Assembly: GCA_937930265.1 (NCBI GenBank)
Contig: CALGLI010000230.1
Coordinates: forward strand, 1-43,764
Source of the DNA: an uncultured Veillonella sp.
GTDB taxonomy: Bacteria > Bacillota > Negativicutes > Veillonellales > Veillonellaceae
Direction: 5' to 3'
DNA: 43,764 nucleotides
The notes beneath the pieces were generated by a model. That model was not told where the DNA came from and searched no databases. It worked only from the letters and a program-made list of their open reading frames with translations. Below are positions 1 to 43,764 of this stretch, piece after piece (position 1 is the stretch's first letter; every line of letters begins with the position of its first letter). Both the position numbers and the translations under genes were made by a program.

Positions 1-19
1 ATTTAATATATTGATTCAT
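1..19 (-). CDS. 5' end of downstream host gene (MNQYIK...), probably the next ATP synthase operon gene
   Basis: ATG at 19 preceded by GAGGT, immediately after the native stop (30-32) of the split atpZ-like gene. Only 6 codons are visible. Confidence 0.5.
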
Positions 20-39
20 AAATACCTCACTATTTAACC

Positions 40-55
40 TGTTTATATAACATAT
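40..55. repeat. att core, left copy (TGTTTATATAACATAT)
   Basis: Exact 16-bp match to 43628-43643; both copies encode MLYK in the host gene frame. Confidence 0.9.
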
Positions 56-114
56 CCATAAAATTATATAAACCCTCTATTTTATTAACATATCTACATA
101 TTCAACTTCTAAAA

Positions 115-136
115 GTTGAGCAACAGTTGAGCAACT
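115..136 (+). promoter_or_regulatory. Integrase arm-type sites, tandem GTTGAGCAAC
   Basis: GTTGAGCAACA-GTTGAGCAACT matches the tandem GGTGAGCAACG-GTTAAGCAACG at 43517-43538; the two sets would flank the core in attP. Confidence 0.75.
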
Positions 137-165
137 GTTTTAATTTTAAACGAATTATAACGAGC

Positions 166-681
166 TTAATCCGCCATTTCTTCAATTTTATAAGATAGCA
201 TCAAATCGTCGATAAGGCCTCTTACACCTTCCTCGTTATATTCCTTCGGATCAGGAACGACTTCCGCTATCCAGTCCGCCGTCCAAACGTAATCTACACC
301 TTCGGGCCATACGAAATCAGAAAATTCTTCTTCCATGTCGCCATCAACCCATGCGTCCTTGTCCCATTTACCGATGCATGGAGATTGGCGCATTTCATGC
401 TCGTATATCATGTCCCATGCTTCCTTGTAAGTTTCTGCGGTTCCCATAAACCAAGGTTTTTTACTTTCTGTACTGTACACTTTTAACATTTTAGGCTCCT
501 CCCCATATAATCGTTCCATGCCCTGGCGGGATACTAGCCAATTCCGCCCAGACTTTCTAGCTTCATCATCAGTAAATTGTTTAATTGCATATCTTTTTAA
601 GCAACATTGCTTTATAGAATCGGCAGGTACCTTCCATCGTTTCCCAGCCTCTTGTGTAGTCATTACATCATCTAATTTCAT
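166..681 (-). CDS. Helix-turn-helix DNA-binding protein with acidic C-terminal domain
   Basis: N-terminal VMTTQEAGKRWKVPADSIKQCC...ARKSGRNWLVSRQGMERLYG is an excisionase/MerR-like HTH. Start overlaps the upstream stop (TAATG). Confidence 0.75.
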   Translation of the reverse strand: MKLDDVMTTQEAGKRWKVPADSIKQCCLKRYAIKQFTDDEARKSGRNWLVSRQGMERLYGEEPKMLKVYSTESKKPWFMGTAETYKEAWDMIYEHEMRQSPCIGKWDKDAWVDGDMEEEFSDFVWPEGVDYVWTADWIAEVVPDPKEYNEEGVRGLIDDLMLSYKIEEMAD

Positions 682-767
682 TATAATACTCCCAATATAA
701 CTAATAGATTATAAACAGATAATATAAAGGCAATAATGCTAATTATTAAAGTTAATCTTGAAATCAT
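681..767 (-). CDS. Small hydrophobic membrane peptide (28 aa, MISRLTLIISIIAFILSVYNLLVILGVL)
   Basis: Single TM segment, translationally coupled to 166..681; likely true start inside track ORF 681..890. Confidence 0.55.
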   Translation of the reverse strand: MISRLTLIISIIAFILSVYNLLVILGVL

Positions 768-800
768 ATGCTCGCCATTGTTATAATAGTTAGGAAGATT

Positions 801-818
801 GGGGCTCTTTCGAGCCCC
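801..818 (-). other. GC-rich hairpin GGGGCTC-GAAA-GAGCCCC
   Basis: Perfect 7-bp stem with GNRA loop on the minus strand between two small ORFs; no U-tract. Confidence 0.7.
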
Positions 819-823
819 TGTGG

Positions 824-919
824 TTACTGATTTAATAACTGTGCTATCGCAATTGCTAGCTGGATAAACGCGGTTATTATTGGTAGCCACTTTTTTGTTA
901 TCTTCCTTAACTTCTTCAA
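824..919 (-). CDS. Small basic-hydrophobic peptide (31 aa, MKKLRKITKKWLPIITAFIQLAIAIAQLLNQ), type I toxin-like
   Basis: Strong SD AAGGAGGTG upstream of TTG 919 (in-frame ATG at 925); not in the ORF track. Confidence 0.65.
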   Translation of the reverse strand: MKKLRKITKKWLPIITAFIQLAIAIAQLLNQ

Positions 920-946
920 TGGCATCACCTCCTTCCTTATGATTAC

Positions 947-975
947 ATTATAACACTTCGCCGTGTTATATGCAA
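947..975 (-). promoter_or_regulatory. Sigma70-type promoter TTGCAT-17-TATAAT with embedded operator TATAACAC-N6-GTGTTATA (949-970)
   Basis: Near-consensus promoter with extended -10 TG; an 8-bp inverted repeat overlaps the spacer and -10. Confidence 0.75.
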
Positions 976-999
976 TAGTTTTTTATAATTTTTACAAAC

Positions 1000-1046
1000 A
1001 AAAAAGGGCCTACTAACCTAGATATTATCTAAGCTAGTAGGCCCTT
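1000..1046 (-). terminator. Intrinsic terminator ending the late/lysis operon
   Basis: AAGGGCCTACTA (1004-1015) / TAGTAGGCCCTT (1035-1046) stem with inner stem, followed by a T-run on the minus strand. Confidence 0.8.
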
Positions 1047-1108
1047 CTGTATTTTATCAAAACTATACTACCAGGAGTCCACCTGCTCCTGCTCAGGAGA
1101 TATATGGA

Positions 1109-1597
1109 TCACCTCTCTATCGATGAATTACCACTCCGATTATCGCTCCCGCTCCCACTACCTGGGATAAGTTGCGTTGCATTCGTAGTCGCTTGATTGT
1201 TCTCTTGTCGTTGTCTATTTGCCCTTTCAATTCGGTCAAAGAGTTCTGCATTTCTGACAAGGTAACTTCTTGCTTCATGGATAGCATTTTGGCTTTCATC
1301 AATTCGGTTTCCAATGTCGATATTGTATTGTGCGCTTCGTTCAATTCTTCCTTTTGCTTCATGACTAAGCTTTGAGCTTCGGTCAATGGAATACTGGATG
1401 TCTCGATTAAGCTTAACGCTTTCGCGTTGTTGGCTTTCAATTCGTTCCACTGTGTTAAGGGAATCGTTATTGTGCCCTCCGCTTGGTTGGTAGAGGATAT
1501 ATCCTGCGCAAAGCAAGGCGAGGAACACAATACTGCCGATAAGAATATAGCGGTTACGAGCGCTATCAAATAGACTTTTGATTCTTTCATACATCAT
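1109..1597 (-). CDS. Putative inner-membrane spanin (Rz-like): N-terminal TM plus coiled coil
   Basis: TM YILIGSIVFLALLCAGYILY followed by a helical polar domain; ATGA-coupled to the endolysin stop. Confidence 0.55.
   Translation of the reverse strand: MMYERIKSLFDSARNRYILIGSIVFLALLCAGYILYQPSGGHNNDSLNTVERIESQQRESVKLNRDIQYSIDRSSKLSHEAKGRIERSAQYNIDIGNRIDESQNAIHEARSYLVRNAELFDRIERANRQRQENNQATTNATQLIPGSGSGSDNRSGNSSIER
1117..1590 (-). CDS. Putative second spanin-like protein: signal peptide, coiled coil, C-terminal hydrophobic Gly-rich tail
   Basis: Signal peptide ending CFA/QD, heptad-rich middle, C-terminus VVGAGAIIGVVIHR; nested in 1109..1597 in another frame. Confidence 0.6.
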   Translation of the reverse strand: MKESKVYLIALVTAIFLSAVLCSSPCFAQDISSTNQAEGTITIPLTQWNELKANNAKALSLIETSSIPLTEAQSLVMKQKEELNEAHNTISTLETELMKAKMLSMKQEVTLSEMQNSLTELKGQIDNDKRTIKRLRMQRNLSQVVGAGAIIGVVIHR

Positions 1598-2112
1598 AGC
1601 CCTCCTGCGTAATCTGTGATACCTCGTGCAATAGCACGGACGATAGTATCTAAATCGTTTGTAAGCATAGCATGGTCTTCTTCGTTATCAATGAATGCCA
1701 TTTCAACTAATACCGCTGTTGCATCCGTACCGTTTAAGACCCAAAGGTCATCACGTTTTTTAACGCCCCTGTCTACCGTAGTAATGCTTCGGATAATTTG
1801 TGATTGGATATCATTAGCCAAACGTTGCCCATTAAAAGACTTGTACAAAGTTTCTGTACCTCGTGCTTGCGTATTAAAAGCATTACAATGAAGAGACACA
1901 AAAATATCGGCTCCCCAAGAATCAGATTCGGAGCATACTAGCCCTAAATCATCATCTTGAAGAGTACGAACTTCACATCCTGCAGTTTCCAAATATCTTG
2001 CTAGCATCTTTCCTGCATCACGTGCCACATCGCATTCACGTGTACCGTATACAGGATTAACTGCACCACTATCAAGGGCAACGTCATGCCCTGGGTTAAT
2101 AAATACTTTCAT
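1594..2112 (-). CDS. Endolysin, N-acetylmuramoyl-L-alanine amidase (Amidase_3)
   Basis: Motifs VFINPGH, TRE, FVSLHCN, AVLVEMAFIDN. Confidence 0.95.
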   Translation of the reverse strand: MKVFINPGHDVALDSGAVNPVYGTRECDVARDAGKMLARYLETAGCEVRTLQDDDLGLVCSESDSWGADIFVSLHCNAFNTQARGTETLYKSFNGQRLANDIQSQIIRSITTVDRGVKKRDDLWVLNGTDATAVLVEMAFIDNEEDHAMLTNDLDTIVRAIARGITDYAGGL

Positions 2113-2444
2113 TTTTTATCCTCCTGTTCTAATTTATCTGGGATACCATTATTATCCCTATCAACGCTAAGCCATAATAATCCTGTAAGCGATACAATCA
2201 CGCCCGGAGCACCAAACATATGGTCAATTAAGAATGCTCCCATTGTTATGATCTTATCGTGTGCACTAGATATTTCGCCTAAATAAAATGAAATCGCATA
2301 AGCCATGGTTGCCAATATAATTGGTGTTAGCATGATAAATATGAGTATTCTGGCTCCCCATACTAAAGTAGGGTGGACTTTCGCCACCCTAACAGATTGA
2401 TATATATTTCTTACAGAATTAATGAGCTTTGGCGGTATGTTCAT
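2109..2444 (-). CDS. Putative holin
   Basis: Two hydrophobic segments and charged C-terminus DRDNNGIPDKLE; directly upstream of the endolysin. Confidence 0.65.
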   Translation of the reverse strand: MNIPPKLINSVRNIYQSVRVAKVHPTLVWGARILIFIMLTPIILATMAYAISFYLGEISSAHDKIITMGAFLIDHMFGAPGVIVSLTGLLWLSVDRDNNGIPDKLEQEDKK

Positions 2445-2748
2445 GAAACTCCCCCCTTAACTCATCTAATCGTGTTTCCATTCCGTTAACCCTTGTTGCT
2501 AGCTTCACATGCTCCGTGAAACCCTTTACACGCTCTTCCCTTGATAGCTTGATTTCATTCTTCAGGTCATTAAGAGTCTCAGTTAAAACCCCCATTTTTT
2601 CTTGGAAAACTAGAGTGTCTTGCAAATGTTGCAAATCACGCTTTTCCAATAGAGGAAGGACTAATACTTTATAAATAAAGCCTGCCACTATACTAACAAT
2701 GGTTAATGTTGTTAGAATATCATCTAACTGAAATTGCCATGTCCACAT
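2419..2748 (-). CDS. Single-TM coiled-coil lysis-module protein (holin/antiholin-like)
   Basis: N-terminal TM then coiled coil; located in the lysis cassette. Confidence 0.55.
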   Translation of the reverse strand: MWTWQFQLDDILTTLTIVSIVAGFIYKVLVLPLLEKRDLQHLQDTLVFQEKMGVLTETLNDLKNEIKLSREERVKGFTEHVKLATRVNGMETRLDELRGEFHEHTAKAH

Positions 2749-2910
2749 TTAATCACCTTGGCTTTCGTTGTTTTTACCATTTTCTAAATCAATCAATTCA
2801 TTATGGATACAGCCCTCTGTAGGGCAAGTTCCGTCATCGTTTAGCACTTCCCAGCAGTATTTACAGAATTCCATAACAGGAACTTTACTTTCTCCGATAA
2901 ATTTAGGCAT
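2749..2910 (-). CDS. Small Cys-rich protein (53 aa, MPKFIGESKVPVMEFCKYCWEVLNDDGTCPTEGCIHNE...)
   Basis: SD AAGGGGGTG; fills the gap between neighbours exactly; CxxC...CxxxxC pattern; below the track cutoff. Confidence 0.75.
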   Translation of the reverse strand: MPKFIGESKVPVMEFCKYCWEVLNDDGTCPTEGCIHNELIDLENGKNNESQGD

Positions 2911-2911
2911 A

Positions 2912-3301
2912 TTATCGCACCCCCTTAATACGTGTTACCATTTCGTCATTTAATTTAATATATTGGGCACTAATGGCTGTAGTAGGTTTCCCCATCAACA
3001 GCAATCTGCGTTGAGCTTCTTCGAGTACTTTAAATCGAGGTTCGTATTCTGCTTTAATAGCATTAATTTTATCTTCTTTTGTTGGAACATATTCAGCTAC
3101 AGGAATATCAACAAATTCACCATTTACATATACTTTACCGCTTATGAATTGTGATTGCATTTCACTATCACCTGTTAATATGTTAGCAGTCGGATATGCT
3201 TGTCTTGCCAATTTTTCTGTTTCTTCTAAAGTGTCCGCATGAACACCAACTACATAAGATGTTTGGCGAACGCCTTTTTCATCTAATACGAATACATACA
3301 T
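2912..3301 (-). CDS. Hypothetical protein, probable tail fibre assembly/chaperone
   Basis: Lies downstream of the tail fibre; C-terminal helical segment KINAIKAEYE typical of fibre-associated proteins. Confidence 0.55.
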   Translation of the reverse strand: MYVFVLDEKGVRQTSYVVGVHADTLEETEKLARQAYPTANILTGDSEMQSQFISGKVYVNGEFVDIPVAEYVPTKEDKINAIKAEYEPRFKVLEEAQRRLLLMGKPTTAISAQYIKLNDEMVTRIKGVR

Positions 3302-3325
3302 ATTATGGTCCTTTCTGAGGTTATT

Positions 3326-4231
3326 ATGAAATTAATTGAGAAATTAAAAGGCGCCCATGAGCGCCCCTATGTTGCATATAAAATTATTGGTTATTATTCC
3401 TCTTATCAAGAGGCTAAGGAGGCATTATGCAATGTTCATACATTAGATGATGTGTATCAATCATGGTTAGAGTTGCATTCATTAAATGTTTCACTACACA
3501 CCATGAAAGGGTATGAATGTGCCTATCATCATGTATCATCAATATCTCACCGCCCTATCAACGAAATCACATATATGGAGTTGCAAAATATAATATCTAA
3601 TATGCTAAAGAGCGGACTCTCTTATTCATCATGTAAGAAAGTTCGCTCTTTACTCAATCAACTATATTCATTTGCAATTATTAATGGCTGGTGCTCAAAG
3701 TCATACAGTCAATATTTGAATATTGGCCACAATATTCCAGTTCGTCCACGTAAGGTGTTTACTACGAATCAAATCAACCGCCTTTGGAATATCAATGCGG
3801 AATTGCCTTTGATTCTTTTGTATACTGGCCTACGTGCCTCAGAGTTAATAAATTTAAAATCAACCGACATCAATCGCAAACAGCGGTATTTGAAAGTTAC
3901 TTCCAGTAAGACGAAAGCAGGCATCCGCATCATTCCTATTCATCATCGAATATGGCCATTTATTGAATCTCGATTATCTAACAAGTGGATCATAGATGAA
4001 CGAAATTATGTGTCCCTCTCAAAAGCCTTTAAATTAGCCATGGAATCCATTAATACTAAACATACTCCCCACGATTGCCGTCATTCATTCGCTACTAGAT
4101 TAGATGATGTAAGTGCCAACTACAATGCTACACGATTATTGCTCGGTCATGCATCATCTAATGTTACAGATGGTGTATATACTCATAAATCACTTAGGCA
4201 ATTACGCAAGGCAATCGAAATGCTTAAATGA
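3326..4231 (+). CDS. Tyrosine recombinase (shufflon invertase)
   Basis: YTGLRASEL, SKTKAG, HDCRHSF, LLGH, VY catalytic motifs. SD GAGGT before ATG 3326; its stop abuts the first inversion site. Confidence 0.92.
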   Translation: MKLIEKLKGAHERPYVAYKIIGYYSSYQEAKEALCNVHTLDDVYQSWLELHSLNVSLHTMKGYECAYHHVSSISHRPINEITYMELQNIISNMLKSGLSYSSCKKVRSLLNQLYSFAIINGWCSKSYSQYLNIGHNIPVRPRKVFTTNQINRLWNINAELPLILLYTGLRASELINLKSTDINRKQRYLKVTSSKTKAGIRIIPIHHRIWPFIESRLSNKWIIDERNYVSLSKAFKLAMESINTKHTPHDCRHSFATRLDDVSANYNATRLLLGHASSNVTDGVYTHKSLRQLRKAIEMLK

Positions 4232-4243
4232 CCAAGGGGGAAA
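4232..4243 (+). repeat. Shufflon recombination site 1 (CCAAGGGGGAAA)
   Basis: Identical 12-mer at 4464-4475 (+) and 4996-5007 (-); encodes QGG. Confidence 0.9.
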
Positions 4244-4460
4244 ATTTGTCCCTGAAATTGCATCTATAACATTTCCTATTCGTTTTAACGAAGTACTAGC
4301 AGTACTTCCTATGATGCTAGATGAGCCAACTCCATGGCATGAGATGATGATTAGACCAAAGGCCATCACGGCGAGCACGTTTAAAATGGTAAGCGGTAGC
4401 AATAACACTAACTATCCTAAGTCTCGTAATAATGGTTGTTGGATTGCTGTTGGTATTTAA
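4233..4460 (+). other. Silent alternative tail-fibre C-terminal cassette A (QGGKFVPEIASITFPIRF...CWIAVGI)
   Basis: Start-less ORF beginning at the site, with FPIxF and terminal W-x-A-x-G motifs shared with the expressed fibre tip. Confidence 0.88.
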
Positions 4461-4463
4461 TCA

Positions 4464-4475
4464 CCAAGGGGGAAA
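4464..4475 (+). repeat. Shufflon recombination site 2 (CCAAGGGGGAAA)
   Basis: Identical 12-mer. Confidence 0.9.
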
Positions 4476-4746
4476 ACAAAAGGCTGGAGAGCAAAAGCAA
4501 TCAGATATTAACAATTTAGAAGCCACAACAAATAAAGTTATATTTCCTATATCATTTACAAACAGCCATCTATTCCATACATTTGGGATTATTGCTAGTG
4601 ATGCATCAGTGTTTTGGGGAAACTCTGGAGCAAGTGTAATTAGCAGAAGAATATCTAGTACTGATATGCGATATGAAGTACATTCTAGTTATCAAACAAT
4701 GTTAAAAGCAGACTCAATCATTGAATGGTGTATTGTGGGAATTTAA
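4465..4746 (+). other. Silent alternative tail-fibre C-terminal cassette B (QGGKQKAGE...VIFPISF...EWCIVGI)
   Basis: Same architecture as cassette A; its stop overlaps the stop of the expressed fibre (TTAA 4743-4746). Confidence 0.88.
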
Positions 4747-5756
4747 ACGCCTAAAGCAATATATCGCATTTTGATTTGTTCTATAGCATTACTATTCTCA
4801 CTGATAACCGCTGCAAATCCAGTTGATGTAATCTGACTATCACTAAATCCAACTCGTGATAAATGTCTTAATTCTACTTTATTAATTGCATATGGATGTA
4901 CATATAATGGCTTAGATTTAAACGCTATTGGGAAAGTAAACTGCTCTTGCCTTTGTTGACTTCCTATATCGTAATAGGCCTGTGTATCGCTATCATTTCC
5001 CCCTTGGATAATTAAATTCCCAAACAGCTTACCAAGGCAGATATACCAAGCATTTACATTACTGAAATCATATCTGATTCCAAGGCCTGTTGCTTTCTCA
5101 CTTTCCAAGGCATTGACTACATCGGTTGCGTTTTTGATGTTTAGTCCGCTCAAAATGGTTTTCACCAGTTGTAAAGTAGGTGCTTTTGCTAATGAATCGC
5201 TATCATCTACGCTAGTAATCATGTTATTTACTTGTTGAATAATAGCATTGAATCGACTGTCATGTGCATCGGGATCTGTATTATGTGCTTCCAGATCATG
5301 CACAGAGGCTACCCCATTATCGGAAATGATTGCTTGCACATTTTCCGCATTGCCAATTACGGTAGTGATAGTAAACGTGTAGCTATCCATCGGCGTATTC
5401 TTATCAGGAATGTAGTCAACATAGTTGCCGCCGTTTGTGTAAGAGAATAGCACCTCTTGCCCGTTTTCACCTGCTTTGGCCATGAGCCCTATTTCTCGTG
5501 CATAAAAACCGGCTTCAAGGTTTTTATTCGAGAGTAGCCCTTTCACCATGAATTGTCCATCACCTGTTTTAACACTTTTAGTAATCGCCAATTCCAGGCG
5601 CTTATCAGTCAACGCCGTAGCGCGTGGAATTGATGCCGGCATGTCGCCTGTACCGATAACGATTTTGGTAAAAATCAAAGCCTGCTTACTCGCATTAGCT
5701 TCCGCAATAGTATTTGTCCCCGCCATTGTAGTAATGACGGCAGGATATTTCGCCAT
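4743..5756 (-). CDS. Tail fibre protein with invertible C-terminal receptor-binding tip
   Basis: P2 gpH-like N-terminus (FTKIVIGTG, GFYAREIGLMA); C-terminal LIIQGG...FTFPIAF...YIALGV; follows tail protein I. Confidence 0.9.
   Translation of the reverse strand: MAKYPAVITTMAGTNTIAEANASKQALIFTKIVIGTGDMPASIPRATALTDKRLELAITKSVKTGDGQFMVKGLLSNKNLEAGFYAREIGLMAKAGENGQEVLFSYTNGGNYVDYIPDKNTPMDSYTFTITTVIGNAENVQAIISDNGVASVHDLEAHNTDPDAHDSRFNAIIQQVNNMITSVDDSDSLAKAPTLQLVKTILSGLNIKNATDVVNALESEKATGLGIRYDFSNVNAWYICLGKLFGNLIIQGGNDSDTQAYYDIGSQQRQEQFTFPIAFKSKPLYVHPYAINKVELRHLSRVGFSDSQITSTGFAAVISENSNAIEQIKMRYIALGV
4996..5007 (-). repeat. Shufflon recombination site 3 (expression site, inverted)
   Basis: TTTCCCCCTTGG is the reverse complement of sites 1 and 2, in frame at IIQGG of the fibre gene. 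Confidence 0.9.
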
Positions 5757-5765
5757 GTATACCTC

Positions 5766-6410
5766 CTATATATGAATAAATTGGTGAACGGTAATTACGC
5801 CACCGACATAAAGCTGTTGCGTTTGTGGGCCTGTCGCGATTTTTAAACTTGGTTCAGCTACGGCGCTACCTGCAGCTGTTGCAATACCACCGACATACAC
5901 GCCGCCTGAATTAATAGCGTGCACATACTCAATACCATCTAGCCAGGACCTTTTATTCTTGACGAATTCTAATATACGGAGCACGCGCTCTCGTATATTC
6001 GGTGTCATCATATAACCGGACATCTGGAGTTTGAAATGGTAAGGCTTCCCGTCCTCGTAGCCCCAGTTCTCCACAACTTCGCAGTCTGAATACAGTTCGC
6101 CGATAGCTTCCTCAACTAATCCAACTGTGCCCTTTCTTCGATGCCAAGCGATAGAACTCAAAATTAATTTAATCTTTTGTTCTCTAGCTACAGCTTCATC
6201 GTAGAAGTCAACGTGTAAATGCCAGGCTAACTCATCTAGTATTGGCGTGCTTAACTCATTAAGATGCGACAAGATAGTTAGTCTATCCACGAACGGCATC
6301 AACGCCATAAGTCGCAACGTAACCACTTCAGCTAAGGCTTGAACATTAGCATCATTAGCAATCGAGCTCGGTAGCGTATCCTTTAATTTGAATTTGTAGA
6401 GATCATTCAT
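5766..6410 (-). CDS. Phage tail protein I (P2 gpI-like baseplate wedge)
   Basis: LDELAWHLHVDFYD, HRRKGT, ENWGYEDGKPYHFK motifs. Confidence 0.9.
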   Translation of the reverse strand: MNDLYKFKLKDTLPSSIANDANVQALAEVVTLRLMALMPFVDRLTILSHLNELSTPILDELAWHLHVDFYDEAVAREQKIKLILSSIAWHRRKGTVGLVEEAIGELYSDCEVVENWGYEDGKPYHFKLQMSGYMMTPNIRERVLRILEFVKNKRSWLDGIEYVHAINSGGVYVGGIATAAGSAVAEPSLKIATGPQTQQLYVGGVITVHQFIHI

Positions 6411-7536
6411 GCTCTACACCCCCATATGTGATAGTCTTACCGGAACACTGCGCCAATTCCACTTGGTAGCCATCTTCCTTCTTGCCGTCTTTCACAACGG
6501 TAAATACAGGGGATGTTACGCTAACACGTTTAGCCCCAGCTTCCATTACACGACGAATCAATTCAGATGGAATAATGTCGCGGCCCACTTTTCCGGATTG
6601 CCATTTAATATAATCCGTAACGGCCGCATCGACACGACTTTTAATTATATCCGCATAATACGAATTATCCGAATCAACGTAGTACTGAATATCGATGCTG
6701 TAATTCTTAGCGGTAGGTGCCTTTACTGACACATTATCGGTAAGTGGCCGCACTTTCTTATCGGAGAGCGTAGTTTCCACTAATTTAAGAATTTCTTCCC
6801 CTGCAACTTCGCCTGACACGAGGCCAGGATATACAACTACATCCCCAGGTTTAGGCGATACCACTTTCACAGAGCTAATAAGGGCCGATGCTTTTTTTGT
6901 AAAAAATTCATAAGCCCCTTCCGCACCAGCACATGAGAAGCTTTCAGGAGCTTCCCTGATACGTTCACGGAACGCATCGTCCGTCTCCGTATCGGCACCA
7001 CCTTCAGAGATTGTAATATTGGTTACACTTGCAATATAGGGAATCGGATCCACAAGCGTGGTAATCGACCCTACTGGGTAGCCGTTCCCTTTGGCAGAGG
7101 CTTCCGTACAAACGGCTTTTACTTGAACCATTGTTTCATTAGCCGATAAATAATAAGGCTCGGTTGTTGCAAAAAACACATTATCCCCCGCTGTGAAACG
7201 AGTACTTTTAGGAATCGCTATTCCTTCTGGTCTTGCCATCGATGCGGTTAGCTTCATAGTAGTGACTGCGCCCGTAGCTTGTAAGCGTTCCACGCCTAAC
7301 GCAATGCCGATATGGTCTAAGTTATTTCCCCTAGCATAGGCCAGAAGATTCTGCTTGCCCGTATCGTTGATGCGGTTTAACAATAAAATCACAATATTAG
7401 TAATCGTTAATAGAAATAAGCGAATAGGGTCCGCCGGTGCTAACTTTCGCCCAGTAACAGAGGTGTAGAGGGCGAATATTTCCTTTTCAACGGCTTCTTT
7501 ATCCGCCGTGACAAAGTTGATTTCAGGTAAATTCAT
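6403..7536 (-). CDS. Baseplate J/gp47 family protein
   Basis: NLLAYARGNNLDHIG, GGADTETDDAFRERI, VRPLTDNVSV; likely start ATG 7536 (track 7551). Confidence 0.92.
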   Translation of the reverse strand: MNLPEINFVTADKEAVEKEIFALYTSVTGRKLAPADPIRLFLLTITNIVILLLNRINDTGKQNLLAYARGNNLDHIGIALGVERLQATGAVTTMKLTASMARPEGIAIPKSTRFTAGDNVFFATTEPYYLSANETMVQVKAVCTEASAKGNGYPVGSITTLVDPIPYIASVTNITISEGGADTETDDAFRERIREAPESFSCAGAEGAYEFFTKKASALISSVKVVSPKPGDVVVYPGLVSGEVAGEEILKLVETTLSDKKVRPLTDNVSVKAPTAKNYSIDIQYYVDSDNSYYADIIKSRVDAAVTDYIKWQSGKVGRDIIPSELIRRVMEAGAKRVSVTSPVFTVVKDGKKEDGYQVELAQCSGKTITYGGVEHE

Positions 7537-7538
7537 TA

Positions 7539-7739
7539 TTATCGCCTCCACGGTGGTAAATTAATAGTCGCCCTTATATCTACATCAGGGCATTTCAAAA
7601 TAAGGTTAGCGGGCAATATCACATATTGAGCGTACTCTTGATTGGCTTCTAGCAGCACGTTCATATAAGCTTCATTGCCATACACTTTAAATGCGATACC
7701 GTCCCACATATCGCCTTGGATGGTTCTATACTGTTTCAT
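7539..7739 (-). CDS. Tail protein X (LysM-like, P2 gpX)
   Basis: YRTIQGDMWDGIAFKVYG...LPPW. Confidence 0.9.
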   Translation of the reverse strand: MKQYRTIQGDMWDGIAFKVYGNEAYMNVLLEANQEYAQYVILPANLILKCPDVDIRATINLPPWRR

Positions 7740-8094
7740 AGCTACCTGCGCTTTCTAGCCATTCATCTTTGATTGCAATTGATACCTTAGGCAACAAATG
7801 CCCTTCTTCCGCATCAGTTGCTTCTGTACTTTCAAAGTCAACGGACACAACTCTACATCGTGGCTCATATTCAGTAATGGCCCGAATCACCTCTGCAGAT
7901 ATTCTGGCCATTGCTACCGGTAAAGGTAAATCAATGACAGTACCATCTATACCGAACCGCCTATCAAGTGGTACGGAAAATTGTGTTGTAGAAATAATAG
8001 TTCGCACATTTTGAATGATTTCTGTAAGAACATCCTTCGGCGCAAAATCAATGCCATCAAGACGAGCGCTCACATCAATTTGCATTTGTATCAC
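7726..8094 (-). CDS. Baseplate wedge GPW/gp25 family
   Basis: IIQNVRTIISTTQFSVPLDRRFG, AITEYEPR. Confidence 0.88.
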   Translation of the reverse strand: MIQMQIDVSARLDGIDFAPKDVLTEIIQNVRTIISTTQFSVPLDRRFGIDGTVIDLPLPVAMARISAEVIRAITEYEPRCRVVSVDFESTEATDAEEGHLLPKVSIAIKDEWLESAGSYETV

Positions 8095-8692
8095 CTCCCT
8101 GTTTAGGTGTGATTACAACTTTAGGAGTATCAGGCGCCTCCTTCAGCGTTACATTAATGGATGCGGACAATACATTACCTCGATTATCAATCGTATTCAT
8201 CGCTGCGCTTATACTGGTAATCAGTAATTTGTGCTCACTAAATGGCTTACCATTAATAATCAACTGTTCGGCTTGTCCTTCTCGACACATCTTGGCCACT
8301 TCTTCAATTTCTTTTAGAGGGTCAACGCCCAATAGCTTATTAAAGTTCATCGTAAAAGAAATATCATCCGCATCAGGTCCTAGGAATTCAAGTATCGGCT
8401 TTTGCCCTATGATTTCATGGGACGCTGTTCGGGCGTTGATATTCCGTGCCAATGCATCGAACGTACGCACTGTATGAGAAGATGCCACAAACACAATTTT
8501 TCCAAAGCTTCCTAATTGGCGTTGTGGTAAGAACCCGCCCAGGCCAAACTTATCCGCTAAATTAGATAAGCGAGAGTAAGCCACATCGCCTAATTGCGTA
8601 TTTTGTAAATTCTTTAAACCTTGTGAATTAAGGTTCTTCTTATAGTTGGCAGCAGTGCTGCCTAATTTACTAAATATTGATATGTTGCTCAC
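8075..8692 (-). CDS. Phage P2 GpU-like tail protein
   Basis: GSFGKIVF, HEIIGQKPILEFLGPD motifs. Confidence 0.85.
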   Translation of the reverse strand: MSNISIFSKLGSTAANYKKNLNSQGLKNLQNTQLGDVAYSRLSNLADKFGLGGFLPQRQLGSFGKIVFVASSHTVRTFDALARNINARTASHEIIGQKPILEFLGPDADDISFTMNFNKLLGVDPLKEIEEVAKMCREGQAEQLIINGKPFSEHKLLITSISAAMNTIDNRGNVLSASINVTLKEAPDTPKVVITPKQGGDTNAN

Positions 8693-8695
8693 CTC

Positions 8696-9181
8696 CTATC
8701 GATTCGGCGTTCCTGTGCTTCCGCCTCCAGGAACGACACCACCATGCGTGTGAGACACTAAACTAATTCCGTTGACTACTACATCCCCAGAAGGGGCGTT
8801 TATAGTTAAATTACCGGTGCAATTTATAACAAGACCTCCTCCATCCGCATCATATGAGACTGTTGATCCGTCTGCAAATGTAATGCCGTGAATATTTTGT
8901 CCATTAAAAGAGGGCTTATCTTTGGCATTGTAAGTAGTGCCTAAGATGTAGCCCTGGGACAAATTATTATTTTGAGGTAAAAATAAACACAATACCTGTT
9001 CGCCAACATCGGGCATCCAGTAGTGTTTATTACTTTGTGATCCGTGTGAAAGTACTTCGAGTGGATATGAGACTAAATCATCGCGGTCCGGAAATGTTAC
9101 TCTTGCTGTCATGGTAGAGGGGTCCGTACTAGATACGATTCCGTCACGAATTAAATTTTTTAACGCCACACTAATATCCAT
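8696..9181 (-). CDS. Baseplate assembly protein V (spike)
   Basis: ARVTFPD, WMPDVGEQVLCLF, C-terminal HTHGGV metal-binding tip. Confidence 0.92.
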   Translation of the reverse strand: MDISVALKNLIRDGIVSSTDPSTMTARVTFPDRDDLVSYPLEVLSHGSQSNKHYWMPDVGEQVLCLFLPQNNNLSQGYILGTTYNAKDKPSFNGQNIHGITFADGSTVSYDADGGGLVINCTGNLTINAPSGDVVVNGISLVSHTHGGVVPGGGSTGTPNR

Positions 9182-10241
9182 CTAAGCACCTCCTTATATC
9201 TAGGCTTTGTGTATATCCGCCCCCTACCTTATGGGAGCATTTGCTAATAATATACTTACCGTCAAATTTACCAAACCCTTTTAAATTGATTGTGGCTGAT
9301 GCTGCCAGCACGATATGGCCAAGCATAGCAACGGAACCAGTAATTTCATTCTTGTTCTTTTCGCGTAGCTTTTTCTTAGCCAAACGTTCCGCTTCCGCCT
9401 GTGTTTCACAGCTCTGGTTAACTTGTAGTATCTTGCCTTGCGTTTTGTGAGGGTCCTTAAACGTATACTCAATAGTACTCTTTTGCTTAGTGCTCTTGTG
9501 CTTCACGTGACAGCCCCAATAGATATCCTTCAACGAGGACTTTAGTGAGTAACTGCCTTGGTAAGGAATGATTTCCCCTAGCTCCTTAATTTGTTCTTCT
9601 GTAAGGTCTGTAGGCATTGGCCCCTTAATTAGCGTTGCGACTACTTTTTCTGTTTCAAATTTTGTTTCATCAAAAATAATCACTTGCTTGTCTGAAACCT
9701 TTAACGCTAGCCCATTATCTTTACAGACTTTCATCAAGAATTCTAAATCAGATTGGTCCGATTGCTCGACCCGATCTAAATTAATCGTCTCAGGTGTATC
9801 GTAAAACAATTCAAGGCCTGCACCTTTCGCTAGTTCCTCCGCAACAGATTTGAGCGTAGTCTTCTCCCATGACTTACTCTTTAATTCCCCTCTTAATTTG
9901 GATTCATCTGGAACACTAACAGCCCCTATGGTGACCTCGTGAGGTGGGTTTTTACAAGTAATTTCATCAATTTCAAACTGCCCGCATTTCATCTCTATCT
10001 CGTCTCCTGGTTCGTTCCAATTGTGAAACACGATTGATGCGGTTAGCTTAGCCCCCTTTTCAGGGAACCAATCGGACATCCAAAGCTCTTCTATATCATG
10101 TAAAGTGATTGATATATCGTCAGCTTCTCCGGACATGACATCGTTAAAGCTGAAATCCTTTAAATAAGGAACCAGGTCTTGTGTGATGTCCTTTTGGTCA
10201 TACTGCAGTTTGACAGTAACATAGCGCAAATTACTAGGCAT
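9171..10241 (-). CDS. Late control D / baseplate hub protein
   Basis: SGEADDISITL, GQFEIDEI, EQSDQSDLEFL, GFGKFDGKY. Confidence 0.9.
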   Translation of the reverse strand: MPSNLRYVTVKLQYDQKDITQDLVPYLKDFSFNDVMSGEADDISITLHDIEELWMSDWFPEKGAKLTASIVFHNWNEPGDEIEMKCGQFEIDEITCKNPPHEVTIGAVSVPDESKLRGELKSKSWEKTTLKSVAEELAKGAGLELFYDTPETINLDRVEQSDQSDLEFLMKVCKDNGLALKVSDKQVIIFDETKFETEKVVATLIKGPMPTDLTEEQIKELGEIIPYQGSYSLKSSLKDIYWGCHVKHKSTKQKSTIEYTFKDPHKTQGKILQVNQSCETQAEAERLAKKKLREKNKNEITGSVAMLGHIVLAASATINLKGFGKFDGKYIISKCSHKVGGGYTQSLDIRRCLDGY

Positions 10242-12582
10242 AGCTTACACGCCCTTTCCGATTTTGGATTTCAGCAAGTCTTGCTTCTAGGTCATCCATC
10301 GCTCCGCCTACAGCACTTTTAATTTGTTGTACAGCACTTGCATCCGCATTACCATTAATAGTGATGTTGATTGGTGCGGATACGGATACTGCAGAGTTGC
10401 CTTCACCTGGGAAAAGCCCCATCATAGCACCAGTTTGACGCCATAATGCTTCGGCCCTTGGTGTACCATTGATAGGAATCGCAGCTTCATCGGATTCTTC
10501 GGCAAACGTAGTAAGGAACGCGCCTTTCCCATAAATACCGCCTTTTGCGTTATGTTGCACCGTTTGCCCATTAGCTGTTGCCGTGCCTTCTACTCTTGCT
10601 TGAATTGGTTTACTAAAAATGGATCTAACCCATTCCCATTTTTCACTAATCCAATCAAATAAACCTCCGAGTTTACTCATAACCCAGTCATAGAATTGGC
10701 CAAGCGCTGCTTTAGGGTCTTCCCATAATAGAGTGAACCAGGCTTTTACTTGGTCCCAGTTAGCAATTAACCCCATCGCCGCATAAATTAACCATCCTAT
10801 AGGACCGGCCATGAACGCGATAATGGCAGCTGTAGGGGATTCCCACATCGATGTGCAGAAGTCGGACACAATTTCAAAATGAGTAACTAACCATGCCAAC
10901 ACGCCAATTAATGCGGCGATAGCTAATATCACCAATCCTATCGGATTGGCACTCATTGCCGCATTCAACGCCCATTGTGCCGCAGCGGTTGCATACATGG
11001 CAATACTACTTGCTATCATACCTGCTCTATGGATGCCCGATGCGATTACGTTGCGCATAGTTGCTACACGTTCTGATTCCATCATAAGCTTATATGCAGC
11101 TTGTGCCGCCATTACGCTGTAATATATAGCTCGTGCTGCTTTATAAGCGATTACCATGCCCGCTACTGCTACGCTTGTTTTAATAATGCCTTCAGTGAGC
11201 TCCAGATGTTCGCTGGCTACTTTTGACACATACGCGGCTTCGTTAGCTAAGGAATCGCCCAATTCTGCAAGAGTAGGTAACATCGTACCGCCTATAGAAA
11301 TTGCTACTGACTCGGTTGCAGATTGCAATCGCGTCATAGCTCCTCTTGCATTATTTTGCATCGTTTCCGCCATAGTGGCAGCCGCGCCGTCACTATTTTC
11401 AAGCTCTTTTGTTAACTTATCTAACGCGTCCGGGCCTTGGTCAATAACAGATACCCAAGCTGATGCAGCATTGGTGCCGAAGATAGTCGCAAGTGTAGCA
11501 AGTTTTTGTTCCTTACTCATATCTTTAGTCTTATCCGCTAAGTCGCGAACAATTGCGCTCATCTTGCGTGGTCCATTGGTATCATTCATAGCAATACCCA
11601 GACTGTCTAATGCGGCTCTTGCTTCTTCTTGTTGTGCCGTGGCTTCACTTAATGAAAGCCCCATTTCCTCAATCGCTTTAGTCGATTTTGAGGAAGTTCC
11701 TGCCAAACGTAAGAAACCAGAACGTAATGCCGTACCGGCCGCAGATGCTTTGATACCACTATTGGCCATAAGACCAGTAAGTGCAGCCGTTTCTTCTAAA
11801 CTTGCGCCAAAGGCGTGCGCAACTGGTGCGGCGTACTTCATTGTTTCACCCAACATTTCAACGGTTGTATTCGTGCTAGTTGTAGTTTTAGCAAATACGT
11901 CCGCCATATGGCCTGCGTGTTCTGCACTTAATCCAAAGGCAGTAAGGTCATCAGATACGATATCAGCAGTACGCGCTAAATCCGTATTACTGGCTGCAGC
12001 TAAGTTCAAAAGCCCCGGCATCCCCGCCATGATTTGTTGAGAATTCCAACCGGCCATGCCTAGATATGTCATGGCTTCGCCCGCTTGCGTTGCGGAGAAC
12101 ATTGTTTTCTCGCCAAGCTCACGAGCAGTGGCCGTCAATTGTTGCATTGCCTTATCATCAGATACGGTGATTGCCTTTACCTTAGACATCACCGCTTCAA
12201 AGTCAGCTGCTTTAGATAGCATCCCAACCAGCGGGGCGGCCATTACTGCGGTAGTGGCCATAGTGCTACCTAAATCACTACGAGCACTTTTAGCATTAGC
12301 ATCTGCGGCAATTTTATTTTGCATCGCTTTTCTAAGTTTAGCGTCTTTAGCTGCCGTTTGGTCTAATGCCTTGCCTACCTTCTCTGTTGCATTGCGGTAA
12401 GAGTCCATGGAAATAACGCCTTGCTTTAATGCAGAATCTAACGCCCTTTGTTGCGCTTTCAACTCGGTCATTTGTGAACCGTACTGCGTCAACGTGCCTT
12501 TGGCTTGCTGCATCGAGGTTTTAAACCCTTGTGCTAAGGCGCCGTTTATAGCAAAAGCGATCTCAAATACTTTACCCGCCAT
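10234..12582 (-). CDS. Tail tape measure protein (TP901 family)
   Basis: Ala-rich; FSATQAGEAMTYLGMAG, ETMKYAAP, ANPIGL motifs. Confidence 0.95.
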   Translation of the reverse strand: MAGKVFEIAFAINGALAQGFKTSMQQAKGTLTQYGSQMTELKAQQRALDSALKQGVISMDSYRNATEKVGKALDQTAAKDAKLRKAMQNKIAADANAKSARSDLGSTMATTAVMAAPLVGMLSKAADFEAVMSKVKAITVSDDKAMQQLTATARELGEKTMFSATQAGEAMTYLGMAGWNSQQIMAGMPGLLNLAAASNTDLARTADIVSDDLTAFGLSAEHAGHMADVFAKTTTSTNTTVEMLGETMKYAAPVAHAFGASLEETAALTGLMANSGIKASAAGTALRSGFLRLAGTSSKSTKAIEEMGLSLSEATAQQEEARAALDSLGIAMNDTNGPRKMSAIVRDLADKTKDMSKEQKLATLATIFGTNAASAWVSVIDQGPDALDKLTKELENSDGAAATMAETMQNNARGAMTRLQSATESVAISIGGTMLPTLAELGDSLANEAAYVSKVASEHLELTEGIIKTSVAVAGMVIAYKAARAIYYSVMAAQAAYKLMMESERVATMRNVIASGIHRAGMIASSIAMYATAAAQWALNAAMSANPIGLVILAIAALIGVLAWLVTHFEIVSDFCTSMWESPTAAIIAFMAGPIGWLIYAAMGLIANWDQVKAWFTLLWEDPKAALGQFYDWVMSKLGGLFDWISEKWEWVRSIFSKPIQARVEGTATANGQTVQHNAKGGIYGKGAFLTTFAEESDEAAIPINGTPRAEALWRQTGAMMGLFPGEGNSAVSVSAPINITINGNADASAVQQIKSAVGGAMDDLEARLAEIQNRKGRVSYA

Positions 12583-12630
12583 GATTCCTCCTTTCCTTTA
12601 AATTTATGTACGCAAAAAGCGCTTGATGGA

Positions 12631-12825
12631 TTAGTCCTCCTCTTCCCTCAAGCGCTTTTCATCTTCAAGAACAAACTCTAAATCATCTATCCAATCTGCT
12701 ATTTCAGCAATTGGGGTAGACATCCAAAAGTTTATGCCTCCACATTCTCTAAGGCGGATGGCAATTCTTCGGCATTGTTGTCCGGGAGAAGTCCCATTTT
12801 CTCTACCGAACCACGCAATAAAAAA
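12631..12825 (-). other. -1 programmed frameshift site (12819-12825) and extension frame (FIAWFGRE...FWMSTPIAEIADWIDDL...EEED)
   Basis: X XXY YYZ heptamer in the correct phase; the -1 frame is open to TAA at 12631. Confidence 0.8.
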
Positions 12826-13055
12826 ACGCTTACCTCAGCACACATCTCAGTGAATTCAGAGATTGGCATTGTCATTAATACTTTTGAGCTTTCTTTTAAT
12901 GCTATGGCGGCAACTTCTGCCTGAAAGCGTTTAGAAAATGTAACATCTGGAGTCATATCGCCATCACGGCGGACGCGAAGTTCCGCCTTTGTGAAGTCAA
13001 ACCCAGTTAAATTTTTTAAGCCGTCAATTAGTTTTTCATGATCATATGTAGCCAT
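12732..13055 (-). CDS. Tail assembly chaperone (gpE/gpG-like)
   Basis: Between tube and tape measure; contains slippery T TTT TTA. Confidence 0.85.
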   Translation of the reverse strand: MATYDHEKLIDGLKNLTGFDFTKAELRVRRDGDMTPDVTFSKRFQAEVAAIALKESSKVLMTMPISEFTEMCAEVSVFLLRGSVEKMGLLPDNNAEELPSALENVEA

Positions 13056-13573
13056 TATTTACCCAATGCCTCCCTTACAGATGCCAAGTAATCAACGCCG
13101 TTGATTACACAAACATAGTTGAATTTATCAATTTCAGTACGAGTTTTACCCCCTACAGTCATTTTGAAATATACAATTTCAAACTCTGTAGAAGTATCAG
13201 TTTTACTTGCCTGTTCAAATTTGCCAAGGCCGATTTTCTTAGGCATAACTTTGGCATATACGCTAACTGCTTCCGGCACTAATTCACCTTTTGCAGAATC
13301 ATATAATTGTTGTGCGCCCCGAATTTCGATATCATGAACCTTTTGACTAGCAAGGTCGGTCACATCTTTATCAATGGTGTTCCACTTAATGGACATATTC
13401 ATTGCTTTTGTTTGTCCGAGTACACCCAAATCAACTTCGCCGGCAATGCCCGCGCCCTTGATGGTATCGCTGATAAATTCGATATCAGGTAAGGTTACAT
13501 CGGCGTAACCATATAATTCTCTGCCCGAGCTAAAAATGGCAAAGTCAATCAACTTATCTCTATGTTTAGCCAT
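13055..13573 (-). CDS. Major tail tube protein (P2 FII-like)
   Basis: VTLPDI, GAGIAGEV, EIDKFNYVCVINGVDYL. Confidence 0.92.
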   Translation of the reverse strand: MAKHRDKLIDFAIFSSGRELYGYADVTLPDIEFISDTIKGAGIAGEVDLGVLGQTKAMNMSIKWNTIDKDVTDLASQKVHDIEIRGAQQLYDSAKGELVPEAVSVYAKVMPKKIGLGKFEQASKTDTSTEFEIVYFKMTVGGKTRTEIDKFNYVCVINGVDYLASVREALGK

Positions 13574-13587
13574 GAGTTACCTCCCTC

Positions 13588-15033
13588 TTAATTAAATAAT
13601 GTGCTCATGTAAGACGAATCATATTCTTGGATGAAATCAACTTCACGAGCTGGTGTTGGCACACCTAAATATACATGGAATCGATAAATTCCGTTCAACA
13701 AATCTGTTATTGGGTTTTCAGATTCCAAAAATTCAACACGGGCGCCAAGAAGTGCGCCGGATGCTACGTGACCATTTAGCCAAGCGTTGGCACTATTTAC
13801 GACGTTATTAATCAAACGCTTGTTACCTGGGTCGTCAATTTTAGACCAGAAGGAAGTAATGAGCGTATTGGATACCCAGTTAAACATACGGCGTACAGGG
13901 ATAAAGGAATCCTTAACGTCTGTATTAGATGGGTACGCAGTGGTACGATTGCCCCAAGCTCTCCAGCCTCCAATGAAATTAAGCGCAGTAACGACACCTT
14001 GGCCGTTCAAATACGCCGCTTCATCTGGGCCTAAATAGATTTCAGTACCGTCTTTTAATACGGCGCTATCTGCTTGCAAAGACTCATTAGATGGAGACTT
14101 GTAAGGGATATCGTCATATTTGGCGTCTGTCTTAGCCATAAGACCTGCGAGCTGTGTGGATAAATGGAATTGACGATTAGCCAACGCTACTTTTGGCCAA
14201 CATAAGATTTGACGTTCATCGACGTAATTCTTCTTATTTTTCCATTCACTAACTGCAGTTGCTTTTTTGATTTCATCCGTAGGGGCATCACATAAGGACA
14301 TAGCCTGGAACATACCATTGATAGTAGTTTCCTTTGTTTTCATAACTGCTGCTACAAGCGTGTTATGAGACCAGCCTGGCGCCAATAAGTTACCAGGGAT
14401 TAAGCCAAAGCGAGGGAATACTTCATTAATAAGTTCCAAACCTTTACGCTTACCTTCTGTATCCACACCGCCTACGATGTCATCTGCCGTTACCATAGAT
14501 GGGTCCACGTAATCATAAGATACCCAAACAGATGTCGCGCTATTAAGTGCCCCTGTAGATACAATCCCAATAAGCAATTTGCCTTCATCGTTAAATGTCG
14601 CAGTGTAATCAACATTGATAGTTGATGCTGCTCCGCCATTGGTAGCAGATACCTTTAACGTATTGAGTAATACCGGGTCTTCAATTGTTACGACTTTATC
14701 CTGAATTTGTTTTTGCGCGGATGCCAAAGTCTTCTTATGTTTCTTCGGATCAAGAACATTGATAAAAACTACTGGCGCCATCCCGAATAAAGAAAATTGG
14801 GAATACATCGCTTCACACAATGTGTATTTGTCCCATTCTTTGGAGTACCCAAATTGAGTAGTGGCAGATGCGTAATTGTAGCACAATACGGCTTTATTAG
14901 CTTCCGCTGGGTCCGTGGCCAAATGCACAGGTGCGGTGCCGACATAAACCGGTAAGGCTGCCGTAGCTTCTGTCATAGAAATAAGAGAAGTAGGTACCTC
15001 TCTTGTATAAATTCCGTGTCTATAGTTTCCCAC
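13588..15033 (-). CDS. Tail sheath protein
   Basis: YRHGIY, VGTAPV, SPSN, GWRAWGNRT, FIPVRRM. Confidence 0.95.
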   Translation of the reverse strand: MGNYRHGIYTREVPTSLISMTEATAALPVYVGTAPVHLATDPAEANKAVLCYNYASATTQFGYSKEWDKYTLCEAMYSQFSLFGMAPVVFINVLDPKKHKKTLASAQKQIQDKVVTIEDPVLLNTLKVSATNGGAASTINVDYTATFNDEGKLLIGIVSTGALNSATSVWVSYDYVDPSMVTADDIVGGVDTEGKRKGLELINEVFPRFGLIPGNLLAPGWSHNTLVAAVMKTKETTINGMFQAMSLCDAPTDEIKKATAVSEWKNKKNYVDERQILCWPKVALANRQFHLSTQLAGLMAKTDAKYDDIPYKSPSNESLQADSAVLKDGTEIYLGPDEAAYLNGQGVVTALNFIGGWRAWGNRTTAYPSNTDVKDSFIPVRRMFNWVSNTLITSFWSKIDDPGNKRLINNVVNSANAWLNGHVASGALLGARVEFLESENPITDLLNGIYRFHVYLGVPTPAREVDFIQEYDSSYMSTLFN

Positions 15034-15335
15034 TATCTACGACCTCCTTTTTTAAATTCAAGGTAAGCGGTATTCATCGCTGTACCTTCGGTTGCTAATT
15101 CTTGTTGTGCTTCTGCAATCTTATTAATTGGCACAAACAATAAGCGTAGCATTGCTTTATCTTCACCTACAGTAGCAGGAATGCCGTCAATATAAACGGT
15201 ACCTGTGGAAAGACCTAATTCAGCACTATTAGGGCCTAAGTAGATTACTTGTTTAGCATCTTTAGTTTTAACTGTTGTTTCCACAGTTTCTGTTGTTTCA
15301 TTTACACCTTCAACTGGTGCATCAGCTTTTGCCAT
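15033..15335 (-). CDS. Hypothetical phage protein
   Basis: Coupled ORF in the neck/tail cluster (YLGPN motif). Confidence 0.7.
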   Translation of the reverse strand: MAKADAPVEGVNETTETVETTVKTKDAKQVIYLGPNSAELGLSTGTVYIDGIPATVGEDKAMLRLLFVPINKIAEAQQELATEGTAMNTAYLEFKKGGRR

Positions 15336-15799
15336 TAAATAATCATCTCCTCTCGTATTTGTTCGATATCGTATTTAACCGTCATAAACCCCTCCCAATA
15401 CGGATACGCTTGATCCGGGGAGATGTCGGTATCAATTCCGTGTTTATCATCCAGCACTAAACGGTATCGCTTAGCAATAACAGGATGGGCCAGTAATGCT
15501 TGCCGTGTGGTCTCTAAGAAATTGGTAATCTCCATCCAGCCCTTTTCCACGTCCTCGGAGTACACGCCATGGATTAGAAACAATTGGACAGTTGACCCCT
15601 GCAAGGTATCTTCAATCTTATTAATGCGAATAACAAGGTGCGGATATTGGTCCTCCTTGGATGATTCTTTCATTTTTAAAAATCCAGGTACAACTAATAA
15701 AGGGTTCCCCTTTACTTGCGCATCATCGCTAAAATAGTTAGCATGCACTTGTTTTAGGAACGCCCCCAAATCGGTTGCTAATTGCGTAGGTGTCATCAC
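15335..15799 (-). CDS. Probable tail completion/terminator protein
   Basis: Position upstream of the sheath; YPHLVIR and YPYWEG motifs. Confidence 0.6.
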   Translation of the reverse strand: MMTPTQLATDLGAFLKQVHANYFSDDAQVKGNPLLVVPGFLKMKESSKEDQYPHLVIRINKIEDTLQGSTVQLFLIHGVYSEDVEKGWMEITNFLETTRQALLAHPVIAKRYRLVLDDKHGIDTDISPDQAYPYWEGFMTVKYDIEQIREEMII

Positions 15800-16354
15800 T
15801 TACCCTCCTATTAATGCGTCGAGCGCGAGTTCCATTTGCTTTTGCAATTCCTGCTCTGCTTTATTCCCAACAAAAGCGGATATCTTGGCATCGCCCAGTA
15901 TGCTTGGTACTGATGGGCCGTGAAATTGCCCTATCGGATACCTGTCTGCACCCTTACGATACATCGCCCCGATATGTCCACTTCTCATACGAGCAATAAA
16001 AGCATTAGGGATTGGCCCCCCGCCGCCGTTCCGCATTACTTGTGCTTTGACTATACGCCCTCTCCGTTTAGGCGGACTTTTTGGCGTAACTCTGAATTTA
16101 GTAAGGGCTATTGGTCTACCTTTTGAACGAATAAAGGCAGATAAAGTCATTCCCGCCTTATCCACCTTTATAGTTTTATTAATATTCGCTTTAGTAATTA
16201 GGTAGTCCTCGTTAACACGATCAACTGTAGCCTTTTTGATTTTAGGTAACGCTTTATTGATAGCTTTTGCGGTAGTCTTCGGAGTACCAACAGCTAATGC
16301 GTCTATCTTAGCCAACCCGTTTTTCAGCCCTTTTATGTCAATAGTTACACTCAC
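15800..16354 (-). CDS. Minor tail protein Z-like
   Basis: Basic protein; AFIARMRSGHIG...RYPI...GPSVP. Confidence 0.8.
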   Translation of the reverse strand: MSVTIDIKGLKNGLAKIDALAVGTPKTTAKAINKALPKIKKATVDRVNEDYLITKANINKTIKVDKAGMTLSAFIRSKGRPIALTKFRVTPKSPPKRRGRIVKAQVMRNGGGGPIPNAFIARMRSGHIGAMYRKGADRYPIGQFHGPSVPSILGDAKISAFVGNKAEQELQKQMELALDALIGG

Positions 16355-16674
16355 GAATTATTCCCCCTAAGGACAATGCTTAGCATACCCATGTCATCTT
16401 CACATGATTGAACCAACATAATGCGGCCGTTGAATCGAAAGATTTGATTGTACTCAGGCACTTCAGGTAAATCCCGCTTGGCCACGTGTACTATAATCGT
16501 ATCGTAAATCAACCCGTCAATATCTTGGCCCATGATTTCGACATGCTGCTTATCGGTAAGACCTTCTGCCACAGCATAGCACTGCGTACCATTTAGGTTA
16601 TGTACTTCGGCGAATTCATTGGAATTGATAAACACCTTTTCAATGTCATTTTGCGCAAAGGCCTTAAATCCCAT
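16351..16674 (-). CDS. Head-tail joining protein (gpFII-like)
   Basis: DIEKVFINSNEFAEVH motif; position after the capsid gene. Confidence 0.7.
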   Translation of the reverse strand: MGFKAFAQNDIEKVFINSNEFAEVHNLNGTQCYAVAEGLTDKQHVEIMGQDIDGLIYDTIIVHVAKRDLPEVPEYNQIFRFNGRIMLVQSCEDDMGMLSIVLRGNNS

Positions 16675-16676
16675 GA

Positions 16677-17084
16677 TTATTCACCTAAGATGTCGATGAG
16701 TTCTTCACGAGTAGCGTTTTCCGGAACATCCAATTGTTCAGCAGAGGCCATTACGCGAAGTGCTTCATCGGATAAGAGTTCCAAGTTAACGTCCGCATCA
16801 GAAGCAAGGATATCGGAAATCATGTCCGCCTTTGTGGCTTTGCTTGCAAGATCAAGCCCAATAGATTTACCATAGCCAGCGATATCCGCATTCGTCATAA
16901 CGCCAAGAGCTACGGCTAACGAGTCATCTGCATTGTTCTTATCATCATCATCATCACCAACTACAACAGCTGCGCCTAAACGAATTAGGCGCTGTTCTTC
17001 TTCTACAGTTAAATCGGAGATGATATCACCTGGATTATACACATAATCACCGGTATTAATCGCGTGCTTTGCTTGTACAGGCAT
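16677..17084 (-). CDS. Hypothetical head-associated protein with small helical repeats
   Basis: Follows the capsid gene; two HeH/Rho-N-like repeats (ATKADMI, ATREELI). Confidence 0.6.
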   Translation of the reverse strand: MPVQAKHAINTGDYVYNPGDIISDLTVEEEQRLIRLGAAVVVGDDDDDKNNADDSLAVALGVMTNADIAGYGKSIGLDLASKATKADMISDILASDADVNLELLSDEALRVMASAEQLDVPENATREELIDILGE

Positions 17085-17103
17085 CAGTCTTACCTCCTTT
17101 CAA

Positions 17104-18141
17104 TTACAATACGTCCGCTACGAAGTAGGAATCTACATCAAATGGAACGTAAATAGGGCGAGATTGTAATTCCAAAAATACCGCATCTGGGTCACGATTA
17201 ACCAATCGACGTAATACATATTCGCCTTCATAGGTTACAAAGTCCATACCTTCACCAGGGATGATTGTATTCGCACCATACAATTTAGTGAATTTAGCCA
17301 TATCAGAAGCTACTAACAATTTACCAGTAGGTACCATTTCTTTTTCTTGGCCATCTGTTGGATCAACATAGTAATTATCGTAAGTAAACACATTACATTG
17401 AATTTGACCGCCCATGAATCCAACATACACAGCACCTTCCGCCATTTGTTCGAATTGCAAAAGACCCATTTCTGTACGACGATTATCGAACAAGGCCAAG
17501 ATTTTTTTATCGGAAAGCATTACTTCTAATGTTTCAGAGTTCATAACCAACGTATTTGGATTAAAGCCGGATGCTTTCAAGCATGTCTTTTTCCATTTGA
17601 TGATGTTGGCCACAATTTCTGCTGCAGATTGACCCCAGCGTGCAGTACCAGATAGTGTTTCTTTATTAGTAAAGTTAAAGTCTACAACGTCATCAATGCC
17701 TTCGCCTTTGATGTGAGCCTGACCATTGAGTAATACGTCTGCTGCCATAACTTCTTGAGAACGTACCAAGTTATCCTTTAATTCTTGTGTATCTTGCGCC
17801 AAGAGTTGGATAGCACGTTCTTCAGGAGTTACAGTGCCTGCAAATGGCTGTTCACCTGCTAAACGAACCTTGATATCATTTTCTGTGATAGGGCGTTTTT
17901 CTTTCTTTTGCGCAGGTTTATATGTGGTTGTAGTCATGCCTGTGCGTTGAGATAAAGGTGCTGTAGAGTTAGGTGCCACCCAAGGTGTGATAGTACGGCG
18001 ACCTTTTACAATGTCAAATGAAACTGTTTCTGTTAAGAATGTTTTTGTATCTTTGAAAAATAAGTCTTTCAAAAAGGATGGCACATCGGGAGTACGACGA
18101 ACCACCGCAGCAAGTGTTTTTGGTGCGTAAATATTATCCAT
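17104..18141 (-). CDS. Major capsid protein (lambda gpE family)
   Basis: SFLKDLFF, EVMAADVLLNG, C-terminal LELQSRPI. Confidence 0.92.
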   Translation of the reverse strand: MDNIYAPKTLAAVVRRTPDVPSFLKDLFFKDTKTFLTETVSFDIVKGRRTITPWVAPNSTAPLSQRTGMTTTTYKPAQKKEKRPITENDIKVRLAGEQPFAGTVTPEERAIQLLAQDTQELKDNLVRSQEVMAADVLLNGQAHIKGEGIDDVVDFNFTNKETLSGTARWGQSAAEIVANIIKWKKTCLKASGFNPNTLVMNSETLEVMLSDKKILALFDNRRTEMGLLQFEQMAEGAVYVGFMGGQIQCNVFTYDNYYVDPTDGQEKEMVPTGKLLVASDMAKFTKLYGANTIIPGEGMDFVTYEGEYVLRRLVNRDPDAVFLELQSRPIYVPFDVDSYFVADVL

Positions 18142-18153
18142 GTATCCTCCTTA

Positions 18154-18489
18154 TTAACGGAAATAAATGTTGCGGGCTTCAGCTTTTGCTGTGAAACCTT
18201 CCGCTGTTTTGCCAGAAGCAAATACTAAATTCGCTGTAGCAAATTCACCTGTTACAGCAATTTCGGCTACTACATCGCCTTTCGTAGCATCAATATCAGC
18301 TAACGCTACACCGTATACATCTGTATCCGCACGTTTAGCTTTTTTAGAAGTAGCTTCTAATTCTAATACTGTGCCCGCCTTAATTACTGCAGCATCTTGA
18401 CCGATTGTTACTTTCTTAGTAACGACTGGCATTTGTGTGCCAGCGATTAGAGGTTTGTACTCTAACTTTTGTTCTTCCACGTATGGCAT
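18154..18489 (-). CDS. Head decoration protein (gpD-like)
   Basis: GTVL, YGVALAD, TGEF motifs; lies between protease and capsid. Confidence 0.8.
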   Translation of the reverse strand: MPYVEEQKLEYKPLIAGTQMPVVTKKVTIGQDAAVIKAGTVLELEATSKKAKRADTDVYGVALADIDATKGDVVAEIAVTGEFATANLVFASGKTAEGFTAKAEARNIYFR

Positions 18490-18503
18490 ATTATCTGCCC
18501 TCC

Positions 18504-19565
18504 TTATTTCTTATTGCGTGCTTTCATTACACGATCAACAATTTGCATTGTTTTTTCAGAATCATCGATATCCTGGTCAAGTGCTTGACCAGGGACCGTG
18601 TCAACTTGATTAGATGCATTGTTAGCATCTTGCATTAGTTGTTGTAATTGATTAGTTGGTTGTTCAGGTTGTGGCATATTGAGTAATTCAACAGCTACAT
18701 CTTGAACAGTAGCGTATGTTTCATATTTAGCGCGATTGATGACTTCAGCTCGTGCTTCGTTATTAATCCCATCAAGGGCTTGTAAACGTGCACGTTCAGC
18801 AGCAACGCCCGCATTAAATACTTCATCATATACTTCCGCATAATCTGTACGTAACAATTCAGCAGTTACTTCCATTGGCTCCTCTCCTTTCTCTTCATAT
18901 TTATCAACAGGCAACCCTTTAAGTACATCCATACTCATCGGTAAGCCATTGACAATTAAGTCAGTGCCTTTACGGCAGGCAACCATTTGCAAAGATTCAT
19001 CTACACTTGTGCAGAACCCTTTTTCCAATGCTTCCCTTGCTGTTAACCAAGTTTCGTCATCCATCATGGTTGCTATTTCTTCACGAGTTAACCCGGTGCG
19101 GGCTTCGTAAATATCGATAAGATTTTCTTTAGTTTTACGTAACGATTCAGCAGCTTTCTCAAAATCATCTGCTTCACCAAATGCATATGAGCTTGGATTG
19201 TGAATCATCATTTCACTACCCAGAGCCATATGAATTTCATCGCCTGCCATAGAGATAATAGAAGCAATGGATGCCGCTAGGCCCTCGATAATAACAGATT
19301 TCTTATTTTGTAAAGCTCGCAATCGATTGTAGATTGTAACGCCCGCCGATACTTCGCCGCCTACAGAGTTAACATGTAAAACGATGTTTTGAGATGGATC
19401 CAACCCTTGGAGTTGTGATAGTACGTTTGAAACGCCAGTATCTTCGCCCCAATAATCGATTCCATTCATGACTACGCCGTAAATATCGACGTCAATCGTC
19501 TCCGCTTCCTGAATCAGATTTAGCGGAGTTCGAATTTTGAACTGAAATTTGTTGTCCTTGTTCAT
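18504..19565 (-). CDS. ClpP-related head maturation protease with scaffold C-terminus
   Basis: VNSVGGEV, GLAASIASII, MMIHNP, ETWLTAREA. Confidence 0.95.
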   Translation of the reverse strand: MNKDNKFQFKIRTPLNLIQEAETIDVDIYGVVMNGIDYWGEDTGVSNVLSQLQGLDPSQNIVLHVNSVGGEVSAGVTIYNRLRALQNKKSVIIEGLAASIASIISMAGDEIHMALGSEMMIHNPSSYAFGEADDFEKAAESLRKTKENLIDIYEARTGLTREEIATMMDDETWLTAREALEKGFCTSVDESLQMVACRKGTDLIVNGLPMSMDVLKGLPVDKYEEKGEEPMEVTAELLRTDYAEVYDEVFNAGVAAERARLQALDGINNEARAEVINRAKYETYATVQDVAVELLNMPQPEQPTNQLQQLMQDANNASNQVDTVPGQALDQDIDDSEKTMQIVDRVMKARNKK

Positions 19566-21078
19566 TCAACAAGCCTCCTTCATCCATAGATTGGTGTTCC
19601 CGAATACGTTGCGGTAAGATTTCATTTTCATAATCCATGCCCGTAAGCTCTGCCGCTTCCTTAGCACGAGTACTAAATGCATTCTTAACACGAATTTCTG
19701 CCGCAGTAGCTTCCTTCTGCGGGTCTAATTGGCCTTGTGAGGGTCCGTACCACTCAGCACCTAGCCATGCCTCTCGGATGATTGGATCATCAAAGAAACC
19801 CGGTGCATCAATGCGACCTAATAGAATGGCCATTGTAAGCCACTCCTCGTAAATAGGATTGCAAAATTGAGTAATAAATTCGGCACGTTGCGTTTCAACA
19901 GACTTCCAATATTCGAGTAACGCCGCTCTTGATGCGGAGTAACTTTGTCCAAAGTGCTTAACTAAAATTTCATATGGAATTTCTAGTGCCGCACCTACGT
20001 GGCTAATAAGAGAAGACGTAAAGTCTGCAAAGCTCGTTGGTATCGGCGTTTTTTCAGCCACATTCACTTTTTCACCAGGTGCCAAGACATTTACTGTGCC
20101 ATTGCCTAATTCGATTGTTTCGTCATTTTCGGAATCCACTTGATCGTCTTCGTCAATCGCAGTCCCTAGCGACATGTCGTCCGGCGCTTCCGATTCGATG
20201 AAGATTGCCATCAATGCATTAACTAATACTTTCATGACTTCCGCATCATTGTACCGGCTAAGCACTTTCAAATCCTCGATTACCGGAGACAATATAGGGA
20301 TGCCCCGCAACTGGCCACTTCGTTCAATCGTCATAACCTGGATAATATTCCGTCGTCCAGTTTGTGCGCCATACTTCGGAATATATGTGTAGTCATGATC
20401 ATCGTTAAAGCCGTTGTACAGTTTATTTAGTACATAAAAGCCGACCGCGGCACCATATTTATTGAACTTAACACCGTGAATTACGTCGTTATTCTCGTCT
20501 TCTTCTCGCCCCATATATTTAGGCGGAGAAGCTACAAGAATCGATTCTACAATCTGCAACCGTAAAGGGTACGGGTTCTTATTCGTTCGAGTAAATAGTA
20601 GCGGTAAATTTACAAATGCATCGCCGTACAATAGCTTTTCATAGTACACTAGGGCCTGAATTCCATAGAAGTCAGTCTGTTCTCGTGCGTCACAGTGCTT
20701 TGCCCACATAGCGAATTCGCGTTCAGTCTTACGTTCCCATGCGTTCTTTTCATCAAACGTTAGCCCTAATTCCTCAAAGCGGATATTAGCTTTAAACCTT
20801 AGGCCCGGACCAATAACATTGGTTTTATTCGTCTTCAATGCGCCAGCTGCAATTGGTGTACCTTGTTGGAGGTCTACAGACCTTGCCCGTAGCATCCTAA
20901 AGTTAGCATCGATATCGTGCCTTGCATCCTGCGAGTTAACCTGGTACCCTTTGGCGCTAGATTTAAAACTATTAGCGCCGTGATTAGAATAGCCGGAGTT
21001 TGTTTTATTCCCAGAATATTGCGTTGCTTTGTGCCTACCAGCTGCGGTTTTCATAAACTGCTTCTTGCGTTTACTCAT
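19492..21078 (-). CDS. Portal protein (lambda family)
   Basis: LRARSVDL, GQLRGIP, SYSASRAALLE, LDPQKE. Confidence 0.95.
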   Translation of the reverse strand: MSKRKKQFMKTAAGRHKATQYSGNKTNSGYSNHGANSFKSSAKGYQVNSQDARHDIDANFRMLRARSVDLQQGTPIAAGALKTNKTNVIGPGLRFKANIRFEELGLTFDEKNAWERKTEREFAMWAKHCDAREQTDFYGIQALVYYEKLLYGDAFVNLPLLFTRTNKNPYPLRLQIVESILVASPPKYMGREEDENNDVIHGVKFNKYGAAVGFYVLNKLYNGFNDDHDYTYIPKYGAQTGRRNIIQVMTIERSGQLRGIPILSPVIEDLKVLSRYNDAEVMKVLVNALMAIFIESEAPDDMSLGTAIDEDDQVDSENDETIELGNGTVNVLAPGEKVNVAEKTPIPTSFADFTSSLISHVGAALEIPYEILVKHFGQSYSASRAALLEYWKSVETQRAEFITQFCNPIYEEWLTMAILLGRIDAPGFFDDPIIREAWLGAEWYGPSQGQLDPQKEATAAEIRVKNAFSTRAKEAAELTGMDYENEILPQRIREHQSMDEGGLLNEQGQQISVQNSNSAKSDSGSGDD

Positions 21079-21299
21079 ATATCCCGCGGAATGACACGAT
21101 ATGCACGACGTCGAGGCCTATTCTCTAGCCTTGCTACTTCATTGCGCCAAAAGTTGATGCGGTCTTTCACCTCTTGCACATTCGCACGAGTTAACCGGCG
21201 ATTACCAATGGTGTATTCTTTGCCTGTTGCCAACGCTAAATCCGCCTCTAGCCATGCCTGTAAATGCTCTTTTGCCTCATATATTGTCCATTCTGCCAT
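21075..21299 (-). CDS. Head completion protein (gpW-like)
   Basis: GKEYTIGNRRLTRAN; start ATG 21299 after SD AGGAGGTG. Confidence 0.85.
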   Translation of the reverse strand: MAEWTIYEAKEHLQAWLEADLALATGKEYTIGNRRLTRANVQEVKDRINFWRNEVARLENRPRRRAYRVIPRDI

Positions 21300-21313
21300 C
21301 CTTTCACCTCCTT

Positions 21314-21715
21314 TCACGCATTAAAAAAGCGCCCATGTTGAGCGCTTAGACTTGTGCCATGCATAGATTGGATCATCATGCTTATTAAAGCCTGCGTTTC
21401 CACATCCGTGTGGCACGATATCTCCATATGTTTAATATCATGAGCCGATATATTTAGGCCTTGCCTATACTTATATAAAAATTCAGGCATTGCCTTTTCT
21501 ATTATCAAATATAAATAATAAGGGATTACGTTTCGTGGTTGAATCACTACATATTTAGCATCAACTTGTTGCGCGGTAGCTAAATACACCAATTCTCCTT
21601 TACTAGCAGATACTTGCAAGCAAATACAGCCCTGTGGATATATTTGATTCTTCTTAGGTCTCCCCAGTATATCCGCAACTTCCGTAATTTTAATTTTCTT
21701 GTAATTTTTTAACAT
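21314..21715 (-). CDS. Short type I R-M specificity (HsdS-like) subunit, single TRD
   Basis: YYLY...NISAHDIKHMEI...ETQALI resembles an HsdS half-repeat; coupled to the MTase. Confidence 0.7.
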   Translation of the reverse strand: MLKNYKKIKITEVADILGRPKKNQIYPQGCICLQVSASKGELVYLATAQQVDAKYVVIQPRNVIPYYLYLIIEKAMPEFLYKYRQGLNISAHDIKHMEISCHTDVETQALISMMIQSMHGTSLSAQHGRFFNA

Positions 21716-23022
21716 TACACAAACATCTTTTGAAGTAAATACTTTTTAACATCTTCTATTTTTTTTATCACAGCTTCTTGCTCCTCGACTGTAACAGCAC
21801 TTTCGGATGATATTAAAAACTCTGTAAATTCTTTTACAAATTCGTCATGCTCTTTCTGCGCGTCAGGATCGGTACAAACTAGTTGCTTTAACATTTCCGC
21901 AATTTCCAATCCTAAAGCACGACTTTCTCGATTAATTTCGTTAAGTTCTTTAGCAAGCTGTACCGCATCCGGTATTTCTTCCGGCTCAAAGCTGTCAATA
22001 TAGCGTGGAATATTCAGATTATAGTCATTGTCTAAAATAGTAGACATGCTAATGTTACTAGAATATCGCTCTATATCTGCCCTGTTCTTGTACGCTTTAA
22101 TTACTTTTTCCACCTGTTCGGCGGTCATTATATTTTTGTTTTTGTTCTTAACAAAATCTTTTTGCGCATCGATAAATAATACGTCTTTGTTAGCGCGATT
22201 TTTCTTAAATACCAATATGCATACAGGTATACTTGTATTTGTAAATAGATTAGAAGGTAGTCCTATTACCGCATCAAGTAAATTATCCTCAATCAGCTTA
22301 CGTCTTATATCGCCCTCTGCCTGTCCTCTGAAAAGCACACCGTGCGGCAGGATAAAGGCAGCTGTGCCAGAAGCATTTAACGAATAAAGTCCGTCGAGTA
22401 TAAAAGCAAAATCGGCTTTACTCTTTGGTGCCAACTTATAACCTTCAAAACGTGCATCCATTTGTGGAATCCAAGATTGGCTATACGGAGGATTACTAAT
22501 CACCGTATCATATTTTTTACTTCCTAGCATATCTACTTTAGATACTTGGCCAAAGCCAGATGCGGCGGATTCCACTTTATAGTACGCAAGCTCTTCACCA
22601 GTAAGCACGTTCTTCTCTACTACTTCCGCATCTATATTAGCTATTAGTAGATTGAGTAGCATAAAGGCTATCGCATTTTTTGAATACTCTTCAAGCCTTA
22701 GTGTCACGGTATTATCCGACTTAAATTTAGCCAAAGATAATCCGCCTATTCCAGCACATACATCGCGAACATCACCGCCGGAGGTAATACAGCCGATTAT
22801 ATCTAGCACGCATTGTGGCGTGTAATCTTGCATATAGTTTTTTCTATCTGCACTATGTTCTTCGAATTCAGCAAGTAAGGCCTCATACGAATAGTAAGGC
22901 TGTATCGACTTTAAAAGATCCGAACAGGTATTCGAATTTAGCAATACCTTTGTTAGAGCTGTAGGTATTTCGTGCATTTCACGAATATTTAGTTCTTCCA
23001 TAATCCTTTGTAGGATTGTCAT
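21715..23022 (-). CDS. N6-adenine DNA methyltransferase, type I HsdM-like
   Basis: Motif I DVCAGIGG, motif IV ISNPPYS, ILPHGVLFRG, YNLNIPRYID. Confidence 0.93.
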   Translation of the reverse strand: MTILQRIMEELNIREMHEIPTALTKVLLNSNTCSDLLKSIQPYYSYEALLAEFEEHSADRKNYMQDYTPQCVLDIIGCITSGGDVRDVCAGIGGLSLAKFKSDNTVTLRLEEYSKNAIAFMLLNLLIANIDAEVVEKNVLTGEELAYYKVESAASGFGQVSKVDMLGSKKYDTVISNPPYSQSWIPQMDARFEGYKLAPKSKADFAFILDGLYSLNASGTAAFILPHGVLFRGQAEGDIRRKLIEDNLLDAVIGLPSNLFTNTSIPVCILVFKKNRANKDVLFIDAQKDFVKNKNKNIMTAEQVEKVIKAYKNRADIERYSSNISMSTILDNDYNLNIPRYIDSFEPEEIPDAVQLAKELNEINRESRALGLEIAEMLKQLVCTDPDAQKEHDEFVKEFTEFLISSESAVTVEEQEAVIKKIEDVKKYLLQKMFV

Positions 23023-24887
23023 AATCGTATTCCTCCGCCTCTAACACGTCGTCTCGTCCGTTTCTTTGGTGTATCGCCAGCCTTGACTACACGAGCTGTA
23101 TTTTGATACGGCGTATAATTCTCTTTACTATTCCGAGCCTCTAAAGCATCAAAATTCGGATTCATAATAGCAATAGCAGCTTGATTATAGTTTCTAATAT
23201 CAAATGGTTCATTTCTTTTGCGTCCTGGGCGTAGCACCCATTGTTCTTTAAAATGGCCATTAACTAATTTAGACACTTTCATTTCTGCTAATAGCCCCTC
23301 AAAGTATTTCTTTCCGTACCCTTTTTCGTGGTCTTTTGGGAAATGGCAATACCTTGGTTGGCCTTTTTCTTGGTTTAAATCGCTATATATTTGTTCCTTG
23401 CCAGTATCTACACCAAGCTTGAACAGCTTAGTCTTATACTTTTTCAACTTTGTAGGCAAGCCATCAATCAAGTCTTTACCTGCGCCGCCTACGCCCTTAA
23501 TAGGATAAACGCGCTTATGCCATCTAGTTGAGCAGTATTTATATACCGATTGTGTCTTTCTACCGCCAGAGTCAATACACGTAACGGATACGCCACGCTT
23601 TCTACCATCGGCATAAGACCATGTACGATTTAAAATAATATCGTCCAATTCTTTCCATACGGCGTCATAGGCAGGGTCGCCATAAAGTCTGAAGTACTGT
23701 ATACCCCAGCTCTCATAATCTTTCCCCCATCCTACAATTTCACACTCTAGGCGGTCGTCCTGCGTATCAACTCCACACGTTAAGAGTAGTACGCCATCTG
23801 GTAGCTCAGCTCCATAGTCTTCTCTGCGTTCGTAGAGCACTTCAGCCTGCAGTGTTTCGGTATCCTCTTCATAAGGAACTCCCATTTCTGTATTAAAGAA
23901 TGTCATGACGCCGACAGTTCCGAGTTTAAGTGCTTCCTCATATTTACCTTGGAGTTTCCTCCAAGATGCCCAAGGCGAGCCAAACGCGTTCATATGAAAG
24001 CTTCGGCAATTATACTTCTTTAAATTCTCCGGCGCTTCCGCAATCCATTTTCCCTCACGATACAGTTTCTTCCACTCGAACTCCTCTGATAGCGTTCCGC
24101 AGTGATCACACGCCAAGTAGTACTTGCCCGTGTCCTCGTCCGCGTGGAACTTATCCCAGGACGGATACACATATTCACCACAAGCAGGGCACTTAATGTG
24201 CCATACCTCTTGCGTACCACCTAGATACAATTTCTCTATCCGGCTGGTACCTTTGGCCAATGGCGTAGATGCGTACACGTGCTTTCGATTGTAGAACGTA
24301 TTAGTACGCTTTTCTGCTAGGCTCAAAGGGTCCCCTTCCGTGCCTGCTGATGCTGGATAGCGGTCAATTTCATCCGCTAGTAATACACGAATTGGCCGGG
24401 ATGCCAAATCTGCTGGAGCGTTCGCACCGACTAATGTCAGGTAGCCGCCTGGAAAGGTCTTATTCAATACCGTATTGCCACTGTCCCGAGATTTTACATC
24501 GGCCATTTTATCGTTAAGCACTTTCGTATCACGAATAAAAGGAGCAATACGAGTTTTTGAAAATTCCTTTGCTATATCTTTTGTCGGTTGCATGAACATA
24601 ATCGGTGACGGAAAGTAGTCAATAAAATAACCCAACACATTCTTAATGAGCTGGGTTTTACCAATTTGCGATCCGGTCATATACACTACTTTTTCAACAT
24701 CTGGATCACTCACCGCATCAAGCATTTCCTTTTGATAAGGCGCCCTATCGGTGGAATACTTACCTGGTTCAGCGCTATCCTCCGTGGAAAGAACTACATT
24801 AGCATTGGCCCATTCCGACGCAGTAAACTTTGGCGGCGGCTTTAATACACTGGCCAATCCTTTGAACAGGTTGCATGTGTGCTTCAA
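23019..24887 (-). CDS. terL: Terminase large subunit (GpA family)
   Basis: Walker A SQIGKT, Walker B LLADEIDRY, STP, CPACG, GVDTQDDR nuclease motif. Confidence 0.96.
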   Translation of the reverse strand: MKHTCNLFKGLASVLKPPPKFTASEWANANVVLSTEDSAEPGKYSTDRAPYQKEMLDAVSDPDVEKVVYMTGSQIGKTQLIKNVLGYFIDYFPSPIMFMQPTKDIAKEFSKTRIAPFIRDTKVLNDKMADVKSRDSGNTVLNKTFPGGYLTLVGANAPADLASRPIRVLLADEIDRYPASAGTEGDPLSLAEKRTNTFYNRKHVYASTPLAKGTSRIEKLYLGGTQEVWHIKCPACGEYVYPSWDKFHADEDTGKYYLACDHCGTLSEEFEWKKLYREGKWIAEAPENLKKYNCRSFHMNAFGSPWASWRKLQGKYEEALKLGTVGVMTFFNTEMGVPYEEDTETLQAEVLYERREDYGAELPDGVLLLTCGVDTQDDRLECEIVGWGKDYESWGIQYFRLYGDPAYDAVWKELDDIILNRTWSYADGRKRGVSVTCIDSGGRKTQSVYKYCSTRWHKRVYPIKGVGGAGKDLIDGLPTKLKKYKTKLFKLGVDTGKEQIYSDLNQEKGQPRYCHFPKDHEKGYGKKYFEGLLAEMKVSKLVNGHFKEQWVLRPGRKRNEPFDIRNYNQAAIAIMNPNFDALEARNSKENYTPYQNTARVVKAGDTPKKRTRRRVRGGGIRL

Positions 24888-25426
24888 TCACCTTCACCCG
24901 CCTCGTCGTCATCCACGATGATATCATCGGACTCATCGTGGAACATATTAGGGTCATATTCAGACAATTCCGTTAAGCACTCATTCACCTCATCTAAAAG
25001 CGCATCTTGAATGACCAACAAATTCGTCTCCCCTAGTACTTTAGGGGCTGCTTTTAATGGTAACGACTGGAGCTTACTTTTAAAGTTATTCAACATTCGA
25101 TTCATTACGGCTTTAACTGTGTTCGAGCGGTGCAATTCTCCGTTCATGATTTTCAGTTTGTTCTCTTCAATCATCCGTTTAGTTCTGGTTAACAAAGTTC
25201 GTTCCGCATCATACCCGCCCTCACGGGCTTTCTTTTCGAGTTTACTTTCTCCGGTTTTATACGAAACAAATGCTTGTACTGTTTTCGCAATATTGTACTG
25301 TCCGCGTTTTTCCTTTTCGAATATACCGTCCTCGGTCAACTGCTGAACCCGTCGAGAGCTGATTCCGAGTACTTTTGCTACAATTTTAGATGATACTAAT
25401 TCGTCAACGATTGATACATTCGTCAC
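24884..25426 (-). CDS. terS: Terminase small subunit (Nu1-like)
   Basis: N-terminal wHTH (AKVLGISSRRVQQL); likely GTG 25426 after AAGGAGG. Confidence 0.85.
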   Translation of the reverse strand: MTNVSIVDELVSSKIVAKVLGISSRRVQQLTEDGIFEKEKRGQYNIAKTVQAFVSYKTGESKLEKKAREGGYDAERTLLTRTKRMIEENKLKIMNGELHRSNTVKAVMNRMLNNFKSKLQSLPLKAAPKVLGETNLLVIQDALLDEVNECLTELSEYDPNMFHDESDDIIVDDDEAGEGD

Positions 25427-25500
25427 AGTCTCGCCTCCTTTCAAAAGTTGACCGTTTTTGAAGCCGAACAGCAGTTCGGAAAAATAACTAACTAGCTATT

Positions 25501-25549
25501 CCGCGGGGTTCGGATGACCCACGCAAAATATTTTTCATTTGGAGTACCT
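25501..25549 (-). other. Candidate cos site (cosQ/cosN-like)
   Basis: AGGTACT-16 nt-TTGCG TGGGTCATCCGAACCC CGCGG, a GC-rich partial dyad just upstream of terS, similar in layout to lambda cos. Confidence 0.5.
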
Positions 25550-25575
25550 TAAGGGCCCCGGGTATAAACGGGATA

Positions 25576-25749
25576 CTAACCCCCATACATGCCCTCTCGC
25601 CAGTGCTGTTTGCGTGAATGTTTCATCATATCTTTAGCAAAGGCTTTAGCTTTACAACTTCCTTTGCCGCCTAGGACAATAGCATTAGCAGTACACTTAT
25701 TACGTTTGTTATGTAAACAATCTTTAATATGACAAGTAATATCTGTCAT
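25576..25749 (-). CDS. Small Cys-rich protein, DUF1540-like (57 aa)
   Basis: ITCHIKDCLHNKRNKCTANAI...C; SD GAAAGGAG; below the track cutoff. Confidence 0.7.
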   Translation of the reverse strand: MTDITCHIKDCLHNKRNKCTANAIVLGGKGSCKAKAFAKDMMKHSRKQHWREGMYGG

Positions 25750-25798
25750 ACTATTCTCTCCTTTCTATTGGCAGTCAGATCCTATTTTATTTGTAGGC

Positions 25799-26003
25799 TT
25801 AATCAATATCACCATAGGGTGGTAGTAATTTGTTATAGTTAAGTACTCAAGGAAATCTCTTACATTGTGTATTGGTTGTATTTAAACATGGCTATTTTGT
25901 TCTAAAACATCTCAGAAGTGTCGCGAATTTATTTTGTATTGTGCTATTTGAAAGGATCACATTTGCCCAACGAATGGGTGCCCCCTATGATGATATTGAT
26001 TAA
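25799..26003 (-). ncRNA. Candidate structured RNA: 21-bp long-range stem enclosing 163 nt
   Basis: Inverted repeats 25799-25819 and 25983-26003; the only mismatch is G-U on the minus strand. Confidence 0.55.
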
Positions 26004-26013
26004 ACTCGCATAT

Positions 26014-26052
26014 AAAAAGACCACCTAACCGTATCGATTAAGTGGTCTTTTC
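26014..26052. terminator. Bidirectional intrinsic terminator in the late leader
   Basis: AAAAGACCAC / GTGGTCTTTT stem with A- and T-runs. Confidence 0.75.
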
Positions 26053-26123
26053 ATTTTAGTGTTCTAGGTTTCACTGTGTCGTTGAGAGATAGAGTATTTG
26101 TTGTCCCATTAACTCACACTATC

Positions 26124-26168
26124 ATTATAAATTGTCAAGAATGACATGTCTATGACAGTTTTATGACA
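26124..26168 (-). promoter_or_regulatory. Putative late promoter: three TGTCAT direct repeats at 11-bp period upstream of TATAAT
   Basis: ATGACA on + at 26141, 26152 and 26163; -10 at 26124-26129; lies at the 3' end of the activator gene as in RinA/ArpU systems. Confidence 0.65.
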
Positions 26169-26697
26169 ATTTTGTATTAAGCCCTATCACGCCCCATAGA
26201 AGTACAGATAGTTCTTCTATTCCCCTTGCAATATATCTATGGATAGTACGTACATCCGGCTTTTCATGGAATGATTCAGCAATCTCTTCTAATGTTTCAC
26301 CATCAATATAATAACGTCGCACACATTCACAGTACTTAAACTGTTTCTCACTGCACTTCTCAGCATAGATGTCTAGCATATTATTCACATGGCGCATCAT
26401 AAGCGCTGTTTTTTCTTTACTTTTAACAATCGCATTTACCCTAACAATACTATTATCGTCAAACATATCTGCCAATAGTTCGTTGAGCCATATGTCCTCG
26501 GCTTGTGTCGAATCCGAGATAGCATTGTCTACGTATGACTGTAACTGACTATAATGCTTAAGCAGCTTGATCGTGTTGTGTCGAAGTTTACGACCTAACT
26601 GTGCATTTTCTTGCTTGGCTAATTCATAGTAGGTTTTTGTGGCCACCTCAGTGGCCAACCTAGTGATTTTTTCAATTTCGTATTCATTCAAATACAT
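26161..26697 (-). CDS. Late transcriptional activator (RinA/ArpU-like, sigma-4 type HTH)
   Basis: NTIKLLKHY, RRYYIDGETLEEIAE...RTIHRY...LSVLLWG; last early gene before packaging. Confidence 0.8.
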   Translation of the reverse strand: MYLNEYEIEKITRLATEVATKTYYELAKQENAQLGRKLRHNTIKLLKHYSQLQSYVDNAISDSTQAEDIWLNELLADMFDDNSIVRVNAIVKSKEKTALMMRHVNNMLDIYAEKCSEKQFKYCECVRRYYIDGETLEEIAESFHEKPDVRTIHRYIARGIEELSVLLWGVIGLNTKLS

Positions 26698-26770
26698 CTC
26701 CCCCTTTTTTATTTGTAGTATAGTCCGAATTGTGTTTATACCAACTTCAAAAGAAGTATCTAACCAAAAA

Positions 26771-27103
26771 TTAAATTATGTTCATGGCTTTCCATTCATC
26801 TAACATGAACATCGCCTTACCATGCTTTTGAGCATATTCGTACTCACCATTGCACCCCCGGCTATTTTCCCAACCAGGACACAATATTAACACGTCGCAA
26901 TGATTCAGTAGGCCTAAACATATGTTTAAGCCCTTCTGGTAATCATCACCAGTTAAATACATAAATCCGTAATTGTGAATCGGCGATACATAATCATGAT
27001 TTGTATCACTTAAAACCAACTCACTCATAATCGTATCTATCTTTTCTTTGTTGCTCTTCTCACCCCCATAAGGGTGAGCCACATATACTAATCTTTTTCT
27101 CAT
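26771..27103 (-). CDS. DUF4406-like / nucleoside 2-deoxyribosyltransferase-fold protein
   Basis: VYVAHPY, CLGLLNHCD, GWENSRGCNGEYEYA. Confidence 0.75.
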   Translation of the reverse strand: MRKRLVYVAHPYGGEKSNKEKIDTIMSELVLSDTNHDYVSPIHNYGFMYLTGDDYQKGLNICLGLLNHCDVLILCPGWENSRGCNGEYEYAQKHGKAMFMLDEWKAMNII

Positions 27104-27205
27104 TCGCTCTCCGTTCGTTTAAAAATAGCTCGTAATGGTTTTTATTGCATAATATTTTTAAACGCCGTCTAGGCGCCAACATTTTAATCCTAGAGGCATT
27201 TATTA

Positions 27206-27604
27206 CTACAGGAATATACTCATATGCTCTGAAATATGTAGAATTACATAATTTTCTGTATCGGTTATGATTTCATCGGCCATTGTTCCTATGAATTTCC
27301 TGTTATCGTTTTCTAGTACACCAGCTAATTGCAGTCCATCTAAAATAAACTTCTTGGCAAAAGCCACATTATCCGGATCATGTCTAGTTGATGAATGCCA
27401 TTCAAACAATAAGTCTACTTTGCCCTTAACCGATTCTATCTGTTGTAATAGACATTGTTCTTTGACCTGCTCGGTGCATTTCTTTTTCATAGCAGCGGCA
27501 GCTATAGTCGAACCACGCTCACAGTCAATATACTCATTTAACGTAGGGAACCTATCATGATTTTTCTTCCTAAATCTAAACTGGCATCGCAATAGAATTT
27601 TCAT
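27206..27604 (-). CDS. rusA: RusA-like Holliday junction resolvase
   Basis: DPDNVAFAKKFILDGL...GVLENDN. Confidence 0.85.
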   Translation of the reverse strand: MKILLRCQFRFRKKNHDRFPTLNEYIDCERGSTIAAAAMKKKCTEQVKEQCLLQQIESVKGKVDLLFEWHSSTRHDPDNVAFAKKFILDGLQLAGVLENDNRKFIGTMADEIITDTENYVILHISEHMSIFL

Positions 27605-28335
27605 CGATGTGACGCTCCATTAAATATAGCCACCGCATATTCTCCACGCAGGCGGTCATATACTCTTTGGCTATAATTCTTTTCGGTCCAAGCATCGCTG
27701 TAATTCGTCGTAAGAATGATGGGTTTCATCCGGTTGTAGCGATCAATAATGATGCTTTCAACCTTAGATGGTACCCAATCAGATTTTGAGTACTCCGCTC
27801 CAAAGTCATCAAGTAATAGCAATGGGATATTTCTAAGTTTTTGCTCAAATCTTAGATAAGCTACATTGTCGCCTTTAGATAAAGTAAGCATGGTATCTAA
27901 CAAATTAGGCATAGAAATCATTAGGCACCCTTTGCCTAATGTCATAGCCTGTTTCAAGATACTCACTGCAATTGATGTCTTACCGGTACCAGCTGGGCCT
28001 CTTAATATGAGGCCCTTACCAGAATCAAGATTAGCTGTCAGATTATCAGAATACTTTTTAACCACGTCATAAGCTTCAGCGTTCTCTTTTGGAAAGCTAC
28101 CGTGTTTGCGTAACCAGTCGAAATCCATATCATAATAGCGCTTAGGGATTCCAACTGCAGCATAGGTGGTGTTAACGTTAGTTTGAATGACTACTGGTTC
28201 ATCGTAGACCGGATAAAAAAACTCATTTTTTACCGTGGACTCTTTGATATTCCTTTTCCCAGTCGACGTCTTCGTCCTTTCTCGAATTTTTTCGAGACAC
28301 GCCTCTAGCATTGCTGTTACATTTTCTTGTTCCAA
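27601..28335 (-). CDS. DnaC/IstB-like helicase loader ATPase
   Basis: GPAGTGKT, LLLLDDFGAE, RYNRMKPIILTTN, RVYDRL. Confidence 0.93.
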   Translation of the reverse strand: MEQENVTAMLEACLEKIRERTKTSTGKRNIKESTVKNEFFYPVYDEPVVIQTNVNTTYAAVGIPKRYYDMDFDWLRKHGSFPKENAEAYDVVKKYSDNLTANLDSGKGLILRGPAGTGKTSIAVSILKQAMTLGKGCLMISMPNLLDTMLTLSKGDNVAYLRFEQKLRNIPLLLLDDFGAEYSKSDWVPSKVESIIIDRYNRMKPIILTTNYSDAWTEKNYSQRVYDRLRGEYAVAIFNGASHR

Positions 28336-29170
28336 AATCCTTTTGCACCTCCTGCTTTAAATTCCCTGCCGTGACAGTTTCAACATACTTGATACTATTA
28401 CCGCCATTATCAGCTGTGGTATTAATAGCAACAATAACTCGTTCCTTCCCATAAGACTCTACCAAATCATCCAGTCGGTCTTTAATGACAGGTGATACAT
28501 CTCCGATTGCCTTCATGTACAAATCGTAAATGGGCTTATTTTTTACTTCATCATCGTCAAACATAGATAGAGGATTTTCATCTTCGCGCGCGCGCGTATC
28601 TCTCTCTATATTCTTTTCTTTTCTTTTCTTTTCTTTTATTAGTTGATTTTGTTGAACATGTGTTAAATTTTGTTGAACATGTGTTAAATTTTGTTTTTTT
28701 GCCTTGCGAGACTCTGCACTTTTAAGGCCCGCCAACCTACGTTTTTCGCGGATAGTTTCCTCTTTCACTTTTTTAAATTCAAATCTTCGAATTAAGCTAG
28801 GTGACCAAAAATATTCGTCATCACAGTCCAATAATTCGTAGTCATGAATCAACAAATAAATTAACAAAAATGAACAAAATGAACACATTGGGTTTTGTTC
28901 CAACACGTGTTGATTTTTGTTGAACACTTGTTGAACACTTGTTAAAATTTGTTCGTTATTCATTCTTAATTCATTATCCAAAGCGACGAATGTATATTTT
29001 TTTAGTGGCAATTTATAGTCATCTGCTGCGGCTAATTTTTCAATCAATATCCACCACCAAGCATATGAAATCATTCCTAATTCTGAAATCATAGCAGCAA
29101 TTTTAGGATCATTGCTCGCATTGATGTCATGACTAAAATAGTAGGATTGGTTTTTCGCCATTTCTATCAC
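28223..29170 (-). CDS. Replication initiator (DUF4373-like N-terminus, DnaD-like C-terminus)
   Basis: YFSHDINASNDPKI; C-terminal SIKYVETV; internal iterons; possible start ATG 29161. Confidence 0.85.
   Translation of the reverse strand: MIEMAKNQSYYFSHDINASNDPKIAAMISELGMISYAWWWILIEKLAAADDYKLPLKKYTFVALDNELRMNNEQILTSVQQVFNKNQHVLEQNPMCSFCSFLLIYLLIHDYELLDCDDEYFWSPSLIRRFEFKKVKEETIREKRRLAGLKSAESRKAKKQNLTHVQQNLTHVQQNQLIKEKKRKEKNIERDTRAREDENPLSMFDDDEVKNKPIYDLYMKAIGDVSPVIKDRLDDLVESYGKERVIVAINTTADNGGNSIKYVETVTAGNLKQEVQKDFGTRKCNSNARGVSRKNSRKDEDVDWEKEYQRVHGKK
28647..28955. repeat. Iterons / putative replication origin
   Basis: Tandem 21-mer TTTTGTTGAACATGTGTTAAA x2 (28647-28688) and further TGTTGAACA copies near 28918-28940, next to a long pyrimidine tract. 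Confidence 0.75.
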
Positions 29171-29607
29171 TCTTCACTGTCATTAAATAAACTATCCTGG
29201 GCTCGCCGGCCCATAATAAACTTTATGCACTCATCGATCAAGTCTTGAACGGAAATAGCGAATGTAGAGTCTGCATACTCAACATTTAACCAGTCTGTTT
29301 TGAACTTGAATTCGTTAGGAGTGTTCATATCAGATACGATGCCTTCAACACCAACCTGGTTAATAAGACCTTCAATGTCGCCATACTTAAATTTGAATGT
29401 ATTTACAAAAAATGGGATTTTAAATTCTTCCAAGAATTCAAAGTTCTTCTTCACAATAGACTGCAGTTTGCTGAATGCTTGCAGAAGCTCAGGACGCGGA
29501 TCATCTTTAGATTTTAGCGTGAATACATCTGTTAACCCCGTAGCAGATGGTTTCTGATAAGCAATACTGATGTCGTTATCTTTAATTTGAATTGATTTAA
29601 TAATCAT
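29167..29607 (-). CDS. Hypothetical phage protein
   Basis: Coupled ORF in the early operon; C-terminal QDSLF. Confidence 0.7.
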   Translation of the reverse strand: MIIKSIQIKDNDISIAYQKPSATGLTDVFTLKSKDDPRPELLQAFSKLQSIVKKNFEFLEEFKIPFFVNTFKFKYGDIEGLINQVGVEGIVSDMNTPNEFKFKTDWLNVEYADSTFAISVQDLIDECIKFIMGRRAQDSLFNDSEE

Positions 29608-30326
29608 AAGGGGCCCCTTTCTTGCTCTACGACTACATATTTACCGGTAGCGGCTTCAACAGCTTGTTTAAACATAGCTGCATCGGAGTTTTCATCGGAT
29701 AAATGAAGCAGTCGAATGTCCTGGCACTTAGTAAGATCCATAGACTTTAGAAATTTAATAGCATTCTCTAACGAAAAATGGGATTGAATTAATCGTTCCA
29801 TACGTTTCTCATGTAGGCATCCATCGTCAACGCGTTGGTTTAGGATTTCATACGAATGATTACATTCAACCATAATGTGATTCACATCTTTAAACGTGTA
29901 CCGACAATAATATGTATCCGTAATATATAGTAGTTTCTCATCACCGTCAGAAATTAAGAATCCAACATTCGGAACATCATGTTCTAGTCCGAATGGCAAT
30001 ATAGTAAAATTACCTACCTTAAATTGAATCTTAGGCGTTATATAGACCACTTTATGATGTCCGGCAACATAGATAGCCTCAGCCGTATCTTTTAGCATAT
30101 ACACACGATGTCCGAGTTTTAATAAATCAGGCACGGCCTTGCAATGGTCGCCATGTTGATGAGTCACTAATACACCGCATAGATGCACAAAATTAAATCG
30201 ACAATATCGCTGTATGTCTTTAAATGCTAACCCTGCATCTAGTAATAATTCATCCCCATTAGTTGAGGTTTTGATTCGGTAGCAGTTCCCTTTTGAGCTA
30301 CTACCGAATGCTTGAATACTAATCAC
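29604..30326 (-). CDS. MBL-fold metallo-hydrolase (probable exonuclease partner of RecT)
   Basis: GSSSKGNCY, THQHGDH, HDV, TDT, LLHLS. Confidence 0.92.
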   Translation of the reverse strand: MISIQAFGSSSKGNCYRIKTSTNGDELLLDAGLAFKDIQRYCRFNFVHLCGVLVTHQHGDHCKAVPDLLKLGHRVYMLKDTAEAIYVAGHHKVVYITPKIQFKVGNFTILPFGLEHDVPNVGFLISDGDEKLLYITDTYYCRYTFKDVNHIMVECNHSYEILNQRVDDGCLHEKRMERLIQSHFSLENAIKFLKSMDLTKCQDIRLLHLSDENSDAAMFKQAVEAATGKYVVVEQERGPL

Positions 30327-30328
30327 AA

Positions 30329-31207
30329 TTAATCACCAAACATATTGACGACTTCGCCTGTTTCAGGATCTACGAATTCATTTGTAGGAGTAGGTTCAAT
30401 ATCAATCGTTTCTGAATTTGCGTTATTAGCAATAGTTTCAGCCACATCAGATTGAACGTCGATGGTTTCGCCTTCAAAATCAGGTGTGAGTTCTCCATCA
30501 TTATCACGGATTACGGCGCCATCTGAGGTGAGAGCATTCGTCATATTCTGCATTTCAACAGACAAAATACCATATTTGCTTATCAACTGTTTAAGTACAG
30601 TTTTAATAGCCATTGCATCGAAGTCAGTTTTCCAAAGTCCAAAACCTTTTTTATAAGTTTGAGAATACTTTTTAGCATGTGCTTCCATTTCTTCTTTAGT
30701 CATGTATAGGTATTGTTCATACCCATTCTCTAATCGGAAATAGGCCATATATCCAACTACATCATTCCCAGTAGGCTCCCCTAATTCGAATTCACCTGTT
30801 AATCGATTCCGTTTCTTTATTTCGCCCTCATAGATTTTAATAGCATTAATCTTTTTGTATTTGCCAGCTCTAATGGCTAGCTGAATATACCCTTTGTATC
30901 CCATTTGAAATTGGGCTTCATAAATTTTCTTTTTGCCATTATAAAATGGAACAATATACGCGAAGCCTAAATTTTGATTAATAGGAAGGTCTAGTGTAGC
31001 TGCCATAATACCAGCAGTAACTACAGTCGTAGGGTCTGCCTTAGTTAAGAGTTCATTATTATTAGAAACAGAAATCAAACTAGATACAAATGCTGCTGAC
31101 TTCTTCCCTAATATTTCATTGAATCGTTTTTTTATAGACTCGCTCGATACTAAAGTCTTCAATGATTGAGTTTGTAATTGTGTTTGTGCTTTCGCAATTT
31201 CTCCCAT
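30329..31207 (-). CDS. recT: RecT-family single-strand annealing protein
   Basis: LGFAYIVPF, AQFQMGYKGYIQLAIR, FDAMAIKTV. Confidence 0.95.
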   Translation of the reverse strand: MGEIAKAQTQLQTQSLKTLVSSESIKKRFNEILGKKSAAFVSSLISVSNNNELLTKADPTTVVTAGIMAATLDLPINQNLGFAYIVPFYNGKKKIYEAQFQMGYKGYIQLAIRAGKYKKINAIKIYEGEIKKRNRLTGEFELGEPTGNDVVGYMAYFRLENGYEQYLYMTKEEMEAHAKKYSQTYKKGFGLWKTDFDAMAIKTVLKQLISKYGILSVEMQNMTNALTSDGAVIRDNDGELTPDFEGETIDVQSDVAETIANNANSETIDIEPTPTNEFVDPETGEVVNMFGD

Positions 31208-31217
31208 TGTGTGCCTC

Positions 31218-31985
31218 CTATGCTACGTCTTCACATACAGCGTGGATGTTTAATTTAGTTAAGATACTATGAATTTCTAAACGGCCTTTTTGCGTCCACT
31301 TAGTCGTGATTTTAGAATCTAAACGTCCATCACTTCTGCAGAATGTAAAGGTTTCTGATTTGGTAAAGCCTTTCGCCATATGCTGTTTGTAGAGAATCCA
31401 TTGATCACCGACCTTACGTTGTAGACCAGCTTCATGCAAAATTTTATTTAACTCTTGAGCACTAAGGCCATAGTCAGCGGCAATCTGAGTGATAGTCAAG
31501 CAGGATTTACTAGATAAGATTTTATCTACGTAATCCTTAACCGGTTTAAATTCTGCAATCTGCTGTTCTTGTTGTGCTACAATTGCTTTCGTTGCATTAT
31601 GTGATTCTACCTCATCGGCATAGGCTCTAAGAGCTTCAGGCAAAGTCTGCGGAATCACCATAGAATAAGAACCGGTTTTTCTAATAGCAGGGATTACATC
31701 ATGCGTAATCCAACGTTTGAATTCTTTGGCTTCAGGTTTTCGACTTGAAAGCACCAAGCTATATAGCCCATATTCATTTACAGTCAATAAATTCTGATTG
31801 CCTCCAGGGGTAGGAATTGAATTCGTACCCTTTTCATCTTCATCTAAACGCCCTACAGCTTTAGATGTATCATTAATGCCTAAACATTCGCATACATCTT
31901 TTGCTACAAACCATACTTCATTGTCTAACTCCTGGACTCTAACTTGCCCAAAAGAAATATTATTGAAAACTTGCAATTCGTCCAT
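31218..31985 (-). CDS. Antirepressor (BRO-N + KilAC)
   Basis: WFVAKDVCECL, SRKPEAKEFKRWITHDVIPAIRKTG, TKWTQKGR. Confidence 0.93.
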   Translation of the reverse strand: MDELQVFNNISFGQVRVQELDNEVWFVAKDVCECLGINDTSKAVGRLDEDEKGTNSIPTPGGNQNLLTVNEYGLYSLVLSSRKPEAKEFKRWITHDVIPAIRKTGSYSMVIPQTLPEALRAYADEVESHNATKAIVAQQEQQIAEFKPVKDYVDKILSSKSCLTITQIAADYGLSAQELNKILHEAGLQRKVGDQWILYKQHMAKGFTKSETFTFCRSDGRLDSKITTKWTQKGRLEIHSILTKLNIHAVCEDVA

Positions 31986-31987
31986 AT

Positions 31988-33919
31988 TTACACCTCCTTA
32001 ACCACTAATTGTGGTTCTGATTCATCAACGATAAGCTTAATGGTTTGACTATTAACAGGAACGAATTCAGTCACGGCTTCCGCATTGTCAATAAACACCG
32101 GAGCATTCACTTTGAAATAGCTAGTTAATGCATTGATGATATCAAGACCTACATTTATACGTGCTGCGTTATTCATACTGCGATACGGAACCCCTTTATA
32201 GGTGGTTTCGCAACATTCCTCAACATTGCCATTCAACATAACATTAAACATCTTGAATCTTGCTAGTTTGAATCTCGAGTTAATAACATCTTCTAGCATA
32301 TTGACCTTAGCTTTGATGAACTCATCCATTAGATATGAGGCCTCATCCAACTTTGATTTTTCCGCTGCTAATTCAGCCTGCTGTGTTTCTAGTTCCGCTA
32401 TACGAGTATCAATCCGTTTAGCCTCTTCGTATTTATTCAATTCAGTTTCAAGGTTAAAGCGGTGTTCTTTCGTTGTAGCAATACGTTTGTCTATGTCTGC
32501 AATTTCTTCAGAGTGATCAGTGTTAGATTCATCGAGTTTCATCTGCAACATAAACTCTTCTGCTTTTAAATCAGCATATATAGAATCATCATCAAGCACC
32601 GGCGCTGTTAGCGTTCCAATCTCATCAGTTATTGTTTGTTTGACGAGTTCTTTCGCCTTAATAAGGGCCTCTAATGTTTCAATAGGCTCTAAGCTGGCAT
32701 CTCTCTTTTTAATATTCTCAATATCTTGTTGCTTCAGTTCAATAGACTGATTGATTTCTTCTAATCGCTTAGATTTTCTAAGGTTAAAATTCGTTTCAGC
32801 TTTTTCACGTGCAGCTTGAATTTGCTCTGCAGGAAGTTTTTGTCCACAGGTTGGACAATTCTCATCGATATCCATTACAAATGCATCCGCATTAACCTGC
32901 TGACGTTGATGCATTAGCTCGTTAATAATGCTCTCGATATGTTGAATATCCCTATTGGATGTATCAAGACGATGCTTTGTGTTCTCAACCTTAGAAGATA
33001 GATTGTTAAGTTCAGATACAACCATATCGTATTCATTCGACTTTAATGCAGATTGTTTTTTATATTCCATCTGCAGTTCACTTTCACGAGCCATCAATCG
33101 ACGTTGTACATCTCTAAGCTCCGCTCTAGTATCAACAACCGCATGTCCATTCACTAATAATGCTTTGTCTGCCTCTAGAGTTTCTAGCGTTGTAGTTGCT
33201 AAGCTAATCTCCTGAATAAGAACGTCTCGAGGCGTATCAATGGTAGGTTTCCCGCGCAAGGCCTCATCAATTCGAACTGGAATCATATCCAGCTCTTTAT
33301 TGATGGCGGTTTTCTTAGCAGCTACTACCTTTCGATGATCGTCTACACTATGGCCTGATAAGATATCAGTCAATGCTTTTAGCTCACTATATTCTGCAAT
33401 AACATCCTCATCTGATATATCTCCGCACATCTCAAGTAATAGCTTTCTGCGGTTCTGCCAGGAATATGTTTCGTTGAAATACAACGGATTAGTAATTAAT
33501 TTGAAAATATTTTCATCAATTAATGAATTTACAATCTCCTTATATTCCTTTTCTTTTTTAGGAACCCCATCGACAAAGTAGTCTGTCGTATGACCTGTCA
33601 TAGTGACTTCGCCACCACGAGGGGATGAGTACTTCTCACGGTACACGCGCTTTAATTCAACAGTGCCCCCTTCATCCAATGTAAAAGTGCCTGTGACTTC
33701 GTGATTGACTTTAGGGATAGGTTCGCCAGCCTCAAGTGTTTTAATTTCAAAATCGGCTCTGTCTAAGCTATCCTTACCGAATAACAGCCAGCATACAGAG
33801 TCAAATATAGTCGTCTTGCCCGTAGCATTATCTCCGCGGATAATAACATCACCGTTGAAATTTATAGTAAAAGCTTTCAAACCTTTAAAATTTAGTAATT
33901 CTAATTTTGTGAGTTTCAT
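31988..33919 (-). CDS. SMC/Rad50-like AAA ATPase
   Basis: GDNATGKTT, coiled coils, CPTCGQ hook, PVFIDNAE. Confidence 0.9.
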   Translation of the reverse strand: MKLTKLELLNFKGLKAFTINFNGDVIIRGDNATGKTTIFDSVCWLLFGKDSLDRADFEIKTLEAGEPIPKVNHEVTGTFTLDEGGTVELKRVYREKYSSPRGGEVTMTGHTTDYFVDGVPKKEKEYKEIVNSLIDENIFKLITNPLYFNETYSWQNRRKLLLEMCGDISDEDVIAEYSELKALTDILSGHSVDDHRKVVAAKKTAINKELDMIPVRIDEALRGKPTIDTPRDVLIQEISLATTTLETLEADKALLVNGHAVVDTRAELRDVQRRLMARESELQMEYKKQSALKSNEYDMVVSELNNLSSKVENTKHRLDTSNRDIQHIESIINELMHQRQQVNADAFVMDIDENCPTCGQKLPAEQIQAAREKAETNFNLRKSKRLEEINQSIELKQQDIENIKKRDASLEPIETLEALIKAKELVKQTITDEIGTLTAPVLDDDSIYADLKAEEFMLQMKLDESNTDHSEEIADIDKRIATTKEHRFNLETELNKYEEAKRIDTRIAELETQQAELAAEKSKLDEASYLMDEFIKAKVNMLEDVINSRFKLARFKMFNVMLNGNVEECCETTYKGVPYRSMNNAARINVGLDIINALTSYFKVNAPVFIDNAEAVTEFVPVNSQTIKLIVDESEPQLVVKEV

Positions 33920-33928
33920 AGTGATCTC

Positions 33929-35587
33929 CTATACAACATTAGCATCCACATCAATGGTATGAGGTTCAATCTTCAAACGATTGGCCCATTTCATCACTGT
34001 AGAGTGAATTTTATTGTCTTTTTTTAGTTGTGCATTCGCGAACAACTTCGCTTGCACTAGATGATTAAATTTAGGTTGCCCCTTTTTAACCTTATTCCCA
34101 GTAGCAAGTTCTAAGCATGCAATAGGGTTCATGTCATCATCCGTAACAACTACAATAGCTGCCTGACCTTGAATGACACGGTCACGATATGAACCTACAC
34201 AGTTCTTCAATCGCTTTCCATATGTCATTAAATCAGCTGCAGTCTTTGGCACCATAAAGTGCATCCCATTCATATCAGCTTGTAATTGAGGTTGAGCAGG
34301 CAATATTACATCCCCATATTCCTGCTTGTTGAATATGTTGATTACTTCGTCATGGAAGTTCTTCAACTTGAATCGTTTCTTCCATAATGCCTCTTGATAT
34401 TTTGGTTCGAGTTTTTCATGCATATCCACACAATCTTCTATAACACGAATATCCTCACCTAATAGCCAACGTAATATGGTAGGTTCACCACATCGTTTAA
34501 TTAGTTGTTGCCACATAAGTGTTGCATGTGGACTTTTTAATCTCATCGCCTTACGTATATCATTAGCATTATGAGCTTTACCAACATATGGATCTGTGTC
34601 ATCAGCTCTAGTACGCTTTAATGTAAGAATAGTGCGCCTGCAATTTTCATCACTAAATAGATTTAATACATCTGACATGTATACGCTTAACGGATCATCA
34701 ACCATACGTTTTCGCAAGGCTCTACTGTTAGGAGACTTATATGATTGTCTAAGCGCTGCTTGAAAGTTCATACCTTTTCTTGTAGCCACTAACACATCGT
34801 CTTCAAATGGGATATTTGTATATCGATATAAGCAGTAAGCATTAGTCCAATACACATATTGTTTCATTAAGCTAACAATGCTAGGCATATCAGGTGCCGA
34901 TAGCTTCAAAATCATATTAAGCAGCATCGTAAAATGATAGCCGTTTTCTTCAGTGGCGCCAGAAGCTACATATACATTCTTTGTCCCATATCCGTAAGTT
35001 TCCTTCAATCGTTTTTCAAACATAATCCGTAACGCTTTGAATGTTTTGTTTAAATTCTTCCGGTTGAAATCAGTCATGATGTATGAATCGCCAAAGAATT
35101 TCAGCACCGGCATAATCTCATTCTCACGAATATAATCAACAGTCAATTCATGACGGATTCTAAATCGATCAATGAATATAGCCTTACGTTTCTTAAAGTC
35201 GAATCGCAACGTTTCCGTACACATTCCGTGGTCGTTTTTTATGCCATCAAAGAAAAGCTGAATAGCTTGATATCTAATCTTCAAATCTAAGAAATATTTA
35301 TAGTTGATAACCTCTACATAAGCTGATACAGGGTATATACTCTCATCATTTATAGAAAAGTAAATTTTATGATCATAAGGATTAGAAGATGCTCGACAAT
35401 TGGGGCAGGTGTAGTATTTTGAACCGGTAACATATCCATTTTGATATGAATATTTACGCTGCCAGCTACCACCAAACGTAAATCCACAGTCGATATGGTG
35501 TATAGTCGTATATTCCGCGCCGTAAGGAGCCTCTAAGATTACGCTATCGAACATTTTGTGAATATAGGTACTGGATATAATCTCCAC
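33929..35587 (-). CDS. PcfJ domain protein
   Basis: C-terminal PKTAADLMTYGKRLKNCVGSY; N-terminal Zn-finger CPNC. Confidence 0.85.
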   Translation of the reverse strand: MEIISSTYIHKMFDSVILEAPYGAEYTTIHHIDCGFTFGGSWQRKYSYQNGYVTGSKYYTCPNCRASSNPYDHKIYFSINDESIYPVSAYVEVINYKYFLDLKIRYQAIQLFFDGIKNDHGMCTETLRFDFKKRKAIFIDRFRIRHELTVDYIRENEIMPVLKFFGDSYIMTDFNRKNLNKTFKALRIMFEKRLKETYGYGTKNVYVASGATEENGYHFTMLLNMILKLSAPDMPSIVSLMKQYVYWTNAYCLYRYTNIPFEDDVLVATRKGMNFQAALRQSYKSPNSRALRKRMVDDPLSVYMSDVLNLFSDENCRRTILTLKRTRADDTDPYVGKAHNANDIRKAMRLKSPHATLMWQQLIKRCGEPTILRWLLGEDIRVIEDCVDMHEKLEPKYQEALWKKRFKLKNFHDEVINIFNKQEYGDVILPAQPQLQADMNGMHFMVPKTAADLMTYGKRLKNCVGSYRDRVIQGQAAIVVVTDDDMNPIACLELATGNKVKKGQPKFNHLVQAKLFANAQLKKDNKIHSTVMKWANRLKIEPHTIDVDANVV

Positions 35588-35601
35588 AGTGAATTCCCCC
35601 T

Positions 35602-35958
35602 TTAATCACCAAACATAGCGAATAGGTCTTCTGCTTCCTTCTCTTCAGCAGGTGCAGGCTCTACTTTTAACACTGGTGTTGGTTCTTCTTTAGACTTAGA
35701 CTTTTTAGTTGTAGCCTTTGTTTTTTTGTTTTTAGTTTCAGCTTCCTCTGCCTTATGCTCTTCCTTTTGCTTCTTAGTAGGCTCTACGATTTCACAAGCC
35801 ATTACAATAGCATTGGATGCTTTCATGACACCTTCGGTATACGCTATACCAGCTTCGTACTCTTCGGCATTAATAGGGTCAAGTTCAATTGCTTTATGTA
35901 ATGTATCTAGTGCCTTTTTACAGATATCAGCTTGAGCCTTAAATTGTTGTTTAGGCAT
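35602..35958 (-). CDS. Hypothetical protein
   Basis: ORF with SD; Lys/Glu-rich C-terminus. Confidence 0.7.
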   Translation of the reverse strand: MPKQQFKAQADICKKALDTLHKAIELDPINAEEYEAGIAYTEGVMKASNAIVMACEIVEPTKKQKEEHKAEEAETKNKKTKATTKKSKSKEEPTPVLKVEPAPAEEKEAEDLFAMFGD

Positions 35959-35959
35959 A

Positions 35960-36607
35960 TTATTCCTCCCCTGCCATTGCGGACTTCAAATCAGTAATAA
36001 TATCATCAGTCAATACATCACTGGATACTTTCCCATTTACACCATGTTTACGGAAAATAGTCATAGCTTGTTTAGCTCGAGCAGTATCAGTCCCCATCCA
36101 TTCACGGAATTCTTTATAGAATGCTTTTTTATCAATCGGTTCAGCAGTTACATCTAATGCTGCATCTTGATTCGGTTCTTCAACAGTAGCCTGTTCTTTA
36201 ATTGGCGTTTCAGTAGGAGCAGGTTCTACTACAGATTCGCTTACAGGTTCAGCCTTTTTTTCCTTTTTAGTTTTTGTTGGCTTGCCTTCAAAATCTGTCA
36301 CAGGAACATCGCCTGCAGGCGCTGATACTTCATTTTCTAAGATTTCTACCTTACAACCTTCAGCTTCAAGTTGATTTATACCTTCTGCAATCTTTTTACT
36401 ACTCTTTTCAATTGCTTTCTTGAAGGTATCCTCGAGTTTATTTTCTGCTAGTTCAAGACTAGTGCCTGACGTTACTTTAATAATTGGCTTTTCCGACATA
36501 CATTTGCCTTGGCATTGATGATTTAATCGCTCATTCCAATCTGCTACTTGCACTGCTAGATCGTCCAATGTATTGAATTTAATAGTTAAGATGTTTTGAT
36601 TTTCCAT
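35960..36607 (-). CDS. Hypothetical protein
   Basis: ORF with SD AGGAG; low-complexity linker. Confidence 0.7.
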   Translation of the reverse strand: MENQNILTIKFNTLDDLAVQVADWNERLNHQCQGKCMSEKPIIKVTSGTSLELAENKLEDTFKKAIEKSSKKIAEGINQLEAEGCKVEILENEVSAPAGDVPVTDFEGKPTKTKKEKKAEPVSESVVEPAPTETPIKEQATVEEPNQDAALDVTAEPIDKKAFYKEFREWMGTDTARAKQAMTIFRKHGVNGKVSSDVLTDDIITDLKSAMAGEE

Positions 36608-36619
36608 GATATGTTCTCC

Positions 36620-36991
36620 TTAAAATTTAAATACTAGTTCAGTTGATCCATTTTCACTATTTACAGTTCCTACAATATTTTCATTAATACCTAAACTTCT
36701 TAGCTCATCTAAGACAATCCGAGCTCTTGAGATAATTACTTTTGAATGATTAAGATCGTATTCTTTAAGATAAATAACGCCATTCACATTCTTTTCAGTA
36801 ACAGGTAAAACATGAATTTTACGATTTTCTTTATCTATGCCAACTTTAAGTCCCAAAGGCTTTCCTAGAGCTTTGTATGCATCAACACTTAGACCGCATG
36901 CGGAACCCCACATATTAAATCGTATTTTCGGAGGAAAACGTCCTGACCTATTAAAGAAATCAAAGTCTATATTTTTATTAGTTGTTGGCAT
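36620..36991 (-). CDS. Hypothetical protein
   Basis: ORF with SD AAGGAGGT. Confidence 0.7.
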   Translation of the reverse strand: MPTTNKNIDFDFFNRSGRFPPKIRFNMWGSACGLSVDAYKALGKPLGLKVGIDKENRKIHVLPVTEKNVNGVIYLKEYDLNHSKVIISRARIVLDELRSLGINENIVGTVNSENGSTELVFKF

Positions 36992-37043
36992 AGTAACCTC
37001 CTTATGTGTTACAATTTAACTAGTTTAATTTAATTTGTGCTCG

Positions 37044-37214
37044 TTACTCATTGCCGTGAGTGCGAGCATTTTTACTTTTACGGCGAACATGTTCATCGTG
37101 GCAACGCTTACATACTCTAATTGCCTTACGATTAATCTCGTCATAAATGTAGTTATAAGTGTATGGGATTAGCCTAACACCGCATTTTGTGCATATTCGA
37201 ACAAAAGACCTCAT
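37044..37214 (-). CDS. Small Zn-finger protein
   Basis: CTKC...CKRC; ATG 37214 overlaps the stop of a 12-codon upstream ORF (track start 37229). Confidence 0.6.
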   Translation of the reverse strand: MRSFVRICTKCGVRLIPYTYNYIYDEINRKAIRVCKRCHDEHVRRKSKNARTHGNE

Positions 37215-37259
37215 CGTATTAGCACCCAAATCACATCAATACCTTCCATATTTTCCCTC

Positions 37260-37470
37260 CTATTTGTGATACGGATTGCGGCAGTATTCACCACAATTTC
37301 TTACTACAGGAATGTGATATATAACATCTTCCTGCTCTTCAGTATCCATTTCAGCTTTGTCTCTTTTAAAGCCATAAACGGATATAGCCAAGCCTGCGAG
37401 TGCCTGTACCCCAAACTGTATATATCCAATTTGGTCGAGTTCTAAGGCCCCCATCGAACCGGCGATAAGG
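37260..37470 (-). pseudogene. 5'-truncated homologue of the membrane protein at 37746..37961
   Basis: LIAGSMGALELDQIG aligns with IIGTVGSLDLDRIG; no upstream in-frame start or SD. Confidence 0.55.
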
Positions 37471-37594
37471 CCTTTAGCCGGGCTTTCATGGTTCTAACCT
37501 TACCGTTCGGCCATCCGAGGAAATTTTCCATTTCCTCATTGGTCTGTACACCACTATCGTTGTAGGCGTTGTACAGAATTTCTTGATCTGTCAT
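37442..37594 (-). pseudogene. Short, probably 3'-truncated HTH-like ORF (MTDQEILYNAYNDSGVQTNEEMENFLGW...)
   Basis: SD GAGGAG; runs out of frame into the truncated membrane gene. Confidence 0.5.
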
Positions 37595-37746
37595 TTCTGT
37601 CTCCTCTGTTTTACGATTTGATGTATTTCTTTACATTTTTTACACACGGCGCGCGGTGCGCCTGTCGTAAAGCTCCAATAATGGTAGGGGCCTTTTAGTC
37701 TCTTATTGCATCTCGTACAGCGCTGAGTTCTCATACGTACTACCAT
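37591..37746 (-). CDS. Small Zn-finger protein (51 aa)
   Basis: RCTRC...VCKKC; coupled at both ends; below the track cutoff. Confidence 0.65.
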   Translation of the reverse strand: MVVRMRTQRCTRCNKRLKGPYHYWSFTTGAPRAVCKKCKEIHQIVKQRRQK

Positions 37747-37961
37747 TAAAACCTATAATACATAGGGCTCTGTACCTGACGGCTACGCATTAATTTACGG
37801 CGCAATCGTCTGACCTCAATTCTGTAATCAGATACCATCCAAGCCATGATGCCACATGCCACTTGAAACAACGCTTGTGCAAAGCCAATGCGGTCAAGAT
37901 CTAAACTGCCTACCGTACCGATTATCATCAATAGGCCGATTCCTTTAAGCATCCCGTTCAT
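37746..37961 (-). CDS. Small membrane protein
   Basis: Two hydrophobic segments and a basic tail. Confidence 0.7.
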   Translation of the reverse strand: MNGMLKGIGLLMIIGTVGSLDLDRIGFAQALFQVACGIMAWMVSDYRIEVRRLRRKLMRSRQVQSPMYYRF

Positions 37962-38197
37962 ATGATATGCGCCTCCTTAAATGCTTCATTAATTTTTTCT
38001 TCTGGCCAGCCTAGCGTGTTGGCCAAGTAGAACCGGAACCCTTCTCTATCAATTGAAAAGGTGCGACCCTTTTTGCCTTTCGTTTGCCAGCATTGTGCAA
38101 ACGGAAACTTATCTTTTGCGATACATTCACGTATCGCGGTCATGGTTCTTCCCAATACCGTGGCCATTTGATTAACTGATATTGTCTTAACTAACAT
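37958..38197 (-). CDS. Excisionase-like HTH protein
   Basis: ISVNQMATVLGRTMTAIRECIAKDKFPFA; start ATG 38197 after AAGGAG (track ORF is over-extended). Confidence 0.75.
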   Translation of the reverse strand: MLVKTISVNQMATVLGRTMTAIRECIAKDKFPFAQCWQTKGKKGRTFSIDREGFRFYLANTLGWPEEKINEAFKEAHII

Positions 38198-38267
38198 GAT
38201 TATCTCCTTTTTTATTTCATCTATTTTTTTATAATTGGTATAATCACCTTGAAAGGAGGTGATTATA

Positions 38268-38861
38268 ATGAAATTCAAAATGCCGGTTGACCCATTTAAA
38301 AATATGTCTGAATTATTTACTGTAATACGAAATGATAAAGTAATCGCTGACAAAGTGTATGGATTTTTCTGTTCTAGTAAATATCCAAACTCCATTCAAA
38401 CATTAGAATTTTCAGATATAATAGAGGGCGATATCTTGGTTCATAACAAAAAGAACTACCATGTTATAGATGTAAAACCTCTAGGAATGACTGATGGTGT
38501 CCTTTTAAAATATGAAACAGACTATCAGCGTTCTCATAAACGCTCTAATGCAACCAATATATTTAACATTGGCACTATAAATGGAAATTCTATAATTGGA
38601 TCACAAGAGAATGTTTCAATTTCTATAGATCAATCCATAAATTCAATTTCCAATCTAATTGACAATGACAAAAATATATCTATGGAAGAAAAAGAAGCGT
38701 TTAGAAAAATGCTCCAGTTGCTAGAAGTAAACTTAAGTAATGATATTCCCGTACAAAAAGGTCTATTATCAAAATTTTCTGATGTACTCCACAAGCATCA
38801 ACATATTGCTATCGCAGTTATGCAGATGCTATTTACTTTTGCTACCGCTCAGAGCAAATAA
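38268..38861 (+). CDS. AT-rich accessory protein, antisense to the early operon
   Basis: Extended -10 TGGTATAAT and SD GAAAGGAGGTGA upstream of ATG 38268. Confidence 0.75.
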   Translation: MKFKMPVDPFKNMSELFTVIRNDKVIADKVYGFFCSSKYPNSIQTLEFSDIIEGDILVHNKKNYHVIDVKPLGMTDGVLLKYETDYQRSHKRSNATNIFNIGTINGNSIIGSQENVSISIDQSINSISNLIDNDKNISMEEKEAFRKMLQLLEVNLSNDIPVQKGLLSKFSDVLHKHQHIAIAVMQMLFTFATAQSK

Positions 38862-39104
38862 TTCATCTATATCTTTTGCACATTTATTTTGAATTGATAA
38901 GGCTAATTGATTAATTAATGATGCATCTTTCCAAATAGATAATTTATTATTTTGTGATTCTTCTAGATTAGTTAGTGCATCAGATAACACAATTATTTTG
39001 TCAGATAATTCAATAATTATTTGTGGATCATCCACTTGTTTTTGCAACTCCGTCAATAGTTCCAGTTGTTGACGGAGTATTTTAATATGTTTTTCCTCTT
39101 TCAT
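38829..39104 (-). CDS. Hypothetical helical protein
   Basis: ORF with SD GAAGGGG downstream of cro. Confidence 0.6.
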   Translation of the reverse strand: MKEEKHIKILRQQLELLTELQKQVDDPQIIIELSDKIIVLSDALTNLEESQNNKLSIWKDASLINQLALSIQNKCAKDIDELFALSGSKSK

Positions 39105-39123
39105 CTATTCCCCTTCTTTCTTA

Positions 39124-39149
39124 CCACTAACTTTTGTTAGTGGCTTTTT
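39124..39149 (+). terminator. Intrinsic terminator on + strand
   Basis: CCACTAAC-TTTT-GTTAGTGG followed by CTTTTT. Confidence 0.6.
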
Positions 39150-39174
39150 ATTTACCCATTTGATTTCACCTCTT

Positions 39175-39405
39175 CTAACTTATAACTTGTATATTATGCA
39201 AGTTACTGTGTAAAAAAATATCTACTCTACTAGAGCAGTCTAAACCAAGCCAATCACTAATCATTGTAGCTTCTACTACATCAAATTGTGTTTTCCCATT
39301 CATTTTACTATTAATGGTTGTGATAGATACATCTAATAACTCCGCTAAATCCGCATATGTTTTCTTATGTTCTACCAACAACCCTTTTAATTTTTCTAGT
39401 TTCAT
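39175..39405 (-). CDS. Cro-like XRE HTH regulator
   Basis: TYADLAELLDVSITTINSKMNGKTQF; divergent from CI. Confidence 0.88.
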   Translation of the reverse strand: MKLEKLKGLLVEHKKTYADLAELLDVSITTINSKMNGKTQFDVVEATMISDWLGLDCSSRVDIFLHSNLHNIQVIS

Positions 39406-39422
39406 CTTTTCACCTCACTTTT

Positions 39423-39535
39423 CTTGCACCTTATGCAAGTTTCTGATTACATGATAAGCCTATTACTAAAACATGTCAACCACCCTATGCAAGATTTTAT
39501 AAAAGTTTTATAATTTTTCTTGAGTTTTATTCAAG
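39423..39535. promoter_or_regulatory. Genetic switch: 17-bp operators CTTG-N9-CAAG (39423-39439, 39519-39535; half site to 39493) and lytic promoter TTGACA-17-TATCAT (39479..39451, minus)
   Basis: Repeated dyads CTTGCACCTTATGCAAG and CTTGAGTTTTATTCAAG; near-consensus promoter between them. Confidence 0.75.
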
Positions 39536-39584
39536 TTTATTGTAATATATGTTTGTAAGGGCGATTCTTATTTGGAGGCATATT

Positions 39585-39986
39585 ATGAGTAACGATGAAA
39601 GAAATACAATAAATAAAGAAATAGGAGAACGAATTAAATCCATTAGAAAACAAAAAGGCATAACATTAGCTGACCTAGGAGCAAGATTAGGTATTAGTGA
39701 AAGTAATATGCAAAGATATGAATCTGGTAAAATTGCTAGTGTTTCTATTGATTTTATTAATAGATTAGCTCCTATATTAGAAGTAAAGCCAGAATGGTTA
39801 ATTGGTTGGGATAAAGATGATACTCCTCAAGGTTACTATCTTGATTCTGAAACTGCTGAATACGCTGAATACCTTCGTACACGCCCAGGTGCTCGTATGC
39901 TATTTTCTGCAGCAAAAGATATATCTAAGGAGGAAATGGAAGAAACAGCCAGATACATTGAATTCTTAAAATCCAAACATAAGTAA
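39585..39986 (+). CDS. CI-like (ImmR-type) XRE repressor
   Basis: IGERIKSIRKQKGITLADLG...MQRYESG...PEWLIGW; SD GGAGG before ATG 39585. Confidence 0.92.
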   Translation: MSNDERNTINKEIGERIKSIRKQKGITLADLGARLGISESNMQRYESGKIASVSIDFINRLAPILEVKPEWLIGWDKDDTPQGYYLDSETAEYAEYLRTRPGARMLFSAAKDISKEEMEETARYIEFLKSKHK

Positions 39987-40001
39987 TATCTACAAGGGAG
40001 A

Positions 40002-40286
40002 GTGATATTATTGATTATTAATTTAATTTATTGTGACTTACCAAATGCTAAAGCGGTTTCTGAAGAGTCAGAGGATGTAGATACTCATAATATCTACATA
40101 AATAAAAACCTCCCTCGCGATCGTATGAGGGAGGAAATAAAACACGAATTGATGCACATTATTAACGACGACTTCTATTTAGATCAAAATGTCAATCTAG
40201 TTGAGCAAATGGTCCGTCGGACATGCATCGATGATACTGAATTAGAGAATATAGATTTCTACCACCATTATCTATCAGTATTATAA
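40002..40286 (+). CDS. ImmA/IrrE-like metallopeptidase (antirepressor)
   Basis: IYINKNL...KHELMHI (HExxH), directly after the repressor. Confidence 0.85.
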   Translation: MILLIINLIYCDLPNAKAVSEESEDVDTHNIYINKNLPRDRMREEIKHELMHIINDDFYLDQNVNLVEQMVRRTCIDDTELENIDFYHHYLSVL

Positions 40287-40311
40287 GGGATTATATAAAA
40301 GGGAGATAAAA

Positions 40312-40878
40312 ATGAAAAAAGTGCTAGTATCAGGGATTTTAATTACTACTTTATGTATTGCCGGCTGCGGGGGGCCTGTTGATAATATTAAAGATGCAAC
40401 AGGTTTATCAAAAGAGCAATCTCAGCAAGTACTTACCGAATTACAAAGCGTTGGGGTCACTGAATTCGGCAATGTAAATAAAGTAGCAGATCAGCAAGGT
40501 GTGTATTACATTGTTGATGAGAAGTATGGCCAAACATTCTTCCGCATCAAAAACGATAAAGTTAGTGAAATCGAAAATAGCTTCTCTACCGTTTACAAAA
40601 ATGGCCAAAAGACAGACGATATTAGCAAGGTCTATATTAGTGATCAACAAAAAGCAGCGTATCAAGTAGCCGCTAAAGACGCTGTATCCGCTAGACTAAA
40701 ATCACCATCCACGGCTAAATTTGATATCAAAAAAGTCATTCGTTATGACAATAGCGTTACTGTTCGTGGCACGGTTGACGCACAAAATGGATTTGGCGCA
40801 ATGGTTCGTGGTATATTCTTTGTAAAAATCAAAGCTGATACGGGAGAAGTAGATTCAGTCAGCATTAATAATTTATAA
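40312..40878 (+). CDS. Lipoprotein, possible superinfection exclusion
   Basis: Lipobox IAG-C; C-terminal LKSPSTAKF...VDAQNGFGA; lies in the lysogeny operon. Confidence 0.75.
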   Translation: MKKVLVSGILITTLCIAGCGGPVDNIKDATGLSKEQSQQVLTELQSVGVTEFGNVNKVADQQGVYYIVDEKYGQTFFRIKNDKVSEIENSFSTVYKNGQKTDDISKVYISDQQKAAYQVAAKDAVSARLKSPSTAKFDIKKVIRYDNSVTVRGTVDAQNGFGAMVRGIFFVKIKADTGEVDSVSINNL

Positions 40879-40894
40879 CAATCCTTGCACAGCG

Positions 40895-40970
40895 TGATAT
40901 AATAAGGGTACCAGTACCCATCCACGCTTCAGGGTTTAACAACTACAGCGCACCAGGATGGGTCTTTTTA
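40895..40970 (+). ncRNA. Candidate small RNA with own extended -10 promoter
   Basis: TGATATAAT (40895-40903); stem ACCCATCC/GGATGGGT (40916-40963) followed by CTTTTT. Confidence 0.45.
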
Positions 40971-40994
40971 TTATATCGTTTTGCAGATAAAAAA

Positions 40995-41099
40995 ATTCAG
41001 TACGTGCAAAAATTGCATATACTGAATATGGGCTTTATGCTAAAGAAGCCAGTTATTATGCGGGTTATTCCGAATTTGTTGACGTCAACAAATTCGGAA
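40995..41099. repeat. Two long palindromes (40995-41027 imperfect; 41068-41099 perfect 32 bp)
   Basis: ATTCAGTA..TGCAA-AAA-TTGCA..TACTGAAT and TTCCGAATTTGTTGACGTCAACAAATTCGGAA. Confidence 0.85.
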
Positions 41100-41223
41100 A
41101 AGAATACATTATTACTAACTTCACAAGTATAGATAAAAAAATGCTCTACTATAAAATGCCCATACCCTGCTATGAGGTAAGAGGCTTTATGATAAATTTT
41201 GTACGCATTTATGTGTAAATTTG

Positions 41224-41253
41224 TTGACTTTTGTGAAGTTATTTTAATATAAT
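41224..41253 (+). promoter_or_regulatory. Promoter TTGACT-18-TATAAT for the abi locus
   Basis: Near-consensus hexamers upstream of the structured leader. Confidence 0.75.
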
Positions 41254-41257
41254 GAGG

Positions 41258-41333
41258 ATAGCAGAAGAGTGTCGGATACCCTACGGGGCCCGATGCGAAG
41301 AAAAGCCTTCCTCATTGAGGAGGGCTTTTTCTT
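41258..41333 (+). ncRNA. Structured leader / candidate RNA antitoxin (abiF-motif-like) with terminator hairpin
   Basis: Stem 41269-41296 and terminator-like stem 41298-41333 that sequesters SD GAGGAGG. Confidence 0.6.
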
Positions 41334-42308
41334 TTGAAAGAATTCAAAACAATAGACGAGCAAATTCAAATACTTCTTGATAGAAACCTTATCATTAATG
41401 ATGTTGATAAAGCGAAAGCATATCTATTGAGCCAAAACTATTATAATATTATAAACGGGTATGCTAACTTTTTTCCCAGAGACAATAATGATAACTATAC
41501 ATCGAATACCACATTTGATGAAATTGCAAAGCTTTACCGGTTTGAAAAAGAATTAAAACAAGAACTGTTGAATGCTATTCTTAGTGCTGAGACTCATTTA
41601 AAAGCATTATTTTCACATCGCTTTTCTGAGACCTACGCCGATAAGCCTTACCCATATTTAGATATTAATTGCTACGCTCCTACTAGGCGTTTAGAGAGTG
41701 TTGAGACTATATCTAAACTATCTAAAACGCTGATTAAGTATAACTGTAATTATCATAGAAACTCTAGTATTTATCACTACATAAATAGTTATCAAAAAGT
41801 CCCTATGTGGGTTTTATCTAGCTATATTGAGTTTGGCACATTTAGATATCTATTATCTAACACCACCATATCAGTACAAAATAAAGTAGCACGGGATTGT
41901 ATAAGCTTTATAACCGAACATATCAAGAACCCAGGGCAATTTACCCCCGCTACAATGATAAGCTTTGTAAAAAACATTCACAGCATCAGAAATGTTTGTG
42001 CGCATGGTAATCGCTTGATTGGGCATCTTTGTCCTTCAGATGATCGATATTGGGCGCCATTACACACTAAATATGGTATTACATCAAATACGCCTAGGAA
42101 CACCACTTATGCTGTGTTTCTTTCGTTACAATGCTTCTTAAGTCGCATTGAATACGCCACATTACATAACTCTGTATTGAAGTTAACAAAGAAATTAGCT
42201 CCAAAACTTAGTTCTATCCATATAAATGATATTTTATTAAAATTAGGATTTCCACAAGATTGGCATTTACACGCTACTAAAATCAATCCAGCGGCCCCTC
42301 TTACATAA
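41334..42308 (+). CDS. Abi_2 (AbiD/AbiF) family abortive-infection protein, HEPN RNase
   Basis: KTIDEQIQILLDRNL, NYYNIINGY, TTFDEIAKLYRFE, VPMWVL, R-x4-H motif IRNVCAH, C-terminal LGFPQDW. Confidence 0.9.
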   Translation: MKEFKTIDEQIQILLDRNLIINDVDKAKAYLLSQNYYNIINGYANFFPRDNNDNYTSNTTFDEIAKLYRFEKELKQELLNAILSAETHLKALFSHRFSETYADKPYPYLDINCYAPTRRLESVETISKLSKTLIKYNCNYHRNSSIYHYINSYQKVPMWVLSSYIEFGTFRYLLSNTTISVQNKVARDCISFITEHIKNPGQFTPATMISFVKNIHSIRNVCAHGNRLIGHLCPSDDRYWAPLHTKYGITSNTPRNTTYAVFLSLQCFLSRIEYATLHNSVLKLTKKLAPKLSSIHINDILLKLGFPQDWHLHATKINPAAPLT

Positions 42309-42341
42309 AAAAAATAAGCCCTCACCGCAGTGAGGGCTATT
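42308..42341. terminator. Hairpin AGCCCTCAC-CGCA-GTGAGGGCT after abi (U-tract on minus strand)
   Basis: 9-bp perfect stem preceded by an A-run. Confidence 0.6.
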
Positions 42342-42435
42342 AAAAATATCATACCTTAGAGGTACTCTATTTTTACTCCACAATCATTATACCATACCTC
42401 TAAGGCTAATCACTATACCAAGGAGGATATATATT

Positions 42436-43521
42436 ATGGCCATGAAACGCGCCAATGGTACTGGCACCGTATATAAGATGAAACATAAGGCTCTACGCAA
42501 GCCATATCGAGCCGTGGTGACCCTTGGATATAACTCCGAGGGTAAACCCTTACGAAAATCCATAGGCACCTTTGCAACGCAAAAAGAAGCATATAATGCA
42601 TTATCAGCTTATGACGCAAACGCCCAACAATACGAAATCAAGGATACGACCTTTGGCCAATGTTGGGAATGGATGATTGAAGATAAGCTACGTAAAGGGG
42701 TTATCTTGGAAAAAGGCGGATATCTTTATAATAAAAAGAAGGTGGAGCACTTATTAAAAACCCCTATTAAAGATATAAGACTTGCCCATATGCAAGATGT
42801 TATTGACAGATATGCAGATAAGAGCCACACGACATTGGTACAGATAAAAACGGCTATGAAAGCAACTTTTGACGCTGCTATTAAAAATGATATAGTGGAT
42901 AAAAACTATGCTGCACTCGTCACTCTACCACAAAAGGTAAAGTCTGAAATTCATAAGCCATTCACCCCCGTCGAGATATTTCGCCTATGGGAACTAGCAG
43001 ATACCGATCGTGATGCTCGTGTGTTATTAGTGTACATATATACGGGAATGCGCCCAGGTGAAATACAAAGTATTAAATTGAAAGATGTTTATCTCAAGGA
43101 ACGCTATATGATAGGTGGTAGTAAAACTGCAGCGGGTAAAAATCGTATCATTCCTTTAGCGGATGCCATTTTGCCTATTATAAAAGAGTGGTATAAAATT
43201 AGCAGTTTTCAACGGAATGAGTATCTGCTCCCTAAAGACACCCCTAAACATTTATTAATCGCCATCCGTACCTATCTAAATAAGCATTTCCCAGGACACC
43301 TTCCACACGACGGGCGGCATACTTGTGCATCCTTATTAATTCACATTGGCATATCAGAAGCCACGACAAAAACGATACTAGGTCACCGGCATTCTGACGT
43401 AACGAATCAAGTATACATCCACAAAGACGTATCGGAGTTAGTAGAAGCTGTTAATAAATTGCCTACTAAAGATGCTCTTTTGAGCGACGACTATGTGTCT
43501 CTAACTTTTATGAAAGGGTGA
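42436..43521 (+). CDS. int: Prophage integrase (tyrosine recombinase)
   Basis: RANGTGTVYK arm-binding N-terminus; YTGMRPGE, HDGRHT, ILGH, VY; adjacent to att. Confidence 0.96.
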   Translation: MAMKRANGTGTVYKMKHKALRKPYRAVVTLGYNSEGKPLRKSIGTFATQKEAYNALSAYDANAQQYEIKDTTFGQCWEWMIEDKLRKGVILEKGGYLYNKKKVEHLLKTPIKDIRLAHMQDVIDRYADKSHTTLVQIKTAMKATFDAAIKNDIVDKNYAALVTLPQKVKSEIHKPFTPVEIFRLWELADTDRDARVLLVYIYTGMRPGEIQSIKLKDVYLKERYMIGGSKTAAGKNRIIPLADAILPIIKEWYKISSFQRNEYLLPKDTPKHLLIAIRTYLNKHFPGHLPHDGRHTCASLLIHIGISEATTKTILGHRHSDVTNQVYIHKDVSELVEAVNKLPTKDALLSDDYVSLTFMKG

Positions 43522-43538
43522 GCAACGGTTAAGCAACG
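43517..43538 (+). promoter_or_regulatory. Integrase arm-type sites (right)
   Basis: Tandem G(G/T)T(G/A)AGCAACG matching 115-136. Confidence 0.75.
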
Positions 43539-43577
43539 GTGCTGATTTTTAAAAATTTAAAACAGTTTTCTAAAGCA

Positions 43578-43613
43578 AAGAGCCCAGTAAATATAAGTAT
43601 TTACGGGGCTCTT
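43578..43613. terminator. Hairpin between the convergent int and host gene
   Basis: AAGAGCCC-A-GTAAATA / TATTTAC-G-GGGCTCTT. Confidence 0.65.
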
Positions 43614-43617
43614 AATT

Positions 43618-43764
43618 TCATTTTATTTGTTTATATAACATATAAAAGCCTGTTACGGCACCGATTAATCCAAAAATAACCATGCATAATGGCATGGTAT
43701 CCATCCATATATCCAGTTTATATCCTATCCAGATAAATCCACCGATACAAAATAGAAGGGTCAG
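43618..43764 (-). CDS. 3' part of host AtpZ/AtpI-family (ATP synthase gene 1) membrane protein
   Basis: ...LFCIGGFIWIGYKLDIWMDTMPLCMVIFGLIGAVTGFYMLYKQIK* shows the G-x-x-L-D-x4-T-x-P two-TM pattern of this family; partial at the window edge. Confidence 0.75.
   Translation of the reverse strand: MTLLFCIGGFIWIGYKLDIWMDTMPLCMVIFGLIGAVTGFYMLYKQIK
43628..43643. repeat. att core, right copy
   Basis: Exact match to 40-55. Confidence 0.9.

Follow-up and report, generated by a model that had tools for sequence, protein, structure and literature searches.

The locus described here raises the question of whether a tail-fibre gene, two start-less open reading frames next to it and a neighbouring recombinase gene together form a switch, and whether such a switch follows a new principle. 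Veillonella is a common commensal of the mouth and gut, and its phages have been little studied. The window, i.e., the whole analysed stretch of 43,764 nucleotides, comes from a metagenome bin that is 77% complete (1,715,936 bases in 424 contigs). The locus is very probably a Rin-type shufflon of a temperate Veillonella myovirus, whose tail fibre could display any of three alternative tips.

Phage and genomic context

The phage is a temperate, contractile-tailed Veillonella myovirus with a P2-type baseplate. The recombinase gene is followed by silent cassettes and then by the fibre gene, which is located at the end of the baseplate module (Table 1). The other end of the contig carries an excisionase-like gene and a repressor along with the phage integrase. 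The original prediction had spoken of a Firmicute myovirus; the myovirus is borne out, and the host can be refined to Veillonella, a diderm Firmicute of the class Negativicutes. A blastn search of named phage genomes with window positions 3200-6400 gave no match.

Table 1. Features of the fibre locus and of related genes in the window
Feature	Position	Strand	Remarks
Tyrosine recombinase (candidate invertase), 301 aa	3326-4231	+	from ATG 3326; stop TGA 4229-4231; alternative start ATG 3305 (308 aa)
Site 1 (CCAAGGGGGAAA)	4232-4243	+	directly 3' of recombinase stop
Silent cassette A, 75 codons (QGGKFVPE...CWIAVGI) + stop	4233-4460	+	codons 4233-4457, stop 4458-4460; Pfam PF21882, E 3.8e-5
Site 2 (CCAAGGGGGAAA)	4464-4475	+	opens cassette B
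Silent cassette B, 93 codons (QGGKQKAGEQ...EWCIVGI) + stop	4465-4746	+	codons 4465-4743, stop 4744-4746; Pfam PF21882, E 6.5e-3
Fibre ORF, 337 aa	4743-5756	-	IIQGG = residues 249-253, context ...LFGNL-I-I-Q-G-G...
Tip C, currently expressed, fibre residues 251-337 + stop	4743-5006	-	PF21882, E 2.6e-5 (full fibre)
Site 3 (CCAAGGGGGAAA)	4996-5007	-	within fibre codons I-Q-G-G, in frame; orientation opposite to that of sites 1 and 2
Fibre constant part, residues 1-250	5007-5756	-	Pfam PF12571, tail-collar fibre N-terminus; PHROG 7037 tail fibre, E 6e-41
gpI	5766-6410		baseplate module, upstream of fibre; Pfam Tail_P2_I
gpJ	6403-7551		baseplate module, upstream of fibre; Pfam Baseplate_J
Phage integrase, 361 aa	42436-43521		separate from the recombinase at 3326-4231

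Putative recombination sites and tip cassettes

A short asymmetric repeat heads every cassette and sits inside the constant fibre gene, and is rare elsewhere in the genome. The window contains CCAAGGGGGAAA three times, identical over 12 nt, on the strands and at the positions given in the original prediction, which had also noted that the recombinase stop abuts the first copy. No further copy was found in the window with one mismatch allowed. Shuffled versions of the window held 0.10 copies on average, and at least three copies appeared in none of 100 shuffles. Within the whole assembly, the 11-mer of the site occurs only at these three places and the 10-mer has one extra copy. Site 1 agrees with site 2 at 19 of 21 nt and with site 3 at 17 of 20 nt; 752 nt separate it from site 3, and 520 nt lie between site 2 and site 3. 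The functional site would be an asymmetric element of approximately 14-20 bp, whose left part (ttaatTa.C) is AT-rich and weakly conserved and whose right part (CAAGGGGGAA) is G-rich and invariant. Sites 1 and 2 are direct repeats of each other, and five direct-repeat sites coexist in the relative L057. The presence of direct repeats beside inverted ones, which would also allow deletion, counts against the shufflon model.

Cassettes A and B read Q-G-G straight from the site, where neither has its own start codon; the sole upstream starts are a GTG within the recombinase gene (for A) and an ATG within the end of A (for B). The three tips are homologous: all match Pfam Gp53-like_C (PF21882) and share the layout QGG...FPIxF...[WY]xxxG[IV]-stop, in otherwise very divergent sequences. 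The TAA of cassette B (4744-4746, plus strand) and that of the fibre (4743-4745, minus strand) overlap in a TTAA. The in-frame site at IIQGG, the start-less frames opening on the plus-strand sites, the common tip architecture and the shared double stop had all been described in the original prediction, and each was recovered. Across the family, the tips are bare units of 66-103 aa, and PF21882 is matched by 31 of 43 diverse tips from relatives. An AlphaFold2 model of tip C (mean pLDDT 80) gave its best fold matches to the C-terminus of the R1 pyocin fibre (E 4.8e-3, TM 0.62) and to H-type lectins, all of them weak, with none reaching E 0.001. A comparison of the fibre sequence with solved structures yielded nothing useful, the top match being an unrelated enzyme (E 0.92).

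Proposed mechanism

The recombinase would exchange strands between the copy of the site in fibre codons 250-253 and either of the inverted copies preceding the promoterless cassettes, and the DNA between the two recombining sites would flip. The 520-bp flip between sites 2 and 3 would join fibre residues 1-250 to tip B, and the 752-bp flip between sites 1 and 3 would do the same with tip A. Translation, from the late baseplate operon, would be limited to whichever tip is fused. The inversion model of the original prediction, an in-frame tip swap with several states, is supported by this anatomy and by natural rearrangements in relatives, as far as sequence comparison reaches. The tips are predicted to be H-lectin-like β-sandwiches of 75-93 aa; given this modelled fold, the switch would most likely alter the surface carbohydrate that is bound, which is probably the LPS of the diderm host. 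Flipping at a meaningful rate and a change of host range are predicted from this scheme.

Rearrangements among relatives

Comparing cassette order and number in relatives, a check named with the original prediction, revealed alternative arrangements joined at the core; this evidence for rearrangement lies between genomes or contigs. Junctions were surveyed in 22 distinct IMG/VR contigs that contain this core. The fibre constant region is joined to eight tip types (A, C, D, E, G, H, J and K), and five of these (A, C, D, E and G) also occur as silent cassettes in other contigs. The recombinase-side site is followed by one of six cassettes (A, B, C, F, G or I). The left context, whether fibre, recombinase end or cassette end, switches partner exactly between C and CAAGGGGGA. 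The fibre constant region carries cassette A in L010/L057, L017, L061 and the X1-run contig, and tip C is a silent cassette in L003, L005, L010, L011, L046 and L061. The fibre of L004 carries tip G, where the core ends ...GGGGGAT. Among isolates, Veillonella sp. VA137 has an A-like tip fused to the fibre, which strain 3891 keeps as a silent cassette; a KR(T/Q)E tip shows the reverse.

Two pairs of arrangements illustrate the exchange. L003 and L009 encode an identical recombinase protein; in L003, B follows the recombinase, C follows a cassette end and G is on the fibre, and in L009 these places are taken by G, B and C, respectively. As the recombinase protein is identical and the order differs, the rearrangement is recent. 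The X1-run contig (43,549 nt) joins window position 4232 to 5008 and 4475 to 4995 on opposite strands, and its order, with B behind the recombinase and A on the fibre, is the window order after two inversions. The contig runs X1 and X2 each contributed one contig, from a relative that is approximately 90-93% (X1) or <90% (X2) alike.

These permutations bear on the possibility that the array is a fossil, shuffled in the past and now without meaningful flipping, so that the fibre would practically always carry tip C. The window's own assembly presents one arrangement only, and decayed relatives exist, namely L013 with a truncated recombinase and L056, which keeps the first 14 codons and has no silent cassettes. 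Against this stand the intact recombinase ORF with all catalytic residues invariant, the identity of the three cores over 12 nt, the two silent cassettes that are open to their stops with family motifs kept, and the differing orders beside an identical recombinase protein, all of which render a fossil unlikely. Eight sequencing runs matched part of the stretch, none of them covering half of its words; among the four aligned to it, raw-read runs X9 and X10 had 0 reads on the locus.

The ends of the contigs provide a further, indirect line of support for the shufflon. Six of the 22 contigs stop ≤55 nt from a site (one does so at each of its ends), and five more end within the cassette array. Since a 10-12-nt repeat alone breaks no assembly unless the following sequence varies, contig ends at the sites count as indirect support, and a library of variable tips explains the contig breaks at the fibre gene. 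Mis-joined metagenome reads might be thought to have created the array or its permutations, considering that the window is a contig of an incomplete metagenome bin and that L023 looks chimeric. This is highly improbable, as reads across each junction have to bridge a core that falls short of the word length of any usual assembly and the same architecture recurs in isolate genomes as well as complete chromosomes, namely Veillonella sp. VA137, VA139 and 3891, V. parvula UTDB1-3, Megasphaera hexanoica MH and Gallibacterium melopsittaci CCM 7538. Because metagenome contigs can be cross-strain chimeras, the cassette order of any single contig is less secure than the individual junctions.

L023 is a case of its own. 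A ninth tip type, B, which lies behind the recombinase-side site in L003, stands behind a fibre-type left context only in this record. Its two convergent fibre genes have one invertible B/C segment in common, but a reading as two fibres that trade tips reciprocally was considered and rejected. Because two complete gpJ-gpI-fibre modules converge and the record contains no recombinase, L023 is read as an assembly chimera, probably of two convergent baseplate modules joined in their cassettes.

The tyrosine recombinase

The recombinase contains the Pfam PF00589 domain (E 9e-19) plus SAM-like core-binding domains, and matches PHROG 1 'integrase' (E 1e-49). Residues R170, K195, H249, R252, H275 and Y285 are invariant in seven relatives. 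Its closest solved structures are Tn1549 Int, XerC, XerD and XerA; it lacks a large arm-binding domain and adjoins the cassette array. A candidate identity with the phage's own integrase was rejected, as a separate integrase was found, with which the recombinase shares 30% identity. The dedicated tyrosine recombinase of the original prediction is thus upheld, with intact catalytic residues. Judged from its sequence and position, the enzyme appears to be dedicated to the cassettes, and it would catalyse the exchange, favouring inversion over deletion. No curated invertase family of NCBIfam was matched, only sub-threshold Xer/integron-integrase-like entries. The nearest homologues in named phages show ≤35% identity and are annotated as integrases. 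The 32 phage records matching the recombinase include no Bifidobacterium phage, a collection that may simply omit those prophages. No resolvase-type (serine) family was among the matches for the scanned ORFs (at least 90 aa, plus the lysis region).

Comparison with known inversion systems

The principle is not new: the architecture is that of the Rin shufflon, found here in a Veillonella myovirus. Mavrich et al. 2018 (PMC6109161) describe Rin as a tyrosine invertase acting on the receptor-binding protein of Bifidobacterium breve/longum prophages, and a shufflon of the Rin kind is also reported for Eggerthella lenta prophages (PMC8778435). The original prediction had cited only the serine invertases Gin and Cin along with Rci; its classification of the enzyme holds, whereas the combination of phage and tyrosine shufflon had already been published (PMC6109161). 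The likeness to Rin concerns architecture as described. Like Rin (PMC6109161), the locus has a XerD-like tyrosine recombinase at one end and a receptor-binding gene with a constant N-terminal part at the other, several promoterless C-terminal cassettes in between, a short asymmetric repeat (of 11 bp in Rin and 10-12 bp here) that heads each cassette and recurs within the constant gene, a separate integrase elsewhere in the prophage and very dissimilar tips (6-30% identity in Rin, 12-30% here). In both systems, deletion between direct sites would have to be avoided. In contrast to Rin as presented there (PMC6109161), the host is Veillonella, a diderm Firmicute, instead of an actinobacterium; the phage is contractile with a P2-type baseplate instead of a siphovirus; the tips are Gp53-like_C/H-lectin-like instead of TP901-1-like; the site is CCAAGGGGGA(A) instead of TTCCCTAACCC; and relatives have up to 10 sites. 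A search of the main texts of open-access PMC papers and bioRxiv preprints found no shufflon in a Veillonella or Negativicutes phage.

Gin (Mu), Cin (P1) and Min (p15B) are described as tail-fibre inversion systems in PMC6109161. As in these systems, whose inversion changes host range, the C-terminal part of a myovirus fibre would be replaced in frame, and the arrangement is multi-site like that of Min. The invertible segments of Gin, Cin and Min carry a fibre-assembly gene and depend on a Fis-bound enhancer. The units here are bare tips, and the enzyme is a PF00589 tyrosine recombinase, whereas theirs are serine invertases. The R64 shufflon is based on Rci, a tyrosine recombinase, and on many short asymmetric sfx sites with one conserved and one variable part in pilV; through multiple inversions, one C-terminus is chosen for an adhesin by which cell-surface structures are recognised. 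The Veillonella locus shares with it the tyrosine recombinase, short asymmetric sites with a conserved and a variable part, and the choice of a C-terminus. Whereas the R64 system, on a plasmid, targets PilV, the tip adhesin of a conjugative pilus, the Veillonella locus would act on a PF12571/PF21882 tail fibre encoded within a baseplate operon; the site CCAAGGGGGA(A) probably differs from sfx, and the enzyme of approximately 300 aa, with no match to a curated invertase family, is set apart from Rci. The R64 shufflon is mentioned in PMC2647930 and PMC9881135.

With a built-in set of 3-10 interchangeable tips, one prophage lineage could address several surface types, which bears on predicting host range from metagenomes. 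The compact enzyme (~300 aa) and site (~14-20 bp), with several apparently distinct site specificities, provide a tractable system, suited to studying what makes a tyrosine recombinase without an arm-binding domain prefer inversion to deletion, a question that PMC6109161 did not settle.

Distribution of the recombinase family and core variants

A scan of the genome collection with the single recombinase sequence gave nothing, and a second scan with alignment A1 gave 27 loci. The family is spread over Negativicutes, plus one Gallibacterium, with up to 10 sites. At least two cores lie within 4.5 kb downstream in 35 of 44 unique recombinase relatives; of the others, seven have flanks too short to judge and two have no cores. 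The order ORF129-recombinase-cassettes-fibre-gpI-gpJ is kept in L071 and L077 and, with weaker matches, in L070. In L078, L082 and L086, ORF129 has no match and the recombinase-fibre-gpI-gpJ order holds. The core variants follow the recombinase clades, a clustering that is expected among kin and is no proof of co-evolution.

This linkage is relevant to the alternative that tips are exchanged without the adjacent enzyme, through co-infecting phages recombining, by a general or illegitimate route, at a conserved coding motif, with the recombinase serving, e.g., as a second integrase or in dimer resolution. The integrase annotations of its nearest phage homologues and its sub-threshold NCBIfam matches would suit such a role. 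However, the identity of 10-12 nt is too short for RecA-type exchange, yet every junction lies exactly there; the core is kept as DNA where it is non-coding, right behind the recombinase stop, and its codons are always the same; the core changes with the recombinase clade; and the phage already owns an integrase and an excisionase-like gene. Together with the linkage in 35 of 44 relatives, these points make exchange without the enzyme very unlikely, and catalysis by the adjacent recombinase is the preferred reading.

A broader interpretation is offered tentatively, with rather more doubt than confidence. The recombinases may form their own family, recruited independently of Bifidobacterium Rin and comprising invertase/site pairs that are orthogonal by nature and represent at least four core specificities (CCAAGGGGGA, CCAATGGGGA, CCAGTGGGGA and ACAGTGGGGA), each driving 2-10 fibre tips in P2-type Negativicutes phages. 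This would include one jump to Pasteurellaceae (Gallibacterium), two non-cross-reacting systems in one Veillonella cell (the window contig and contig C329) and inversion-only directionality without an arm-binding domain. The order ORF129-recombinase-cassettes-fibre-gpI-gpJ is kept in L071 and L077 and, with weaker matches, in L070. In L078, L082 and L086, ORF129 has no match and the recombinase-fibre-gpI-gpJ order holds.

Architecture of the fibre array

The three copies of the core that the original prediction had placed in this region, one of them inverted within the tail fibre gene, are perfect copies of the 12-mer CCAAGGGGGAAA. No fourth copy exists in the 43,764-base window with one mismatch allowed, and dinucleotide-preserving shuffles gave a mean of 0.10 copies, with at least three in 0/100. 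Within the assembly holding the window as an entire contig (1.72 Mb, 424 contigs, 77% complete), the 11-mer of the core occurs three times, only at sites 1–3, and the 10-mer has one copy beyond them. Site 3 is in frame in the fibre gene, where it encodes part of the peptide ...LFGNLIIQGG... (IIQGG being residues 249–253 of 337). Behind both plus-strand copies lie the start-less ORFs that had been described, the sole upstream start codons being a GTG within the recombinase gene for cassette A and an ATG within the end of A for cassette B. The recombinase stop (4229–4231) directly precedes site 1 and the overlapping stops of cassette B and the expressed tip share TTAA (4743–4746), both as foreseen. 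Identity past the core amounts to 19/21 nt between sites 1 and 2 and 17/20 nt between sites 1 and 3. The window's assembly contains one arrangement of the array only.

Coordinates of the array and associated genes in the window
Feature	Position	Strand	Remarks
Site 1	4232-4243	+	12-mer CCAAGGGGGAAA, by sequence search
Site 2	4464-4475	+	12-mer CCAAGGGGGAAA, by sequence search
Site 3	4996-5007	-	12-mer CCAAGGGGGAAA, by sequence search
Cassette A	4233-4457	+	75 codons, reads QGG from site 1 to stop
Cassette B	4465-4743	+	93 codons, reads QGG from site 2 to stop
Tail fibre ORF	4743-5756	-	PF12571 tail-collar N-terminus and PF21882 Gp53-like_C tip
Second tyrosine recombinase (integrase)	42436-43521		361 aa
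Excisionase-like gene	166-681

Cassettes A and B each match PF21882, the tip family of the fibre, independently; the present tip of the fibre is termed C. An AlphaFold2 model of tip C, built from an alignment of 43 diverse tips, reached a mean pLDDT of 80; its best fold match is the R1 pyocin fibre C-terminus (E 4.8e-3, TM 0.62), and further top matches are snail H-type lectins and the AP22 gp53 fibre. Although weak, these fold matches agree with one another in pointing to a tip that binds carbohydrate.

The adjacent recombinase

In the fibre-side recombinase, a PF00589 catalytic domain accompanies a SAM-like core-binding domain; the enzyme is additional to the phage integrase, in agreement with the proposal of a dedicated tyrosine recombinase for the array. 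R170, K195, H249, R252, H275 and Y285, which we take from the standard motif to be the catalytic set, are invariant in seven relatives, down to 45% identity. The closest solved structures are Tn1549 Int and XerC/D/A, and NCBIfam returned Xer-like matches only, all sub-threshold. Within the first recombinase codons lies a GC-rich, terminator-like hairpin with a T-run (3347–3368, minus strand), the sole such match in 2600–6000 (shuffle mean 2.0), which could end the leftward fibre transcript after antisense passage through the recombinase gene. Divergent from the recombinase is ORF129 (129 aa, 2912–3301, minus strand; PHROG 32639, function unassigned), whose location behind the fibre gene would fit a role in fibre assembly or lysis. 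ORF129 adjoins the recombinase in four related loci (L071, L077, L013 and L056; 34–82% identity).

Rearrangement at the core in relatives

The recombinase, the constant part of the fibre and the tips were mapped on 61 related loci, with all sites read together with their flanks, and junction classes were derived from 22 distinct core-bearing IMG/VR contigs. The original prediction had called for cassette order to be compared in relatives: the orders differ, and the partner of the left context (fibre, recombinase end or cassette end) switches exactly between C and CAAGGGGGA. Among the 22 contigs, eight tip types (A, C, D, E, G, H, J and K) are fused to the fibre, with a ninth, B, in locus L023; tips A, C, D, E and G are fused in some contigs and silent in others, and six different cassettes were found behind the recombinase-side site. 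Two loci with an identical recombinase protein are two inversions apart: L003 joins the recombinase to B, a cassette end to C and the fibre to G, and L009 joins them to G, B and C, respectively. In a 43,549-nt contig of a relative (public run X1, approximately 90–95% alike), window position 4232 abuts 5008 and position 4475 abuts 4995, with the partners on opposite strands; the contig's order, recombinase-B(+)-C(-)-A(-)-fibre, is that of the window after two inversions. Among isolates, Veillonella sp. VA137 has an A-like tip fused and a KR(T/Q)E tip silent, and strain 3891 has them the other way round.

Six of the 22 contigs end within 55 nt of a site, one of them at both ends, which is therefore a circle opened at the shufflon, and five further contigs end within the array. 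So short a repeat would break an assembly only if the following sequence varied in the sample, and the shufflon accounts for the recurrent assembly breaks of these phages. Weighing against recombination at the sites are the single arrangement in the window's assembly and the fact that cassette order within metagenome contigs can be chimeric; both raw-read runs gave 0 reads of the locus. At L023 (2275–7820), two complete gpJ-gpI-fibre modules converge on a single B/C cassette pair, and the 23-kb record holds no recombinase; it is probably an assembly chimera of two cassette-sharing phages. A relative from a second public run, X2, has 440 extra nt between recombinase and cassette A (relative to window 4238/4232), room for one or two further cassettes. 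Two loci look, from their sequences, like naturally locked variants: in L013 (4001–5024) the recombinase is truncated after approximately residue 118–125 and runs on into the final 52 codons of tip C, and in L056 (4001–5462) the first 14 recombinase codons remain, silent cassettes are lacking and the fibre is fixed on tip D.

Proposed mechanism and relation to known systems

Site-specific inversion by the adjacent tyrosine recombinase is the best explanation of the array, and the multi-site, in-frame tip swap originally envisaged is supported by its anatomy and by the rearranged relatives. The enzyme would invert the DNA bounded by the in-gene site and an oppositely oriented site before a silent cassette; a 520-bp flip would fuse fibre residues 1–250 to tip B and a 752-bp flip would fuse them to tip A, and translation would be limited to the fused tip. 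After a flip between sites 1 and 3, site 2 would have the same orientation as the fibre site and the opposite orientation to site 1, making possible further orders such as those seen in relatives. The window shufflon is probably active; we infer catalysis by its recombinase, preference for inversion over deletion, flipping rate and host-range effect.

The window system is a genuine instance of a type already known. The same architecture is described for the Rin shufflon of Bifidobacterium prophages, called by its authors the first phage-encoded tyrosine-family invertase: an armless rin gene, Rv cassettes with asymmetric rix sites of 11 bp between them, a constant Rc gene and an integrase encoded separately (PMC6109161). 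Prophages of Eggerthella lenta were subsequently noted to carry Rin as well (PMC8778435). Tail-fibre targets are listed in a systematic survey of programmed inversions that, by its own statement, left viruses unscanned (PMC9881135). Gin, Cin and Min differ in enzyme class, being serine invertases where the window enzyme is a tyrosine recombinase, and the R64 Rci shufflon differs in target and site. No report of a shufflon in phages of Veillonella or other Negativicutes was found in the open-access literature searched. The principle is already in print; host group, phage type and tip fold are new here. The window system belongs to a sizeable family, undescribed to date, that has several site specificities and offers a compact setting in which to study how armless tyrosine invertases achieve directionality and specificity.

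Recombinase family and site specificities

Among 44 unique relatives of the recombinase, 35 carry at least two copies of a single core variant in the 4.5 kb downstream. In seven the flanks are too short for a judgement, and none of the four core patterns occurs in the other two, of which one (L082) carries three copies of a shorter repeat, ATCCAAGGG. The core variants fall into recombinase clades that are well supported (values as bootstrap/aLRT): CCAGT (8 rows, 100/99), CCAAT (10 rows including one short, 100/100) and CCAAG (18 rows including three short, 96/87), together with an ACAGT group (7 rows including three short and one with none, 100/100). Such tracking of clades by core variants fits a co-divergence of enzyme and site but falls short of proof because kin share labels. 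Across 78 unique contexts, the site logo reads ttaatTa.C-CAAGGGGGAA, its G-rich part invariant and its AT-rich part weakly conserved.

Relatives of the recombinase occur in Veillonella spp., Megasphaera, Megamonas, Dialister, an Acidaminococcaceae bin and one Gallibacterium melopsittaci. The order ORF129-recombinase-cassettes-fibre-gpI-gpJ is conserved in V. parvula (L071) and V. seminalis (L077); recombinase-fibre-gpI-gpJ is conserved in Megamonas (L078), Dialister (L082) and Megasphaera (L086), where ORF129 has no match. The largest arrays, of ten sites, are in L039 and in the Gallibacterium locus L070 (G. melopsittaci CCM 7538, 6001–9760), a proteobacterial (Pasteurellaceae) prophage with ten CCAAGGGGGA sites. 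There the full order from ORF129 to gpJ is present with weaker matches, that of ORF129 lying 2.4 kb from the recombinase, which shares 45% identity with that of the window; the fibre junction peptide, ...KLFGNLIIQGG, is identical. These features suggest that the module was transferred across phyla. A second fibre shufflon lies in the window's own genome, on contig C329 (approximately 3558–6719), where the recombinase shares 46% identity with that of the window. The array there comprises six CCAATGGGGA sites, one within the fibre gene (+) and five on the minus strand, each opening a 70–90-aa tip ORF that reads QWG; one tip is fused and five are silent.

Phage genome and host

The contig encodes tail sheath, tape measure, major head protein, portal and large and small terminase, as well as replication genes, a repressor, an Abi-like gene and an endolysin, with P2 gpI-like and Baseplate_J genes upstream of the fibre on the same strand. 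Because structural, replication, repressor, lysis and integrase/excisionase-like genes are present, the window is an essentially complete temperate myovirus genome; its IMG/VR relatives measure 43–45 kb. One host contig of the assembly, 20 kb long, is collinear with the Veillonella sp. VA137 genome (83–89% nucleotide identity), which identifies the bin, by sequence, as Veillonella, a diderm member of the Firmicutes; the phage contig's membership of it rests on binning and the taxa of relatives. A DNA methyltransferase gene (21715–23022, minus strand) lies between the portal and terminase genes, and the abortive-infection-like gene (PHROG 2158; 41334–42308, plus strand) adjoins the integrase. 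Beside the endolysin, two near-co-extensive minus-strand ORFs in different frames (1109–1597 and 1117–1590; 162 and 157 aa) may form an overlapping spanin-like pair; by eye, one carries a membrane helix at its N-terminus, and it matches PHROG 18860; the other, without a family match, has a signal-peptide-like start and a hydrophobic C-terminus.
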